Virus record (IMG/VR): IMGVR_UViG_3300026484_000053
Location: 96,001-160,000 of that record
Direction: 5' to 3' (one strand)
DNA length: 64,000 bases
DNA from: a virus
Shown: positions 1-64,000 of the stretch, one piece after another
Position numbering within the stretch: position 1 is the stretch's first letter
Layout of the letters: each line of letters begins with the position of its first letter
Translations under genes and position numbers: made by a program
Notes under the pieces: generated by a model
The model's database searches: none
Seen by the model: the letters and a program-made list of their open reading frames with translations, nothing else
What the model was told of the DNA's origin: nothing

Positions 1-402
1 GTTAAGTCCAGTGATGGAGAAGATAACTGGACTCTGTTCTACAGTACAGGTAAAACGCAACCGCAAGACTTCGAATATGATTTTAGTGCCGACATTGCAG
101 AAATGCGTGTCGTTGTACAAGTATGGGATGATTCAGCTGCACAAGTACAACAAGAATATGAATTTACTGTAGAATGTCCAAGTAAAGGTGTTAGTTTTGA
201 AAACGTAGACTGGACTAAAAAGATACGAACTATAGATTGGACGCCTAGAGTGATTAAAACACCTTGGTTAGAAAAACGTGTACCAATAGACTTTACAATA
301 AAAATAACTAAAGTACCTTGGAATATTACAAAGCATCGTTTAGATTGGTCTATTCTAATAAATAAATTAAAGTTTACTCTTCGTAGAAGAGATATATTAT
401 AG
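1..402 (+). CDS. 5'-truncated hypothetical protein, probably virion-associated; C-terminal 9-residue periodic repeat
   Basis: Frame is open from base 1 (VKSSDGEDNWTLFYS...) into the listed 103..402 ORF; stop is followed by AGGAG and the next ATG. Confidence 0.7.
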   Translation, partial: VKSSDGEDNWTLFYSTGKTQPQDFEYDFSADIAEMRVVVQVWDDSAAQVQQEYEFTVECPSKGVSFENVDWTKKIRTIDWTPRVIKTPWLEKRVPIDFTIKITKVPWNITKHRLDWSILINKLKFTLRRRDIL

Positions 403-408
403 GAGCTA

Positions 409-1032
409 ATGATGGCAGAAATACAAACAGTAGAAGTTACAATAGGCGACAGCTCAGACTTATGGGAATTTTCAAGTAAGGACATACCAGTTCTTGATAT
501 TAACTGGACAGGATCATGGACTATAGCAGAATCTATTGGCGAAACGCCAGTACTGCAAGGTAACTTAACTAAGAACATTGACATTTTTAATGAAGACTCA
601 CTAATTAATGAACCGTTAAGAAATTCTTACAAGCTATTCGAGCCAGATGATGAAACAGTGACGTTTAATGATAACGTTCAAGATGGTAGTACAGTTACTG
701 TTAGTGGTACAGTTACTAAAGACGGTGCAGCAGTGCCATCAAAGTACATTTACATTATTGTTAAAGGTCTATTCGTACCTCATTCAAGAACTATAAGAAC
801 ACAGTGTGACGTTAATGGTGAATTTTCTGTTCAGCTAAACCTAGACATTACTCTTAAAACTCCTGCAGACTCTTTCTTTATTTTTCAATTAATGCCTACT
901 GACAGCGAAACGTTACTTGAAAAGACTTATTATCTTACATGCGAAGTTAAACAAGACGACGCAGGTACTATTAAATTTAGAAAAGAGCTGCTTCAACTTA
1001 AACTAAAAATGATTAAGCAAGGTGTGATTTAA
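409..1032 (+). CDS. hypothetical protein with Ig-like (carboxypeptidase-regulatory-like) segment
   Basis: AGGAG RBS; segment TVTVSGTVTKDGAAV...TQCDVNGEFSVQL resembles CarboxypepD_reg-type beta-sandwiches. Confidence 0.6.
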   Translation: MMAEIQTVEVTIGDSSDLWEFSSKDIPVLDINWTGSWTIAESIGETPVLQGNLTKNIDIFNEDSLINEPLRNSYKLFEPDDETVTFNDNVQDGSTVTVSGTVTKDGAAVPSKYIYIIVKGLFVPHSRTIRTQCDVNGEFSVQLNLDITLKTPADSFFIFQLMPTDSETLLEKTYYLTCEVKQDDAGTIKFRKELLQLKLKMIKQGVI

Positions 1033-1244
1033 CGTTACGCTGCTTAATCAGGCTTATTTAAGATTATAAACTATATAAGCAACACTTATCTTTCAATCCT
1101 CATCTAATGTAATACATTGTTAGTACGATCTAAAATTAACAAATCCAAGTATTAACCTGTAGACCTGACTAACTGTAAAATGCTCATACAGAGAGCATGT
1201 ATATAGATATAAGCAATCTTCATTTTGAAGCAATTTAATACCTG

Positions 1245-1266
1245 TTTAACAATATTATGATATAAT
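1245..1266 (+). promoter_or_regulatory. host sigma70-type (early) promoter, extended -10
   Basis: TTTAA-N8-TG-A-TATAAT; same spacing recurs at five other plus-strand operon starts. Confidence 0.7.
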
Positions 1267-1295
1267 AAGACTATAAACAGTATAAAGGATTATTT

Positions 1296-2306
1296 ATGGG
1301 TGGAAATACCAAATGTATAAAAGACGGTGTAGAATATATGCCTAGTAAGTTAAAAGTAAATAAAAACGCTTTAAAAGAGATATCTCAAATACTTAAAGAA
1401 CTTAATATAGAAGAATACTATTCAGGTAGTACGTCACTATTTTTTAATAATTATGATGATATAATAAAGCACAAGCAATATATGGGTGACGTAGACGTTA
1501 TGGTTGACAAGGAAAAAGTTAAATATTACATTAAAGTTATAAGATCTCATCATAAGTACAAATGCGACAATATAAACATTCAAAAACCAGGTAACACTTT
1601 AATAGCTTTATTTAAGTTAGATAGTAGTCCTGAAGATGAGTTAACCCAATTCGATTTTGAGCTACTCGATTTTAAAGATAATAAGCCAACAGAATGGTCT
1701 ATGTTTAGCCACTCTAGTCATATAGAAGATGCAACAATTGTAAAAGCAGTATTTCATAAACACCTTCTAAGAGCTCTTGTTGGTATGAGCCACATTAAAA
1801 AGGCAGTAGTCTTTACACCTAGTAGTACTAAAGAAAATCCAAAATTAAAATCTAAGCAACCACCATACATAAGACTATATAATTTTGGTGTAGATTCTGG
1901 TGTTGGTCAAGCGTATGAGAAAATTAATGATGTAATGTACAGAGAGTTAAGAAAGAATAAAGGTGGAATTAAAGGTGAAGTACAGTATAATAAAGATTTA
2001 GATTATTGTGCAAAGATCGCTTTAGATAAAAACGCTACAAAATGTGATATCATGTCATTAGAAAGAATAATAAAATATGTTCAGCAAAACGAAATATGTA
2101 AAGTACATAAACAGCTCGTATTTTATAGATTTTATGAGATTGTATTTGGTATAGGTTGTCAGGCTCAGCCTATAGAAGACAATGCAGAAGATGATATTGC
2201 AGCAAAATTAAAAGCATATCATTACGTTAGAAAAGCGTGGCAATTAGACGTAGACGAATGCTTAGAAGACACTGTTGAAAAGTATCTAGAAAGAGTATGG
2301 AACTAA
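1296..2306 (+). CDS. DNA polymerase beta-superfamily nucleotidyltransferase
   Basis: YSGSTS...MGDVDVMVD (hG[GS]x..DxD) plus a later Q-F-D-F third acidic strand; AAGGA RBS. Confidence 0.75.
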   Translation: MGGNTKCIKDGVEYMPSKLKVNKNALKEISQILKELNIEEYYSGSTSLFFNNYDDIIKHKQYMGDVDVMVDKEKVKYYIKVIRSHHKYKCDNINIQKPGNTLIALFKLDSSPEDELTQFDFELLDFKDNKPTEWSMFSHSSHIEDATIVKAVFHKHLLRALVGMSHIKKAVVFTPSSTKENPKLKSKQPPYIRLYNFGVDSGVGQAYEKINDVMYRELRKNKGGIKGEVQYNKDLDYCAKIALDKNATKCDIMSLERIIKYVQQNEICKVHKQLVFYRFYEIVFGIGCQAQPIEDNAEDDIAAKLKAYHYVRKAWQLDVDECLEDTVEKYLERVWN

Positions 2307-2325
2307 CGTATGGAACTAACGTATG
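2295..2325 (+). repeat. 13-bp tandem duplication spanning the stop/start junction
   Basis: GTATGGAACTAAC x2 + GTATG. Confidence 0.9.
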
Positions 2326-3327
2326 AAAAATAAACTAATTAGCAGTATTAAAGAAAGTAATTTATCAGATTCTGAACTAGCGTATATTTACAATCAAGTT
2401 ATGTACGTACATGTAGAATCATCTGTAAACTTGTTATTTCAACAATGCTCTGCACACGCAGAGTCTGAAAAAGTTATAAGAGAGTACATTAAGAATTCTG
2501 CTCAGCCTTATAAAGATAAAATACGAGTTATACAATATATCACTACGCATCGTATTGACAAAAACAACTTTTTACAGAATGGCGTAGCGCAAAAACTAAG
2601 TGATTTTTACAGAATGAATTATGCCTGGATTTACAACGTACCGTTCTTTAAAGAATTTGTTAAGTGGCTATCAGAGCTTAAGCTAAATCCACAAGGCCAA
2701 GGTGCTACTGGAGTAGGACGTGGCGAACATTTACTTATTATACTTTGCAAGAATGGTGAATTTGCTACTAAAGGTGACGTTCTTATAGGTAACGATCAGG
2801 TAGAAGTTAAGAATGGCGGCGAAATATACAAAGCACCAAAACAATATCGTGAAATAGAACAAATTATAGAGTTAGAGCTTGGAGTTAAGAACGTGACTAA
2901 TCTAGGTAGATTAGTAAAATGTTTTAATAATTTAGACAGAGACAGACAGTACATCTTAGACATGTACAGTGGCATTTACAAGCATATGTTTAGTGACGTA
3001 CCAGAAGTATATGATAAGATAGATGATATTTTTAACGCTACATTAGATAAAGACGGCAGGTGCTCTAAAGAAGATATACTATTAGCTTTTAAGAGATTAA
3101 ATTTCTCATTATACCAGGAAGAATACGGATTCGATTATTGCGTTTTCTTTAACTTCAAAGACGGAGACGAGATGATCAGTGCAGTACAACATGAAAGCCA
3201 AATCTGTAAAGAAAATGGTTATAAAATAGATGGATTGAACTTTAAAAATGGATATAAAGGCAGTGCTCTAACAATTAAATTAGACGTATCTAGGTCTAGA
3301 AAGGATTATTTAAATGGCAAAAGATAG
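2323..3327 (+). CDS. PD-(D/E)xK restriction-endonuclease-fold protein
   Basis: GVGRGE...KGDVLIGNDQVEVK matches the E...D...ExK core. Confidence 0.6.
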   Translation: MKNKLISSIKESNLSDSELAYIYNQVMYVHVESSVNLLFQQCSAHAESEKVIREYIKNSAQPYKDKIRVIQYITTHRIDKNNFLQNGVAQKLSDFYRMNYAWIYNVPFFKEFVKWLSELKLNPQGQGATGVGRGEHLLIILCKNGEFATKGDVLIGNDQVEVKNGGEIYKAPKQYREIEQIIELELGVKNVTNLGRLVKCFNNLDRDRQYILDMYSGIYKHMFSDVPEVYDKIDDIFNATLDKDGRCSKEDILLAFKRLNFSLYQEEYGFDYCVFFNFKDGDEMISAVQHESQICKENGYKIDGLNFKNGYKGSALTIKLDVSRSRKDYLNGKR

Positions 3328-4603
3328 ATTGGATGTAAGTATTAAAAACGTAGAAAAACTTACTAAAAAACACTCTAAAGAATTAAATGAATATATCTCT
3401 AGTAAAGGTATAATAAAGATAGAAGAGAAAATAGATGGTATTAAAATTAACATTATTAAAGCGCATAACACAGGTGATTTAAAACGTGACTTAAAAGTTT
3501 ACTATAAAAACGATTTACTTATATGGGATGAATTTAATTACCTTTCAGACAGTGATATTAAAATGTTTAGTACAGGTAATGCTCAATTTAAATTCTGTTT
3601 AGATGAAGTGTTACGATTTAATAAAGAAGAAATAAAAAAATTAGAAATTAATACAGAGCTATTCTTTGAATACGTTATGCGTAAGAGTACTTTAAGCCAT
3701 ACTTACACAGAATTATTTAATCTTATTTTTATAAAGGCTACAACTGAACAAGATATGAGTTATTTTAAACAAAGATATCCCATCTACGTAGTGAATAATA
3801 ATTATAAAGCACAGTCGCTTGATTTTATGATAAAAAGTTTAAAACAAGATCTTAAAGAATATAGTTCTGTTTATGGTGGAATCAAAGGTACTGCTGAAGG
3901 TTTTGTTATCAAAACCGATATAGGATTATTTAAATTACAGAAAGAATCTCAAAACGACCAAGAAGAAAGAACTAAAATAAAGAACAAGCACCGTATGGAA
4001 CCTTATGCAGAAGAATTATACTGGTCTCAAGTAAGATCAAGTGCTTTATACTTTATGGAAAATAATAGTCACGTTTTAGCATTACCGTATCATAGTAAAA
4101 AGAATAAGGTACAAGTATTAGATGATATAATGGGTAATGTAAAATTTATAACGCACAAGAGACTGCCAGGAAATAACGGTGCGCTATTCATAGGCAAGTT
4201 TAGAGTACTTACAGTACAACATCTTAAAATAATTAAAGAAGCATATAAGGAATACGATACGTTAACTATATGCGTAGTTACTAGTAAAGACACTAAAAGT
4301 ACTAAAGAATTCAGACTTAGCGTGCTTAATGAAGTATTAAAAAAGAATAATATAAAAGCTAACGTGATTAAACATGGAAGTGGAAATATATTTGGTATAA
4401 TGAATAAAAGTGCTTGCAATATTAATGTTATTGTAGCAGGTACAGATAGAGTAGAAGCTTATAGAGAAACTCTTAAAAATAATCCTGACTTAAGTGTATG
4501 CGAAATAAAAAGAACAGATGAAGATTGTAGCGCTACTAAAGCATTTAAAGATATGAGTCTTGTACCTGAAGAGATCAGGTACAGATATTGCGAGTTCGTC
4601 TAA
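3314..4603 (+). CDS. fusion: N-terminal ATP-dependent (RNA/DNA) ligase-type nucleotidyltransferase domain + C-terminal HIGH-superfamily cytidylyltransferase-like domain
   Basis: Ligase motifs EEKIDG (I), FFEYV (III), AEGFVIK (IV), FKL (V); C-terminal FIGKFRVLTVQH...IVAGTDR resembles GRFxPxTxGH...GxDR. Confidence 0.75.
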   Translation: MAKDRLDVSIKNVEKLTKKHSKELNEYISSKGIIKIEEKIDGIKINIIKAHNTGDLKRDLKVYYKNDLLIWDEFNYLSDSDIKMFSTGNAQFKFCLDEVLRFNKEEIKKLEINTELFFEYVMRKSTLSHTYTELFNLIFIKATTEQDMSYFKQRYPIYVVNNNYKAQSLDFMIKSLKQDLKEYSSVYGGIKGTAEGFVIKTDIGLFKLQKESQNDQEERTKIKNKHRMEPYAEELYWSQVRSSALYFMENNSHVLALPYHSKKNKVQVLDDIMGNVKFITHKRLPGNNGALFIGKFRVLTVQHLKIIKEAYKEYDTLTICVVTSKDTKSTKEFRLSVLNEVLKKNNIKANVIKHGSGNIFGIMNKSACNINVIVAGTDRVEAYRETLKNNPDLSVCEIKRTDEDCSATKAFKDMSLVPEEIRYRYCEFV

Positions 4604-5322
4604 AAGTTCATAATGAATCTGTGCTTATACGCTACGCCAGTCTTACTAGCACTAGTCTTGTATTGCTCCCAACCGAACAGTACGTGGCCTTTCTTAGTTT
4701 TCCATTGTGGAAACTCCTTAACCCATACTATACTTTCATCATTAGTATCTTTAGCATATGCAAAGTTGTATGCAGTATTTCTTAGTAACCACAAGAACGT
4801 ACTCCATCCACTTATTGAGTAATCAGCTAAATCACCTTGGTCGAATACTCTACCGTATGCATTAGTCTCTTCTAACTTAGCTAAGTCTCTCTTGAATGCT
4901 TCTCTAACACCTGGTATTTTCAGTGTCCATTGTTCTTTCTCACCTTTTAGTACAGCTCCATTGAACCATGCACTCCAAGTTTCTTGAGTTGAATCATCAT
5001 CGAACCAACCCCATACGAAGAATGCTACATAGTATGTGGCTTTATTTACTGTACGTTTGTGGAAGTAACCTTGAGGTACTGACTTACTTGGATCGAACAG
5101 GTGATGCACTGGCTTAGTAAGTAGTATTTTAGTACCATCTTCTGATAGCTTTGGATTTCTCTGATTGAATCTCTTCACGAATCTATTGTTATCAAACCAA
5201 TAATTATATACTCTATTTCTAGCCCACTTTCTGAACGGTGATAGCAAATAGAACATCGGAATACCTATTAATTTACTTATTATGTCCCATAGAACTAACA
5301 CTGTGTAGTATACGTATTTCAT
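4600..5322 (-). CDS. hypothetical protein with N-terminal hydrophobic helix, tail-fibre-linked (DUF7338-like)
   Basis: ATG at 5322 has a GGGAG RBS and overlaps the upstream TGA; WGWFDDDS and WLLRNTAYNF motifs. Confidence 0.55.
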   Translation of the reverse strand: MKYVYYTVLVLWDIISKLIGIPMFYLLSPFRKWARNRVYNYWFDNNRFVKRFNQRNPKLSEDGTKILLTKPVHHLFDPSKSVPQGYFHKRTVNKATYYVAFFVWGWFDDDSTQETWSAWFNGAVLKGEKEQWTLKIPGVREAFKRDLAKLEETNAYGRVFDQGDLADYSISGWSTFLWLLRNTAYNFAYAKDTNDESIVWVKEFPQWKTKKGHVLFGWEQYKTSASKTGVAYKHRFIMNF

Positions 5323-5771
5323 GATGGTCTCCCTTCTACCCATAATCTACTCTGCTCAGCACCACTTAATGCTAATATAGCTTGTAGATCTAACTTAGTT
5401 AACTGTTCTACTGAATTATCGCTAGTTACCCAGTTTACCGTAGTCTCATCATCAGGTAGTGCATTAATTGCTCTACTCATTCGATCCTGGCTTTTCTCAT
5501 TACCTTGGAACGACGAACCGTTGAACTCTACTACTATATTATCTACTGCTGTAGCTCGTTCAATTTTCCATTCTTTAAGCCGTTCACCTAATTCACTAGC
5601 ATTTATTTTATCCATATCTGGTGTAGTATAATCTGTGTAGTATGCGTAGTAGTTACCTTCAGCATCTACTGCTATATCTTCAACTTGTTCATATCCATTG
5701 TCTATATGGAACTGTAATAGTTCCCCATTACCTAGGGTAGCTAGTACCCCATCTGTTATTTTAGCTATCAT
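5319..5771 (-). CDS. tail fibre assembly protein (DUF4376-like)
   Basis: IVVEFNGSSFQGNEKSQDRM...WVTSDNSVEQLT pattern; directly downstream of the fibre gene. Confidence 0.75.
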   Translation of the reverse strand: MIAKITDGVLATLGNGELLQFHIDNGYEQVEDIAVDAEGNYYAYYTDYTTPDMDKINASELGERLKEWKIERATAVDNIVVEFNGSSFQGNEKSQDRMSRAINALPDDETTVNWVTSDNSVEQLTKLDLQAILALSGAEQSRLWVEGRPS

Positions 5772-5772
5772 C

Positions 5773-8667
5773 TTATTTACCTCCTATGTATGTTATGTTC
5801 AGTGCAGTACCACCATCGCTAATATTTCCGTGTAGTAAGTAATTATCAGAGTCAGCTAAAATAAGATTTACGTGAATAATGTCACCTTTCTTTAATTCAA
5901 GTGTTGTCGTTGTTGTAATTACCGGGTACTTAGCACCATCTTCAGCTTTATCTCTTGAAAAGCCTCCCATACTTTTAATAGACGAGCCGTTTAAGTAAAC
6001 AAGAGTACTAGTCCTACCTACGGTAGTACTTTTATGTCCAAATCTAAAGCGTACTGTTATTATGTAAGTACCGTCTTTTGCGCAAAGCCATAAACCGTTA
6101 GACAACGCATTATGAGTATCTATTGTTGTATCCCAGTTAACTATAGCAGGAGCAGTTAAGTTAGTAGTGCTACGTGCGTTAAGTATAGGTCTATCGATAA
6201 TTTTAACATCGCTAGCTTCAACGTCATTAACTACAATCGTATCAGCTTCCATAGTACCAATAACAGTATCAGCCAAGCTTCTATTATAATCAATATCAAC
6301 TGGTGTTTCACTTGCAACCATAACTGGATGCTTTAAGAACGCTGTTGGTTCTTGTAGTGTTCCTAGTGTTGGTTGTGTTTTGTAGACACTTATGTTGTCG
6401 AAGTATGCTGTGTCGTCATCTCCCGTACCATTCATTTTTAGGATTAACGCTTCCGTTTCATTTTGAGCAACAAATCTTAAATATCCGCTTTCAGATAGAT
6501 TATATCCTGAGATATTTAGTAAAGGATTAACTCCACCCATTGAAGCCTTAACTGTGTATTCTGCACCTATTTCTAGTGTTATATCCTGACTAGCAAAAGG
6601 ATAATCAGTATCATTAGCATTAACAGATAATTGGCCGTTAGACAAACTTAAATTAGCATCATTATTTGCAGTCCACCCGTCAATATCATCGGTAAAACTA
6701 TCTTCAAATATAGCGCCGCCAATAGTATCATATGATTTACCATCAATATTAACTAATCTATTATCATCAGCACTTGTTTTTGTATATAAACCATTCATAG
6801 GCTTCTTATCTTCAAATCTCCAAGTACCATCTGATTTTCTACCAACCCATTTAAGTCCATCACTAACGCCACTAAAATCAATAGTTCCAGTAAACTTTTC
6901 AGTTGAATGCACATACCCTTGACCATCAATACCATTAGTTGTTATAAATGTACCATTTACAATGTTTAGATTCGTGTCGTCAGTTGGTAAATTAAAGTAA
7001 GTATCGTCAGGCGTTGTTGTAGCATTTGTGTCTATGTATCCCATATATAGGTATTGCCCGTTTAGTGCGTTAGTTTGCTCAGATGTGGCAGATACTTCAA
7101 AATACCCATAAGGAAATTGGGATATAATTGCACTGTCAATTTCTGCTGCGGCTGCTAAATTCAAACTATACCCTTCTCCTTGCCTGGCACTGTCAAATAC
7201 TTTCCAATCACCAACATCATCAATCCTCTTAATAACAACATCTCTTAACTTAACCTCTTTACCATTAACATCTTTAGTAACAATCTTATTACCAGCACTA
7301 CCTGTACCAATATAAGTACCTATTGTAAATGTTTCTGATTTACATTTGTAATACATCATTATCACCGAATCTGCTATATTTTCTGCACCTGACTGTGGTA
7401 CAGCTATGCTTGTCTCAGATACAGTGTACCTTTTGTTTGCTGGGTTAAGTAGTTTGTTGTCCACATTAGCTTCTAGATAGCCATATTCTCTGTAACTTGC
7501 GAGCCAAGACCTATCGTCATTTAAACTTTTACTCACCCAGTAACCCAACTCAACCCCAGCACTATGACTAATCTGATGTCCAGCAATACCACTTCCAAGA
7601 TACATTATCATACCTTCTTTAGTAACAGGATTGTATGCTTCTACATAGAATTTATTATGTGAAGTCATTCCCCATTTGATATGAGTATATAGTGTTTGGT
7701 ATAGTACATATGTTTCTGCGTCTGCATTTACACTTGTGTCATTATCGTAAACAACCGTAACACCAGAAGCAGTAAACTCGCTTACTTTGTCAGGGTTTGA
7801 ATTTTCAGCAGCAATTGTGTCTGTAAAGATTCTTTTATCTATCCCTCTCAGTCCATCGATAACTCCATTAGAGTTATCTGCACTTTGAATCTTGTAACGA
7901 ACCTTACTAGTATTAGCAACACAGCTACCACTTCCATTACCAGCTACGGGCAATATCGATAGGTTACTAAATGTAGCTGTAGCATCGTCTTCAGGACTAT
8001 ACATTGAACAATATACATCAATACCAGCGTCTTCTGTTAAGGTAAACACTCCGCCTATAGTCCCATTAATGTAAGAAGAATTTACTATTATTCCCTCCGA
8101 ACCTGTACCTTCTAAGTTGGCATACATCATAGGAGATGTGCCTGCAGCCTCCACACTAAGGAAGTATGACCCAGCCGATAGCTGTATAGTTTCTATAGCG
8201 TATGGATAATCAGAATCATCAGCGTTAACACTCAAGACACCTCCGTTTACACTTAAGTTAGCATCATTTACAGCAGTCCAGTTACTAACATCACTTGTGT
8301 CATTACTAGAGTCTATCAAATCAACAGCATCATCAGCAATAACTGCAAATCCACTACCTACTCTTTTATTATAAAAGCCACTTCCATTATTTGGTTGAGT
8401 AAAGTCAACTGAACTAATTCCAGTAGCTATCTCCTGAGTATCTCCATTACCAGTATAAGTAACTACAGCATGGTTCTTAGTCTTTGAAAATCCGTCTATA
8501 CTCGAAGAGCTAGAATTCATAAGAACGTTAGTAACACTCATATTAGGAATCTTACCCTCAACCTTTTGTAATTCAGTTTGAGTAGCAACATCAAAATTAA
8601 GATTTCCAGTACTTACTACGTTATTTTGTACTTTATCTATACCAGTACTTCCCGTTATTTTAGTCAT
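5773..8667 (-). CDS. tail fibre / receptor-binding protein with two inserted lectin-like modules and a C-terminal C1q-like domain
   Basis: YTGNG and YIGTG fibre motifs, IKRID..DWKVFDSAR; duplicated WTAxNDANLS module; C-terminal DGTYIITVRF...LELKKGDII. Confidence 0.75.
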   Translation of the reverse strand: MTKITGSTGIDKVQNNVVSTGNLNFDVATQTELQKVEGKIPNMSVTNVLMNSSSSSIDGFSKTKNHAVVTYTGNGDTQEIATGISSVDFTQPNNGSGFYNKRVGSGFAVIADDAVDLIDSSNDTSDVSNWTAVNDANLSVNGGVLSVNADDSDYPYAIETIQLSAGSYFLSVEAAGTSPMMYANLEGTGSEGIIVNSSYINGTIGGVFTLTEDAGIDVYCSMYSPEDDATATFSNLSILPVAGNGSGSCVANTSKVRYKIQSADNSNGVIDGLRGIDKRIFTDTIAAENSNPDKVSEFTASGVTVVYDNDTSVNADAETYVLYQTLYTHIKWGMTSHNKFYVEAYNPVTKEGMIMYLGSGIAGHQISHSAGVELGYWVSKSLNDDRSWLASYREYGYLEANVDNKLLNPANKRYTVSETSIAVPQSGAENIADSVIMMYYKCKSETFTIGTYIGTGSAGNKIVTKDVNGKEVKLRDVVIKRIDDVGDWKVFDSARQGEGYSLNLAAAAEIDSAIISQFPYGYFEVSATSEQTNALNGQYLYMGYIDTNATTTPDDTYFNLPTDDTNLNIVNGTFITTNGIDGQGYVHSTEKFTGTIDFSGVSDGLKWVGRKSDGTWRFEDKKPMNGLYTKTSADDNRLVNIDGKSYDTIGGAIFEDSFTDDIDGWTANNDANLSLSNGQLSVNANDTDYPFASQDITLEIGAEYTVKASMGGVNPLLNISGYNLSESGYLRFVAQNETEALILKMNGTGDDDTAYFDNISVYKTQPTLGTLQEPTAFLKHPVMVASETPVDIDYNRSLADTVIGTMEADTIVVNDVEASDVKIIDRPILNARSTTNLTAPAIVNWDTTIDTHNALSNGLWLCAKDGTYIITVRFRFGHKSTTVGRTSTLVYLNGSSIKSMGGFSRDKAEDGAKYPVITTTTTLELKKGDIIHVNLILADSDNYLLHGNISDGGTALNITYIGGK

Positions 8668-8682
8668 TTAAACTCCTTTATT

Positions 8683-9300
8683 TTAAACTATAACCCAGTT
8701 ACTTCCATCAGGAATTGTAACAGTTACGCCATCGTTAATTGTAATATCTCCAGCACTTACAGCATTACTACCTGGTGGTATTTCAACATCTGTATCTACA
8801 ATATTTGTATGAATTAACATACCTGGAGCCGAACTTCCACCACCTGAACCTGAACTTACAATAACAAGTTCAGTAGCACTTATAGCTATACCTACTTGGG
8901 GTGCAAACTCATCAAGTCCAATCCCACCTGGAACATCGTCACTAAGGTAATACGGACTACCAACTGTAAAATCAGCTCCTTGCACTTCAACTCTTCCTGC
9001 TGGAATTAAGAAATGCTCAGAGTTTATTACTTTATACATTCCAATAGTTTTGTTTCTTAGTTTGTCTTTACCTACAGTTAATCCGTAAGTTCCGTCTGGG
9101 TTAACATACAGAAAGTCATTCTCTTGTACATCGCCAGGAAGTTTAGATTGGTCTATTTTCATAGATACAGCAGGTATACCAGAAGCGTCTTGTAACGTTC
9201 CAGCATCAATCATTTGTACTATTTCTTTTAGAGCTCTGTTAAAATTAACTGCGTCAGGTGCTTCACCGTTTTGCAGCCAATTAATACTATCTACTAACAT
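8683..9300 (-). CDS. tail/baseplate-associated short fibre or adaptor protein
   Basis: GxxYYLS..PG motif; C-terminal NAVSAGDITINDGVTVTIPDGSNWVIV is typical of short phage fibre modules; position in tail operon. Confidence 0.55.
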   Translation of the reverse strand: MLVDSINWLQNGEAPDAVNFNRALKEIVQMIDAGTLQDASGIPAVSMKIDQSKLPGDVQENDFLYVNPDGTYGLTVGKDKLRNKTIGMYKVINSEHFLIPAGRVEVQGADFTVGSPYYLSDDVPGGIGLDEFAPQVGIAISATELVIVSSGSGGGSSAPGMLIHTNIVDTDVEIPPGSNAVSAGDITINDGVTVTIPDGSNWVIV

Positions 9301-9343
9301 TATACTCTCCTATTTTAATTTTATTTATCATATATTTGTATGT

Positions 9344-10009
9344 CTAAACAGAAATAGACCATTTAATAACTAATTTTGATGACTGGTCTTTAACTCTTGA
9401 ACTCATCGTTTTCATACTAAATATTCTAGGTCCAGCGTATAATGCAGCTTCTGTATAAGCAATAGTACTTGCACCGTCGTTACCATTAGACGCAACTTCA
9501 GGTACTTCTACTGTATATGTTACTTTTCTACCAAGCATAGATATTTGAACAGGTATTTTAGCATTTTCAGCATCGTTTTCTGTACCATCTTGATTTTCTT
9601 TATTTCCAATAGCACTCAAATTAAGCGTACCGTTATTCCACTGAACAGGATCTCCATTAACGTCTACTGGATTATGAACATCCCAAGATATAGTATAAAA
9701 GAAACTTCCATCAGCTTCACTATAAAGGCTTGTTTTACTTGGTATAAAGCCATTACTACCTGGTTGAGTAGGACTAAGAATATCTCCACTTACTGTATTA
9801 TGACCTCTAGTACCTATTTTTAGTTTACTAATTACCACACCTGTGGTAAAACCAGCAATGATTTCTGCCATGTCTTCTCTGGCACTATCCATAATCATAT
9901 TATCTTCTTCGTAAGAGTCTATTAGAACTCCGTCTTTATATACGTCAGCTTTAAAGTGCCCTTTAAGCGCTCTTCCTGCGTGATCTTCGAATTGTTTTGA
10001 ACTTTTCAC
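9344..10009 (-). CDS. baseplate / tail-fibre attachment protein
   Basis: GTG start with AGGAG; EDNMIMD...YTEAALY...RIFSMKT..RVKD...IKWSI pattern of contractile-tail baseplate fibre-attachment proteins. Confidence 0.55.
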   Translation of the reverse strand: MKSSKQFEDHAGRALKGHFKADVYKDGVLIDSYEEDNMIMDSAREDMAEIIAGFTTGVVISKLKIGTRGHNTVSGDILSPTQPGSNGFIPSKTSLYSEADGSFFYTISWDVHNPVDVNGDPVQWNNGTLNLSAIGNKENQDGTENDAENAKIPVQISMLGRKVTYTVEVPEVASNGNDGASTIAYTEAALYAGPRIFSMKTMSSRVKDQSSKLVIKWSISV

Positions 10010-10030
10010 TTAGATCTCCTATTTTAGATT

Positions 10031-10038
10031 TATTTATA
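10031..10038 (-). promoter_or_regulatory. T4-type late promoter
   Basis: Exact TATAAATA on the minus strand upstream of 10009. Confidence 0.75.
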
Positions 10039-10057
10039 ACGAATCGTTACACAGCAG

Positions 10058-10107
10058 TGCTTTATACTGCTTTATACTGCTTTATACTGCTTTATACTGC
10101 TCTATAC
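10058..10107. repeat. 10-bp intergenic tandem repeat
   Basis: TTTATACTGC x4 plus partial flanking copies. Confidence 0.9.
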
Positions 10108-10111
10108 AACA

Positions 10112-12019
10112 TTATGCTAGTTTACTAACACCATTATCATTTAGTTTTACACCGTCTTCATAAACGTCAATATACATTAAATCTTCACCAGCGCTTGAAT
10201 TCATTGCATCTCCATAATTAGTAATTTGATACTTTATACCTGTAAGTTCTACCCATATCTTATCTGTACCACTAAGAATGCCACATAAATTGCTCATGTA
10301 ATCTTCTTTATTAATATTCGTACTAAATCCAATAGGCGGCACGTCTATAACCTCTCCAGTTTCGTATACAGTAAAAGTAGTGTCTCCAATACTATAAAGA
10401 GCTCTAACTACTTCTGCTCCGAATGGATCAAAATTATAACTATCCACAAAAGAATACTCTTCCATAGCTATTCCATCACTGTATAATATATTATCTTGGT
10501 TATTCGCTATTTCTTGAGCAGTAAATGTCTCGTTATATCGTTGCGTTCTAGCATCGAAATCTTTTCCTATATGGAACGATGCGTCTGTATCTCCAATAAC
10601 TTGATATTTGTTATACGCGTCTCTGTCTGGATCGAACGATGGCTCTCCGATAAACCATCCATTACTTACTGTAGTTAATTCTCTCTGAAAATAATCTATG
10701 CTTTCATCTTCAATATCAGTAGTTTCTTCGTCGCTTATAACTATTGTTTCTAATACTTGCACGTTGTATTGTAAAGTATCTGTACTTGGAAGTGTTTTTA
10801 TAAGTCTACCATTATATGCTCTAGATCTTTCTAGTATCTCTTCAGACGTTATTGTTCTTCTTTCATAATATTTCTTGTCGTTGTTATCAAGAGGTATATC
10901 TCCACCAAGATCTATTTCTATCGAGCTATAATACCATTCTTCAGACGAATCTCCAAATATTTGAAACATCACAAGTAAGTTTCTATCATCATTAAGACTA
11001 TACTGTCTGTATTTTATATAATCAGTACTTCCGTTAGTGTTTAAACTTGTTTCATCAATAACACCATCATTAACGTCACTTAATTTAACATTAGATACTT
11101 CTATATTAGTAAAGTCATAAAATCTAACCTTATTTTCATAATCTTTAACTATTTGAACTAATGTAGGCTCTTCCTGATATTGAACTAATATGCTGACATT
11201 CTTAGATCCTTTTACATCATATTCTTCGTATTTTATAGCTTCTCCACCGTCTAGTAAGTCTATTACAGTTTTAGCTCCATTCTCTACGTTATATGATGTA
11301 TGAGTAAGAACATCTACCTTCTTTGTAATTTCAACACTATAGAAATCTTCGAATATAGCCGTAACAAGTTTGTAAAATAAGTAATCAAATCCTAGTGGGT
11401 GAGCTAATGGTTTAACTGCCTCGTCAAATACTTCCTTATAGATACTACTTTCTACTCTATAAGAAAACGGTTCGTTAGGATCTAGTTCAGTACCTTCAAG
11501 TACGTTAAGGAAATCACCCTCAGAAACATCCTGAAGTTGTGCCTTGTTTACAAGGTCGAATATATAATAGAACGCTGCTGCAGTACCTTTCTTTTGTTTG
11601 TAATCTTTATTAGAGTTAATATAAGAACTATCAAGCACTTCCTGTAACTTGTTATCCATAACAATATCGTTAACAGGTAAATCAAGTATCTCGTATATCT
11701 TTTTAAACTTATTAAATACAACTTCAGATGATTGAACATTATCAAATGTTCTAACTATCTCTTGTAAGTACATATCAAGTACTTCTTTTTTAGCGTCTCT
11801 ATATCTTACATCATTAGTTTCTTCATATTTGTAATTTAAGAAGTCTAAATCTCTAACTTCGTTAGGATAAGCACTAAGATATGAAGAGTCTTTCATATAA
11901 TCCATATAAATTTCAAGTAAAGAGTTTACCTTCTCGTTTTCTCTTATACTGTCAGGAACTAACTTCATGAACAGATCTGATATTTCTTGCGGTGATAATT
12001 TTATTTCTGAATTTGTCAT
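10112..12019 (-). CDS. baseplate wedge protein, T4 gp7-like
   Basis: YKQKKGT and VKPLAHPLGF motifs; lies directly after gp6. Confidence 0.65.
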   Translation of the reverse strand: MTNSEIKLSPQEISDLFMKLVPDSIRENEKVNSLLEIYMDYMKDSSYLSAYPNEVRDLDFLNYKYEETNDVRYRDAKKEVLDMYLQEIVRTFDNVQSSEVVFNKFKKIYEILDLPVNDIVMDNKLQEVLDSSYINSNKDYKQKKGTAAAFYYIFDLVNKAQLQDVSEGDFLNVLEGTELDPNEPFSYRVESSIYKEVFDEAVKPLAHPLGFDYLFYKLVTAIFEDFYSVEITKKVDVLTHTSYNVENGAKTVIDLLDGGEAIKYEEYDVKGSKNVSILVQYQEEPTLVQIVKDYENKVRFYDFTNIEVSNVKLSDVNDGVIDETSLNTNGSTDYIKYRQYSLNDDRNLLVMFQIFGDSSEEWYYSSIEIDLGGDIPLDNNDKKYYERRTITSEEILERSRAYNGRLIKTLPSTDTLQYNVQVLETIVISDEETTDIEDESIDYFQRELTTVSNGWFIGEPSFDPDRDAYNKYQVIGDTDASFHIGKDFDARTQRYNETFTAQEIANNQDNILYSDGIAMEEYSFVDSYNFDPFGAEVVRALYSIGDTTFTVYETGEVIDVPPIGFSTNINKEDYMSNLCGILSGTDKIWVELTGIKYQITNYGDAMNSSAGEDLMYIDVYEDGVKLNDNGVSKLA

Positions 12020-12028
12020 CTTATTTCC

Positions 12029-15000
12029 TTATATTTGATCTGTAAATACAACTGACTTTAGTCTCGCAAACGAAGTTCGTTTTAAGTTAATGTTATCATT
12101 TTTAGCGTTTATATTAAGTATTCTAGTAGTTTCTAACATGTTAGTAGGTATAGGCTGTATACCAGTATCGTTAGCGTAACTTTTAAACACTGGCTTGTCT
12201 ATACCAGTACCGTCTTGTATATATTCTTTAACTTCTTTAAAGTTGTCTTGCGTAGAAGTATATATTTTAAAAGAAACAATTGCCTCATTAACGTATATAA
12301 TATAATCACCTATTTTTACAGTGTCTTCATACGCAGGTAATTGAACTAACTCTCCGTCTTGCATACCTTGCGCATCGTCTCTAATAAAAGTATACATTAC
12401 GGGTATTTTAATAATAACTGAGTTAGAATCGACTACACTAGTTTGATTACCAACGTAATTAAATCCTATCTTATTATCAAAGTCTAAAAATATCTTATCT
12501 CCATTTGTAAAACAGTCATTAGCACTTAGATTGTAAACTAATTCTTGTCTAAAATCACCTACTTGCTCAATTTCACCTTTTTCATTGTAAATTAGAGGAG
12601 TGAATAAACTTTCAGTTGGAAGACCAAAGAATATCTCGTAATCAAGTACTCCATTTGGTAATCCGTTAGTGTGTATAACATTAAAATTATCTTTGTTAAA
12701 CGACGCATTAACTGTAACTGACATATCAAATCCAACTGTATCTCTAACTTCTTTATCAATGTATTTTATCATAGTAGAGTTAAAGAAAGTACTATCGAAT
12801 ACCTCTATAGAACCGTTAAAATATTCTTTAATTACGTTAAACACCTTAATGTTAGACTCTGTTATCGTTTCACCTCTATTTCTATTAAGTAAGTTCAGCT
12901 TAATAGAATAATCAATATAAACTGGATTTTTATGTTTAAGCTGTATAGTAATAACTTTATATCCGTTAAGAATATTAAACAGACTATTCTTCTCGTCGCC
13001 ACTTATTTGCGATTCTGGTAAGTAAAAATATTCTCTTTCATTAGAGTTGTTTAAAGTAAATTCATTAGCATTTTTAACACTAAATCCAGTTTTTCTTGAG
13101 TTAGGAGTTATACTAAAGAAAACATGACCAAGTTCTTTTTGCGGTACTTGCTCTTCTCCACCCCATATTTGCGCCTTTTCAACGAATGATTGTTTATTAC
13201 AAATAGTAACATAATCATTCTTAGTAACTGCTCTATTAGCTGTATTGTTAAATAACGGCGCAAATTCTCTAATTTCTTCATCACCTTCTTCGTCAGCTCC
13301 AATAACATTAGTTACTACATTAATACCATCACTGAACTGTACAGCTTCAAAACTATCAAATTCTGGAGTTATAAGTGACTCGGTATTACCTAAAGCACCA
13401 GAAGATCGTAATATATTAAATCTAAAATACATGTTTGACTCATATTTAGTTCCACTTCCTGCGTATCTAGAATATACTTTTAAGTATTCTGGAAAGTCTA
13501 AATCTTGAAGAACTACATACGTGGCGTCTTCACCTTGGGATTTTTCAGCTATAAGGAAATCTCTTTTAGTCCATAACTTATTTTCTTCAATATCTCCGTT
13601 TGGTAATGTTCTAGTAACAAACATCTCAACTCCGTTATCTTCAACGTCTTTAGAGTCTATAAGTATAAACTGATCTTTTAGTATTTTAGGTGAAGATGCT
13701 TTATTGTACTTAGGAAATTCAACGTCGCCGTCTTGAAAATCTGTGTACTTACTTACTGTACCTTCTTGAACTATTAATTCAATAGTTTTCTTTTCTTGTA
13801 CGTCCTTTATTAATGAGAATACAGTGTTTTTATCGAAAGCGCTATAAGTAACTTCTCCGTCTACTATAGTTGTAGTACACTTAGATATTCTATTAGTTTT
13901 AGTACTAGAGAAGATAACGTCCATTTCAACACCGTCTACATCATTGATAGTACTAGAATCAGTTATATCGAATAATAGTACACCTGTTTCAGCGTCGAAG
14001 TTAATACATGTAAATCCATCAAACGTATCGCTGTGCTTGATATCGTCACTAAAGAATTTATGTATAAGCGTACCGTCTGCATTTTTATCGCTTTTATAAG
14101 TAACTCTTACTTGAGTATCGTTATCAAGAGCTAAACTAGTGCAGTCTATACCTCTTTCATCTCCTGCCAATTCACCGTCTACAGGAGCTACTATAGAGTT
14201 AATATCTGCTTGAACATAATTAGTACCGTCATAAACTTCGAATAACTGCACGTTTTTAATCCTACCTTGAACAACTACTTTATTGTCCTGAACTAGAAGT
14301 TCTTCTGTAGAAGTATCGCATACAGGAAATTCAAGACCTTCAGTCGGTTCGATCTGAATTTTAAACTCGGTACCATCATTATCTATTTTAGTAGCATTAA
14401 CTATACCATTTAATACATAATTGCCACTTATATCGAAATCAGAGCTTTTTGTGTATAAAGAAGTTTGTACAGTTCCACCTTTAACTACTTCACCGTCTAT
14501 AGTTTTAACAAGGAATTTTTGGTTATCTATTTCATCTATCTTTCTTAGAACTTGCAATAACGCACCGTCTTCTGTTCTTAAATAATCTTCTACATTACAA
14601 GATTGGAATTCATTAGTACCATTAAGAGAGTTGTTATATTCGTTATTCAGCATCTCAACATTTATAAACGAACCATAATCTCCCTGCAAGTCTTCGCCAA
14701 GATAAACATAATCCTTACCTTCACTTTTAAACTTACTATATTTTGATATTATTACATTACCTTCATCTTTAGACTTAAGTCTAATTTTATACTGGTAAGA
14801 TACTTTTCTTTTAGGATTATAAGACAATTCGAACGCATGTTTTCTAATGTTAGTACTATCTTTAGCTTGCGTTATAAACGATTCGTTTAGACCATGAGTA
14901 ACATTTATATTATTCATGGCTGCGTTATAAGCTAGCATGTTTATCATTTGCGATATATTAGATCCTTCGTATTGCGCATCGTCAAGACCATATACTTCTT

Positions 15001-15061
15001 GAGCTTGTAATCTAAGCTCAGCCTTTATTTCCTCTACTTTATAAGGTATAATGTTTATCAT
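12029..15061 (-). CDS. gp6: baseplate wedge subunit gp6 with a large internal insertion
   Basis: YEGSNISQMINMLAYN...ESFITQA...LSYNPKR and NRAVTKNDY motifs. Confidence 0.85.
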   Translation of the reverse strand: MINIIPYKVEEIKAELRLQAQEVYGLDDAQYEGSNISQMINMLAYNAAMNNINVTHGLNESFITQAKDSTNIRKHAFELSYNPKRKVSYQYKIRLKSKDEGNVIISKYSKFKSEGKDYVYLGEDLQGDYGSFINVEMLNNEYNNSLNGTNEFQSCNVEDYLRTEDGALLQVLRKIDEIDNQKFLVKTIDGEVVKGGTVQTSLYTKSSDFDISGNYVLNGIVNATKIDNDGTEFKIQIEPTEGLEFPVCDTSTEELLVQDNKVVVQGRIKNVQLFEVYDGTNYVQADINSIVAPVDGELAGDERGIDCTSLALDNDTQVRVTYKSDKNADGTLIHKFFSDDIKHSDTFDGFTCINFDAETGVLLFDITDSSTINDVDGVEMDVIFSSTKTNRISKCTTTIVDGEVTYSAFDKNTVFSLIKDVQEKKTIELIVQEGTVSKYTDFQDGDVEFPKYNKASSPKILKDQFILIDSKDVEDNGVEMFVTRTLPNGDIEENKLWTKRDFLIAEKSQGEDATYVVLQDLDFPEYLKVYSRYAGSGTKYESNMYFRFNILRSSGALGNTESLITPEFDSFEAVQFSDGINVVTNVIGADEEGDEEIREFAPLFNNTANRAVTKNDYVTICNKQSFVEKAQIWGGEEQVPQKELGHVFFSITPNSRKTGFSVKNANEFTLNNSNEREYFYLPESQISGDEKNSLFNILNGYKVITIQLKHKNPVYIDYSIKLNLLNRNRGETITESNIKVFNVIKEYFNGSIEVFDSTFFNSTMIKYIDKEVRDTVGFDMSVTVNASFNKDNFNVIHTNGLPNGVLDYEIFFGLPTESLFTPLIYNEKGEIEQVGDFRQELVYNLSANDCFTNGDKIFLDFDNKIGFNYVGNQTSVVDSNSVIIKIPVMYTFIRDDAQGMQDGELVQLPAYEDTVKIGDYIIYVNEAIVSFKIYTSTQDNFKEVKEYIQDGTGIDKPVFKSYANDTGIQPIPTNMLETTRILNINAKNDNINLKRTSFARLKSVVFTDQI

Positions 15062-15085
15062 TTATTTCTCCGTTTGGATTTTCTG

Positions 15086-15445
15086 TTATTGGAATACTAT
15101 GTTTGTTGTATGTACGTCGTCGAATTCTTTAATGTTGTAATCTATCTTAATGCTTACTCTATTATAATCTGAATCTTCAGTAGCAACTATTTGTTCTATT
15201 TGGATTCTTTTCTCGTACTTTTTAAGTTGTTCTCTAATTTCTTCTTCTATAAGTGTTAATATAAGTGGATTTATAGTTTCAAACAAAAATCTACGTAAGT
15301 TACAACCAAAATCAGGTTCACCAGGTACTGTACCTCTTTCTGTCATAACTATGTTTCGTATAGCATTATCTACGGCACTATAGTTAGTATTATTAGGTAC
15401 TAAAGCACCTTTAGACTCTATTCTAGAACTTACATCAATATACAT
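15086..15445 (-). CDS. gp25: baseplate wedge subunit gp25
   Basis: AIRNIVMTERGTVPGEPDFGCNL..LFE...YEKRI. Confidence 0.9.
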   Translation of the reverse strand: MYIDVSSRIESKGALVPNNTNYSAVDNAIRNIVMTERGTVPGEPDFGCNLRRFLFETINPLILTLIEEEIREQLKKYEKRIQIEQIVATEDSDYNRVSIKIDYNIKEFDDVHTTNIVFQ

Positions 15446-15465
15446 AGATACTCCTCATTTGTTAA

Positions 15466-15473
15466 TATTTATA
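15466..15473 (-). promoter_or_regulatory. T4-type late promoter
   Basis: Exact TATAAATA upstream of gp25. Confidence 0.75.
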
Positions 15474-15486
15474 ATAAAGTATACGT

Positions 15487-16386
15487 CTAGAACAGGTCTG
15501 ATACGAAAGGAGTTTTCTTACTATAAGAAGATGTACTAAATTGATCGATGCTAAAACCAGATTTAGTACACATTTTAGCATTTAATTCTGTTTGCGCTTC
15601 TTCTTTAACTTTAGTGTATTGTCTATGCTTATTTTGTTGTTTAAATAGTTTTACTTTTTCTTGTGGTGTGTACTTTCTATCTTTTTTACCTTCTATTAGC
15701 TGTAAATCAAGTTTACCATTTGAAGGATTAATAGGTAGTACATAACCATTAATGCTATTACCGTCTTTATATATTACAGGATCTATATCTTCCACACTAT
15801 TCTTACCTTCTGTACAGTTCTCATTAATACATTCTCGCATTTTCTTTATAGATTGTATAAGAGCAAATAAGTTAGTCATCTCTAAGAAATTATTAAAAAT
15901 ATCTATTGCTACGTATAATGCTCTTTCAAATGCATTACCTACCATTGACATAACATCCAGTAGTTCGTTGTTAACGTCACGTTGTAGTCCACTAAGATAA
16001 GCTAACGATGGATTAGCATAATCCCATACTGCATTTTTAGTTAACCAGCTTGGTGATGGAGCACTTGGACTTAAAAAAGATAAATCCATATTCAGTACAT
16101 CTTCTAGACATTCTCTCTGTTTAGTGTCTTTTTCTGTACTTTTACTACCTTCGCCGCCTACATCTACGTTAGAGTCTATAATTTTATCAGTCATATCATC
16201 TAGTTTGTCAACAGCGTCTTGCACGTTACCGTATAATCTATTAGCAGTCATAATAGTTGATTTTACTTGACTAACAGCGTTGTTATATCTTTCAATAGCA
16301 CCCTTACACTTAACTCCTTTATCAAAGTTATCGTAATGCAGCGTGCTTGGCGTGTTTTTTGTAAAGTTATTTATGTTATAAACCAT
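15487..16386 (-). CDS. hypothetical protein in the baseplate operon
   Basis: 299-aa ORF with GGAG RBS between gp5 and gp25; no motif recognised. Confidence 0.6.
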   Translation of the reverse strand: MVYNINNFTKNTPSTLHYDNFDKGVKCKGAIERYNNAVSQVKSTIMTANRLYGNVQDAVDKLDDMTDKIIDSNVDVGGEGSKSTEKDTKQRECLEDVLNMDLSFLSPSAPSPSWLTKNAVWDYANPSLAYLSGLQRDVNNELLDVMSMVGNAFERALYVAIDIFNNFLEMTNLFALIQSIKKMRECINENCTEGKNSVEDIDPVIYKDGNSINGYVLPINPSNGKLDLQLIEGKKDRKYTPQEKVKLFKQQNKHRQYTKVKEEAQTELNAKMCTKSGFSIDQFSTSSYSKKTPFVSDLF

Positions 16387-16400
16387 TTAATTCTCCATGT

Positions 16401-17387
16401 CTAATTTAGATTAATAACAGAACCTTTAACTGTTATTGCACCAGACGCTTTAACATCCATAGATGCAGCACTTTCTATAGTCATTGCTGCTCCACTCTTT
16501 TGCGTAATCTTAGCTGCACTTTCAACGTTTAAGTTTCCAGTAATAGTACTTGTTGATTTACCATCTATTATAGTAGTTCTGTCGCCGCCTACAGCTATAT
16601 CTTCATTTTTAACTACTTTAGTTTCTGCGTTTTCATGTACAGTAAGGTATCTGTTCTTTTGAACTACTTCCATGCTATCGCCATCTGTAATTTCATATCT
16701 GTCTTTTATACTTTTCATAACAAACGTACCGTCTGGTAATAGTTCAACAAAACTTCCACTATTGTGGTGAATGTGTATTCTTTCATTACCTTCAGTATCG
16801 TCTACTTCTATAATATGTCCAGATTTAGTTTCTATTACAGTACAGTCTGGGTATGACGTGCTCTCGTTTAATGTTTCTGGTTGATCCCATACAACTCCTG
16901 TAGAAGTACTAATACCTTTAGTTTCTTGAGCTTTTTTCTTACCTAATAATGTGTCGCTAAATTTTTCATTTCTAGCTAATCTATTAATGTCACTTTCTTC
17001 TAATCTATCATCTAATGGATACACGCCATCTGGATCTGTAAATGCACCATTGTCTTTAACTACACTTTTACCAGCTATAGATCCTATAATTACAGGCTTG
17101 TTCCAATCATCATTTTCTAAAAACAGCCATACATACGTACCGTTTACTGGTATAGAACTTATACCTACTCCTGAACTAAATCCAAACATAGTAGATTGCA
17201 TTAATTCTGCCCACGGAAGCATTTCTTTTGTTACTGACTCATCGTCTGGATGAATACCAAAGATACGTACCTTTACTCTTCCAAGCATTTCTGTATCGTT
17301 ATTGTCTTCTATAACTCCCCTATAAAACATAGATGAATTCTGAAGATCCTTTAAGTTGTTCAGTTTGTCGGTTTGACTGTTTTGCAT
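16401..17387 (-). CDS. gp5: baseplate central spike gp5 (OB-fold + beta-helix, no lysozyme domain)
   Basis: GVIEDNND..LGRVKVRIFG.H...LPWA OB-fold; ETKSGHIIEVDDT; C-terminal 8-residue beta-helix repeats. Confidence 0.9.
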   Translation of the reverse strand: MQNSQTDKLNNLKDLQNSSMFYRGVIEDNNDTEMLGRVKVRIFGIHPDDESVTKEMLPWAELMQSTMFGFSSGVGISSIPVNGTYVWLFLENDDWNKPVIIGSIAGKSVVKDNGAFTDPDGVYPLDDRLEESDINRLARNEKFSDTLLGKKKAQETKGISTSTGVVWDQPETLNESTSYPDCTVIETKSGHIIEVDDTEGNERIHIHHNSGSFVELLPDGTFVMKSIKDRYEITDGDSMEVVQKNRYLTVHENAETKVVKNEDIAVGGDRTTIIDGKSTSTITGNLNVESAAKITQKSGAAMTIESAASMDVKASGAITVKGSVINLN

Positions 17388-17388
17388 A

Positions 17389-18483
17389 TTAAGCCTTTCC
17401 TAATTTTATTCTAGATACTATTATCTTTTGCATGAAGTCGTCACCAAGATGCTTGTCTGTTATTTTAGTTATTATCCAGTCACCATTAATGTTTTTCTCG
17501 TCATCATCTTTACTTGTACTATTTATCTGTATTTCAACAGTGTCGCCTATATTAGTGTCTAATGTACCAGGTACTACCATTTGTAACTCATAGTTATTAT
17601 AAAGCACTTTATAAAACTGATTTTTAATAGTACTGTCTTTAACATAAAATGTTTTAACGAAATGTTTCTTATCAGATTTAGTCTCATTAAAAACATCTCC
17701 AAGACTCATCCCTTCCGTGTAGTCTTCAGATTTAAAGTCATCATATATTTTTCGTTTGTCTAGAACGTCATAACTTACATGAGAGCTATCAGGTAATAAA
17801 GCGTTAACTTTCATACCGTCTGATTGCTTAACTATAAACTCGTGTATCTTATAAACGTAATCTGGATTATCCGGTGAGTGCTTATATACTACATTACTTG
17901 GTTCTTGTATTAAAGATGTAAATTCTTTTAATTTATAAGCATCCCTAGTCTGGAAAAACAGCATATTACTTGTATTCTTCATATAGGTTATAACGTGACT
18001 AAATGGTCTATCCAGCGGTATTATAAAATTATCATATTTTTGTTCTGGAGTATCGAAATCTTGTTCGAATTCTTCAAAATTTTCGCATGATTCTAACACT
18101 TCTTTCATAGTACATTGTTCGAATCCTTTTATCTTGTAAGTATTCATGTTCTTTACTGTAAAAGTATCTAAGAATTCTAATATAACTAGTTTTTCACCGT
18201 TATTAGCATCACTAAAGTTTACGTTTGTAACACTAAATGTCTGTTTAAACTCTTTATCGTTGCAATCTTTAAATGCTAACTCAAGTTTACTATCAGTTAT
18301 AATAGACTTCTTTTCACTCATTCCAGTAACGTCTCTAAAAGACATATTACCTGACGTATAAGTTTTGTTAATGTCGAAATATATCTCCATGTCTATTATT
18401 TGTTCATTCAATATTTTAAGACCCTCTAGATATACTTCCTTATTTTTAAGTTGTATATCTTTGTTTCCTTGAGCAAACGCCAT
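17389..18483 (-). CDS. baseplate hub protein, gp27-like
   Basis: Position upstream of gp5; C-terminal VPGTLD..IGD.V...INGDWIITKI..H hub signature. Confidence 0.65.
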   Translation of the reverse strand: MAFAQGNKDIQLKNKEVYLEGLKILNEQIIDMEIYFDINKTYTSGNMSFRDVTGMSEKKSIITDSKLELAFKDCNDKEFKQTFSVTNVNFSDANNGEKLVILEFLDTFTVKNMNTYKIKGFEQCTMKEVLESCENFEEFEQDFDTPEQKYDNFIIPLDRPFSHVITYMKNTSNMLFFQTRDAYKLKEFTSLIQEPSNVVYKHSPDNPDYVYKIHEFIVKQSDGMKVNALLPDSSHVSYDVLDKRKIYDDFKSEDYTEGMSLGDVFNETKSDKKHFVKTFYVKDSTIKNQFYKVLYNNYELQMVVPGTLDTNIGDTVEIQINSTSKDDDEKNINGDWIITKITDKHLGDDFMQKIIVSRIKLGKA

Positions 18484-19004
18484 TACATATCCTTCGCTGC
18501 GTATTTAGTCTCGTCTATCGCCTTCCTAATGTATTCTGGCTTAACTAAGTTAATTATACGGAATTTTTCATTATTACTTTGTATAACGTCTTCAATTTCA
18601 GTTCTCTTAGCGCTTTTCTCTTCAAGCGGTGTATACACGTCAGTGTAATTATCTTTCCATTTTTCGTATCTAGCATCAGTCTTTAGTAGAACTTCATCAA
18701 ATGCCTTTGGTAATTCATTTATAGATCTTATACTGTTAAATAACATAATAAAATCCCACATAGCAGTGTTATCATAATAATCTTGTGCTATTGACTCTAT
18801 TAATTGCCCATCATCGACTCTATACTTTTCAATGTATTTTTCTTTATAATACTCTTGAGGCACTTTAAGATACTTTAATTTAGTAATATCCTGTACTTTA
18901 TATCCACCAAAATCAACAAGCCCAAAATCTAAAATTGAGTTTTGCATGTATAACTTCTTATGATTTTCCGTATTTGTTTCTATTATGTCTGCTATTATTC
19001 GCAT
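18483..19004 (-). CDS. gp53: baseplate wedge subunit gp53 (LysM-like)
   Basis: YRVDDGQLIESIAQDYYD...WDFIMLFNSI; ATG at 19004 overlaps the upstream TAA. Confidence 0.75.
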   Translation of the reverse strand: MRIIADIIETNTENHKKLYMQNSILDFGLVDFGGYKVQDITKLKYLKVPQEYYKEKYIEKYRVDDGQLIESIAQDYYDNTAMWDFIMLFNSIRSINELPKAFDEVLLKTDARYEKWKDNYTDVYTPLEEKSAKRTEIEDVIQSNNEKFRIINLVKPEYIRKAIDETKYAAKDM

Positions 19005-19678
19005 TATTTCCAATCCTTTCTAGTCTTAACGCCGTATTCAGCGAACGACATGTTAATTTGCATCATTTTAGACGAACCGTCGTGGAAAGTACTAGGATAA
19101 CCTTGAGCAAAGTGCTCTACAGCAAAACTAGTTAACGCCATAGCATCGAACTTCATGTTCTTTTGAAGAACGTCGTTGCTGAACTTTATCTGAAAGAAAT
19201 ACGGACTTTTTAGCATAGCTCCACCAGCTACTCTTTCAGGTGCAGACCATAACTTAAAGTTCTTAATTATGTCTTGTACCATATCAGATTCTGCCTTACT
19301 TTGAGGTATAAACGTAAAACTACAGCTCCACTCTCTAAGACCAGTACCGTTATATACTTGCGTTAATTTAGGATCTGTTATAGTACCAAAGCTTGTAGCA
19401 CCTTTCTGAATAGCTTTACCTATTTTAGTACTTGAAGCAGCTTCCATAACGTCAGATAATATAGAACCGTCTTGGTTAAAATTGTGATTTATAGTCTCTC
19501 CTAAAGAGTTAGGCATTGGTAGAGTAATACCTCCAATAACAGTACTATTTGATTCAGACGCATCAGATAAACTAAGTAAGTCTTTAGTACCTGGTTTTAG
19601 TTCTTTAGCTATAAACGACACGTATGGAATATCGTCTCCAAATAGTTCTAGTGGGTAGTGAAATGATTGTCTTGACAT
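19004..19678 (-). CDS. gp48: baseplate tail-tube cap, gp48-like
   Basis: ITLPMP, GLREWSCSFTFIPQSKAES..VQDII..FK and PYFFQIKF motifs. Confidence 0.7.
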   Translation of the reverse strand: MSRQSFHYPLELFGDDIPYVSFIAKELKPGTKDLLSLSDASESNSTVIGGITLPMPNSLGETINHNFNQDGSILSDVMEAASSTKIGKAIQKGATSFGTITDPKLTQVYNGTGLREWSCSFTFIPQSKAESDMVQDIIKNFKLWSAPERVAGGAMLKSPYFFQIKFSNDVLQKNMKFDAMALTSFAVEHFAQGYPSTFHDGSSKMMQINMSFAEYGVKTRKDWK

Positions 19679-19687
19679 TTAATCTCC

Positions 19688-21694
19688 TTATCTGCCGTCT
19701 ATAGCAAGTGTAAGCAATAACGAGTCGTTATCGCCAAAGTTATTTAAACCTACTTGTGGTTGTTTTTGTTCTTGTTGGTTTGAATTAATTATTATCGGTT
19801 GCTCTTTCTGTTCTTTCTTCTCTTGTACTTTTGGAACTTGGACACTAGGTGATATACTTTTAAGTTGTTCAATTCCTTTAGGCATAATAGCTTTAGAAGT
19901 AATCTTCTGAGAAGCTTCTTCATTAGTATTTATAGATGGCGCGCTATTATGCTTTTTAATCTTTACTTTAAGAGATTTTAACCTCTTCATTGTATTATCA
20001 TCCCAATCGTCATCTTGTATTAACTGATCGATTATTTGGCTTGGTAACTGTTCTATACTATCCCAATCTTTTATAATCGAATTTCCCAATAAGTTTTGTT
20101 CAAGTATACCTTTCTCTTCTAACGTATCCAAGTTATCTGAGCTGTCAGATCCTAAATTAGTACCTTGCTTAGCGTTAAAACTTGTTAGCGCTTTAGCATT
20201 ATATATACTTTCTTTATTCTGAGCGTCTGTTTTCTTACCAAAAACAAAATCACTTATGTTTTGGCTAACTTTAGATAAACCAGTTTTAGGTGCGTATTCC
20301 TCGCTTATAACTGAGTTTGTTAAACTAGTGTAATTTTCGTTACCTAACGATGCGCTAAGTGAGTTAAGATACTTTGTTTTTGTAGCGTTATCCCAATCAT
20401 TACCTTTAACTCTTTTTAATTCTTCTTCAAGGTAATCTTTAACGTTATCAGTACTTATAAGTTCAGGTGCTGAACTTTCAAGAGATTTAATTTCACCTTG
20501 TAAGTCTTCAGCTCTGTCAGGATCAGTTTCAACACTAAGTTGTTGTTTCATGTTTGGTAACAGTGCGTTGTTAATATAGTCGTACATTACGAAAGGAGAT
20601 TCTTTCTGATCATCTGGTATTTTATCGAATGGTTTTGCAAACATCTCATTAAGCTTTTCTCCTACCTTATCACCAAGCACATAACCAGCACTAGCTCCAA
20701 CAGCAGTACCTACAAGTCTAGCACCTGGTATTGGTAGTGGCGCTGCCATCATAAAGCCTATTTTAGCGCCACTAATTGCACCAGCTAGTCCACCACCAGT
20801 CTCAGCTATTACTTCTTTTCTATCGAAGTCATTATTTTTTAACTTATACTCTTTAGATGCATTATATACATCGTAAGCCATTAACGCAGCTCCTGCTAAG
20901 GGCATAGCCCTAGATGCTCCTTTACCAAGTCCTTTCATAAGACCTCTAGCACCTTTCTTAACGCCTTTACCTAAAGACTTGAAGCTAGAACCTTTAGATG
21001 CTTTAGAACTTTTATGATCGTTATTAGAGCCAAACATATCAAATATATTTGAACTTTGTTCTTTGTCTTTAGATATCGACGCGCTATCGTTCATTGAACT
21101 TGCGTCTACAGTACCTAATCCAGACTCTCTGTCTTTAAAGTCTATAGCGGTATCTTGCTCTTTTTTCTTTGGCTTTTTAATTTCTTGTAAAGCATCGTCT
21201 ATATTGTCTAGTTTTTCATTTATTTTCTGTAATTCAACAGAACTATTATGATTTGAACTTACTAATGGAGTACTAGATATACTAGATATACTAGATATAC
21301 TATGCGTATTAGCTTTATATTTGCCTGTCTTGTTATATGCTCTTTTGGTTTTAATATCTTGAACAACTTCTTCAATTTGTTCTGCACTACTTGCGTTTTT
21401 AATGTTTCCAGTGTTAACGACCTTGGATGAAGAGTCTGTATTTTGCACTTGATTGTCTTTATTTTTAGGCTTGGTATTTGGCTTGGTATTTGGCTTGGTA
21501 TTTGGCTTTTCATCTCTATTGTTATTAGAGCTGTTATCTTTAAGCATATACTTGGCACCTTTAAAAGTACTTCCTATAAGGTCTCCTATAGGATTGTCAG
21601 TAGCTAGACTAATTAAGGAGTCTTTCATATTATTTAGACCCTTTCCTGTAAGATCTTTAGTATTTCTAGCTACGTTTCTTGTTTTTTCGAACAT
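19688..21694 (-). CDS. putative tape-measure / gp29-like hub protein
   Basis: Long helical protein with a Gly/Ala-rich hydrophobic centre (GGLAGAISGAKIG...GTAVGASAG); lies between tube-like and gp48-like genes. Confidence 0.6.
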   Translation of the reverse strand: MFEKTRNVARNTKDLTGKGLNNMKDSLISLATDNPIGDLIGSTFKGAKYMLKDNSSNNNRDEKPNTKPNTKPNTKPKNKDNQVQNTDSSSKVVNTGNIKNASSAEQIEEVVQDIKTKRAYNKTGKYKANTHSISSISSISSTPLVSSNHNSSVELQKINEKLDNIDDALQEIKKPKKKEQDTAIDFKDRESGLGTVDASSMNDSASISKDKEQSSNIFDMFGSNNDHKSSKASKGSSFKSLGKGVKKGARGLMKGLGKGASRAMPLAGAALMAYDVYNASKEYKLKNNDFDRKEVIAETGGGLAGAISGAKIGFMMAAPLPIPGARLVGTAVGASAGYVLGDKVGEKLNEMFAKPFDKIPDDQKESPFVMYDYINNALLPNMKQQLSVETDPDRAEDLQGEIKSLESSAPELISTDNVKDYLEEELKRVKGNDWDNATKTKYLNSLSASLGNENYTSLTNSVISEEYAPKTGLSKVSQNISDFVFGKKTDAQNKESIYNAKALTSFNAKQGTNLGSDSSDNLDTLEEKGILEQNLLGNSIIKDWDSIEQLPSQIIDQLIQDDDWDDNTMKRLKSLKVKIKKHNSAPSINTNEEASQKITSKAIMPKGIEQLKSISPSVQVPKVQEKKEQKEQPIIINSNQQEQKQPQVGLNNFGDNDSLLLTLAIDGR

Positions 21695-21709
21695 ATATAC
21701 TCCTTATAC

Positions 21710-22198
21710 CTAAACTCTACTTCTACCACTTTTAAACGTAACACTAAACTCAGCTATAGTATTTTGCGCTTCGTTATCTAAGTTAAGTCCACTTACGCCA
21801 ATTAGCATACAATTTTCGAATTTAGCTAACAATACTCTGTCTTTATTAAATGAATCTTTTATGTTTATCTCTATGTCTACTCTTTGTTCATCAGCATACC
21901 ATCTTTCCGCGTCTATAAACCATTTGCTAAAGTATCTGTTTAGCTCAGCTGCATTACGGTCTCTAAAATTTAATGTTATTAGATAATTTTCTAATTTACC
22001 TCTAGCAAACATCCATGTTTCAGAAATATATTCTTCAATAGGGCTATCAGCGTAATCTGGCAAAGTTATGTTTTTAAGACAAGTATTTAGAGTTTCGTCT
22101 CCACCTGCTAACGCAGTAAGTTTATCACCTACAAGCGTCATCGATATATCGAATTTGTTCTGTGCTGTCCAATTAGTGTTTCTTATATTATCTATCAT
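21710..22198 (-). CDS. tail tube-family protein (gp19/gp54-like)
   Basis: ITLPD, ITLNFRD and FENCML..VSGLNLD...IAEFSVTF tube-fold pattern. Confidence 0.7.
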   Translation of the reverse strand: MIDNIRNTNWTAQNKFDISMTLVGDKLTALAGGDETLNTCLKNITLPDYADSPIEEYISETWMFARGKLENYLITLNFRDRNAAELNRYFSKWFIDAERWYADEQRVDIEINIKDSFNKDRVLLAKFENCMLIGVSGLNLDNEAQNTIAEFSVTFKSGRSRV

Positions 22199-22201
22199 AG
22201 T

Positions 22202-22217
22202 TGTATTTATAAATACA
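22202..22217. promoter_or_regulatory. bidirectional T4-type late promoter
   Basis: Perfect 16-bp palindrome TGTATTTATAAATACA with TATAAATA on both strands, between divergent tail and head operons. Confidence 0.8.
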
Positions 22218-22247
22218 TTTAAATAAACTACACGAAAGGCATATCAA

Positions 22248-22682
22248 ATGCAAGACAACAAAGAATTAAACGAGTTAATAGACGACGTTGAAGACAAAAA
22301 GTACATTGAATTTGCTAAAAAAGCAAAGAAATCATTAGAAGACAAAATAAGAAATAATCCAAAAATAACAAAAGCAAAAGCTGAATTAGATAGATTAAAT
22401 TCTCTTAAAGATGCGTTTGTAGCGCTACAAAAAGACAAGAAAGTTACTCCTGAAGAGCCTAAAGAAGAGCCTACTGATATTGAAGAGCCTACTGAGCCTA
22501 AAGAAGAGCCTACTGATATTGAAGAGCCTACTGAGCCTAAAGAAGAGCCTAAAGAAGAGCCTACTGATATTGAAGAGCCTAAAGAAGAGCCTACTGATAT
22601 TGAAGAGCCTAAAGAAGAGCCTACTGATATTGAAGAGCCTAAAGAAGAGCCTACTGAGCCTACTAAAGACGAAGATAAATAA
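22248..22682 (+). CDS. acidic repeat-containing prohead core protein candidate (gp67/68 position)
   Basis: Directly upstream of gp21; C-terminal half is EEPK/EEPTDI/EPT repeats. Confidence 0.65.
   Translation: MQDNKELNELIDDVEDKKYIEFAKKAKKSLEDKIRNNPKITKAKAELDRLNSLKDAFVALQKDKKVTPEEPKEEPTDIEEPTEPKEEPTDIEEPTEPKEEPKEEPTDIEEPKEEPTDIEEPKEEPTDIEEPKEEPTEPTKDEDK
22452..22667 (+). repeat. coding tandem repeat array (GAAGAGCCT-based units)
   Basis: Near-identical GAAGAGCCTAAA / GAAGAGCCTACTGATATT / GAGCCTACT units. Confidence 0.95.
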
Positions 22683-22704
22683 ATCTAAAATACAGAGGTA
22701 TAAT

Positions 22705-23538
22705 ATGAAATTAATTTTAGAAGAAGCTATTGAGTTAGACGGTTCTATAGAAGAAGAACTTAATGAGTCTAGTGGCGCTAAGGAGAGAAACTATTACCTT
22801 AGCGGTATATTTTCTACTCCAGAAGTAAAAAACAGAAACGGTAGAGTTTATTCAAGAGAACTTTGGGAATCATGCGTTGCTGAATACCAGAAAGAAATCT
22901 CTGAGAAAACTATTAATTCTCTTGGAGAATTAGAACATCCACCAAGATCAGAAGTAGATCCTATGCAAGCTGTTATTAGAATAATAGAACTTAAGATGAA
23001 AGATGGTAATGTTTGGGGTAAAGCTAAAATACTTAATAATAACGAACCTGAGACAAATAAATTAAAGGGTTTAGTTAAAGAAGGTATTAAGATTGGTGTT
23101 TCTTCAAGAGGTATTGGTTCAGTATCTAGCACAGGTGTTGTTGAGTCGTTTAAACTAATTTGTTACGATGTTGTAAAAACTCCAAGTGATTATAATGCTA
23201 ATCTATCTGGTGTAACTGAATCTGCTGGATTAATGCTTGAAAATGGTATTCTGAAAGATAAAGAGTTTAAAGTACTTGAAAGTGGCTGTATTGGCGAATG
23301 TTCGTTAGATTCTAAATTAGAAGAATCAGAATCAGGACTTAAAGCTTCAAACCTAGAAGTATTCAAGCAAATATTAGAATCTAAAGGTGCATCTATAATG
23401 TGTGACTTAAGTATATCTGAAAAAGAAGAAGTTCTTAAAGAATTTATTAATATTATTACGTCTACTAATGAAGATACATCACTTAAAGACGAAGAATTAG
23501 GTGTTAAACTGTTAGAGGCGTTATCGGTAGTGAAATAG
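22705..23538 (+). CDS. gp21: prohead protease gp21
   Basis: NRNGRVYS, LGELEHP, GVSSRGIGS, DVVKTPS; true start at 22705 (GAGG RBS), the listed upstream part being a shadow of the repeat. Confidence 0.92.
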   Translation: MKLILEEAIELDGSIEEELNESSGAKERNYYLSGIFSTPEVKNRNGRVYSRELWESCVAEYQKEISEKTINSLGELEHPPRSEVDPMQAVIRIIELKMKDGNVWGKAKILNNNEPETNKLKGLVKEGIKIGVSSRGIGSVSSTGVVESFKLICYDVVKTPSDYNANLSGVTESAGLMLENGILKDKEFKVLESGCIGECSLDSKLEESESGLKASNLEVFKQILESKGASIMCDLSISEKEEVLKEFINIITSTNEDTSLKDEELGVKLLEALSVVK

Positions 23539-23586
23539 CTTTAATTAGCGAATTGCGCACGTACATTAACTTGTATTCTAAGCAAG

Positions 23587-23594
23587 TATAAATA
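23587..23594 (+). promoter_or_regulatory. T4-type late promoter
   Basis: Exact TATAAATA upstream of gp22. Confidence 0.8.
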
Positions 23595-23722
23595 CATTCA
23601 TAAGCTTACGTAAATAACGTATATACTTTAGTCGACATAGACTCTGACCGTAAAGTCATTTAAACTATGTTTTTGTCGACAGAAACAATCCGTAAGGAAA
23701 TAAAATTAAAACAGGAGACAAT

Positions 23723-24400
23723 ATGAAAGACTTATTAGAAAGTTTAGAAATGAGTGAAGAAGTTAAAACTTCAATCGCTGAAGCATTTGATAAACAAGTA
23801 CAAGAAAGTTCAGAAGCTAAAATTCAAGAAGCTTTAGAAGTTCAAAAAGAAGAACTAATAAAACTTGGAGAAGCATTTGCTAAAGAACATAAAGAAGAAT
23901 TAAAAGAAACTACAGATCTTTACTTATCAGAATTATCTGAAGAAGTAACTAAAGCGCAAGAACCAATGCTAGAAGCAGAGGTAGCAAAAGCTAAATATTC
24001 TGCATTAGTAGAAGGTATTACTGCAATAGTTGAAGCTGCTGGTATAGATATACTTGCGTTAGAATCTAAAGACTCTGAAAAAGAAGCTTTACAAGAAGCT
24101 GAAATTAAAGAGACTACTGCTAAAGTTGATTCTTTAATTAAAGAAAATGCTGACTTAAGAGCTCAAGTATCTAACTTATCAAAAGCTGGATTACTAAAAG
24201 AACTTCAAGAAGGTATGACTGAAACTCAAAAAGATTCATTTATGAAACTATCTGAAAACGTTGAATTCGTTTTATCTGAAAGTGCTGCATTTGTTGCATC
24301 ATTAACAGAAATTAAAGAATCTCTTAAAACAGTACCAGAAGTTAAAGAAGTTATTGAAGAATCTGCACCTGCAGTATCTAAATATAGCCACATGTGCTAA
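23723..24400 (+). CDS. gp22: prohead scaffolding protein gp22
   Basis: Glu/Lys-rich coiled coil between gp21 and gp23; AGGAG RBS. Confidence 0.8.
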   Translation: MKDLLESLEMSEEVKTSIAEAFDKQVQESSEAKIQEALEVQKEELIKLGEAFAKEHKEELKETTDLYLSELSEEVTKAQEPMLEAEVAKAKYSALVEGITAIVEAAGIDILALESKDSEKEALQEAEIKETTAKVDSLIKENADLRAQVSNLSKAGLLKELQEGMTETQKDSFMKLSENVEFVLSESAAFVASLTEIKESLKTVPEVKEVIEESAPAVSKYSHMC

Positions 24401-24418
24401 TCAGTTAATCTGATTAGG

Positions 24419-24426
24419 TATAAATA
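24419..24426 (+). promoter_or_regulatory. T4-type late promoter
   Basis: Exact TATAAATA upstream of gp23, preceded by hairpin CTAATCAG-TTAAT-CTGATTAG (24397-24417). Confidence 0.8.
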
Positions 24427-24449
24427 CAAATAAAACAAGGAAATACATT

Positions 24450-25778
24450 ATGTTATTAACAGAAAAATACCAAGAATTACTAGAGTCTAAAAACTTTAAA
24501 GCTTTAGAAGATATTCAAAAAGATTCAATGGCTGTTCTTTTAGAGAACCAAGAAAAAGCGCTTTCAGAAGCTACAGTAGACGCAGACGTTGCTGATTTTA
24601 CACAAATCTTTTTACCATTAACAAGAAGAGTTCAACCAGCATTAATTGCTAATACTTTACTAGGTAACCAACCTTTAAATAAACCAACTGGTTTCATTTA
24701 CTCTTTAAGCTTCCATTACACAGGTATGGGTGCAGATGCTAACGATAAAACTGCTGGAAGAATTTCTCCTGTTGCTGGTGGTCAGATCATGACTGTTGTT
24801 TTAGAAGCTGGACAAGTTTTACCAAAAGGTACTATTGTTACTGTTGGCGGTGTTGCTGCTACTGTTATCCATTCTGAAGAAGGTGCTGTTTTAATTGATG
24901 CTAAAATTGGTTCTGCTGGAGCTGATATCAACGACGAAGCTGATTCTACTAAATTAGCTACATGTGTTAACACATTCTCTGACGAATTAGGTTTCAGAAA
25001 AGTACTTAAAGCTTACACTGGTTCTTTACCAACATCTGAAGCTGAATTATTAGGTTACAACATTGCTGAAATTGGATTTACAATTGCACAAGTTGGTGTT
25101 TCTGTTAGATCAAGAAAACTTAAAGCTGCTTACACAATGGAAATGTACCAAGATTTAAAAGCTGTTCATGGTTTAAGCGCTGATAAAATTCTTTTAGAGC
25201 AAATGTCAAATGAAATGAAATTAGAAATTGATAGAGAAGTTATTGATTTTGTTAATCTTAATGCTGAATCTGCTGGAGATTTTAAAATTGGTGGTACTAC
25301 TGCTGATGGTTCAACTAGATTTGAATTAGAAGGTATGGCTCATATCGGAATTAAAATTGCTAACGAAGCTAGAAAAATTGCTAAAAGTACAAGAAGAGGT
25401 AAAGGTAATGTTTTACTTGTATCTTCTAATGTTGTTACTGTTTTAGAAGCTATTAAAGGTTTCAAAGCATTTGATGTTAAATCTGCTGTAACTGCTGGTG
25501 TTAATGCTGTTGGTACATTTAATGGTATGACTGTTGTAGAAGATATTTTCTCTGATGCAGATTACTGTACAGTAATCTATAAAGGTTCTAACACTGATGC
25601 TATCGGTTATTACTCTCCATATGTTACATCTTCACCAATTAGATTAGTAGATCCTTCTAACGGTCAACCTTCAATCTTAATTAATACAAGATATGCACTT
25701 ACTAAAAACCCAATGGGCGGAGAAGTATATGCAAGAAGATTCTCAGTTGTATTCTCAAATGACGCAATCATCGGGTAA
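24450..25778 (+). CDS. gp23: major capsid protein gp23
   Basis: LLENQE, QPLNKPTGFIYSL, RSRKLKAAYTMEMYQDLKAVHGL, EIDREVI, YSPY, TRYAL..NP. Confidence 0.95.
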   Translation: MLLTEKYQELLESKNFKALEDIQKDSMAVLLENQEKALSEATVDADVADFTQIFLPLTRRVQPALIANTLLGNQPLNKPTGFIYSLSFHYTGMGADANDKTAGRISPVAGGQIMTVVLEAGQVLPKGTIVTVGGVAATVIHSEEGAVLIDAKIGSAGADINDEADSTKLATCVNTFSDELGFRKVLKAYTGSLPTSEAELLGYNIAEIGFTIAQVGVSVRSRKLKAAYTMEMYQDLKAVHGLSADKILLEQMSNEMKLEIDREVIDFVNLNAESAGDFKIGGTTADGSTRFELEGMAHIGIKIANEARKIAKSTRRGKGNVLLVSSNVVTVLEAIKGFKAFDVKSAVTAGVNAVGTFNGMTVVEDIFSDADYCTVIYKGSNTDAIGYYSPYVTSSPIRLVDPSNGQPSILINTRYALTKNPMGGEVYARRFSVVFSNDAIIG

Positions 25779-25815
25779 AACCTTTGATTGATTTAATTTA
25801 GTCAATATTACGCTG

Positions 25816-25848
25816 ATAGCCAGATCTTAATTGGTCTGGCTATTTTAG
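25816..25848 (+). terminator. intrinsic terminator after gp23
   Basis: ATAGCCAGATC-TTAATT-GGTCTGGCTAT followed by TTT. Confidence 0.85.
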
Positions 25849-25882
25849 TTTAGGGTATATTAACAAAAATAATTAATATTCC

Positions 25883-25904
25883 TTTAATGTCTTTATGTTA
25901 TAAT
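25883..25904 (+). promoter_or_regulatory. host sigma70-type (early) promoter
   Basis: TTTAA-N8-TG-T-TATAAT. Confidence 0.75.
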
Positions 25905-25984
25905 TATATATGATAAACACTTATATACTTATATACTTATACGTAAGTTATAAAATTTATTAAATATTAAACAAACGAGACAAA

Positions 25985-26938
25985 ATGACAAACGCAACAG
26001 TAACAGCAGAATTTAATGGAAAAGAACTTACAATTAATCAAGTCAAAGATGGTAATATATCTTTTAATATAGGCAATACACCTGTTACTAGAAAATTAAA
26101 AGACGGTTCTTTTAAAATATCAGGTAACAAATACAAATACTGCCCAGTAGCTAATACTATAACATCATTTGATGATTCAAATGATTCAAAAATAATGTCA
26201 ACATATACAATGTTAACAACACGTACAAAGCCACTTTTTAATATTAATCAAAGATTTGACTTTTTAGGTAACTTTGTAAATATGGTAATTAAAGATATCA
26301 CAGCATCTTTACTTGTTCACGGAGAAGGTGGTCTTGGTAAAACACACACAATTAAAGAAAAACTTTCAGAAGCTAATTTAGTTGAAGGTGAAGACTATAT
26401 TTTTGTTAAAGGTTATAGTACAGCAAAAGCTCTATATAATACTCTATATGAAAATTCTACTAAACTTATTATCTTTGATGATTGTGATTCAGTTCTTCAA
26501 AACGCTACGTCTTTAAACATTCTTAAAGGTGCTTTAGATAATTACGATAAAAGAATTATTTCTTGGTTAAGTGCGCCTTTATTTGGTTCAGAGATACCTA
26601 ATAGCTTTGAATTTACAGGTAGAATTATCTTTATCAGTAACTTAAGTTCTGCAAAATTAAATCAAGCTGTTAAATCAAGAACGCTTGCAGTTGACTTAAG
26701 CATGAGCACACAAGATAAGTTAGATAGAATGAGAAATATTCTTGAATTTATCGTACCTGAATACTCTATAGAATTAAAGACAAAGGTTCTTGACTTTATA
26801 GATACGAATAGAAATATTTGCGCCGAATTAAATATGAGAACTCTTGAAAAATGTACTAAAACATTTTCATATTACGAGGGAATAGGTTTAGAAGACCAAG
26901 GTTTTGATGCTATTAAATACTTATTAAGTGCTGAATAA
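25985..26938 (+). CDS. AAA-family P-loop ATPase
   Basis: Walker A GEGGLGKT, Walker B IIFDDCD, GRIIFISN, AVKSR. Confidence 0.85.
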   Translation: MTNATVTAEFNGKELTINQVKDGNISFNIGNTPVTRKLKDGSFKISGNKYKYCPVANTITSFDDSNDSKIMSTYTMLTTRTKPLFNINQRFDFLGNFVNMVIKDITASLLVHGEGGLGKTHTIKEKLSEANLVEGEDYIFVKGYSTAKALYNTLYENSTKLIIFDDCDSVLQNATSLNILKGALDNYDKRIISWLSAPLFGSEIPNSFEFTGRIIFISNLSSAKLNQAVKSRTLAVDLSMSTQDKLDRMRNILEFIVPEYSIELKTKVLDFIDTNRNICAELNMRTLEKCTKTFSYYEGIGLEDQGFDAIKYLLSAE

Positions 26939-26957
26939 CAAAGTAATAAATGTAACG

Positions 26958-26990
26958 CTAAAATAGCCAGGTCAACTAAGATCTGGCTAT
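26958..26990 (-). terminator. intrinsic terminator after gp18 (possibly also serving the convergent AAA gene)
   Basis: Minus strand ATAGCCAGATC-TTAGTT-GACCTGGCTAT-TTT; nearly identical to the gp23 terminator. Confidence 0.8.
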
Positions 26991-27018
26991 TATGGTTTGT
27001 GAATTCTGAGAGGAGCTA

Positions 27019-29244
27019 TTAAACTCCTCCTACAACCTCACTAAATTCAGTTCCAGTACCTACAGCTACAAAGCTTAAGTTAATAAATTCTGCAGTTCTA
27101 CTAGGTTTTATAAACAGAGCAGCATTAAACTCGTTATTATCAAGAGACTGAGCAGTGTTATTTGTTTCGTCACATTGTACGTAAAAGTCATAAACACCTC
27201 TTCCAGCTTTAACACCTGCTAAGAATGGAGATACTTCATTAGTAAATCTACTTCTTGTAAACGAATCATTAATTTCGAATACGTAGTTTTGAGCAGCTCT
27301 TTCTACAGATCTCTTTAAGAAGTTAAATAACGATCTTACATTGATTCTTGTAAATGCACTTCCAGCAACACCAGTCATTGTATATTGACCCCATATTACG
27401 TTACCTTTACCAGGGAATGAAGTTACAATGTTAGCTTTCGCTCTAGCAATAAGTTCTCTTTGTCCAGCATTTGGAACAAACGCAAGTTTGTTAATACCTT
27501 TAAGAGCACCTCTTTGAAGACCTGCACTAGCATCCCATACATTACCATTTTCATTAGCTTGAGCTCTTAAACCAGCAGCATGTCCAGCTACAGATACCCA
27601 TCTGTTTTTATCGTTATATTTATCATACATTTCAACATAGTTACCATATAAAGCACAGTAAGAAGTAGCGTTATTGTTCATTTCACCAGTTTGAGCATCT
27701 TCAACGATAGCACTAACAGCTTTAGTACTTGAAATACCAACACAATCTTCGTATCTTGAACCAGCAAAAGCAATAGAATCTTTTCTAGTATCAGCAATAG
27801 CGCAAGCAGCAGTTCTATTAGCTTCAGCAGCAATAATAGAATCTACGATAACTTCTTCTTTATTAGCAAATACTTCGTAAGCGTCAATGTAATCTCCAGC
27901 ATTAATTAAACCTTCACTACCGTTAGATAATTTAATAGGTGATTTACCTACTAATGAAGCAATTCTACTTTCAGGCATTAATACATTAGATGTATTATCT
28001 TTAGCATAAACTATAGTACTATATTTGTTTAATACGTTTTCAATGTAAACACTTTTACCAGCAGCATCTTTAGTACCTTCAATAAGTGATACAATAAATG
28101 TTTCTTTTACTTCACCGTTAACTCTGATAGCAATAGCAATTTCTTTTTTACTTTCAAGTGGTTTCTTAATGAATAATTCATTTAAAGAAATACCTGTGAA
28201 CGCAGTAGCTTCACCTGATGCAAAATCAGCTTCTCTAGCAATAGCAATTTCAGTACCGTTAAAGTAATCTCCACAAGATTTAGCTATAAACTTAATTTTA
28301 GAATCTGTACTTACAGGAATAGATACTTCTCTAGAAGCGTAATCTGTTTCGTTACCGATAAAAATTCTGTTAGGGTATAATTCAGCAGCAGTTTTAAGCA
28401 CTGTACCTTCAGCAGCAGCTTCAACGAATGGATTACAAGCAAAGTCTTTAACAAGAACTTCAGCACCTACGTTAGCAATAGTAGTAAAATCAGTAGCGTC
28501 GTCAAATACTAACTCGTAAGATTCACCAGGTACATTTTCAGTAGTTGTTTCTAAAGTCATAATAGTTGAACTTGAATTTACATTATCCATAGCAACACCA
28601 GCAACAGATGCAGTAATAGTAATAATATTAGAACTAACAGAAATATTAGTAGCGCTTGCATCAACAGCTTCAAGTAAATCACCTAACTCAGTAGCTACTG
28701 TACTAGTAGTGTCTGTGTCATTAGCTGTATAAGAAACGTCTGTACCGCTAACATTTAATGTGTATACGTTAGTATCAGCAACAGAATCAATAGTTAATGT
28801 ATCAACTTGTTTTTGAGCTTCAACAGGAGCTTCAATAGCAGTAATCATATATTGGTCTTCAGCATCAGTTGCGAATCTAACTAAAGATCCAACTTGCATT
28901 TTTGACGGTACGTTTTGCACTTCAACTTTACCTAATTCGTTAACAGCAGTTACAGTGTTAGTTGTACTTGTAAAAGTACCGTTTACATCAACAACTCTAG
29001 AAACTAATATAGTACCTGAATACTTTAAGAAAGAATCAACTTGGAACCAATCATTAAAATTAGAATTAGTAGGGAATCCAAAGTTTTGAGTAAAGATGTC
29101 GTGACTAGTAACAGCTACTGGTTGTCCAACAAATCCTTTAGTAAATTTTCCAGCAAATGCTCCGATTGCTGCTCCAAGTGGTGTAATAACTGTACTTAAA
29201 TCAATTTCTTTTGATCTAACTCCAGCAGAGGCGTAATTTGCCAT
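27019..29244 (-). CDS. gp18: tail sheath protein gp18
   Basis: AGKFTKG, FLKYS, WDASAGLQRG, RINVRSLF, YDFYVQCDETNNT, FIKPSRTAEFINL. Confidence 0.95.
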   Translation of the reverse strand: MANYASAGVRSKEIDLSTVITPLGAAIGAFAGKFTKGFVGQPVAVTSHDIFTQNFGFPTNSNFNDWFQVDSFLKYSGTILVSRVVDVNGTFTSTTNTVTAVNELGKVEVQNVPSKMQVGSLVRFATDAEDQYMITAIEAPVEAQKQVDTLTIDSVADTNVYTLNVSGTDVSYTANDTDTTSTVATELGDLLEAVDASATNISVSSNIITITASVAGVAMDNVNSSSTIMTLETTTENVPGESYELVFDDATDFTTIANVGAEVLVKDFACNPFVEAAAEGTVLKTAAELYPNRIFIGNETDYASREVSIPVSTDSKIKFIAKSCGDYFNGTEIAIAREADFASGEATAFTGISLNELFIKKPLESKKEIAIAIRVNGEVKETFIVSLIEGTKDAAGKSVYIENVLNKYSTIVYAKDNTSNVLMPESRIASLVGKSPIKLSNGSEGLINAGDYIDAYEVFANKEEVIVDSIIAAEANRTAACAIADTRKDSIAFAGSRYEDCVGISSTKAVSAIVEDAQTGEMNNNATSYCALYGNYVEMYDKYNDKNRWVSVAGHAAGLRAQANENGNVWDASAGLQRGALKGINKLAFVPNAGQRELIARAKANIVTSFPGKGNVIWGQYTMTGVAGSAFTRINVRSLFNFLKRSVERAAQNYVFEINDSFTRSRFTNEVSPFLAGVKAGRGVYDFYVQCDETNNTAQSLDNNEFNAALFIKPSRTAEFINLSFVAVGTGTEFSEVVGGV

Positions 29245-29365
29245 GTGTTTGTCCTTTGTCTATTAAATAGACACGCATAAAGTATAGGTAGACAATTTTT
29301 AATACAACTGCGTTAAATTGTAACCTCTATTTAGAGATGTATTGTTCTATATTCCTATCTATGTT

Positions 29366-29373
29366 TATTTATA
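29366..29373 (-). promoter_or_regulatory. T4-type late promoter for gp18
   Basis: Exact TATAAATA on the minus strand. Confidence 0.75.
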
Positions 29374-29415
29374 TAAGACAACGCTACGCAATGTTAGCTA
29401 AGTTGTTAAAAAAGA

Positions 29416-29451
29416 TTTAATACAAGTTGTGTTATAATATACTTATAAATA
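29416..29451 (+). promoter_or_regulatory. tandem sigma70-type and late promoters
   Basis: TTTAA-N9-TG-T-TATAAT (29416-29438) followed by TATAAATA (29444-29451). Confidence 0.7.
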
Positions 29452-29468
29452 AATTTAAAAGGTGCATT

Positions 29469-30149
29469 ATGAAAACACTTAGAGAAATACTACATGAGCG
29501 TAGAGAAGAAATAAAAGATTTAAGCGAAGTAGATAGACTAAGAGCATTAGCTGAAGCTCCTGTACATATGCATGGAAATGCTCCATTCGAGGAGGTTAGT
29601 TTTACAAAACTAATGGATGTAAGTAATAAAATTATGGACAACGACTTTAGCTTAATATCTAAAGACTTCATTACAGTAAATGATGGTAAATTATCATTAT
29701 ATAAAGCGAACTATGGAGAATATTTTAGACTTGGTACATATCACAAAGACACAGAAGAAAAAAGTAGATTTGCTGTTATATTTTCATTAGTATTTAAAAA
29801 AGAGAAGTTCAAATCTAACCAAAAACAATTAAAAAACAAAAATACTGTTATTATAGAAACTGTTCATACAGCTAAAGAGTTTAGAGGTAATAAAATTACT
29901 ACTAAAGTATATGAACTTATTATGAAAGAAAATCAAATAATGTCAGATAGCATACAATATGACGGTGCAGTAAACTTATGGAAGAACTTTATAGCAGACA
30001 AAAACATGGTAGTATGGATATATGATTCTCTAGAAGATAAGATAATTTCTAAAGCAACACCTAAAACAGATATATCTTCTATTTGGAGTAACGGAGATGA
30101 AAGAAATTATAGCAAAATAAGAATTAGACTAATAGCTCAATATCTGTAG
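29469..30149 (+). CDS. GNAT-fold acetyltransferase-like protein
   Basis: IETVHTAKEFRGNKITTKVYE (motif A-like) and SDSIQYDGAVNLWKNF; start at 29469 has an AAGG RBS. Confidence 0.6.
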   Translation: MKTLREILHERREEIKDLSEVDRLRALAEAPVHMHGNAPFEEVSFTKLMDVSNKIMDNDFSLISKDFITVNDGKLSLYKANYGEYFRLGTYHKDTEEKSRFAVIFSLVFKKEKFKSNQKQLKNKNTVIIETVHTAKEFRGNKITTKVYELIMKENQIMSDSIQYDGAVNLWKNFIADKNMVVWIYDSLEDKIISKATPKTDISSIWSNGDERNYSKIRIRLIAQYL

Positions 30150-30187
30150 CGTTATATGTAGCGTTATATGTGCGTTATGTGCGTTAT
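30146..30187. repeat. short tandem repeats
   Basis: GTAGCGTTATAT x2 then GTGCGTTAT x2. Confidence 0.9.
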
Positions 30188-30191
30188 GATG

Positions 30192-30199
30192 TATAAATA
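30192..30199 (+). promoter_or_regulatory. T4-type late promoter
   Basis: Exact TATAAATA with no substantial ORF downstream. Confidence 0.6.
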
Positions 30200-30412
30200 G
30201 TATTCACTTGTTTAACTAGCAAGCGGTTATCTGCAACTGAATCGTAGAAGGGAGATGCTTAGCAGCATAACACCAAAGATTATCCTTGGGATATTATAAA
30301 CTAGCTAGTACGTATTAGTTATGCGTACGCCTTTATTAACATTCACTGTTGCAATTCGCAGCGTTACACTTCGTAAAAGTATTACACCCAGCAGCTCTAA
30401 AGATATAAACTT
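30200..30412 (+). ncRNA. candidate structured non-coding RNA
   Basis: Follows a late promoter; no long ORF; several short stems; about 38% GC by hand count. Confidence 0.35.
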
Positions 30413-30420
30413 ATGAATAC

Positions 30421-30470
30421 TGCATATACTCCATATAGTGCATATACTCCATATAATGCATATAGTGCAC
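30421..30470. repeat. 18-bp tandem repeat
   Basis: TGCATATACTCCATATA(G/A) x2 plus partial copies. Confidence 0.85.
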
Positions 30471-30480
30471 TACACTATAT

Positions 30481-30488
30481 TATAAATA
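30481..30488 (+). promoter_or_regulatory. T4-type late promoter for gp2
   Basis: TATAAATA followed 5 nt later by ATG 30494. Confidence 0.75.
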
Positions 30489-30493
30489 ATTAT

Positions 30494-31036
30494 ATGAAAA
30501 AGATATCTAAAAACAAATTAACACCACAAGAACAAGAAGCAGAAATAATGATTAAAGATCTTATTAAAAAGCCAAAGTTATTAAAAGCTTCTGACTTTGC
30601 TGTTGGAAATATAGTTATGTATAGTTATACAGCTAAAACAGTTAATATATACGACACAACGCCTCTTTCTTTTATTCTAGGTAAAACTCAGAAACACATT
30701 TATGGTATAAACATTAACTGGATTCCACCAGCACTAAGAAAGGGTATCATGAAAATGATATTTGACAGTGCTAAGAATAAGAAAAATGTTAAACAAGGTA
30801 AACCTATTGAAGTACCTAAAATGCTTGTTAAAAAGATATTTAGAATGGGAGTTCCTGCATTTAGAAAATACATTAAAAAGAGAGTATCGAAAAGAGGTAT
30901 TGTTATTCCGCATCATATGTATAACAAAGTTACAGATTTAAGATCTGAAAATTTTACTGGAATATCATCTCAAGATGCATGGAAAATAGCAGTAAGTAAG
31001 CTTAAAAAGAATAAAAGAAAGGTATCTAGGAAGTAG
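30494..31036 (+). CDS. gp2: DNA end protector gp2-like
   Basis: GNIVMYSYTAK...YDTTPLSFI...GININWIPP..R; the listed N-terminal 27 aa derive from the tandem repeat. Confidence 0.75.
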   Translation: MKKISKNKLTPQEQEAEIMIKDLIKKPKLLKASDFAVGNIVMYSYTAKTVNIYDTTPLSFILGKTQKHIYGININWIPPALRKGIMKMIFDSAKNKKNVKQGKPIEVPKMLVKKIFRMGVPAFRKYIKKRVSKRGIVIPHHMYNKVTDLRSENFTGISSQDAWKIAVSKLKKNKRKVSRK

Positions 31037-31038
31037 CG

Positions 31039-31581
31039 CTAGATCCAATACTGTGTGAATTCATGCTTTATATTAGCTTCGCTATAAGGATATATTTCGC
31101 CTTTATCTAACACATATAATTCAAGATTTTCGTTTATAAAAATATTAAAATATTTGTCCTTATTTCTAGCTACTCCGAAAGCACTATTATGAAACCTTGA
31201 AGATTCGAATACAGCTTTAAGATGTAACGCATCGTTTTCACCGTCTACGCCTTTAAAAGCTTTAGCAATTTTTAATATATCACTTAACATAACTGTATTG
31301 ACTTTATACTTAATGTTAAATAAAGTCCTAGCTCTACTACATTTCTTAATAACTTCTTTTACAAACACTTCATCTACTTCTTTAGCATACGCATCGTTTA
31401 AAACTACGCCAAATATTTTAGATTTTTTCTTAAGTTCTAATTCTTCTCGCATACCATTTATTTGTTCATTCATTTGTAAGTTTTGTAATTCGAAATACGT
31501 AATCTCATTTTTTAGATTCGCTTTATTAATTCTTTGCTTCGTTAATAAAGTGTTAAGGTTAATAATCGTTGCGTCCTTCAT
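31039..31581 (-). CDS. hypothetical protein (may extend to 31682 via a frameshift)
   Basis: 180-aa ORF with an N-terminal coiled coil. Confidence 0.6.
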   Translation of the reverse strand: MKDATIINLNTLLTKQRINKANLKNEITYFELQNLQMNEQINGMREELELKKKSKIFGVVLNDAYAKEVDEVFVKEVIKKCSRARTLFNIKYKVNTVMLSDILKIAKAFKGVDGENDALHLKAVFESSRFHNSAFGVARNKDKYFNIFINENLELYVLDKGEIYPYSEANIKHEFTQYWI

Positions 31582-31684
31582 AGCATTATTAACCTTTAAA
31601 CCTTCTAATAAAGAAGAGGCATGTATTTCATTAGCCCAACAACCTTTACTTATTTTTCTACATACTCTTTTAAAAAATTCATAA

Positions 31685-31969
31685 TTAGCAAGCGCAACTT
31701 GTTTGTACTTGTGAAATAAATTCTGCTGTTTTTTTATCTTTAACGTCTAGCATTATACCTTTAAGATTAAGTGCAGGTATTAATCCATTTTTAATAGATA
31801 TCGTCTTAGGTATAGATCCGTTTAACGAATAATGCACCGTCTTTTTAAGCATCATTTCTATATTTGTCATAACAGAAGTATCGTTGTCAAGTTTTAATAC
31901 TATCCATCCACCTCCAGTCTTTATTGCACTTTTTTCATGTAATTCCACGTATTCTTTAAATGTTATCAT
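31685..31969 (-). CDS. small hypothetical protein, possible internal head protein
   Basis: GGAG RBS; N-terminus MITFKEYVELHE resembles the T4 capsid-targeting sequence. Confidence 0.6.
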   Translation of the reverse strand: MITFKEYVELHEKSAIKTGGGWIVLKLDNDTSVMTNIEMMLKKTVHYSLNGSIPKTISIKNGLIPALNLKGIMLDVKDKKTAEFISQVQTSCAC

Positions 31970-31981
31970 TTAGTAACTCCC

Positions 31982-32329
31982 TTATATTTTTAATAAATGT
32001 CGTATTTGCTGACTAAGTTCTAATCTCAATTCACGTATTGCAGCGTCCATTCTAGCTATCTTTTTCTCAAGATACTCATTCTCTGCAGTTAAAGATTTAG
32101 TTTTTACCTTATTCTTTTCTCTAACTATTATTTTAATTTCCTCTTCATTGTCTCTTATTAAAGAATTAATTGTTATTTCAAAATTCTTAAGCTGTTTTTC
32201 ATAATGTTTACTCATTGTAATTGCTCTGTTTAAGTCTTTGTATGTTTCTTCATTAGACCATTTCTGAAGCATTTTGTTTAGCCATTTCCATTCGAATAAG
32301 CATAACCTGTTCTTAATTTTTTCTTTCAA
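31982..32329 (-). CDS. hypothetical coiled-coil protein
   Basis: TTG start with GGAG RBS. Confidence 0.55.
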   Translation of the reverse strand: MKEKIKNRLCLFEWKWLNKMLQKWSNEETYKDLNRAITMSKHYEKQLKNFEITINSLIRDNEEEIKIIVREKNKVKTKSLTAENEYLEKKIARMDAAIRELRLELSQQIRHLLKI

Positions 32330-32413
32330 TTTAATCTCCGTTTTAGTTTATTTATCACTTTATGTATCTGTCTATGTATCTGTTTATGTAGCTTATAATT
32401 AGATTAAGCACTA

Positions 32414-32788
32414 TTATAAAGAACCTAGTATAGCATAAGCTAGTTGTTTTAACGCAGCGTCATCATAGTTAACCATCGACATTAGCTGATCAGTTTGTTC
32501 TTGCGTAAGACTAGCTGTATTAACGTAACCAGAAAGTATAAATTTACCTCTAAATGTCTTTGTTCCATCACTCATTTCATACAAACAACTAATCATATCT
32601 GTTCTGTCATCAGTTATGTTAACAGTGTCAAATTTAAATAATCCAGGTATGTTATCACTCTCTGTACAAGCGTCTGTGTCAAGAGTAAGCAGATCGTCAG
32701 TATCCATGTTTATTATCTTTATAGTAACGTCGCCGCCAGTTGGTAAGTTACCAGCTAATATAGTATTCTCGTCTTTAGTATATCTCAT
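32414..32788 (-). CDS. putative virion structural protein
   Basis: AGGAG RBS; ESDNIPGLFKFD adaptor-like motif shared with ORFs ending at 38914 and 39596. Confidence 0.6.
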   Translation of the reverse strand: MRYTKDENTILAGNLPTGGDVTIKIINMDTDDLLTLDTDACTESDNIPGLFKFDTVNITDDRTDMISCLYEMSDGTKTFRGKFILSGYVNTASLTQEQTDQLMSMVNYDDAALKQLAYAILGSL

Positions 32789-32800
32789 ATTGTTCTCCTT

Positions 32801-34009
32801 TTATTCCCAATCGAAGTAAGCACATTGTTCAGATGAACAATCTCCGGATTCGATTTCTATTATTTTTTCTTCTATTTCACTTGATAAGCCTTGTTCATCA
32901 AACGCTTGCAATAATAATTTAAATTTGCCGCTAGTATTAAACTTTATTGAATTATCTAAGTCAGTAGTTTGTTTAGTATCTAGGTGTATCCATGATTCTT
33001 CTGTGTTATCTCCTATAATATAATTCTTATCTACGTATACAGAAAGAGTAATATAGTCTAAGTGATCTTCTGGATCTACAGCGTTAGATTCTATTAACCA
33101 TGTTTGCGAACCGTCAGATTCATCAGTAAGAGTAGTAAGCATGTCTGTTGTAGGAGGTTGATTCTCTATCTCTATAGGTAATATTGTGTCGAAAGTAAGA
33201 TCTTCAAATCCATCATTCCATTCTGTAGTAACTTTAAAATAATAAGTACCTAAATCACTAAATTGATGTGTAAGCGTATCTGTCTCAACGTCGTCTATAT
33301 ACCAAGTTTGAGACGTTATTCTACTATCTGGATCCGTGTTCTCTATATCTACTACAGTGTCTTCATTAATTACAGGCTTTACAGGATCGTTAGTTAAGTC
33401 TACTGGTGGCTGTATATAACGTATTCTAATTGTCTTTGTAACTTCAGTTACTAATCCACATAAGTTAGTAACTTTTAATTTAATATCATAATCTCCAATG
33501 TCTGTAAACGTATGAGTAGTAATAGTATCGTAACCGTCTTCGAAATCGTATTCTATAGTGTCTATACCTACATTTGTACATAACGTAGCGCCATACCATT
33601 CTGCTCTATGGTAGTGAGTAGTGCCTTCATAATCCCATTGATATTCATCACTACTACTTTGATTAGCGCTTAACTCTTTATCTTTCCATCCATCGTTTAT
33701 AAATAACGTAGCACTAGGTGCCTGACATTCAAGTAACTGCATAGGTTGAGTATAACTGTCACTTCCATCTGATGTTATTTTAACTACGCAGCATTGCGTA
33801 TCCGTCCAACAATGAAGCAGTATAGTATCTCCATCAGCAAACACTACTCCTTGACCATCCCAGTCAGCGTCTTCTGAATCGAAGCTGACTTGTTGGTTTT
33901 CTGTTGCATGGTCATCGCTTGTATTACCGGTTTCGTAATGGAAACCATTATAATCACAATCTAACGCTACCTCGTCCTTGTCTACTATATCACTAACAAA
34001 ACTAGACAT
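32801..34009 (-). CDS. PKD/Ig-domain protein
   Basis: THTFTDIGDYDIKLKVTN, THQFSDLGTYYFKVT and FNTSGKFKLLLQAFD PKD-like strands. Confidence 0.75.
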   Translation of the reverse strand: MSSFVSDIVDKDEVALDCDYNGFHYETGNTSDDHATENQQVSFDSEDADWDGQGVVFADGDTILLHCWTDTQCCVVKITSDGSDSYTQPMQLLECQAPSATLFINDGWKDKELSANQSSSDEYQWDYEGTTHYHRAEWYGATLCTNVGIDTIEYDFEDGYDTITTHTFTDIGDYDIKLKVTNLCGLVTEVTKTIRIRYIQPPVDLTNDPVKPVINEDTVVDIENTDPDSRITSQTWYIDDVETDTLTHQFSDLGTYYFKVTTEWNDGFEDLTFDTILPIEIENQPPTTDMLTTLTDESDGSQTWLIESNAVDPEDHLDYITLSVYVDKNYIIGDNTEESWIHLDTKQTTDLDNSIKFNTSGKFKLLLQAFDEQGLSSEIEEKIIEIESGDCSSEQCAYFDWE

Positions 34010-34103
34010 TATAAGTCCTGTCTAAACCAATAAGTACTAATAACACTATTAAAGTGCTGCCTATGTTTAATGCCATCATTTTCAAAAATATTAAAAAACT
34101 CAT
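34002..34103 (-). CDS. 33-aa single-pass membrane peptide (not in the ORF track)
   Basis: AGGAG RBS; MSFLIFLKMMALNIGSTLIVLLVLIGLDRTYNV; fills the gap between two PKD genes. Confidence 0.6.
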   Translation of the reverse strand: MSFLIFLKMMALNIGSTLIVLLVLIGLDRTYNV

Positions 34104-34111
34104 CTTATCTC

Positions 34112-35377
34112 CTATTCTCCATCTGCGAAGTCCCATGGTACTTCTATTGTACCATCGAATTCTTTAGTCTTAACGTAGAACGCTGTAATTTCTTTAGCGT
34201 CGCCATCTATCTGCATTAATTCGAAGTTCGTGCTACTATCTGGGTTAGTAAGATCAGGTACAAATACTTGGAATTTCTTTTCAGAAACGTCACTACTTGG
34301 GTATGATTTAACTAATTCTATAACAGTACTAGCATCATCTCCTATAATCTCAGCTACTTTATCTAAGAAGTATTCTTTAACTTTTAATCCAGGTACAGGT
34401 ATAGCAACCATTTGGAATCGGTTAGGTTGAAGTATAATAGTACCAGCTCCTCCACCTTCTGCACCTGATCCACAAACATCGAATGTAATAGTAAAGTCTT
34501 CTGTTTTTTCATGCCAGTCGTCTTCATCATCAGTAGTTCTAAGAACTAATCTATAATCTCCCTCGTATTGGAATGGATATTCATATGTTATTTCTGTACC
34601 ACTATCTATTTCTTCCCAAGTATCGTCTGTATCATCGTCTGGAGTGTCGTTGTCATCTTTTTTATATAATTTCCAAGTATAAGTTAATTCGTCTATCGCA
34701 TCATCTGTATCAGTACTTGTAGCTGTCCACTTATACGCAGGTATACATACACCTGCATCTTCTCTCGTGCTATCACTAACAGGTGGTATATTACTCATAT
34801 TCATTATTTTAGTCACGTCTGCATTCTGGGTTTGCCAACCATCCCAGTATTCTACTTTTAAGTGAAGTTCAATGCCGTCTTCTTTAGTTTCAAAAACGTG
34901 ACTAAACGTACTATCGTCTTCAACATCTACTACTTCATCAGTACCGTCTTTATAGTAATCTACATCTACTCTGTCTATTCTACCGTATTGTTTTGGTATC
35001 GTGTCGTCTCTAATATCATCGTGTTCTTGCGTAAATTCGACAGTATCTAGAACAGTTGGAGCTGCTGGAGTCCAACTAAAATCCAATACAGGTGTTTCAT
35101 ATACAAGAGCTTCTACATCTAAGTTTGTCTCGTGTTGGTATATATTATCCCATCCATCATTAAAATCTACTTCTGTATGTATGTGTTTAGCACCAGAACT
35201 TTCGTATATTTTATTTTGCGTATCTGTATTTACTTCATCTGTTAACGTAGTATCGTTATTAGAACCATCTAAAAGAGTATCTTCTATTAACCAATCAAGA
35301 GTATCTATTTGCACAGCTGTGTTGTCGTCTTGAACGTTCCAAGTATATCGTACCGTTTCTCTACCGTATATTGCCAT
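34112..35377 (-). CDS. PKD-domain protein with a conserved C-terminal NFxLMQxD domain
   Basis: FSWTPAAPTVLDTVEFT and YPFQYEGDYRLVLRTTD PKD motifs. Confidence 0.75.
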   Translation of the reverse strand: MAIYGRETVRYTWNVQDDNTAVQIDTLDWLIEDTLLDGSNNDTTLTDEVNTDTQNKIYESSGAKHIHTEVDFNDGWDNIYQHETNLDVEALVYETPVLDFSWTPAAPTVLDTVEFTQEHDDIRDDTIPKQYGRIDRVDVDYYKDGTDEVVDVEDDSTFSHVFETKEDGIELHLKVEYWDGWQTQNADVTKIMNMSNIPPVSDSTREDAGVCIPAYKWTATSTDTDDAIDELTYTWKLYKKDDNDTPDDDTDDTWEEIDSGTEITYEYPFQYEGDYRLVLRTTDDEDDWHEKTEDFTITFDVCGSGAEGGGAGTIILQPNRFQMVAIPVPGLKVKEYFLDKVAEIIGDDASTVIELVKSYPSSDVSEKKFQVFVPDLTNPDSSTNFELMQIDGDAKEITAFYVKTKEFDGTIEVPWDFADGE

Positions 35378-37902
35378 TAGTGTGTGTACCCCTCTACATT
35401 AGTCTCATAAGTTATAGCTGAGCTGAGCTCAAATGGCGTTGCTTCAAAATCTCTATCTGTTTCATAGTAAACTACTCCACCATTACCAGATGTATTGTCT
35501 TCTCCAATCGTAGCGTCATCAGTATCATCTCTCCAACCGGTATCTATTCTAACTTGTAAATGAACATTTTTATTCAGGTTAGACGACGTAGCGCCATCTA
35601 TAGCTGTGTAAGGTTTTCTACTTGGTGTCTGCCAAGTAAACGCTTGATCTGCTCTTACTTGTTCATCATCTCTAATTGTAATTACGTCGTTATCAGTACC
35701 GAACTCAACGTCATTAAAAGTCCACTTTTCGTCTAGCTCTCTAGACGTATCTCCTGTACTATCATTTGTATAGAGTACTTCCATCTTACCAATTGTTTCA
35801 GTATTATTAGCTATAACAGGCGTAAGTAAATAATCCATTTTTGTCACTACTTTAGTTAAATGCACTTCTCTCTCGCAATAACCGTCATCGTAGTAATAAG
35901 TCATTGTAACGTTTTCATCAGTATTATCTTGGAACTTATGAGTAGGTTGTAAATCCTTATCTGTATCGTGAGATATAGTTTGTGTATTATCAACTATATC
36001 GTTACCGTAATCTGAGCTGTCAGGATTCCATTTATTATAATGATCTTCTATAGTCCAACTATAAGATCTAAATCTGTTATCGTCATCAGTACTTTCGTTA
36101 GTAAATGTAACTACCTGCGTTCTATCAGTAGGAGTAATGTCCCAAGAGAATTTAGCTTCTAATCCTTCGTACACTATTGGAGTTAACGTATGAGATATTC
36201 TTTTAGTTTGCATCTGATATCCATCATCGTATCGTATAGTTAATTCTACTGTATGCTCGTCTGTGTTTTGGTAATTATGCGACAATAAAGTATCTTTATC
36301 AAGGTCAAGATTAGTTTCGGAGTTATCTGTATCTGCTCCTGGGTTTGGGTTGTCTAGATTGCATGCCTTATATTCGTCATCCGTACTCCAGTCTATTGTA
36401 TATCCTATATCAAAACCATCTTGGGAATATTCAGAACTTGTGTTAGTACAGTCTACTTGTACTGCTCTACCTTGTGGAGCAACGTCGCTAATAGTAAATG
36501 AAGGCGTTACGTCATATTTTACAGGTGTAACTGTGTGAGTAATTGTATCTGTAACGTCTTTCCATCCATCACTGTAAGTTATTACTACAGTAACTTGTTT
36601 AGTATCTAATGAATGAAATTTAACAACTGGTTTTTCTGTATCGCCTATATCATAAGCATTATCTACTGATTGTGTATTATCTGAACTTCCTTCATCGAAT
36701 AAACTAGTTTCGTCTACGTCGAATGTATATAAGTCAGTATCTGGTGCTGGATAGTTATCTTCCATAGTCCAATCATATCTAGATATTTTATCTGTATCTC
36801 CTGAAGTATTAGCAGGATCAAACGTTACGTCTTGGTTTCTATTTCTAGGTTCTGCATCCCATGTGAACTCAGGAACTATAGTAAAAGGATAGATATCTAT
36901 ATATTGTACATCTTGAACTTCTAGGTCGTCAAATCCGTCATTCCAATAACATATAAGAGTTATCTTCTTAGTACCTTCACTCTGGAAAGCATGAGTTGGT
37001 TCGTCAGCGTATTCAGCATCTATGGTTTGAGTATTGTCACTTCCATCTTGGTTTTCATCTTCAATTATCCACTTGTAGTAATAAGGATCACTAAGTCTAT
37101 CATCTAAACAAGTCGTATCGTTATGGAAAGTTATTAGCTCTTGACCTTTTATTTTACTTCCATCCCAGTCATTAGTTTCTGTTGGTGTCCAACTAAAATC
37201 CATTATAGGTTCGTTATACTTTATAGTTATATCTTTACTTACTTCTGTAAATGTATCCCATTTTTCCTTAACTCTCATCTTAAGAGTATAATTTCCACTA
37301 GCTAAAAACGAATACGAATCGTTAGTGTTGTTAGTAATTTCTCTATCTTCTATTTCGTGCCATGTGTATGTAGTATCTATTAGTTGATGACCATCAAACA
37401 TTGCTACGTTATCATATGTTAGTTTTTGACTTGTGTCTTCTCCATAGTCATGCTCTAACCAAGATGTATTTGTATAACTATCTTCTGTCATAGTATAATT
37501 ATGCTGAGTAAGAGTTGCGTCTGGAAATGAGTAAGAGTCTATAATAGGTACTCTTTTAGGTTCCATTGTTATGTTTATTTCTAGGTCATCATCATTAGGT
37601 ATAACGTGTTGATGAAATACAGCGTCTGTTAAGTCAAGAGAGTCTATATTTTCTCCACCGCCTAACATATACGCTGTGTAGAATTTATCAGATGTTTTCT
37701 TGTAAATTCCTTCAGAACCAAGGATATTATCATCTTCACATGAGTAAGTGTAATATCCATTAGCATCTGAAGTGTATTTCTCTGTACTCCATCTACTATC
37801 GTCTGATCCACTATCCACTTTCTGGAAATACGGTAAAACTGTAACGCCGTCAAGTTTGTTTCCAGCTTCGTCTTTTATAACGCCGTATACTGAGTATCCC
37901 AT
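35377..37902 (-). CDS. large multi-PKD repeat protein with an N-terminal CarboxypepD-like domain
   Basis: About six ~95-aa repeats (F[ST]W...V.F.N...W.IED.Y....DN.Q....P.HKF......V..YxDG[WF]). Confidence 0.8.
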   Translation of the reverse strand: MGYSVYGVIKDEAGNKLDGVTVLPYFQKVDSGSDDSRWSTEKYTSDANGYYTYSCEDDNILGSEGIYKKTSDKFYTAYMLGGGENIDSLDLTDAVFHQHVIPNDDDLEINITMEPKRVPIIDSYSFPDATLTQHNYTMTEDSYTNTSWLEHDYGEDTSQKLTYDNVAMFDGHQLIDTTYTWHEIEDREITNNTNDSYSFLASGNYTLKMRVKEKWDTFTEVSKDITIKYNEPIMDFSWTPTETNDWDGSKIKGQELITFHNDTTCLDDRLSDPYYYKWIIEDENQDGSDNTQTIDAEYADEPTHAFQSEGTKKITLICYWNDGFDDLEVQDVQYIDIYPFTIVPEFTWDAEPRNRNQDVTFDPANTSGDTDKISRYDWTMEDNYPAPDTDLYTFDVDETSLFDEGSSDNTQSVDNAYDIGDTEKPVVKFHSLDTKQVTVVITYSDGWKDVTDTITHTVTPVKYDVTPSFTISDVAPQGRAVQVDCTNTSSEYSQDGFDIGYTIDWSTDDEYKACNLDNPNPGADTDNSETNLDLDKDTLLSHNYQNTDEHTVELTIRYDDGYQMQTKRISHTLTPIVYEGLEAKFSWDITPTDRTQVVTFTNESTDDDNRFRSYSWTIEDHYNKWNPDSSDYGNDIVDNTQTISHDTDKDLQPTHKFQDNTDENVTMTYYYDDGYCEREVHLTKVVTKMDYLLTPVIANNTETIGKMEVLYTNDSTGDTSRELDEKWTFNDVEFGTDNDVITIRDDEQVRADQAFTWQTPSRKPYTAIDGATSSNLNKNVHLQVRIDTGWRDDTDDATIGEDNTSGNGGVVYYETDRDFEATPFELSSAITYETNVEGYTH

Positions 37903-37924
37903 ATATTCCTCCTTGTTTTTATTT

Positions 37925-37932
37925 TATTTATA
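37925..37932 (-). promoter_or_regulatory. T4-type late promoter
   Basis: Exact TATAAATA upstream of 37902. Confidence 0.75.
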
Positions 37933-37940
37933 AAGACTAG

Positions 37941-38825
37941 TTATATTTCTCTAAAAGGTATTATAGCTCCATCTGTGTTGTTTATAGTTTCTAAAGATTG
38001 CAGCAATAACATACTAACACCTTTAACTACTAAGTTATCATCTTCATCTGTTTGCATTAATGAAAAGTTAGCATCATTATCATCTGGTGTTTTATAAGGC
38101 TTATAATACCTAATTTTACCAGCATTTTCTTCGTAAGATCTAATGTACTTTATATAGTTACCTATCCAATTATCATCGTCTTTATCGTCCCAGACAAGAT
38201 TATACTTAAAACAAACAGCTTTAGCAAGATCTGATGCTTTAGCTTCTATCGTGTCGTCATTAATCCATTTTCCTTGATCTAAGTCAAAATAACTATATCT
38301 TTCACCTAGGAAACCAAACATATTAAATCCAAGATTCTGAAATATCTTGTCTGCTGTTATTCCACCTTCTCCACCAGAATTAGATGCTACTAAATAAGGT
38401 ACGACAAGTGTTTTAATTAGTCCGTCATTTAAGTCAAAATAACTTGGATCTAGACTTACTGGTTCAACGTAATAAAAACCTTCGCCAATTTGTGTCATAG
38501 TACCACTGTCTAACTCTTCTCCGTCTAAGTCAAATTGTTTGTATGGATTATCTTGGTCTAATACTGATGTGTAAGCAATTACTAATACTTCAGGATCTCC
38601 GACTCTTAATATACTAGACACATCGCTTTGTTTAGCTAGTATAAAGCAATCTGTACTTGGAGTACTTATTGTAGCACTATAGTAATCACCTATAGCACTT
38701 GGGGTAACAGTGTCTTTAGTTCCTAATCCGTCAGCTAAAGTAAATGTCCAGAAGTCAACGTCTGCTGAATCCTTTGAAATTATCTTAAATGATGAATCTG
38801 TAGCTCTAAAATTAGTATGTCTCAT
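37941..38825 (-). CDS. putative structural protein with a C-terminal NFxLMQxD domain
   Basis: 294-aa acidic ORF; paralogous C-terminus with 34112..35377. Confidence 0.65.
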   Translation of the reverse strand: MRHTNFRATDSSFKIISKDSADVDFWTFTLADGLGTKDTVTPSAIGDYYSATISTPSTDCFILAKQSDVSSILRVGDPEVLVIAYTSVLDQDNPYKQFDLDGEELDSGTMTQIGEGFYYVEPVSLDPSYFDLNDGLIKTLVVPYLVASNSGGEGGITADKIFQNLGFNMFGFLGERYSYFDLDQGKWINDDTIEAKASDLAKAVCFKYNLVWDDKDDDNWIGNYIKYIRSYEENAGKIRYYKPYKTPDDNDANFSLMQTDEDDNLVVKGVSMLLLQSLETINNTDGAIIPFREI

Positions 38826-38853
38826 GATATGTCTTTGATTTTTATTTGTATAG

Positions 38854-38877
38854 AAAACGTACGGCGTAAACCGTACG
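38854..38877 (-). terminator. intrinsic terminator
   Basis: Minus strand CGTACGG-TTTACG-CCGTACG-TTTT. Confidence 0.75.
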
Positions 38878-38913
38878 CAAGTGCGTAAGCCAATAAAGAC
38901 TTACAAGTGTCAA

Positions 38914-39507
38914 CTACGATATTGCTATCATTGTTGAAGTTGCACCCATTGACTTTAATTTGTTGTCAATTTCGTCGAATCTTGAGTTACTATTAGTAAC
39001 AGCGTCATCTAATGTGTTTGTTACAACATTATACTTAAGTGCAATGTGTCCAAATTCTGGATGTGCAACAGTTACCATATACTCACCTTCAGCAGCAATT
39101 TGTGCTTCAGCTTTGTAAAGTCCTGTGTTACCAACAGCATTAAGTGTAGTAGCATCAGCGATATCAGCAACTAATGGTTTTTTAAGACCAATAACGTCAC
39201 CACTTACAGAAGTAATGTAGTAGAAGTTACCTGCACCGTCATCAAAAGCTTCACCAACAACTAGTGTAGAACCAGCAGCTAAAGTTAAAGTTTGATCACC
39301 AATTACAGCAGCACCAGCAGTATCACCTGTGTTACCAGAAGCAGTATTTAATAACTCTTCAAATGTTCCAGCACCGTCATTAACAACGTCAGAACCATCA
39401 ATCATTGATTTAATAACCATTGAGAAGTTAGATGCATCACCTAATCTATCAAATTCGGTATCAACACCAGGGTAGAAGCTTACGCCTTTTTTTATATCTC
39501 TTGCCAT
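38914..39507 (-). CDS. putative abundant virion protein
   Basis: Own late promoter and terminator; start 39507 has an AAGGA RBS (ORF track uses 39528). Confidence 0.65.
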   Translation of the reverse strand: MARDIKKGVSFYPGVDTEFDRLGDASNFSMVIKSMIDGSDVVNDGAGTFEELLNTASGNTGDTAGAAVIGDQTLTLAAGSTLVVGEAFDDGAGNFYYITSVSGDVIGLKKPLVADIADATTLNAVGNTGLYKAEAQIAAEGEYMVTVAHPEFGHIALKYNVVTNTLDDAVTNSNSRFDEIDNKLKSMGATSTMIAIS

Positions 39508-39583
39508 AAGAAATCCTTGTTTACTCATCAGAGTAATTCTTGCCTTTTTTTGTCATACTTTTCAGGACATATAATCTTTCTAA

Positions 39584-39591
39584 TATTTATA
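39584..39591 (-). promoter_or_regulatory. T4-type late promoter
   Basis: Exact TATAAATA. Confidence 0.75.
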
Positions 39592-39595
39592 TCTA

Positions 39596-40105
39596 CTAGT
39601 AGATGGCTCTCCAACCATTTTTAAGGTCAACAATTTCTTGAGATTGTTTAGATTCTGCAGCTTGCACATCTCCAAGAGCAGCAAGTGTATCAGTCATCAT
39701 ATTACACATATCAGCCATAGAACATGCTTTTAATATAATCTTAACATGTTTCTGAAATAATAAGTCGCTTTCATCACTGTGTAACTTAAGAATAGCTCTT
39801 GTCTCTCTCCATAACGTGTCGCCTACTGATGTTTCGTTTTCCGGTATATCTATATCAAATTTCCATAATCCTGTTTTGTCTTGAAATACACCCTCAGCGT
39901 TTTCTAAAAGATACTCGTCCATTATTGGATCTACTATACTTAGTAAAGGCGTGCCGCTACCGTATTTTGCGAATGCGAAGTATTTTGCATCCATTTCTAT
40001 TTCGTCAGCTGTCTCTACTATACCGTCTTCTAGAACGTGACTAAACCTAGCACATTCTGCTAAATCCAAATCTTCTATAGTATCATATGATTCTGGATAT
40101 GCCAT
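39596..40105 (-). CDS. putative virion structural protein
   Basis: AGGAG RBS; KTGLWKFD motif; C-terminal helix. Confidence 0.6.
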   Translation of the reverse strand: MAYPESYDTIEDLDLAECARFSHVLEDGIVETADEIEMDAKYFAFAKYGSGTPLLSIVDPIMDEYLLENAEGVFQDKTGLWKFDIDIPENETSVGDTLWRETRAILKLHSDESDLLFQKHVKIILKACSMADMCNMMTDTLAALGDVQAAESKQSQEIVDLKNGWRAIY

Positions 40106-40116
40106 TTAATTCTCCT

Positions 40117-40905
40117 TTAGTAATCAATTATATCACCTATATAACCTTTTATTATAACTTTACCATTATAATAGTCCATCTCTAACTGGCCTAATTTACT
40201 GTGCTTACCAATTAATAGTCCACCTTCGTAATACCAATCTTGGGCTAATATTAACGTGTCTGTAACATGTTGAGGCAATTCTGCTCTAAGTATTTTCTTA
40301 CGTTTTGAATAGAACACGTAGTCTATACTCTGTATTTCATTACCAGTTTGTTGTACATCTATAGTTGTATCTATACTAGATACAACTCCTGTAGTATCAT
40401 TAATAGACCATTGTCTTATTATATGCTCTCCTAATTCCTTAGGAGTATATATTAGTCTATGTGTATCTGCTCCATATACTCGTTCATCATTAAACAATAC
40501 CTCGAAATAAGTATATAAGCTACTTGACAGCTCGTGCATTATTATAGATTTAACTATTGTGTTAGTACTTTCGTCTTGTGCTTGTGCTTCGTCTGAGTTT
40601 TGCACTAAACTTCCATCGTCTATAATATTATGCTCGTAATAGTTATTTCCATCAAACACAATTCTAGCACTGTACGTGTCGTCATTACTTATTATTACTA
40701 CATCGTCTTTGTTAGTGTCTTCACTTAAAGTTAATAAATTACTATCTCCTAAATTAAACTGATAAGCACCAGTCTGATTATCGTAATCTTGTTCTAACAC
40801 ATTACTAAAATCGTATTTAACATATTTCATGTTAACTGTCGTGTTCGTAATAATAGTATCGCTGCCGTCTTTAACAGTACCGTATATACAAGTGTTATGT
40901 ATCAT
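40117..40905 (-). CDS. putative virion protein with an N-terminal CarboxypepD-like domain
   Basis: IYGTVKD...TGAYQFNLGD.NLL resembles the N-terminus of 35377..37902. Confidence 0.6.
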   Translation of the reverse strand: MIHNTCIYGTVKDGSDTIITNTTVNMKYVKYDFSNVLEQDYDNQTGAYQFNLGDSNLLTLSEDTNKDDVVIISNDDTYSARIVFDGNNYYEHNIIDDGSLVQNSDEAQAQDESTNTIVKSIIMHELSSSLYTYFEVLFNDERVYGADTHRLIYTPKELGEHIIRQWSINDTTGVVSSIDTTIDVQQTGNEIQSIDYVFYSKRKKILRAELPQHVTDTLILAQDWYYEGGLLIGKHSKLGQLEMDYYNGKVIIKGYIGDIIDY

Positions 40906-40911
40906 ATTCGT

Positions 40912-41577
40912 TTACTTAGTATATCTATATTTAATAGCAAATCCAAGTTGAACATGACCAGAACCTTCAATATCGTCAGGCATTTTAATACTTAGACCTA
41001 ATCTGGCTTCATCTCCTACTTTACCAAGTTTGTTTTCATCTATAGGCTCAGAGTATATATAGCCATCTCTTGCTTCGTCATCAGTAGCACTAACATCTAA
41101 ACATGTGGATTGTGTTTTTATAGCACTAAAATTAAGACCTTGATTGTCATAACCAAGTCCATTAGTTCTTATAAGATCATCTTCTCTATCGTAATGAACT
41201 CTAAGACCCATTTCACCATTATTTTTAGCACTTAATCTAAGTAACTCATAATCAGCTGTACTTGATGTAGGAGCACCATCGTCAGTAACGCCGCCGTTTT
41301 TAAACCAGTTAGGGTTATATGGTTCATGTGCGTCTTCTTCACTAGCAACATATCCTCCCCATTCAATACCTACAGTACGTATGTAATACGCTACATTATA
41401 GATTGGATCTAGCCCATCGTGTCTTAAATAAACAAACCTAGGCAGGTACTCAGTACCTGTTTCTATATCACCAAAGTCTATACCTTGTAAGTTAGTACTT
41501 CCATCATTTTTGTAAAGTGGTTCTATCCAGTCTTCACCATATGATTGATCAGATATTTTAAGTGTTACTGTAGACAT
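40912..41577 (-). CDS. putative virion protein, paralog of 41588..42295
   Basis: GIDFG...RHDGLDPIYNVAYY...DYELL motif. Confidence 0.65.
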   Translation of the reverse strand: MSTVTLKISDQSYGEDWIEPLYKNDGSTNLQGIDFGDIETGTEYLPRFVYLRHDGLDPIYNVAYYIRTVGIEWGGYVASEEDAHEPYNPNWFKNGGVTDDGAPTSSTADYELLRLSAKNNGEMGLRVHYDREDDLIRTNGLGYDNQGLNFSAIKTQSTCLDVSATDDEARDGYIYSEPIDENKLGKVGDEARLGLSIKMPDDIEGSGHVQLGFAIKYRYTK

Positions 41578-41587
41578 TTAAGCACCT

Positions 41588-42295
41588 TTAAAAAGTATAT
41601 GTAAGTCTCATAGTTAAAGCTACAGATCTTATACCAGCAGCTTCTATATCTGGAATACTTAAAGAAGTTTTTAATACTGCAGCATCGTTGCTAAGATAAT
41701 CAGTCCAAGGTTCTATCCAAGCTTCTTCACCACTAGGAGAATTACCAGCAGTACCAACAGATCCTGCCCATTTACCGTCGTTGTTCAGTAATTTAGAACT
41801 GTCTAACTTGTCCATTACATCAGTAGCTAGTGGAGTTGGATCTACTTCATTCCAAAATCTTAATCTCATACCGTAAAGATAATCGTCGTTATCCACAACA
41901 ACGTCGCCGTCTTCAGTTAATTTACCATCTCCCCAAGCAACTAATTCTCCAAAATCTTTGTCGACTCCATCTCTAGATCCATCTGCTTCGTCTTCATTAG
42001 CAAATCCTGTAGCGTCGCCACGCACGTTTGTACTAACTGTATAATAAAATTGAACGTTAGTAACTGGTTCAGTAGCTGTGTGAGATACAAGTAAAGGAAA
42101 ATCATCACCCTCTTGTAAGTTAGTCATAGCTCCTAAATCAAGTCCTACGCTAGCGTTATCTGCATCACCTACAAATTTAGTACCTAGGTGAGTTGTGTTA
42201 TCTGCGTCTGGTTCTTTATTCCATAAAAACGAGTCTTGCTCTGTAGGAGTTTCGTCTCCGTTCATACTCTGCCAGTAGATAATTGGTTTTGACAT
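41588..42295 (-). CDS. putative virion protein, paralog of 40912..41577
   Basis: GLDLG...SHTATEPVTNVQFY...DFGELV motif. Confidence 0.65.
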   Translation of the reverse strand: MSKPIIYWQSMNGDETPTEQDSFLWNKEPDADNTTHLGTKFVGDADNASVGLDLGAMTNLQEGDDFPLLVSHTATEPVTNVQFYYTVSTNVRGDATGFANEDEADGSRDGVDKDFGELVAWGDGKLTEDGDVVVDNDDYLYGMRLRFWNEVDPTPLATDVMDKLDSSKLLNNDGKWAGSVGTAGNSPSGEEAWIEPWTDYLSNDAAVLKTSLSIPDIEAAGIRSVALTMRLTYTF

Positions 42296-42352
42296 TTGCC
42301 TTCCTTATTGTTTATTTTCTTAGTACTTATTATATTACTATTTTTATGTTAT

Positions 42353-42360
42353 TATTTATA
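42353..42360 (-). promoter_or_regulatory. T4-type late promoter
   Basis: Exact TATAAATA. Confidence 0.75.
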
Positions 42361-42371
42361 CTTAGATATTT

Positions 42372-44900
42372 CTATCTGTTAATGCTAATAGAGCAATCTT
42401 CTGTAACATTAACAATAAACACATAAGGCATAGGCATTTCTTTCCCATCTATATCTTCATAAAAATAAACTTCAGTGTCTTCAGTAAATCTATTCCATTT
42501 ACCAGTTTGTGGCAGCCATTTTAAAGTGTGCGTAATTTTATCTTCTATTTGATCACGTACAGCTGCGTTAAACGTCTCTTCTAGACCATCGTAAAAGAAA
42601 ACATTATCTCCTTCTGCAAACTCAAACGTATCGCTCTTATCTCTTTTAGATTTACCTAAAGTAAGATATTTCTTTTCGTTCTTATTGATTAATTTAAGAA
42701 CTCTATTGTCTAATCTGCAATTCATAAACTCTCTATAGTACATAAAGTTCTTAGTACCAACGTCTAATGTTTCACCTACTTCAATATCAAGATCAAGGTT
42801 GTTTAGTTGTTCAACAAGATTATCTGCTGTAGTAAAGTCTGTATCTTCTTTATCCCAATTCTTATCTATAGACTGATCCCAGTGGCCTTTACCATCACTC
42901 CACCAAGGTAGTAAGTTGTAACCTTCATACATCATATAATAAACAAGATCTAGAATATCAAATTGCAATTCTAAGTTTTCGTCTTTGGTTATTTCAGTAA
43001 CTGTATGTTGCATGTCTAGATTATACTCTTTACATATTGCTACAAATGTTTGTAATTCTATAGGTGCACCTTTAGCCACTTCATTAAATACTGTTATTTC
43101 AAGTGAGCTATCCATTTCTATAACTGTCATGTTAGATACTTCCATACTCTCATCTATATCTTCTCTTAATACGTATTGTACGTCTAGATTACAGTTCTTA
43201 GTTATATTTTCTACAGGTATTTGTATAGGCATTGCATAGTTCATATTTACAGAAGCAAAAGACTGAGTATCTAAACTACTATCATGTTCTACACTTATAT
43301 TGAATGTTTTATCTAAATTAAAATTTTTACTAACTTCATTACTAAATTGAATCTCTAAAGGAGATTTAAGCGTACTAAGAAGTTTCATCTGCGCAGATGT
43401 TAAAGCATTACCTATAGGAATTATTCTACCTTGTATTTTAACAACACTCTCTATAAGTGTCATATATGATACATCTATAGTTCCTTCATATGCAGCACTT
43501 TGAATCCATTGCATGTTTAATTTAGCGTCGTTGATAAATTTATCAACATTATATTCTATTTCTTGGCTGTACGTCGTATTATAGTTAAGCTTAAACTGCA
43601 TTTCTAAATTAACATCGGCAGGAATTGGCGGCGTGGCAAAGAACTGATTTTCAACTTTATATAAAGTACTCATATTAGGTACGTCTACTTGTACATCTAA
43701 ATTTTCATTTGTCTTATACGCTCTCTTAAATTGCAATTCTACAGTAGACGTCGTAGGCCAACTAACAATATTTTGCATGTCAAGGCTGTAATTAACATTT
43801 GCGCTGTTAAAGAGCTGAATATCTAGCATTTCTTTTCTGTCTTTTAACACCTCGTTTTGAAGCTCTATGCTAGCATTATCTAAATAAGCTCTTTTAAATT
43901 GCAGCTCTATGTTAGTATTAAGTTTAAACTTGTCTATGTTGAACTGCTTTTCTATATTATCAAATTGTTCTTTATGAACTTTATGCTGCATTTCTAACGT
44001 GTCTTCGCCGCTTGCTATTAACATGTTTTGTAAATCTAGGCTATCTATTCTGTCATGTAATACTTCTAATTGATTTTCCATAACTCTATCTAATGTTTTA
44101 CCATCTCTAAGTTGTATTTCAAGATTGAACTTATCAAGTTCAATCTCAGATTGAAGTTCTAAATTAGCATCGTCGTCATGAGGTGGCGTGGCAAAGAACT
44201 GATTTTCTAGGTATTCTTTCTTACTAACGTCAGCTATATCGTATTGTATAGGCAAGTCCAGCTTGGGAAATCTTATACTAAACTGTAAATGATCTAATCC
44301 GAATCCCCATGGAATATTTCTAAATTGCAGCATAGCCTTAGTACTAGGTACTGAATTATCGAACCAATTAAATGTTAGTTCAGGCCATAGTAAGTCAGCT
44401 TTAATAGCATCGAAATTATACTCATCATATTGTAGAAGGCTAATATTGTTTTCTAGGTCAAATACGCCAACTGACCAGTTTCCTATAGCATATGCGAAAT
44501 TGCTCTCGTATGCATTATTAAACCATGCTTGCGTACTTGTTTTACCGACAGTAACTTTTGGCTTGTCGCCGCCATTATTATCCACTGAGTTATCAAACCA
44601 TGCAAATCCACTAGTTAGGTATCCCATCAATAGCGTCTGTTTTGTATTTGCTGCGCCATTATCATACCAAGCTACTGTACTTCCAATTCCTACAACAAGA
44701 GTAGTACGTGTAGTGCTTGGTATCATGCTGTTGTTAAACAACGACCAGCCTCCAGTAGTACCAATTAATAATTCTGACTTAGCAACTGTTATATTGTTAG
44801 TAAACGAGCTTATTGTAGCTGCTGATAACTCTTGTACAGGTACCTTATACGCCACTCGCGAGTTATTAAACTCACCAGTAGACGAGTAATGCATTTTCAT
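42372..44900 (-). CDS. fibrous repeat protein (~14-residue L[ED]xQ repeats)
   Basis: Many regularly spaced LELQ/LEIQ/LDLQ/LDVQ units; duplicated ENQFFATPP and ELQFKRAY. Confidence 0.75.
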   Translation of the reverse strand: MKMHYSSTGEFNNSRVAYKVPVQELSAATISSFTNNITVAKSELLIGTTGGWSLFNNSMIPSTTRTTLVVGIGSTVAWYDNGAANTKQTLLMGYLTSGFAWFDNSVDNNGGDKPKVTVGKTSTQAWFNNAYESNFAYAIGNWSVGVFDLENNISLLQYDEYNFDAIKADLLWPELTFNWFDNSVPSTKAMLQFRNIPWGFGLDHLQFSIRFPKLDLPIQYDIADVSKKEYLENQFFATPPHDDDANLELQSEIELDKFNLEIQLRDGKTLDRVMENQLEVLHDRIDSLDLQNMLIASGEDTLEMQHKVHKEQFDNIEKQFNIDKFKLNTNIELQFKRAYLDNASIELQNEVLKDRKEMLDIQLFNSANVNYSLDMQNIVSWPTTSTVELQFKRAYKTNENLDVQVDVPNMSTLYKVENQFFATPPIPADVNLEMQFKLNYNTTYSQEIEYNVDKFINDAKLNMQWIQSAAYEGTIDVSYMTLIESVVKIQGRIIPIGNALTSAQMKLLSTLKSPLEIQFSNEVSKNFNLDKTFNISVEHDSSLDTQSFASVNMNYAMPIQIPVENITKNCNLDVQYVLREDIDESMEVSNMTVIEMDSSLEITVFNEVAKGAPIELQTFVAICKEYNLDMQHTVTEITKDENLELQFDILDLVYYMMYEGYNLLPWWSDGKGHWDQSIDKNWDKEDTDFTTADNLVEQLNNLDLDIEVGETLDVGTKNFMYYREFMNCRLDNRVLKLINKNEKKYLTLGKSKRDKSDTFEFAEGDNVFFYDGLEETFNAAVRDQIEDKITHTLKWLPQTGKWNRFTEDTEVYFYEDIDGKEMPMPYVFIVNVTEDCSISINR

Positions 44901-44904
44901 ACAA

Positions 44905-47900
44905 CTACCTCTTTAATCCGTTGTAAGCCGATACTCTCCAGTACCATTTACCTTTTGGTAAGCAATCTACTTTTACATGCGCGTATGTTTTCAATAAGTT
45001 AGTACTAGGTCTTGCTCCATTACCTTCAACAAACTCAGTTGGATTTGGTATACCAGTACCAAACTCTTCCCAATTCTGACTACTATCATCAGTAGTGTCT
45101 ATTGGCATATATGGATTCCACGTACCGTCATTAAGGTAGTGCCATTCGTACTCACTGTGGTAATAACTACCTGGCTCTTTCCATGAATCAATTATTCTTG
45201 GACCATTCTTAAGTACTTTGTGACTAATTATGTTTGGTGTAACTGCATTATCGTCTGTTATTAAATACGTTCTTAGTATAGTATCTGTAGTATCTCCAAA
45301 TCCACCAGTTACAGCAACGCTATCAGTTACAGCATATAAGTCAGCATCGCTCATTCCATCGTCTTTAATAGTATTAATTTCTGTATCTGCTAACACTGCC
45401 CATGTAGCGTTCTCACTATCATAACTCTTCCACTCTTCGCCGCCATCAAAACTAATTATTGACTTAACGCTAGTCATTGCTGATCTAATCTCACTAATTA
45501 TATCCATTCTTATTATGTTGTACGTTAAACCTGCAGGTAATCTTTTCTCTATAAAGTACGAGTCTACATATCCATTATCTCTTGTAACAACACTTTCTGA
45601 ATCTAAACAAGTCATACCAATTAAGGCAAACTCTCTATCAATACTTGTTATGATAGTACTAACATCAACCCAATCACCACTTTTAGTATCTACTGCTACG
45701 TCTGAGTAATTAGATGTAATAAACCCTACGTTATTGTCATTATATCCATAACTCTCAGCTGAACTAAATAATATTTTATTATCTATATACGCGTCGTTAG
45801 TTTTACTGTATAATTTAACTAATACATTATCCTGGAATGAGCCATCTACAGGAACGAATGATAACGTGTATCTATGACCTGGTTCGAAGTTAGGTAACTC
45901 AATACTATATGTAGTAACATTAATATCCACTTTTAAATAATACGTAAGATCTGTACGTCTAAATATAATAGCATAGTACTTGTTAGAGTTACTAACACTA
46001 TGTATACCGTAAGCTATACCTATTGCAGCTTGAGTTGTTCTATCTCTATATTTATCTGTATGTATGAATTCTATTTCTGTAGCTGTATTTTGTTTATTAA
46101 TTCTACCACTTTTAATCATTGCATGCCAATTAGATGTGTAGTTCTGCTCTATTGTATTGTTAGAGTGTAGCGAGTACTGACCCATGTTATTCATACCATA
46201 CCAGTCATTATTATAGAAGCTGTAACCCATTATCATATGTTTAGTAGCATTTACGCTTTTAAAATTGTCTTTTGCTGCAAGTTTTGCACTATATCTACCA
46301 AGTAGTAGTGTTTCGTTATTACTATCGAATCCTTTATTAGTAGGATTAGCTAACATATGATTAGCAAAATGATTTAATTGTCTCACATTATTACCAAACG
46401 ACTCTCCCCATAACTCATTATCGTACATTAATTCTGTACAAGTATATGGATATTGTAATAACTTTAATGTATCGTCTCTTAAGTCATGACGTAAATGATA
46501 TACAGGTAGCTTTGATATAGCCATTACTTCATCAGCTGTTTTAGCATGGTCATACATTATGAACTCATGTATTGATCCGTAAAATGGCTCATTACCATCT
46601 TCATAGTTTCTACCAAGACATATACCAACGTCACAAACTAAGTCATCACTTTCGTCATCGTCTTCACCATCGATATATGTTGTGTAGTTATTGTACACAA
46701 TATCTTCAATAACCTTAAATCCATTATAGTACACATCACATCTATTAGTATCATACACTACAACTGTAACAGTTTGCTCTTCATCTAATGCTATTCTTTC
46801 TTGTTCTAAGTAGTTACCAGCATAGAAATATGACCACGTACCATTTACACAAAGTGCATCAGCAGTGATATCAATATAGAACATTATAGTGCTACTATAA
46901 TCTCGTCTGAAGTTAAACAAACACGATCTACCTGGCATAATTTTAGGATTGAATTTAATATGAATAGTTCTTTCTTGATGTAACTTAGTCAATGGATGTT
47001 CTTTCTTATCATCATGTGGCACAAGTTCACTCATACTAGCGTCTCCATTAAAATAAGCTATATTACCTAGATAACTGTATGGTTTAATTGCAACGTTATT
47101 ATTAGTCCATACTACGTTATTACTAACGTCGCCAAAGTCATCTTCGCTTGCATTATCACTTAACTTATAAGCAATAGTCATACCAGCATCTCCTGAGTTT
47201 GATCTTAATGGAGCATCAGTTGCCATATCAGGAACACTAACTGAACCGCTTGGTATTTGTTTAGCTTCACCTTTCACAAAGAACGTGTCTCCATGGTAAA
47301 CGATACTATCTTGCGCGTCATTTAATTCAGCACTTGTCTTACTCTCATCGTATGTACTCTCTGGTAGTACTCCTTTAACCATTAAATATGGTAGTACTAA
47401 GTCACTAACACTATTTACTCTATTATCGACTAGTTTTGACACATACGGTAGGTGTAACTTAGCTTCACTTGAACTATAGCCGCCATTTACAATGTCCAGC
47501 TCATCTACTTTCGGTTCGAAGTTACTAGTTGGGCTAATCTCTAATCTATTCTGTAACGAACCGAATCTTTGTAATGGCTCCATCCATACAAAGTCAACAA
47601 ACTCTCTATCGAACTCCTCTTCATGGTATGGTAGTATTCTTATAGGAGCATCAGGTACTTCTATTCCATTATAGTTGAATAAGAACTTATCAATACTTGG
47701 TGTCTTGTACTGTTTACTAGTTTTCATACCAACTGCTACGTCTATAGTCTTGCCATCATTATTTGCAACTAATAGTCCTGTTAGCGCTATTGTATCACTA
47801 AAACCTAATAATTCATTAATAGTATTACCGCTTGTACCTATATCAGCCAAATCTACTGAACTCGCACTTCCATCATCTACATTTATTTTAAACCAGTTTT

Positions 47901-49641
47901 CTCCTTGATCTCTACTAAGTAATACTTTCATCTCAGTATCTTCTGGTACATCAGCTTCTATCTCGAATCCATTTACTCCACTCCATAAACCAACATCTAC
48001 ATTATGTAGTCCTTTAGTGTATACTTTGTAGTATTTACCTGTCTCGTATTCTGCCATTGATGTAGTAGGTGCATTAACTTTTGTATCACTCTCGTTTATG
48101 TCAGGATATGCAGCATCTCTAACTAAGTTTTCTTTTGTAAATATTTCATACTCATTACCATCATCATCTACACCTACTGGCATATTAGCTAAGAATTCAT
48201 AGTCACTAAATATAAGTGATTTAAAACTATCGAAGTCATCCTGTACTTCTTGAAATGTACTTGTAACACCGTTTATTGTAATATCTTCAAACTCCATTAT
48301 ACTAACACCATGATTACTTAATCCGTAATACTTGATGAACTCTTCATCTCTGTTTACATAAGTATCTTGCGCATGCTGAGCTATTGTAGCAATTGGTGCT
48401 TTTGAACAATTCAATGTTATGTTTGGACACTTAACTATTGTAGTACCACCAGCACCTGTTCTAGTAGGTTGCGACGCATACCCAATAGCGTGTCGTCTAA
48501 CTGCAGGAGTAGTTATTATAGTATTCTCTTCCATTATTAATTCTTTAGTTTGCAGTACAATAATACCTCCACCATCACTACCAAATCCCCAGTACGATGA
48601 GTACATAGGGTACGATGTAGGCATACCCATGAACATCTTATCCAGATCTCCATTCGTACCTTTATATTCTTCAGGTATTTGCATAGCTGTGTATAAGTTA
48701 TCAGCATGTCTATCACCTTCAGCGTTGAATGATGAACCACCCGATGATAAGTAACCAGCATAGTCGCATAGTTCACTAGCAGCTAATGGATCGTCATTAG
48801 AACTTAAGCCATCAGATGGACTTGGTAGAAACCCACATGGAGGAACATGGTAATCATGTCTCTTTACAGTATCATCCAGTTCATCACCAGTTCTAGCCTG
48901 GTATGCGTATCCACCAAATGTACCAACATGGTTGAATATCTTACTATCTTCTAACATAGTAGTTTTATCCCTTACTTTAATGTACATAATCCCTCTAGGA
49001 TTACCTAACATCTTATTACCCCAGATATCAGACTCTGGATGTCTTACACTATCTCTCCAGTTGTATGTATTAACACCCATTGTATCATGAGCATCCATAT
49101 CTGGTTGTAGTGACAACGTAGCACCTATAGTAAGTCTATCAAATTGCATAACAAGTGTAGCTGTATTAACTGTTTCCGATCCTATATAATCATTATTAGG
49201 TGCTTTATCTAGTACATATCTATTAATACCTTCTTGATCTTCTATTACATCTACTATCTTAACTATGTCCCATTTACCAACCTCATCATATAGGTCTTTA
49301 CTAGCACAGTGTTTCTTGTATAGTATTACTTCGTCACCAGCATTGAATACACTAGTCTCAGCAAAGACACCTTGTAAGTGCGTACCGTATAACGTGTCAT
49401 TTATTATTAGCGATTGGAAGTAACAACAAGTTGGACTTAGCATCTTGTCATTAATGTACGTTTGCGAACCTAGTCTACCATCTCCGAAGAAGTTATCACT
49501 CTTTGGGTTAGTATTAATGTTACGTAATGTAGCCATACCATTATCAAAATCTATACTTAATCCATCATTAACATCGTAGTTATCAATGTTGTAAAGTAGT
49601 TTATTTTCTTTGCTGTATTCGTAATTTCGTTCTATAGACAT
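44905..49641 (-). CDS. very large multidomain virion protein (Gly-rich segment, LamG/ConA-like, FN3-like)
   Basis: GGGIIVL...GAGGTTIV; LGRNY...FYGSIHEFIMYDHAKTADEV LamG end; C-terminal GKWYWRVSAYNG. Confidence 0.75.
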   Translation of the reverse strand: MSIERNYEYSKENKLLYNIDNYDVNDGLSIDFDNGMATLRNINTNPKSDNFFGDGRLGSQTYINDKMLSPTCCYFQSLIINDTLYGTHLQGVFAETSVFNAGDEVILYKKHCASKDLYDEVGKWDIVKIVDVIEDQEGINRYVLDKAPNNDYIGSETVNTATLVMQFDRLTIGATLSLQPDMDAHDTMGVNTYNWRDSVRHPESDIWGNKMLGNPRGIMYIKVRDKTTMLEDSKIFNHVGTFGGYAYQARTGDELDDTVKRHDYHVPPCGFLPSPSDGLSSNDDPLAASELCDYAGYLSSGGSSFNAEGDRHADNLYTAMQIPEEYKGTNGDLDKMFMGMPTSYPMYSSYWGFGSDGGGIIVLQTKELIMEENTIITTPAVRRHAIGYASQPTRTGAGGTTIVKCPNITLNCSKAPIATIAQHAQDTYVNRDEEFIKYYGLSNHGVSIMEFEDITINGVTSTFQEVQDDFDSFKSLIFSDYEFLANMPVGVDDDGNEYEIFTKENLVRDAAYPDINESDTKVNAPTTSMAEYETGKYYKVYTKGLHNVDVGLWSGVNGFEIEADVPEDTEMKVLLSRDQGENWFKINVDDGSASSVDLADIGTSGNTINELLGFSDTIALTGLLVANNDGKTIDVAVGMKTSKQYKTPSIDKFLFNYNGIEVPDAPIRILPYHEEEFDREFVDFVWMEPLQRFGSLQNRLEISPTSNFEPKVDELDIVNGGYSSSEAKLHLPYVSKLVDNRVNSVSDLVLPYLMVKGVLPESTYDESKTSAELNDAQDSIVYHGDTFFVKGEAKQIPSGSVSVPDMATDAPLRSNSGDAGMTIAYKLSDNASEDDFGDVSNNVVWTNNNVAIKPYSYLGNIAYFNGDASMSELVPHDDKKEHPLTKLHQERTIHIKFNPKIMPGRSCLFNFRRDYSSTIMFYIDITADALCVNGTWSYFYAGNYLEQERIALDEEQTVTVVVYDTNRCDVYYNGFKVIEDIVYNNYTTYIDGEDDDESDDLVCDVGICLGRNYEDGNEPFYGSIHEFIMYDHAKTADEVMAISKLPVYHLRHDLRDDTLKLLQYPYTCTELMYDNELWGESFGNNVRQLNHFANHMLANPTNKGFDSNNETLLLGRYSAKLAAKDNFKSVNATKHMIMGYSFYNNDWYGMNNMGQYSLHSNNTIEQNYTSNWHAMIKSGRINKQNTATEIEFIHTDKYRDRTTQAAIGIAYGIHSVSNSNKYYAIIFRRTDLTYYLKVDINVTTYSIELPNFEPGHRYTLSFVPVDGSFQDNVLVKLYSKTNDAYIDNKILFSSAESYGYNDNNVGFITSNYSDVAVDTKSGDWVDVSTIITSIDREFALIGMTCLDSESVVTRDNGYVDSYFIEKRLPAGLTYNIIRMDIISEIRSAMTSVKSIISFDGGEEWKSYDSENATWAVLADTEINTIKDDGMSDADLYAVTDSVAVTGGFGDTTDTILRTYLITDDNAVTPNIISHKVLKNGPRIIDSWKEPGSYYHSEYEWHYLNDGTWNPYMPIDTTDDSSQNWEEFGTGIPNPTEFVEGNGARPSTNLLKTYAHVKVDCLPKGKWYWRVSAYNGLKR

Positions 49642-49681
49642 TCTTGTTCCTTAAACCTTTATAGGTAGCTTTGTTTATTGA

Positions 49682-49689
49682 TATTTATA
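49682..49689 (-). promoter_or_regulatory. T4-type late promoter
   Basis: Exact TATAAATA upstream of 49641. Confidence 0.75.
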
Positions 49690-49692
49690 AGA

Positions 49693-50133
49693 CTAGATAC
49701 CCTTTCTAATAAGTTCTTTGTCTTCTATGTTTATAAAGGCTCTTGTTTCATAACCTATTTCTTTGCTTGACATAACAGTACGTTCAGTGTCGCCATTCAT
49801 ATGAACTGTAACTACGTCCCATATTTGTAATTTTTTATCTCGTAATGAACATATACTTCTAGATGTATGTTTAGGTATACTTTGACCAGCTAGAACTATC
49901 ATTTCTTCAAATGTCCAGTACTCGTCATGTGGAGATTCTGCAGCAAATATTTTTTTACCGCTTGGTATTAATTGAAAGCACAAAGCTTTCAAATTATTAA
50001 ATTCTTGTTTATATACTTTTTTCCAAGTGATACCTTGGTTATGATTTTCAGTAATTAGTTTACCGTTTTTAGTGAATAGCATCCATCTGCATTTAGACAA
50101 GTTTATTTCTATTTCTTTGGATTTTTTAGTCAT
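49693..50133 (-). CDS. hypothetical protein
   Basis: 146-aa basic ORF with AAGGA RBS. Confidence 0.6.
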   Translation of the reverse strand: MTKKSKEIEINLSKCRWMLFTKNGKLITENHNQGITWKKVYKQEFNNLKALCFQLIPSGKKIFAAESPHDEYWTFEEMIVLAGQSIPKHTSRSICSLRDKKLQIWDVVTVHMNGDTERTVMSSKEIGYETRAFINIEDKELIRKGI

Positions 50134-50194
50134 TATATTCCTTTTAGAGATATTTATCCTATATTGTCTATTTGCTATGCCTGCTCTATATGCT

Positions 50195-50905
50195 CTATCC
50201 TAATCTATTTCTAATTTCCATTTTAACAGTTGCACTACCTGTAATTTTAAGCCTGTGGTTAAAATCTTCTTCATCTACAGTACGTTTATGTTCTGTTTCT
50301 ATAGTTTCTTCAGTATAGTCTGTGCTATCATCTGAATTTTCCCATTTTAGAACGCATGTGTCAGCTTCGTCGTCATCGTCTTCTCCATCTATAGGGGTTA
50401 TAGTGAATATTACCCTATAAACTGTACCTCCAAGGTCTGCTAAGTTGTAAACCTCTGCTTCATCTACGTCTATATACTCAAACTCTAAGAATGTTATTTT
50501 AACAGCATAAAGGTACGTTACAGTACAAAACCAGCCATCGTAGTTGTTTGTACCTAGTGATCCTACGTTTTCTTCAAAAGTAACTTGACCTACTACTTCC
50601 CAAACTTCTAAATCGTCAGGATTCTGGACTTGGACTTCTCGATTTATACAGCCACCTATCGGCCAATACTCGGTTGTTATTTTGCCGTCTTCAATAACTA
50701 AATCATGCTCTACCTTCATACGTGATATATTAGTTTCAGTAGGATCAGAACTGATTGTACTTTCTTCTAATGCCTTAATTCTACCCGTAAGAGTTTCTTC
50801 TGAACTGTCATCACTGTACAGACCAGCATTCTTCTGCATGTTTGTAACTGAAGTGCTAAGTTCGTTTAATTTAGCAGTTAGTTTACAAAGATAATCGTTA
50901 GCCAT
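50195..50905 (-). CDS. putative virion protein
   Basis: N-terminal coiled coil; YDGWFCTVTYLY motif shared with 54606..55439. Confidence 0.6.
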   Translation of the reverse strand: MANDYLCKLTAKLNELSTSVTNMQKNAGLYSDDSSEETLTGRIKALEESTISSDPTETNISRMKVEHDLVIEDGKITTEYWPIGGCINREVQVQNPDDLEVWEVVGQVTFEENVGSLGTNNYDGWFCTVTYLYAVKITFLEFEYIDVDEAEVYNLADLGGTVYRVIFTITPIDGEDDDDEADTCVLKWENSDDSTDYTEETIETEHKRTVDEEDFNHRLKITGSATVKMEIRNRLG

Positions 50906-51508
50906 CTATATAGTCCTTTCTCTGTATAGTTCCATCGCTACGCTTATAACTATATCTTTATTAGAAGTAGGCGATGTTAGAGATATTTTTAATACAAGTT
51001 CCTTAGGTATAAACGCTGCATCAGACGATTCCATAACCATACCTGTAGTGTTTGTACCTAAAAGATGTAGTTTATTAACGAATCTACTTACTGCAACGTC
51101 TACAGGTGCTATAATATGAGTACCTATCCAAGAATCGTCTGCTGATGGAGAAGCTGTTATATACTGAGCTTCTCCATCTACTGTTATAATACAGTTACCA
51201 CTATTAGTTTCACTCTTAAGTGGAGTGTTAGCAGGTAATATAAGTTCTAGTGATATGCTGTCTCCAGGTATTGCACTTAACCAAGTAACGTATCCATCTT
51301 TAATATAAACGTCATCTATAAACTTGCCAGTTACGAAAGTTTCGTCAAGACCATCTGCATTTATTATAAGAAACTTTTCACCTTCTCCAACCGTTTGATT
51401 AATTATGTCATCAGCTGCACCAGTTATATATAAGTACGTGTCGTCTTGTTTTGGTGATGTAAACACTTTAGGAGATCCATCACTGTATATGTTAGTTAGT
51501 TTTATCAT
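50906..51508 (-). CDS. putative virion protein
   Basis: 200-aa ORF with AAGGA RBS, beta-rich. Confidence 0.55.
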   Translation of the reverse strand: MIKLTNIYSDGSPKVFTSPKQDDTYLYITGAADDIINQTVGEGEKFLIINADGLDETFVTGKFIDDVYIKDGYVTWLSAIPGDSISLELILPANTPLKSETNSGNCIITVDGEAQYITASPSADDSWIGTHIIAPVDVAVSRFVNKLHLLGTNTTGMVMESSDAAFIPKELVLKISLTSPTSNKDIVISVAMELYRERTI

Positions 51509-51538
51509 TAGTATTCCTTTATATTCTTTTATATTCTT

Positions 51539-53842
51539 TTATATAGTTTCTTTTAGATATTCGTGTTTTACTTCTTCAGCTGTTGTATGAACATCCTTAT
51601 AAGTCATTTTTCTCATCTGATAATTAGATTCGTCCATCCATCTAGGTAACGTACCGTCAGGTAAAGCATTAATAAAAAACTTAGTTCCTCTATAATCGTC
51701 TCTATCATCAAAATCCATACCTTTAACTAAAGCTCCATTAATATAGAATTTTATTACACTACCGTCTGAGCATATGTCGATTTTATTCCATTCATACGTA
51801 AGAATTACTTTCTTAGAACTAACTGACTTCCTATTAAAATACACTTTAGCTACTTTGTTATCTACCTCTAGCGCTAACCAAGAACTCCAGTTATTATCTC
51901 CACTTCCTATGCTAAATATTCTTGACTCTTTATAGTTTCTAACATTAAGCCACAACGATATTGTAAATTCTCTAGCGTTATATCTGTCATCTGATTGAAG
52001 TTGAATTTTTTCTTTGTTTCTAACGTCTATTATGCCATCTGTAATAGAACAACTGTTACTTAAAGGACTTGGGTACATATTAGACGCTAACGTTTCGTGT
52101 ACTATATGATTTGTGTCTGAATTATCCTTTAATTCTCCAACTATATTTTCAAATTCTGACGAGCCAGGTTTTTTAACTAGGCATTTATACGAAGTTCCAC
52201 CAGAACCTTGGTAATGTCTGAATCTTAACTTATATGTCTTGCTAGAGTCTAGAAATTCCATCCCGGATTTCATAGCGTTTACGCCATGTCCACCATAATC
52301 TGCTACTATAACTTTGTTATCTATACTTAACTCTACTGCGTCGTCGCCTTGAAGTTCAAATTCATAATAACCATCTACAGAAGGGCAATATGTAGTCTGT
52401 ATAATAGTTATATAGTTTCTGTATGTCTTGAAATTGTTCCATTGTGTTAATTCAGAATTAACACCTTGTTGTACTTCATTAAACAAACAATTATTTTTAG
52501 TACCGTAAATTTTTTCAACACTGTCAAACTCAGCAAAATTGTCTATATGGTTAGTACCTCTTGTACCTGTGCTATAATATGACACCATACAACCAGGCAC
52601 AGTTGCACTTTCAGTGTTTTCTATTAGTAACTTTTCGTAAAGACCGGCTACCATACCTCCACTCATAGAATAATTAAATTCGTTAAGAGCATATATTTTA
52701 CCTCTAAGGCCGTAGTTAGAATTATATCTGTTATTACCGACTACCATAGAGTATCCGTAGTTTCGTATCTTAATAGCTCTATTAATAGTGCATACATACA
52801 GACCGTTTAAGTAAACAGTAATATGTTCTTTATCTCCGTTATATGTAATAATCAGATTGTTTACTACGCCTTCTCTTATTGTGCATATTTTAGTTGTACT
52901 TGAAGCAAAATTAAGATATAAGCTGCCATTACTAGCGTATAGATAATATTGCCCTAACTTGTATAGTATATATTGTATACTATGTTTGTCTGTTTGTTCA
53001 AAAATAATAGACATTGTAAACGGTTCTTCAGGATTGATACTTATACCTGGATCAAATTCTACGCTTGTTTTACCAGTAAACGAAGCGTCAATGTTATTCT
53101 CGAATCCTTTACATATACCAATACTCTTAGCTACAGTGTCTCTGACTTGTCCAGAAATTAAAGATAACGCGTCGTCAAATCTTGCACTAAAAAATAATCC
53201 TTTTTCAGTTTTGTCTTCTATAGGTACTTCAACTACACTGTCATCACTATAAATCTCTTGTAAGTATTGAGTTTTACTTTTTCTTTCGTTAACGTCGTAT
53301 AAACCATCCATCATTAACGTAGCGCTAACCGCTGTTACTGCTGTTATTCTAATTATTGGATCTTTAATTTGATTTTTAGCATCGAAATTAAATGTATTTA
53401 AAGAATGAACAGTTATTTTAGTCATTTTTGGTTCTATTATTTGAAATTCTATAGTACCAGATGCTGAAGTTATTACGACATTATCAAGAAATCCCTTAAA
53501 AATTATATCTTTAGTCTCTCCCCTAGTCATCGTAGCGCTTATGTTTTGGTAGTAATACATATTACTAGCTGCTGGAGCACTTCCGTCACCAGAATCTACA
53601 GTAACATTAGTTTGGGTTACCTTGTTATCAAGTATGTCAACGATTTTCTGAACAGAAGTCTCAGATACACCGTCTGCGTACATCATAGAAATGTTGCCAT
53701 CACTTATAGCTTTAACAATTTCATCTGTACCTTGTCTTAGCTGAGTAGCAGTACCCATATCTGAAATAGCCATCTCCTCGCCGCTATCTAAAGAAAGTCC
53801 CATCACGTCAAATTCTGCATCAGTTATGTTTTTAATAATCAT
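51539..53842 (-). CDS. LamG-PA14-LamG carbohydrate-binding protein
   Basis: DGYYEFELQGDDAVELSID...HG...RFRHYQGSGG (PA14); FTMSIIF/YLNG and FTISLW/FYING (LamG). Confidence 0.75.
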   Translation of the reverse strand: MIIKNITDAEFDVMGLSLDSGEEMAISDMGTATQLRQGTDEIVKAISDGNISMMYADGVSETSVQKIVDILDNKVTQTNVTVDSGDGSAPAASNMYYYQNISATMTRGETKDIIFKGFLDNVVITSASGTIEFQIIEPKMTKITVHSLNTFNFDAKNQIKDPIIRITAVTAVSATLMMDGLYDVNERKSKTQYLQEIYSDDSVVEVPIEDKTEKGLFFSARFDDALSLISGQVRDTVAKSIGICKGFENNIDASFTGKTSVEFDPGISINPEEPFTMSIIFEQTDKHSIQYILYKLGQYYLYASNGSLYLNFASSTTKICTIREGVVNNLIITYNGDKEHITVYLNGLYVCTINRAIKIRNYGYSMVVGNNRYNSNYGLRGKIYALNEFNYSMSGGMVAGLYEKLLIENTESATVPGCMVSYYSTGTRGTNHIDNFAEFDSVEKIYGTKNNCLFNEVQQGVNSELTQWNNFKTYRNYITIIQTTYCPSVDGYYEFELQGDDAVELSIDNKVIVADYGGHGVNAMKSGMEFLDSSKTYKLRFRHYQGSGGTSYKCLVKKPGSSEFENIVGELKDNSDTNHIVHETLASNMYPSPLSNSCSITDGIIDVRNKEKIQLQSDDRYNAREFTISLWLNVRNYKESRIFSIGSGDNNWSSWLALEVDNKVAKVYFNRKSVSSKKVILTYEWNKIDICSDGSVIKFYINGALVKGMDFDDRDDYRGTKFFINALPDGTLPRWMDESNYQMRKMTYKDVHTTAEEVKHEYLKETI

Positions 53843-53863
53843 TATTGTTCCTTATACTTATAT

Positions 53864-54526
53864 TTATTGAGGTGTATATATTTTTCTTAGTTCTAATATC
53901 AGTACAGGGTTATCTAGTTTAGTACTAAGAATTCTACCAGCTAACCATACACCTGACGATAAGTCTATATTTAATGAATCTGCGTAGAAGTAGTCAGTAG
54001 CAGTACTACCTAGGTTTACTGTAGCCAGTACGTCTACACCATCACTTATGTCTCGTATCTCCATAACTTCACCACTATTCTCGTCTGTAGTGTAGTATTC
54101 TGCTGCAACTAAGCAGTAGTCTTCATTGTCTTGTATTTTAAACGGTACCCTGTCACTTCTAATTTCCGGTATATAATTCATATACCTTCTTCTCTTACCA
54201 GTGCCATTCTCATAGAAGTTTATCTTTATGCTTTGATTAGCTAAGTATTTCTGCCTTGCCTCATCCCAGTAGTACGGTAACGATATAACTGTTAATCCTT
54301 CTACTGGATCATCTGCTTTAACTACTTTCCATTTTATCGTACCTGCATCGTCGTATGACTTTAGTATTGAGTTACCTTCTACTGGTACGGGTAGTAGTCC
54401 CTCTGGCGAGTGTTCGTTATTCGTATGCTCAGTAAATGCATCTTCCATTTCTTTCTGTGTAGCAACACCTTGCAGATTCAATTCCTCAACATACTCTCGT
54501 TTAACGCCTCTACTTCTTACAGCCAT
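53864..54526 (-). CDS. putative virion protein
   Basis: 220-aa ORF with AAGGA RBS in the structural block. Confidence 0.55.
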   Translation of the reverse strand: MAVRSRGVKREYVEELNLQGVATQKEMEDAFTEHTNNEHSPEGLLPVPVEGNSILKSYDDAGTIKWKVVKADDPVEGLTVISLPYYWDEARQKYLANQSIKINFYENGTGKRRRYMNYIPEIRSDRVPFKIQDNEDYCLVAAEYYTTDENSGEVMEIRDISDGVDVLATVNLGSTATDYFYADSLNIDLSSGVWLAGRILSTKLDNPVLILELRKIYTPQ

Positions 54527-54572
54527 CTTATTTCCTTATACAATCTATATCGTTTAAATAATTTATTTAAAG

Positions 54573-54600
54573 ATCTGGAGTTACGAAAGTAACTCCAGAT
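54573..54600 (-). terminator. strong hairpin / terminator after 54606..55439
   Basis: Perfect 12-bp stem ATCTGGAGTTAC-GAAA-GTAACTCCAGAT. Confidence 0.7.
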
Positions 54601-54605
54601 TGTTA

Positions 54606-55439
54606 CTACGCGTTGTATGCGTAAGTAACTGTAGCGTCAAGTCCGTCGTAATCGCCAGCATTATCAACTGCTAGTGTAACTTCTTTAGCGTCATCAACTG
54701 TACATTCTACTAAGTCAAACGTACCGTCACCATTGTTTATACTAGCAACACCTGTAAATATACAATTATCTAATGGTTGGTTAGTTAATGTAAACTTATC
54801 AGAAGAAACTGACTTAGTTTCATTTATAAACTTAGTACTTACTGTACTAACTGCGTCATCAACATAAGTTTTAATTGTAGCTCTATCAGATAACTTAGTA
54901 GTTTCTAATGTCCAATCAGCTTCAGTTGTAACGTCACCATCTCTTAATAAGTCAGCACTTTCAGTATTATCAATCTTATCGAAATCAGTACCTGCAGTTG
55001 CTCCAACTACTGTAGCATTAGCGTAGATAGTATCATTAACTTCCATTTCAAGGCCATCAATTGTCCCCGCTACTGTTACTTTGTATAACCAACCTTTAGT
55101 TACGTCAGCTGGTAGTGCTCCACTTGATGCATCAAATCCACCTTTATAAACAACTCCACCACTAAGTCCATCTAGTAAATCTTTTAACGATTTAACTGCC
55201 TTACTTGATGCAACGTTTGTTTCACTGTCTAAATCTAAATCATTACTGATACTAGTTTTGTCTATTTTTAAGTCGTTACCAACTTTGAATGCATTAGCAC
55301 CTATGAATTTATCATCAAATGCTGCTGTACCATCTACTGTAGTAACGTCAGTTACAATGTCATTCGCTCTGTGAATTCTATCATCTAGTTCTGTCTGTAA
55401 ACCTTTTACAAAGGCTACTCTTCTTTTAATTGCTGCCAT
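54606..55439 (-). CDS. putative fibre/decoration protein
   Basis: YKGGFDASSG...GWLYKVTVAG...VND.IY..DFDKIDN module typical of phage fibre proteins. Confidence 0.65.
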   Translation of the reverse strand: MAAIKRRVAFVKGLQTELDDRIHRANDIVTDVTTVDGTAAFDDKFIGANAFKVGNDLKIDKTSISNDLDLDSETNVASSKAVKSLKDLLDGLSGGVVYKGGFDASSGALPADVTKGWLYKVTVAGTIDGLEMEVNDTIYANATVVGATAGTDFDKIDNTESADLLRDGDVTTEADWTLETTKLSDRATIKTYVDDAVSTVSTKFINETKSVSSDKFTLTNQPLDNCIFTGVASINNGDGTFDLVECTVDDAKEVTLAVDNAGDYDGLDATVTYAYNA

Positions 55440-55537
55440 AATTTTTCTCCTATTATTTTAGTATATGCGCTCTGATTAACGCGAATCTTCTCCCTTTATC
55501 CAAAGCACATGCTCCCCACTCCAGGTATTTTATTATT

Positions 55538-56770
55538 TTATTTTTTCAGTTTTGCAGGTATTCTTATTTCAAAAGTAGTGCCCTTAGGTGTAGACTCAAC
55601 TATTTTAACATCGCCTTTTACTTCATTAAGCAAATACTTACTTAAATACATACCATTACCTCTAGTTTCGCCAACTCCTGCTTTAGTACTAAAATTAGCA
55701 TCGAATACTTTCTTCCATATATTTTTCTTTATACCATTACCGTTATCCATAAACCTAACTGTTAAATAGCCTTTATCAAAGTCTATAAAGGCTACATGTA
55801 TTCTGTTAGCGTTAGCCTCTATTGAGTTCTTAATATAGTTAATGAATATGCTCATTAAATCTGCGTTTTTCATCTTTTCAAGTCCATAATTAGCAAGTTC
55901 ACTATCAGTGGTAAACGTAAAGTTACTTTCTATAACAGACATTGTTTTAAATGAGCCTTTCATTATATTGGCAATTGACTTATTACCGTTACTGTATCTA
56001 AGATGCTTAAATCCTTTCATTTTTTCAAGGATGGCATATATTTGTTCAGATGAAGTTTTAATATACTCAAAATCTTCGTCAAGTTTTTTAAACGTATCGT
56101 ATCTTGTTATTCTGTCTTCACTAGCGTTGTCGAGAGCGTCGATACGTGCCTTTTCTTCTTTTAAAGTCTTTATCATAACGTTATGAACTTTCTCAATCTT
56201 GTTATCTATTACTTCTAATGGTGTATTTAGTTCATGATGTATGTTTTCTGTGATGTTTATCATTGTTTTGTTGGCTAGTAACGCTTCGTTACCAGATTGG
56301 CTTACTATATTTGATAGCTTCTCGTCTTTCATAATAATGATACTTATTATCATTAAGTAAAACAATAGAAAAGGTAGAGACAGCATAAATACGAATAACA
56401 ATTTTTCTTTTTGCGCTGCTACGTCAAAAGTTATAATGTATTGTGAACATCTAAAAAATAGCTCAAAAGTCTTGAAGTCAAAACCGTAGTCGTTATATTC
56501 TACGCTAGAAGATATATTAGAGCGTGTTATCCTTTTAAGCTCTTTCTTATCGTATATATACATTTTATCCTTAAAACTTATACTTTTACATTGAAATAGT
56601 TTACAAGTATCGTCAACGCTTATAGGATGACCTTGTTTTGCTGACATGTAAAGCATTTCTTGCTTTAATTCATTTATGTCGTAAATTTTTGACATAAAGA
56701 ATATAACACCAAAAGAAGCGAGAAGCATTATTAATGATCCAAGCATTCTTTCTATTATTTTAATTACCAT
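55538..56770 (-). CDS. membrane sensor histidine kinase
   Basis: Two TM helices; H-box ENIHHELNTPL; N-box NYIKNSIEA; G1 DNGNGI; F-box FDANFSTK; G2 RGNGMYLSK. Confidence 0.92.
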   Translation of the reverse strand: MVIKIIERMLGSLIMLLASFGVIFFMSKIYDINELKQEMLYMSAKQGHPISVDDTCKLFQCKSISFKDKMYIYDKKELKRITRSNISSSVEYNDYGFDFKTFELFFRCSQYIITFDVAAQKEKLLFVFMLSLPFLLFYLMIISIIIMKDEKLSNIVSQSGNEALLANKTMINITENIHHELNTPLEVIDNKIEKVHNVMIKTLKEEKARIDALDNASEDRITRYDTFKKLDEDFEYIKTSSEQIYAILEKMKGFKHLRYSNGNKSIANIMKGSFKTMSVIESNFTFTTDSELANYGLEKMKNADLMSIFINYIKNSIEANANRIHVAFIDFDKGYLTVRFMDNGNGIKKNIWKKVFDANFSTKAGVGETRGNGMYLSKYLLNEVKGDVKIVESTPKGTTFEIRIPAKLKK

Positions 56771-56791
56771 ATCTAGGCTCTGTTTAGTTAC

Positions 56792-57388
56792 TTAATAAAA
56801 TATTACAGAATAAAGAGCTGCTACTATAAAACTACCAACTATAGCAAATATAGCACTGTTAAAATACGTCATAGACTCGTCGTGTTGAGCACCTTGACCA
56901 AGAGTATATATGTTATCCTTAATCTTAAACTGTTTAAAAGAAACGTATTCTACACTCTCGTCAAACAGCCATTCAGTATTACCAGTCTTATCAGTCTGTG
57001 CAGATAAAAATTCATTAACAGCGTTAATACAAGTTTCAGGTTTTTTAAACAATTTACAAACACTTTCACTAGTCATGAATAACGCGTCAATATTGTTTAG
57101 TTTACAGTCAGTACTAGAATCCCATATTAACATTTTATCAAAATGTCTAATTACAAAAACATCACCAGTTATTCCCATACTTCTAGAACCTTTAGCACAA
57201 ACATCAAGAGCGTTTATAAAATTACGTTCGTCTTCCAGAGAACCAGGTATACCTTCTATACATACTTTTATGTTATGTATATTAAGTTCATTTTGTGATA
57301 CAGCTGTGTTTTTAACACTATATTGTAACGTGGAAATTGTAACATAACATAACGCTACTAAAATAATTATACCAGATATTTTCTTCAT
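56792..57388 (-). CDS. two-TM membrane protein with a Cys-rich extracytoplasmic domain
   Basis: N- and C-terminal hydrophobic helices; six Cys in the loop; directly upstream of the kinase. Confidence 0.7.
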   Translation of the reverse strand: MKKISGIIILVALCYVTISTLQYSVKNTAVSQNELNIHNIKVCIEGIPGSLEDERNFINALDVCAKGSRSMGITGDVFVIRHFDKMLIWDSSTDCKLNNIDALFMTSESVCKLFKKPETCINAVNEFLSAQTDKTGNTEWLFDESVEYVSFKQFKIKDNIYTLGQGAQHDESMTYFNSAIFAIVGSFIVAALYSVIFY

Positions 57389-57407
57389 ATTCTACCTCTG
57401 TTTTATG

Positions 57408-57423
57408 ATTATTTATAAATAAT
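57408..57423. promoter_or_regulatory. bidirectional T4-type late promoter
   Basis: Perfect palindrome ATTATTTATAAATAAT between divergent genes. Confidence 0.7.
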
Positions 57424-57443
57424 TATAAACTTAAGGATGTAGA

Positions 57444-57749
57444 ATGATTTACTGTATAGCTGAATTTGAAGCAAAAGAAGGACGAGCTGATGAGTTATTT
57501 AACGCTCTTAAGCAATTAGAAAAAGAAACCAGGGTAGAACAAGGGTGTATTCAGTATATCGTTATGCGGAAAATATTAAATAATTACGCTAAAGGAGATC
57601 ATAAAGGTATTATATTTAATGAAATATGGGAAACTGAACAAGATTTTAATGCGCATAATGAAAGTAATCATGTACAAAAATTCTTTAAAGAACAATGCTT
57701 AAACGAAAACGGATCTACATTATCTTGGAATGTTAACTGCTTCAGCTAA
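57444..57749 (+). CDS. antibiotic biosynthesis monooxygenase (ABM) family / putative quinol monooxygenase
   Basis: AEFEAKEG...TRVEQGCIQY...NEIWE...FNAHNESNHVQKF. Confidence 0.85.
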   Translation: MIYCIAEFEAKEGRADELFNALKQLEKETRVEQGCIQYIVMRKILNNYAKGDHKGIIFNEIWETEQDFNAHNESNHVQKFFKEQCLNENGSTLSWNVNCFS

Positions 57750-57775
57750 CAGAGCCTGTTAGGATTCTATATAGC

Positions 57776-58534
57776 TTACTGCTTTGAATCCTTGTGCCAA
57801 CCAAATTTAGTGCTTATAAACTTTCTTCTAGAATCCATGTCTAGCGACGTTTTATAAAGCACATACTTATTAATATTATCTCCATTCTTAGCATTAAAAC
57901 GATCAATTAAAATTTGGTTAGTTTTAATGTAAGGATTAAGATTATTTCCTGTGTAAAATAGGAAATTCACATCTGGGTTTTTATCAATCATGTCACAATA
58001 TATGTCAACACCATTTAATTTTAAATTGCCATCAGCGGTCATTGTACTTCCACCTATAGTAATATCTATTATAGCGTATTTAATGTTCAAATTATGCGTC
58101 TGTTGAAGAATTCTATATCTGAATGCAGCAAGCTTAGAGCTTATGCAAAGCACGTTAAAATCACTTAATTTTATTCTGCCCTCTTCATCAAAGTACTCTA
58201 AGTCATCTTTTAGAAATGAAACAACACCTTCATTGTCATCTATAAGTAATATAGTTTTCTTTCCTTCTTTAAATTCTTTGCCAAGTTTAAAATTCCATCT
58301 ACAACTCTTCCAACACTGTTTTGATGTACAAGACGCATCAAACTCACAGTCGTATTTACTTTCTTTGTCGTCTTTAAATAGCTGACTAGAAGTTGGTTTT
58401 TGGGTATTACGTTTCTTATCTATTAATGTTTTAGCAGTTTTAGCAGTTTTAGCAGTTTTTGATACCACTACACTTTTAATAGAAGTAATCCAGTCTTTAA
58501 TTGTTTTAAATGTTTTATAAACGTATTTCATCAT
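57776..58534 (-). CDS. response-regulator receiver-domain protein with a Cys-cluster N-terminal extension and no output domain
   Basis: ILLIDDNE, AIIDITI (phospho-Asp), FLFYTG, LYKT; CEFDASCTSKQCWKSC. Confidence 0.8.
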   Translation of the reverse strand: MMKYVYKTFKTIKDWITSIKSVVVSKTAKTAKTAKTLIDKKRNTQKPTSSQLFKDDKESKYDCEFDASCTSKQCWKSCRWNFKLGKEFKEGKKTILLIDDNEGVVSFLKDDLEYFDEEGRIKLSDFNVLCISSKLAAFRYRILQQTHNLNIKYAIIDITIGGSTMTADGNLKLNGVDIYCDMIDKNPDVNFLFYTGNNLNPYIKTNQILIDRFNAKNGDNINKYVLYKTSLDMDSRRKFISTKFGWHKDSKQ

Positions 58535-58548
58535 TTCTCCTTTATACT

Positions 58549-59007
58549 TTAAATTATGAATTTTCCAACAGCAGTTATAACTTTAATAAACGCGTCTGGT
58601 GCAAATATTGCAGCAGCAGCTAAAGTTATAATAGCAGCGTACATCATAAGAACTTTAACATCTTTTAGATTTTTAGCCTTATTGAGCACGGCACTAAACG
58701 AATTTTGATTAGTATTTGCTTGTGTTGTTTTAGATTTAATCATTTCCTTCACTATTTTTTCTTTCTGATCTATTAATTGGTTAAAAGAGTCTACAATAAT
58801 GTCACTAAACATTGATTGATTGGTTTCTAATTTATCGTTAATAAAGACTATGAATTGTATTAATTCTTGGTGTTCTGGATACTTACTAGTAAGTAAAATT
58901 AAAGAATTATGAAAATCTTGTGTACTAGAACCTATGATTTCAAGTTGGTTATTAAAATCATGTTTAAGTTCATGTAAAGACTTTTCTATATCTTTTAAAT
59001 TTTCCAT
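58549..59007 (-). CDS. coiled-coil protein with a C-terminal membrane anchor (holin-like topology, unproven)
   Basis: Helical N-terminus; LMMYAAIITLAAAAIFAP hydrophobic segment. Confidence 0.6.
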   Translation of the reverse strand: MENLKDIEKSLHELKHDFNNQLEIIGSSTQDFHNSLILLTSKYPEHQELIQFIVFINDKLETNQSMFSDIIVDSFNQLIDQKEKIVKEMIKSKTTQANTNQNSFSAVLNKAKNLKDVKVLMMYAAIITLAAAAIFAPDAFIKVITAVGKFII

Positions 59008-59072
59008 GCAAACTCCTTTATATTTTAGTATTATTTATCTACTAAGTTACACATATTCTGTTTTAATATAAA

Positions 59073-59095
59073 TTTAATCTAAATAATGTTATAAT
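59073..59095 (+). promoter_or_regulatory. host sigma70-type (early) promoter
   Basis: TTTAA-N9-TG-T-TATAAT. Confidence 0.7.
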
Positions 59096-59127
59096 GTATT
59101 ATAAACAAGACAAAATAAAGGTTAAAA

Positions 59128-59346
59128 ATGATTAAAGTGTTAGAAGAAAGATTAAAATACGAGTTAAATAATATAGAGTCTCCAGGTAAATATGCAGAAG
59201 CATTAATGCTTGTTAATATAGTACAAGATTCAAAAAGTATAGATGAAGCACTTGCGTTCGTTGCAAATATGCAAAAACGAGCTAAATCACCAGCTTACGT
59301 ATTGCAATATAAAGCTTATGAAAAAAGATTAAATGCAGCTAAGTAG
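59128..59346 (+). CDS. small hypothetical protein
   Basis: AAGG RBS; downstream of an early promoter. Confidence 0.6.
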   Translation: MIKVLEERLKYELNNIESPGKYAEALMLVNIVQDSKSIDEALAFVANMQKRAKSPAYVLQYKAYEKRLNAAK

Positions 59347-59382
59347 CGTACTAACATAACTAATCGTAATAATTAATATTGT

Positions 59383-59404
59383 TTTAATATTAATGTGTTA
59401 TAAT
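59383..59404 (+). promoter_or_regulatory. host sigma70-type (early) promoter
   Basis: TTTAA-N8-TG-T-TATAAT. Confidence 0.75.
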
Positions 59405-59482
59405 TATATATGATTTTAATCAGTTACTTTACATCAGTGTAAATGTACTATTATTAAACAAAGTTAAATAAAGAGAGACAAA

Positions 59483-60517
59483 ATGGCATCAGAATACGCA
59501 TCAGAAATAGTAGAAGTACAACTTGAACAAGAGGTTCAAACAACATCGATGGACGAATTAGAGTCGTCGTTTAACATTTTTATGGAAGATATTACTAAAG
59601 AGACTCAAAACACATCAAGCAATCTTCAAATGAACGAATTAGAAGAAATAGGTCAAAGTATTATCGATGCGCAAGTATACTTAAGTTCATTTTCAAAAGG
59701 CGAGAAGATGGATTATAAACAAAAAGCTTTTTCTCATTTAAGTAATATGCCTCTTATCGGTAATTATGCTAAAAAGAAAATTGAAGACATTAAAGAAACA
59801 AACCTTAAAAATTCAAGTGTCGTAGATGTTGTTAATAAAATGTTTAATGACTTTGAAGACAAGAAGAAAAAATTATACCAATTAACTGACACAGCAGACG
59901 CTATGCAGAAAAACATGAAAGAGCAAGAAGTTGAACTTCTTAAGTATATCAAGAAACTAGATTATATAGTTCAAAACACGGCAGTACCAAGTGAAAAGCT
60001 AAGAGCATTGTCTTTATCAAGTATGGCAGAAGTACAACAAAAACAAATACAAGAACTTGTATACAACAGAATTGCTTTTATTATGGAGCTAAACCAAGAA
60101 CTTATAGTAAAATTAAGTAAAGTTCTTCCAACTATGAAAAATCAATTATTAAATGAAACTAGCATCGCTGCAATGATTAATGCCATTAAAGATACAATTG
60201 AAATGACTAATGGATTACAAAATCTTACGAACGAGATAGCGATGAACTCAAGTGAAAAAGTTGGTAAAGTAATTATCGAAGGTACTAAAATGCTTTCTAA
60301 TAACGAAGATCAAATTAAATTCCTTGAGACTTCTCAAAAGAGAAATATAGAATATCATAAAGATCTGGCTAGTGCAAGAAAAGAGCATATTACTAAAACA
60401 GTAGAACAATACGCCCAAATAAAGAATGTTAACGCTAATAATACTAAAATGTTAGAACAAATGTCTAAAGACGAAGCTGAATTACTTCAAATTAGTCTAG
60501 AAAAAACACTAGCGTAA
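59483..60517 (+). CDS. toxic-anion-resistance (TelA/KlaA)-like coiled-coil protein
   Basis: All-helical, ~340 aa; MPLIG...K.IED and VLPTMKNQL...IAA...TN.I pattern recalls TelA. Confidence 0.5.
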   Translation: MASEYASEIVEVQLEQEVQTTSMDELESSFNIFMEDITKETQNTSSNLQMNELEEIGQSIIDAQVYLSSFSKGEKMDYKQKAFSHLSNMPLIGNYAKKKIEDIKETNLKNSSVVDVVNKMFNDFEDKKKKLYQLTDTADAMQKNMKEQEVELLKYIKKLDYIVQNTAVPSEKLRALSLSSMAEVQQKQIQELVYNRIAFIMELNQELIVKLSKVLPTMKNQLLNETSIAAMINAIKDTIEMTNGLQNLTNEIAMNSSEKVGKVIIEGTKMLSNNEDQIKFLETSQKRNIEYHKDLASARKEHITKTVEQYAQIKNVNANNTKMLEQMSKDEAELLQISLEKTLA

Positions 60518-60543
60518 GCACAAAGACAATAAAGGACAATAAA

Positions 60544-61044
60544 ATGAAACCAAATTTCTATACAAGAGCAGACATTCTTAGAATGCCTAAAGAAGAGTTC
60601 TATCACTTATGTAACTATAAAGACATACTACTAGAGGATATCCTTACAATAGATATTTACTCGAATAAGATAAACATGAAAGATGGTACTTCTATAAATA
60701 TATCTTCTGAAGAAAGCGCGAAAGCAATTGTTAATGCGAAAAACGTATATGATATGAGTAAGAGTTCTATTAAAGATAACGACACGATAAGCAAAACTCT
60801 TAAGGAAGTAACTGATAAACTAACTCAAACATTTAAAGAAGTTCATGAAGAGCAAGTTGAGTCTCATAATAGACAATTAGAAATAATGAGTAATTATGTA
60901 GAAGAGATGAGTAATAAGCTTACTAAAACGCAAACTAAATACAATAGTGTGGTTGAAGAGATGCAAAGTAAGTCAAAAGAATTAGATACACTTATGACTA
61001 AGGTTGATAAAATTATGAACGTGTTTGCTAAGCTTATCGATTAG
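60544..61044 (+). CDS. hypothetical coiled-coil protein
   Basis: GGAC RBS; heptad-rich C-terminus. Confidence 0.6.
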   Translation: MKPNFYTRADILRMPKEEFYHLCNYKDILLEDILTIDIYSNKINMKDGTSINISSEESAKAIVNAKNVYDMSKSSIKDNDTISKTLKEVTDKLTQTFKEVHEEQVESHNRQLEIMSNYVEEMSNKLTKTQTKYNSVVEEMQSKSKELDTLMTKVDKIMNVFAKLID

Positions 61045-61052
61045 GAGATATT

Positions 61053-61754
61053 ATGTTCGATTTTATTAAAAAGACGTGTTATAACGTTACTAAAGAAGGT
61101 AGAGAAGAACGTGTAAAATTAAAGACTATAGAAGAGATTAAAAACAAAAGGTCTGAATTAGACGTTTTATATTCTAAACATTTAACTATGGTAAATAAAC
61201 TTAAAGACAATAATCTATTAGAAGAAAACAAAGCAGAAGTACAGTTACAATATAAAATAATAGAAGACGACTACTTTAGTACAGCACAAGTGCTGTCAGA
61301 GTTAGAACCACATGAAAGAGAATATGTAGGAGCTAAATTCAAAATACAAGAAGCACTGCCTAAAAATGCTGAACTAAGAATGCAACGTAATAAGAACGTT
61401 AAATTAGATCCCGTACTGTTAAAATTAGAAGAGTTCAGCAAAACAACCAAACTTAAGAGTAAAGTACGTGACTTTATTAGAAGTAAGTCGTTAAACTTAC
61501 TAAGAGAAGAATTAAAAGACGAGATTACGTTAAGTGAAGGATTTTCTAGTATATTAAGCAAACGTGCCGACAATGCTGGCAATATTAATGAAATAAAAGC
61601 ACTGCTGCTTTATTTAAACGCCTCGTTGAATATAATAGAAATAGAAGACGAAACGATGATACTAGGATTTAAATTTTATATAAACATCAGTAATAAGGGT
61701 TTTTTAGAAATCCTTAAAGAATACGATAGCGTGAAATTTAATGTCATATATTAA
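61053..61754 (+). CDS. hypothetical protein
   Basis: AGGAG RBS. Confidence 0.6.
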   Translation: MFDFIKKTCYNVTKEGREERVKLKTIEEIKNKRSELDVLYSKHLTMVNKLKDNNLLEENKAEVQLQYKIIEDDYFSTAQVLSELEPHEREYVGAKFKIQEALPKNAELRMQRNKNVKLDPVLLKLEEFSKTTKLKSKVRDFIRSKSLNLLREELKDEITLSEGFSSILSKRADNAGNINEIKALLLYLNASLNIIEIEDETMILGFKFYINISNKGFLEILKEYDSVKFNVIY

Positions 61755-62292
61755 CACTAACACTCTAGTAGAGGTAAGTACTACAAGTGGAATGGTTTTA
61801 ATAAACCCTTCAGAAATATTAAGCGTTGAATGCACTAAAACTCCTAAAGATAGTAAATTTAAATTATATTCAAGTAATTATGAATATGTTATAGCATCAA
61901 GTACTAAATATTTTAGATGCAAAAGCACAGATTTAGATGATATAAACTATTCTGTTCTTGATACAACGGCTAATGAAGTGATGTCTAAAAATGAATATGC
62001 TAGTATAAACTATGCTGGTAAAAACTATGCTAGTATAAACGGTACAGAATACGAAGTGCATACTAAAGTTATAGGCGAGACAGAATACGAACATTTTATT
62101 ACGCTGCATTTTAAAAGTAATAAAGGTAATAAAGGTACTTATACGTGCAAAGTACCTGATTATACTACGTTTTGTAGTATAAATCACAAAAATGAAGATG
62201 TAACTGAAAAATACTCGACTGTAGTTCAAGACGAAATAAACATAAGAGAAAAGTTTAATAAGGTTTTTAAGACAAAAGAGAGGAACATATAA
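61741..62292 (+). CDS. hypothetical protein with an internal 15-bp x3 repeat
   Basis: Overlaps upstream stop; TATGCT(A/G)GTA(T/A)AAAC x3 near 61996-62040. Confidence 0.6.
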   Translation: MSYINTNTLVEVSTTSGMVLINPSEILSVECTKTPKDSKFKLYSSNYEYVIASSTKYFRCKSTDLDDINYSVLDTTANEVMSKNEYASINYAGKNYASINGTEYEVHTKVIGETEYEHFITLHFKSNKGNKGTYTCKVPDYTTFCSINHKNEDVTEKYSTVVQDEINIREKFNKVFKTKERNI

Positions 62293-62579
62293 TGAAAACG
62301 CTAACATTTGGTAACGATACGTTAAGCATAAACGGTTTTGTTATGAGAATATCTAAAATTGACTATTTCCATTCTGTATACGAAGGTAAGTATGGTCATG
62401 GACACAAATACACCTTACGTGTATCGATTAATAGCATGGAGCATGCACTTTTGAGTAAACATTATGATGATGATGTTGATGCTGAAGCCATTATGAAGAG
62501 AAAAGATGTATTTCATAAAGAATGTATGGAAGAAATTGGAAACTTAACTGAAGAACATACTGATAATAGAGAAATTTAA
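62292..62579 (+). CDS. hypothetical protein
   Basis: TAATG coupling; AGGA RBS. Confidence 0.6.
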   Translation: MKTLTFGNDTLSINGFVMRISKIDYFHSVYEGKYGHGHKYTLRVSINSMEHALLSKHYDDDVDAEAIMKRKDVFHKECMEEIGNLTEEHTDNREI

Positions 62580-62585
62580 TACTCG

Positions 62586-62607
62586 TTTAAAATAGTTATG
62601 ATATAAT
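62586..62607 (+). promoter_or_regulatory. host sigma70-type (early) promoter
   Basis: TTTAA-N8-TG-A-TATAAT. Confidence 0.75.
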
Positions 62608-62666
62608 TATACATGATAAACACTTACAGTTGTAAGATTTATCAAATATTAAACAAACGAGACAAA

Positions 62667-63379
62667 ATGGCTAAGAAAAAGAAAACAACTTATATATTTT
62701 TTTTGATGGTAGTTCTAAAGAGAACTACACTGGATGTGGTATATACGACATGACAAATGACGTTAAAGTACACAAAAGTAACAATAAGACAGCAAATTCA
62801 GGATACGCAGAAAAAGCAGCACTAATATTTGCTATGCAATACGCATTTGATAACAACATCAATCAACCAATGTTCTTTACAGATAGGAAAGATCTTGCAA
62901 AAACAGGTATAGCTAAGAACTTTTTAAATAAGTTTAATTTTAGGCATCCAACAGACGCAAGGTGGCAACCAGAATTACATTGGATACCAAGAGAATTAAA
63001 CAAAGAAGCAGATAAAATAGCATCTAAACCTCCTGTAGTAAACTCTATCCAAATGAAAACACCAGTACAAGATATAGTAGGTGATAAATTAAGATCTTAT
63101 TCTTTAGACAGAAGAATTAATTTATTACAGAGATTAGCTAAAACCAAACAAGAAATGGAAATGGTTATACTTATTAAAGAACAAGTTAAAGCTCAATACA
63201 ACTTCCAAATAAATAAAGATACTAAAAAATTTCAGAAGTTTATTAATACAATCATAAGTTATGATGAAATGAGTAATTATACATGGAAAAGACTTAATAA
63301 GAAAGCTCGCAAAGATACAGTAACAGAATTTAAAGGTGATGCTATAGAAAACTTCATCAGATCTAGAAACTTAATATAA
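62667..63379 (+). CDS. rnhA: ribonuclease HI-like protein, frameshifted at T8 (62697-62704)
   Basis: Restored N-terminus MAKKKKTTYIF(F)FDGSS...GCGIY; ANSGYAE, FTD and WIPRELNKEADKIA catalytic motifs. Confidence 0.8.
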
Positions 63380-63388
63380 AGGATTAAA

Positions 63389-64000
63389 ATGAAATATTTT
63401 AAAACGCCGCATAAGCCGACAGCGTCGGAACTAGTAAACTGGTTCCAAATAGAATGCCCAGAAGAGGCAGAAGCAATGAAGGATTCTGATCATCATTATT
63501 TAGATACTGTACCTAATCCTTGGCACTACGAGTCGTCTGTTTGGACGCATACAATGATGGTACTTAAAGTAGCCGAAATACACAATGCGTCTAAGACTAA
63601 TCTTATTGCAGCATTGCTACACGATGTTGGTAAGCCTTTAGCTCAAGAATTTAAAGAACTAGAAGAACACCCATTCGGCAAATATAGATTTATAGGACAC
63701 GAAGGAATATCATTTCACTTAAGTATAAAGATACTTAATAAACTAGAAAAATTACAAGTACTGAACACAGAAGAAAAAATACACGTACTTAAGCTTATTT
63801 CATTGCATGGCTCGTTATTTGACTATATTAAAGACGGTAAAGAAACGTCTAATAGCTCTAAAGTATATAATATGTTTGAAAACACATTTAAAGGTAAACA
63901 ACAATTTATAGAACTAGTTAAGATGGTAAAATATGACCATATGGGTAGATTTTCTGTAGATATGGATAGCATTGACGATACGGCTGATAAGCTTGGTAGT
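63389..64000 (+). CDS. 3'-truncated HD-domain phosphohydrolase (not in the ORF track)
   Basis: AAGGA RBS; HYESSVWTHTMMV...AALLHDVGKP...FIGHEGIS; open to the window end. Confidence 0.85.
   Translation, partial: MKYFKTPHKPTASELVNWFQIECPEEAEAMKDSDHHYLDTVPNPWHYESSVWTHTMMVLKVAEIHNASKTNLIAALLHDVGKPLAQEFKELEEHPFGKYRFIGHEGISFHLSIKILNKLEKLQVLNTEEKIHVLKLISLHGSLFDYIKDGKETSNSSKVYNMFENTFKGKQQFIELVKMVKYDHMGRFSVDMDSIDDTADKLGS

Follow-up and report, generated by a model that had tools for sequence, protein, structure and literature searches.

A predicted late-expressed two-component module with membrane partners, found almost only in viral DNA, in a T4-like myovirus

Genes and transcription signals at the locus

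We analyzed a locus in a 64,000-nucleotide stretch of a 193.7-kb phage genome (IMG/VR record IMGVR_UViG_3300026484_000053); the whole stretch is called the window here. The sheath protein of this phage is 40 to 42% identical to those of Vibrio and Campylobacter T4-like phages, identifying it as a T4-like myovirus. An earlier note, made from the sequence alone, had described four minus-strand genes between positions 55538 and 59007, and all four agree with the open reading frame list: a sensor histidine kinase, a protein with two transmembrane (TM) segments, a receiver, and a tail-anchored helical protein (Table 1). A fifth gene, absent from that description, lies on the plus strand in the middle of the module and encodes an ABM-domain protein, which also matched PDB entry 2bbe (E = 2e-5) and had no homologue in related loci. 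Because the ABM gene lies on the opposite strand, the module consists of two transcription units.

Table 1. Features of the locus, with positions in the window
Feature	Position	Strand	Evidence
Sensor histidine kinase, 410 aa	55538..56770	-	ORF, Pfam, hydropathy, alignments
H-box IHHELNTPL; predicted phospho-acceptor His179, HisKA-type E-x-x-T phosphatase motif	56216..56242	-	Alignment, KinB
TM - putative Cache/PDC-like extracytoplasmic domain - TM protein, 198 aa, orphan	56792..57388	-	Hydropathy, ESM Atlas
Palindrome TATTTATAAATA, T4-type late-promoter box on both strands	57410..57421	both	Sequence
ABM-domain protein, 101 aa, phage-specific	57444..57749	+	PF03992, E = 9.1e-16
Hairpin where the receiver and ABM genes converge, candidate bidirectional terminator	57746..57762		7-bp stem, 3 GC pairs
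Divergent stand-alone receiver, 252 aa (251 aa from second ATG)	57776..58534	-	Alignment, AF2, Foldseek
Predicted phospho-acceptor Asp codon, D156 (251-aa numbering) or D157 (252-aa numbering), motif IIDITIGG	58064..58066	-	Alignment, end of beta3 in model
Four-Cys stretch C-x5-C-x4-C-x3-C, residues 63-78 (252-aa numbering)	58301..58348	-	Sequence
Tail-anchored helical protein, 152 aa, first gene of module	58549..59007	-	ORF, hydropathy, AF2
GATAAATA, late box with one mismatch, upstream of first module gene	59032..59039	-	Sequence
Sigma-70-like site TTAACC-16-TATAAT, upstream of first gene	59098..59125	-	10/12 matches

Both promoter boxes claimed for the locus were located. The palindrome carries the late box TATAAATA on the minus strand (57410-57417), 21 nt before the 198-aa gene, whose stop codon in turn lies 21 nt before the kinase start; the palindrome also yields a plus-strand TATAAATA 22 nt before the ABM gene. 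It would therefore drive the 198-aa/kinase unit in one direction and the ABM gene in the other. The receiver-side unit has the late box only in its one-mismatch version, GATAAATA, 32 nt before the 152-aa gene. Of the 19 copies of TATAAATA in the window, 11 are found no more than 57 nt upstream of a gene start on the same strand (binomial P about 5e-11), and the box is tied in position to gene starts in the block of virion genes, a minus-strand run that includes the sheath and baseplate genes. An exact copy also precedes the operon by 23 to 35 nt in at least 7 of the 11 related loci (P about 1e-15 for this placement by chance under a simple model). Judged from these promoter-like boxes, the module would be expressed late, in keeping with the late timing proposed earlier. 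The hairpin is a candidate terminator closing the first transcription unit. Since sigma-70-like sites occur in the region in the number expected by chance, the one upstream of the first gene is weak, and it marks a possible additional early promoter.

Catalytic features of the kinase and the receiver

The kinase, the only one encoded in the genome, is laid out as a first TM segment, an extracytoplasmic domain of about 90 aa, a second TM segment, a DHp domain with the H-box, and a CA domain, with neither a HAMP nor a PAS domain. Hydropathy placed the hydrophobic segments at approximately residues 10-32 and 126-147, and a near-invariant Cys pair (C56, C61) lies in the extracytoplasmic domain. 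The CA domain matched Pfam HATPase_c (PF02518; E = 2.6e-14; 54 bits versus a cut-off of 26.4); the match to the Pfam HisKA model stayed under its cut-off (E = 0.099). The H-box nevertheless aligned with that of KinB (PDB 3d36), and the entire cytoplasmic part was alignable to FixL and PhoR-type models. H178, H179, E180, N182, T183, and P184 were invariant in 29 kinase sequences, as were the CA boxes (N311/N315, D342-G344-G346, F356, and G371-G373). The H, N, G1, F, and G2 boxes have thus been kept, although the 29 kinases share just 31 to 43% overall identity. These data identify a HisKA-type kinase with all catalytic boxes, predicted to autophosphorylate on His179.

The receiver (251 aa from the second ATG, as used by gene callers) consists of an N-terminal four-Cys extension followed by a (beta-alpha)5 receiver at approximately residues 90-245. 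No Pfam model matched it at E < 0.1, Response_reg (PF00072) included, so membership in the receiver superfamily was assigned from fold and motifs. The AF2 model was confident over residues 90-245 (pLDDT 88 to 97; five strand-helix units), and a Foldseek search with it returned 77 PDB matches at E <= 0.001, nearly all of them receivers and headed by Spo0F (6ifh; E = 2.9e-5; TM 0.73). D98, D99, D156, T194, and K227 were invariant across 26 sequences of the family; in a more distant set of 38, D98 and K227 remained invariant and D99 and D156 were at least 90% conserved. A transitive sequence link was also found: a wider profile matched PDB receivers, and 7 of the 38 relatives matched PF00072 weakly (best E = 8.4e-5). 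Despite the lack of a Pfam match, then, the modeled product has a receiver fold and the DD-D-T-K residues. Given that lack, and given that its profile recovered only 295 representatives (50% identity) among 1.84 billion proteins, this receiver is far from canonical ones. Canonical receivers usually carry K-P at the conserved Lys. In this one, K-T-S stands there and the acceptor Asp is followed by an extra beta-hairpin; its chemistry may be atypical.

The Cys-rich extension that had been reported is present, N-terminal to the receiver fold. Most relatives have C-x2-C-x5-C-x9-C in place of the motif found here, and among 130 family members about 42% carry at least four Cys before the receiver and about 31% carry none. 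The motif is probably metal binding; AF2 confidence was low across it. As also reported, no DNA-binding output was found among Pfam domains in 57776-58534, from which it follows that output would be through protein-protein contact. With the catalytic boxes of the kinase and the fold and residues of the receiver in place, the locus encodes the complete kinase-receiver pair that had been proposed for this T4-like myovirus.

Membrane proteins beside the kinase-receiver pair

Hydropathy agreed with the proposal that the pair has membrane partners, assigning two TM segments to the 198-aa protein and one, at the C terminus, to the 152-aa protein. The 198-aa protein has a TM segment at each end, no cytoplasmic domain, and six Cys, five of them between the TM segments. 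The earlier description of a Cys-rich extracytoplasmic protein therefore holds for topology and Cys content, and the protein is better read as a sensor domain. In the ESM Atlas, the one source of this reading, its feature score to Cache clusters was 0.96, the ten top-ranked named clusters all belonged to the Cache clan, and comparison over 178 to 187 residues with the sensor ends of MCP, GGDEF, and HK proteins gave TM-scores of 0.72 to 0.78. Sequence searches of Pfam and PDB gave no match, with no Cache family appearing even when E values up to 10 were allowed, and neither viral and metagenome contigs nor five records from related phages contained a relative. The protein looks like a stand-alone Cache/PDC-like sensor domain and, given its proximity to the kinase gene, is a candidate co-sensor. 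As the earlier note had pointed out, CKLF is present in the extracytoplasmic parts of both proteins; however, the following Cys comes at a different distance in each (C-x4-C versus C-x8-C), BLASTP found no significant similarity between these parts, and the shared motif may be due to chance.

Pairs such as YycH/YycI with WalK, LiaF with LiaS, and QseG with QseE show that accessory membrane proteins can modulate a sensor kinase. Like these accessory proteins, the 198-aa protein is a small membrane protein beside a kinase, lacking an output domain. Unlike them, it is unique to this phage, has no sequence relation to them, and has the shape of a chemoreceptor or kinase sensor end cut off from the rest of its protein (ESM Atlas). 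By analogy, it and the small secreted protein found in relatives may be accessory modulators of the kinase.

The 152-aa protein had been described as a membrane-anchored coiled coil. The anchor was upheld, and the coiled coil gave way to a predicted cytoplasmic four-helix bundle (residues ~1-98) followed by a linker and a single C-terminal TM segment (~116-152). The AF2 model was all helical (pLDDT 68) and matched generic helical bundles only, the QseG-QseE structure 9m08 being among the helical-bundle matches. We assign this protein to a new family, with at least 14 sequences.

Distribution of the module and its possible output

In 13 to 14 other viral contigs the genes again run from tail-anchored protein through receiver to kinase, so the neighborhood is conserved, a check the earlier note had called for. 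In each of the 13 relatives for which that DNA was available, the receiver gene immediately preceded the kinase gene, and a tail-anchored protein of 150 to 200 aa was encoded upstream of the receiver in 11 of the 13 (9 by HMM and 2 by architecture). Downstream of the kinase, most relatives encode a small secreted protein and a putative outer-membrane protein of ~415 aa. No relative carries the 198-aa or the ABM gene, so the sensing arrangement is not conserved. Every kinase relative lay on a contig of at most 194 kb, and phage records of 96 kb and 272 kb, complete or nearly so, contain the module. Among 185,579 species genomes the kinase family had two matches, on contigs of metagenome-assembled genomes (2.0 kb and 5.8 kb). 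The module is thus restricted nearly to viral DNA. The earlier claim that a complete phosphorelay is unusual in lytic T4-like phages holds for cultured phages (tblastn found no match in 50,697 deposited records) and fails for metagenomes, where at least 168 kinase clusters (90% identity) and the 295 receiver representatives occur. Our literature search found no paper describing such a phage module.

Compared with known systems, the module most resembles classical HisKA-type systems with stand-alone receivers (Spo0F, CheY, DivK, and CpdR), sharing a membrane kinase with the H, N, G1, F, and G2 boxes, the DD-D-T-K residues and (beta-alpha)5 fold, adjacent genes, and output through protein contact rather than DNA binding. 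It differs in being virus encoded and nearly virus confined, in a receiver too divergent for PF00072 that bears an N-terminal Cys4 extension, the hairpin, and K-T-S, and in a fixed third gene, whose product is a tail-anchored four-helix protein that belongs to no known family. The agr cassette of Clostridioides difficile phage phiCDHM1 likewise places a membrane histidine kinase for an extracellular cue on a phage; it encodes AgrB, AgrD, and AgrC and no phage response regulator, and, given 60-70% similarity between its genes and those of the host, the signal is presumed to be relayed to the host (PMC4124054). In contrast, the phage studied here has its own receiver, and neither kinase nor receiver has close cellular relatives. 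The divergent jumbo-phage receiver cREC also keeps the catalytic Asp residues of a receiver fold in large phages, although it is reported never to accompany histidine kinases and to be associated with NAD/ADP-ribose enzymes (Iyer et al. 2021, PMC7824862), whereas the present receiver always adjoins a histidine kinase.

We consider it likely, on these sequence grounds, that the module functions as a two-component system specific to a virus lineage, with late expression and a protein-protein output. The inner-membrane kinase would sense an envelope or periplasmic cue through its Cys-pair domain, here probably partnered by the neighboring Cache-like protein, and would autophosphorylate on His179. 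The strict gene adjacency in the 13 relatives suggests that the phosphate would then pass to Asp156 of the receiver-only protein, with its often four-Cys, probably metal-binding extension. Gene order points to the co-conserved tail-anchored four-helix protein of the inner membrane as the likeliest contact of the receiver, and this protein would tune a late, envelope-linked step of infection. More tentatively, and with doubt, we propose that the whole forms a virus-only pathway, from periplasm-sensing kinase to metal-binding receiver to tail-anchored switch, which would be of a new kind and would let large lytic phages make a late decision on when to lyse or on their response to superinfection or to envelope or redox stress.

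An unlikely, more specific alternative is that the phosphorelay delays or triggers lysis upon superinfection or a change in envelope state, the tail-anchored protein acting on a holin or antiholin. Its late promoter boxes, periplasm-facing sensor parts, and membrane-anchored third component fit this, and one relative (L010) has a GH108/PG_binding_3 endolysin ~2.5 kb downstream of the kinase. However, that was the only one of four related contigs with precomputed Pfam tables to have an endolysin within 3 kb of the module; L004, L005, and L006 had no lysis gene near it. The earlier observation that no endolysin is visible in the window extends to the whole 193.7-kb genome, in which holin T (PF11031; E up to 0.1), T4 lysozyme (PF00959), GH108 (PF05838), SLT (PF01464), and Amidase_2 (PF01510) had no match. 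The neighbors of the module in the window are tail-fibre-like genes and early plus-strand genes. Nor was the suggestion that the 152-aa protein is a holin borne out: its C-terminal TM segment is the sole hint, and the 14 family members had no holin, XhlA, or lysis match in Pfam or PHROGs. A single C-terminal TM segment with a cytoplasmic bundle of ~110 aa is not a known holin topology. The earlier note had drawn a functional analogy with T4 lysis inhibition, which is also a membrane system of a T4-type phage that is expressed late and senses the periplasm. That system, however, works by direct binding between the periplasmic domains of antiholin RI and holin T, with no phosphorylation (PMC11413866), and Pfam and PHROG searches found no module protein resembling T or RI. 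The lack of a PF11031 match makes it less likely that the module is a lysis inhibition system, not that it works like one.

It is distinctly improbable that the receiver instead acts on a target beyond the module, such as a phage ClpX-like unfoldase or host pathways (the flagellar switch or two-component systems). CpdR and RssB act on ClpXP as adaptor or regulator, the phage genome itself encodes ClpX, and a ClpX-like gene adjoins the module divergently in six relatives (L002, L003, L004, L006, L014, and L015). Against this, ClpX in this genome lies ~130 kb away, no ClpX adjoins the module in L010, L013, L017, L018, L019, or L020, and the linkage may merely be inherited gene order. RssB was among the structural matches of the receiver (rank 15), no better than other receivers, and nothing links the module to chemotaxis.

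A multistep phosphorelay, with the 152-aa protein as a Spo0B-, ChpT-, or HPt-like histidine phosphotransferase or a phosphate sink, is highly improbable: its Pfam SPOB_a match is weak (E = 0.002; residues 2-25) and occurs in 1 of 14 members, the copy in the window; HPt domains were among its many four-helix-bundle matches at Z values of 7.2 to 7.9, below the ~13 under which Z is uninformative for helical bundles; the genome has no second receiver; and none of its four His is invariant among the 14 sequences (H12 and H16 vary, H33 is Y/N, and H46 is Q), which largely refutes a phosphotransferase. Equally far-fetched is a recently captured host module that has lost its function, as the opposite-strand gene and the sub-threshold Pfam scores of the receiver might suggest, since all catalytic residues are invariant in families diverged to 20 to 45% identity, every reading frame is intact, gene order is kept across phages of 96 to 272 kb, and the family is absent from cellular genomes save the two small contigs; recent degenerate capture from a host, a refuting condition named in the earlier note, thus does not hold.

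Returning to the virus-lineage-specific two-component system, its near-exclusive occurrence in viral DNA and its late-gene promoters together indicate that, late in infection, the virus probably monitors the condition of the host envelope. Should the tentative virus-only pathway prove true, it would be the first example, in a lytic phage, of a decision circuit based on phosphorylation, its input end rebuilt here with a captured stand-alone Cache sensor.

Organization and conservation of the module

The window corresponds to bases 96001 to 160000 of a 193.7-kb IMG/VR virus record (G000) that is complete according to CheckV. The source virus is a myovirus; its tail sheath gene (PHROG 23; E = 5e-83) shares a minus-strand block with a baseplate wedge gene, and the sheath is 40 to 42% identical to its counterparts in T4-like phages of Vibrio and Campylobacter. 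Between 55538 and 59007, we found four minus-strand ORFs and one plus-strand ORF (see table), the former arranged as two transcription units, of which the first comprises the 152-aa protein and the receiver and the second the 198-aa protein and the kinase. The kinase stop is separated from a tail-fibre-like gene (54606 to 55439) by a 98-nt spacer (55440 to 55537). Given that this spacer contains neither TATAAATA nor a clear terminator, the kinase and the downstream tail-fibre-like genes may be co-transcribed.

HMMs of three module families were scanned across all fetched loci. In each of the 13 relatives for which that DNA was present, the receiver gene was directly upstream of the kinase gene, and 11 of these 13 encode a tail-anchored protein of 150 to 200 aa upstream of the receiver. 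Only in the window, among the loci compared, were receiver and kinase not adjacent, the ABM and 198-aa genes lying between them. Downstream of the kinase, nine distinct relatives encode a small protein with a signal-like N terminus (77 to 106 aa) and seven encode a 365- to 420-aa protein, a putative outer-membrane barrel judged solely by its signal-like N terminus and C-terminal Y/F-x-F. Neither protein had a Pfam or PDB sequence match. G000 lacks both of these post-kinase genes, and no homologue of the putative outer-membrane protein was found in the genome.

Features of the module in the window and of the post-kinase region in relatives (L002 to L019)
Feature	Size	Position	Strand	Remark
Helical protein, C-terminal TM	152 aa	58549-59007	-	First in transcription order
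Receiver	252 aa	57776-58534	-	Second in transcription order
ABM-domain protein (PF03992)	101 aa	57444-57749	+	Between receiver and 198-aa genes
Protein with TM at each end	198 aa	56792-57388	-	Upstream of kinase
Kinase	410 aa	55538-56770	-	Last in transcription order
Small signal-like and putative barrel genes		L002:7206-8746		After kinase
Small signal-like and putative barrel genes		L003:7193-8739		After kinase
Small signal-like and putative barrel genes		L004:9952-11507		After kinase
Small signal-like and putative barrel genes		L010:9234-10705		After kinase
Small signal-like and putative barrel genes		L017:7155-8683		After kinase
Small signal-like and putative barrel genes		L019:7127-8479		After kinase

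Individual relatives showed further peculiarities. A variant locus (L005:6995-9593) has a family receiver followed by a 286-aa 2-TM PAS-domain protein without a kinase domain, and a 339-aa soluble protein replaces the tail-anchored protein ahead of the receiver. The ClpX-like gene beside the module in L004 (4792-7469, minus strand) consists of two ORFs (565 and 329 aa), both matching ClpX, and may be split or insertion bearing; a weak intein-splicing match was observed in a nearby gene of another relative (L006:13929-15506). On the 185-kb contig L010, at least 11 consecutive small ORFs (69 to 157 aa) flank the module on both sides (4206 to 6858 and 10774 to 11764). These ORFs end in a common hexapeptide pattern, [YFH]-P-[ED]-x-[FYL]-[ILV] (e.g., YPEDFI, HPELFV, and FPEYFI), and appear to be a paralogous family with a common tail.

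Kinase and receiver

The kinase has two hydrophobic segments (approximately residues 10 to 32 and 126 to 147) and a clear HATPase_c domain (Pfam; E = 2.6e-14), and its H-box, IHHELNTPL, can be aligned to the KinB H-box (PDB 3d36). Across 29 family members that are 31 to 43% identical to the window kinase, there was no variation in the H-box or in the N, G1, F, and G2 residues. These features bear out the proposal of the earlier note that the locus encodes a complete 2-TM histidine kinase. The cytoplasmic part aligned over its full length with NCBIfam models such as FixL and PhoR, with every score far short of the model cut-off, and the extracytoplasmic domain (~90 aa) carries a Cys pair (C56 and C61) kept in at least 90% of family members. 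Because the H-box is of the E-x-x-T form, which in HisKA kinases is associated with phosphatase activity, the phage kinase is probably bifunctional.

The 252-aa receiver protein had no Pfam match, and a PF00072 search over the whole genome also gave none. Relatives fell into ~30 clusters in a word-indexed search, and only 295 of 1.84 billion representatives were recovered when these were searched exhaustively with a profile, which places this family far from ordinary receivers. In the family alignment, D98, D99, D156, T194, and K227 were invariant (251-aa numbering). A wider alignment matched receivers in the PDB (3cu5, E = 3.4e-4; CheY and Spo0F marginally), and 7 of 38 distant members matched PF00072 individually. 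An AlphaFold2 model contained five strand-helix units (pLDDT of 88 to 97 over residues 90 to 245), and nearly all of its Foldseek matches were receivers (Spo0F, ComE, NtrC1, RssB, and CpxR). The model departs from usual receivers in an additional beta-hairpin past the acceptor Asp, and K-T-S is invariant at the position where K-P is usual. A highly conserved stretch, FYTGNNLNPYIK, lies on the alpha4-beta5 side, the usual output face in receivers.

The N-terminal 85 residues of the receiver were poorly modelled. Their Cys spacing is C-x5-C-x4-C-x3-C in the window versus C-x2-C-x5-C-x9-C in most relatives, and ~31% of 130 family members have no Cys ahead of the receiver domain. The C-x2-C-x5-C spacing resembles the Fe-S ligands of FNR and WhiB-type proteins, which we take to be a resemblance only. 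A (TAK)3 repeat, KTAKTAKTAKT (58427 to 58459, minus strand), was also observed, inside an extension of ~30 residues that is absent from relatives.

The two putative membrane-associated partner proteins

The 198-aa protein, whose gene ends 21 nt ahead of the kinase gene, has a TM helix at either end and five Cys in between. Searches of Pfam, NCBIfam, and PDB sequences gave no match, and none of the viral contigs, metagenome contigs, fetched loci, or five related phage records searched yielded a relative. In the ESM Atlas, it fell with Cache-domain clusters (feature score of 0.96; the ten best named clusters all belong to one clan), and its Atlas model could be superimposed on chemoreceptors, GGDEF proteins, and kinases over their N-terminal sensor ends (TM-score of 0.72 to 0.78). 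The protein thus resembles a transmembrane receptor's sensor end with no output domain attached. CKLF had been noted in the extracytoplasmic domains of both this protein and the kinase; the tetrapeptide is real but not significant, since BLASTP of the 198-aa protein against the kinase sensor recovered the common CKLF only, and similarity between the two domains was rejected.

For the 152-aa protein, helices were modelled at residues 2 to 24, 29 to 42, 44 to 60, and 64 to 98, followed by a linker and the C-terminal TM, with moderate confidence (pLDDT of 68). A cytoplasmic location of the helical bundle would follow from the basic residues ahead of the TM and from the absence of a signal peptide. 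A known fold was rejected: Foldseek returned no match at an E value of 0.001 or better, and VIA-align yielded generic helical bundles only (Z of 9.5 or less). Among 14 family members, a weak SPOB_a match was restricted to the window copy and none of the four His was invariant, which argues against a phosphotransferase and led us to reject LHELKHDFNN as an H-box. An XhlA-like identity was likewise rejected, there being no such Pfam match, and the suggestion that this gene encodes a holin was not upheld, as no family member matched a holin, XhlA, or lysis family in Pfam or PHROGs.

Probable late expression, alternative readings, and significance

The window contains 19 copies of TATAAATA, a number not above chance. 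However, 11 of the 19 precede a same-strand gene start by no more than 57 nt, in the virion-gene block (P ~ 5e-11), a placement that would fit the late-promoter rule established for T4. One copy, 21 nt upstream of the 198-aa/kinase unit, forms half of a 12-bp palindrome, TATTTATAAATA (57410 to 57421), through which either strand carries a late-promoter box; the distances to the two divergent genes are 21 nt (198-aa) and 22 nt (ABM). Upstream of the first unit are GATAAATA, at -32, and, farther away, a sigma-70-like site; an exact TATAAATA precedes the module's first gene by 23 to 35 nt in at least 7 of 11 relatives. Because of these box positions in the window and relatives, late expression appears to be a conserved trait of the module. 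Another overlapping box pair occurs between divergent genes at 22204 to 22215.

Taken as a working, virus-specific two-component system, the best-supported reading, the module would sense a periplasmic-side cue late in infection and would signal through a receiver-only protein. The tail-anchored protein, as the fixed third gene, is most likely the receiver's partner or target, judging from gene order. The earlier note had proposed a phosphorylation-based analogue of T4 lysis inhibition, which is compatible with the late timing and membrane topology but has no direct support. Against it, PF00959, PF05838, PF01464, PF01510, and PF11031 all lacked a match across G000 (the PF05838 search being uninformative, as control genomes gave no match either), with no T4 holin T, T4-type lysozyme, GH108, SLT, or Amidase_2 found, and an endolysin was near the module in only one of four related contigs with precomputed Pfam tables. 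This T4-like phage would accordingly carry lysis genes of kinds not recognised by these searches. Action on ClpX or on host targets is a weaker alternative; a divergently transcribed ClpX-like gene adjoins the module in six relatives, and in G000 the ClpX-like gene is ~130 kb away.

Among 185,579 species genomes, only two had a member of the kinase family, in each case on a short MAG contig (2.0 or 5.8 kb). Members also occurred on numerous metagenomic contigs reaching 185 kb in length and in phage records that are complete or nearly so (96 and 272 kb); DNA and protein searches with the locus, kinase, and receiver against 50,697 deposited phage records gave no match. The conserved gene order and the distribution on viral DNA therefore exclude a recent host capture.

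Lytic phages are commonly viewed as executing a fixed programme, and known exceptions (e.g., arbitrium, the eavesdropping on quorum sensing, and lysis inhibition in T4) rely on direct binding or transcription factors. We found no paper on a complete phage-encoded kinase and receiver module, phrase searches were likewise empty, and a review of phage communication (2026) mentions no phage two-component system. The two-component reading sets the module apart from phiCDHM1, which has a host-like AgrC kinase and no regulator (PMC4124054), from jumbo-phage cREC domains, which were never linked to kinases (PMC7824862), and from T4 lysis inhibition, which depends on binding between RI and T (PMC11413866). 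No annotation exists for the families of the receiver, the tail-anchored protein, or, in relatives, the secreted protein and the putative outer-membrane protein. Because the parts of the module are small and well defined, the question is directly testable. If the kinase/receiver pair is indeed conserved, virus specific, and expressed late, many large uncultured phages would gauge something extracytoplasmic during virion assembly.
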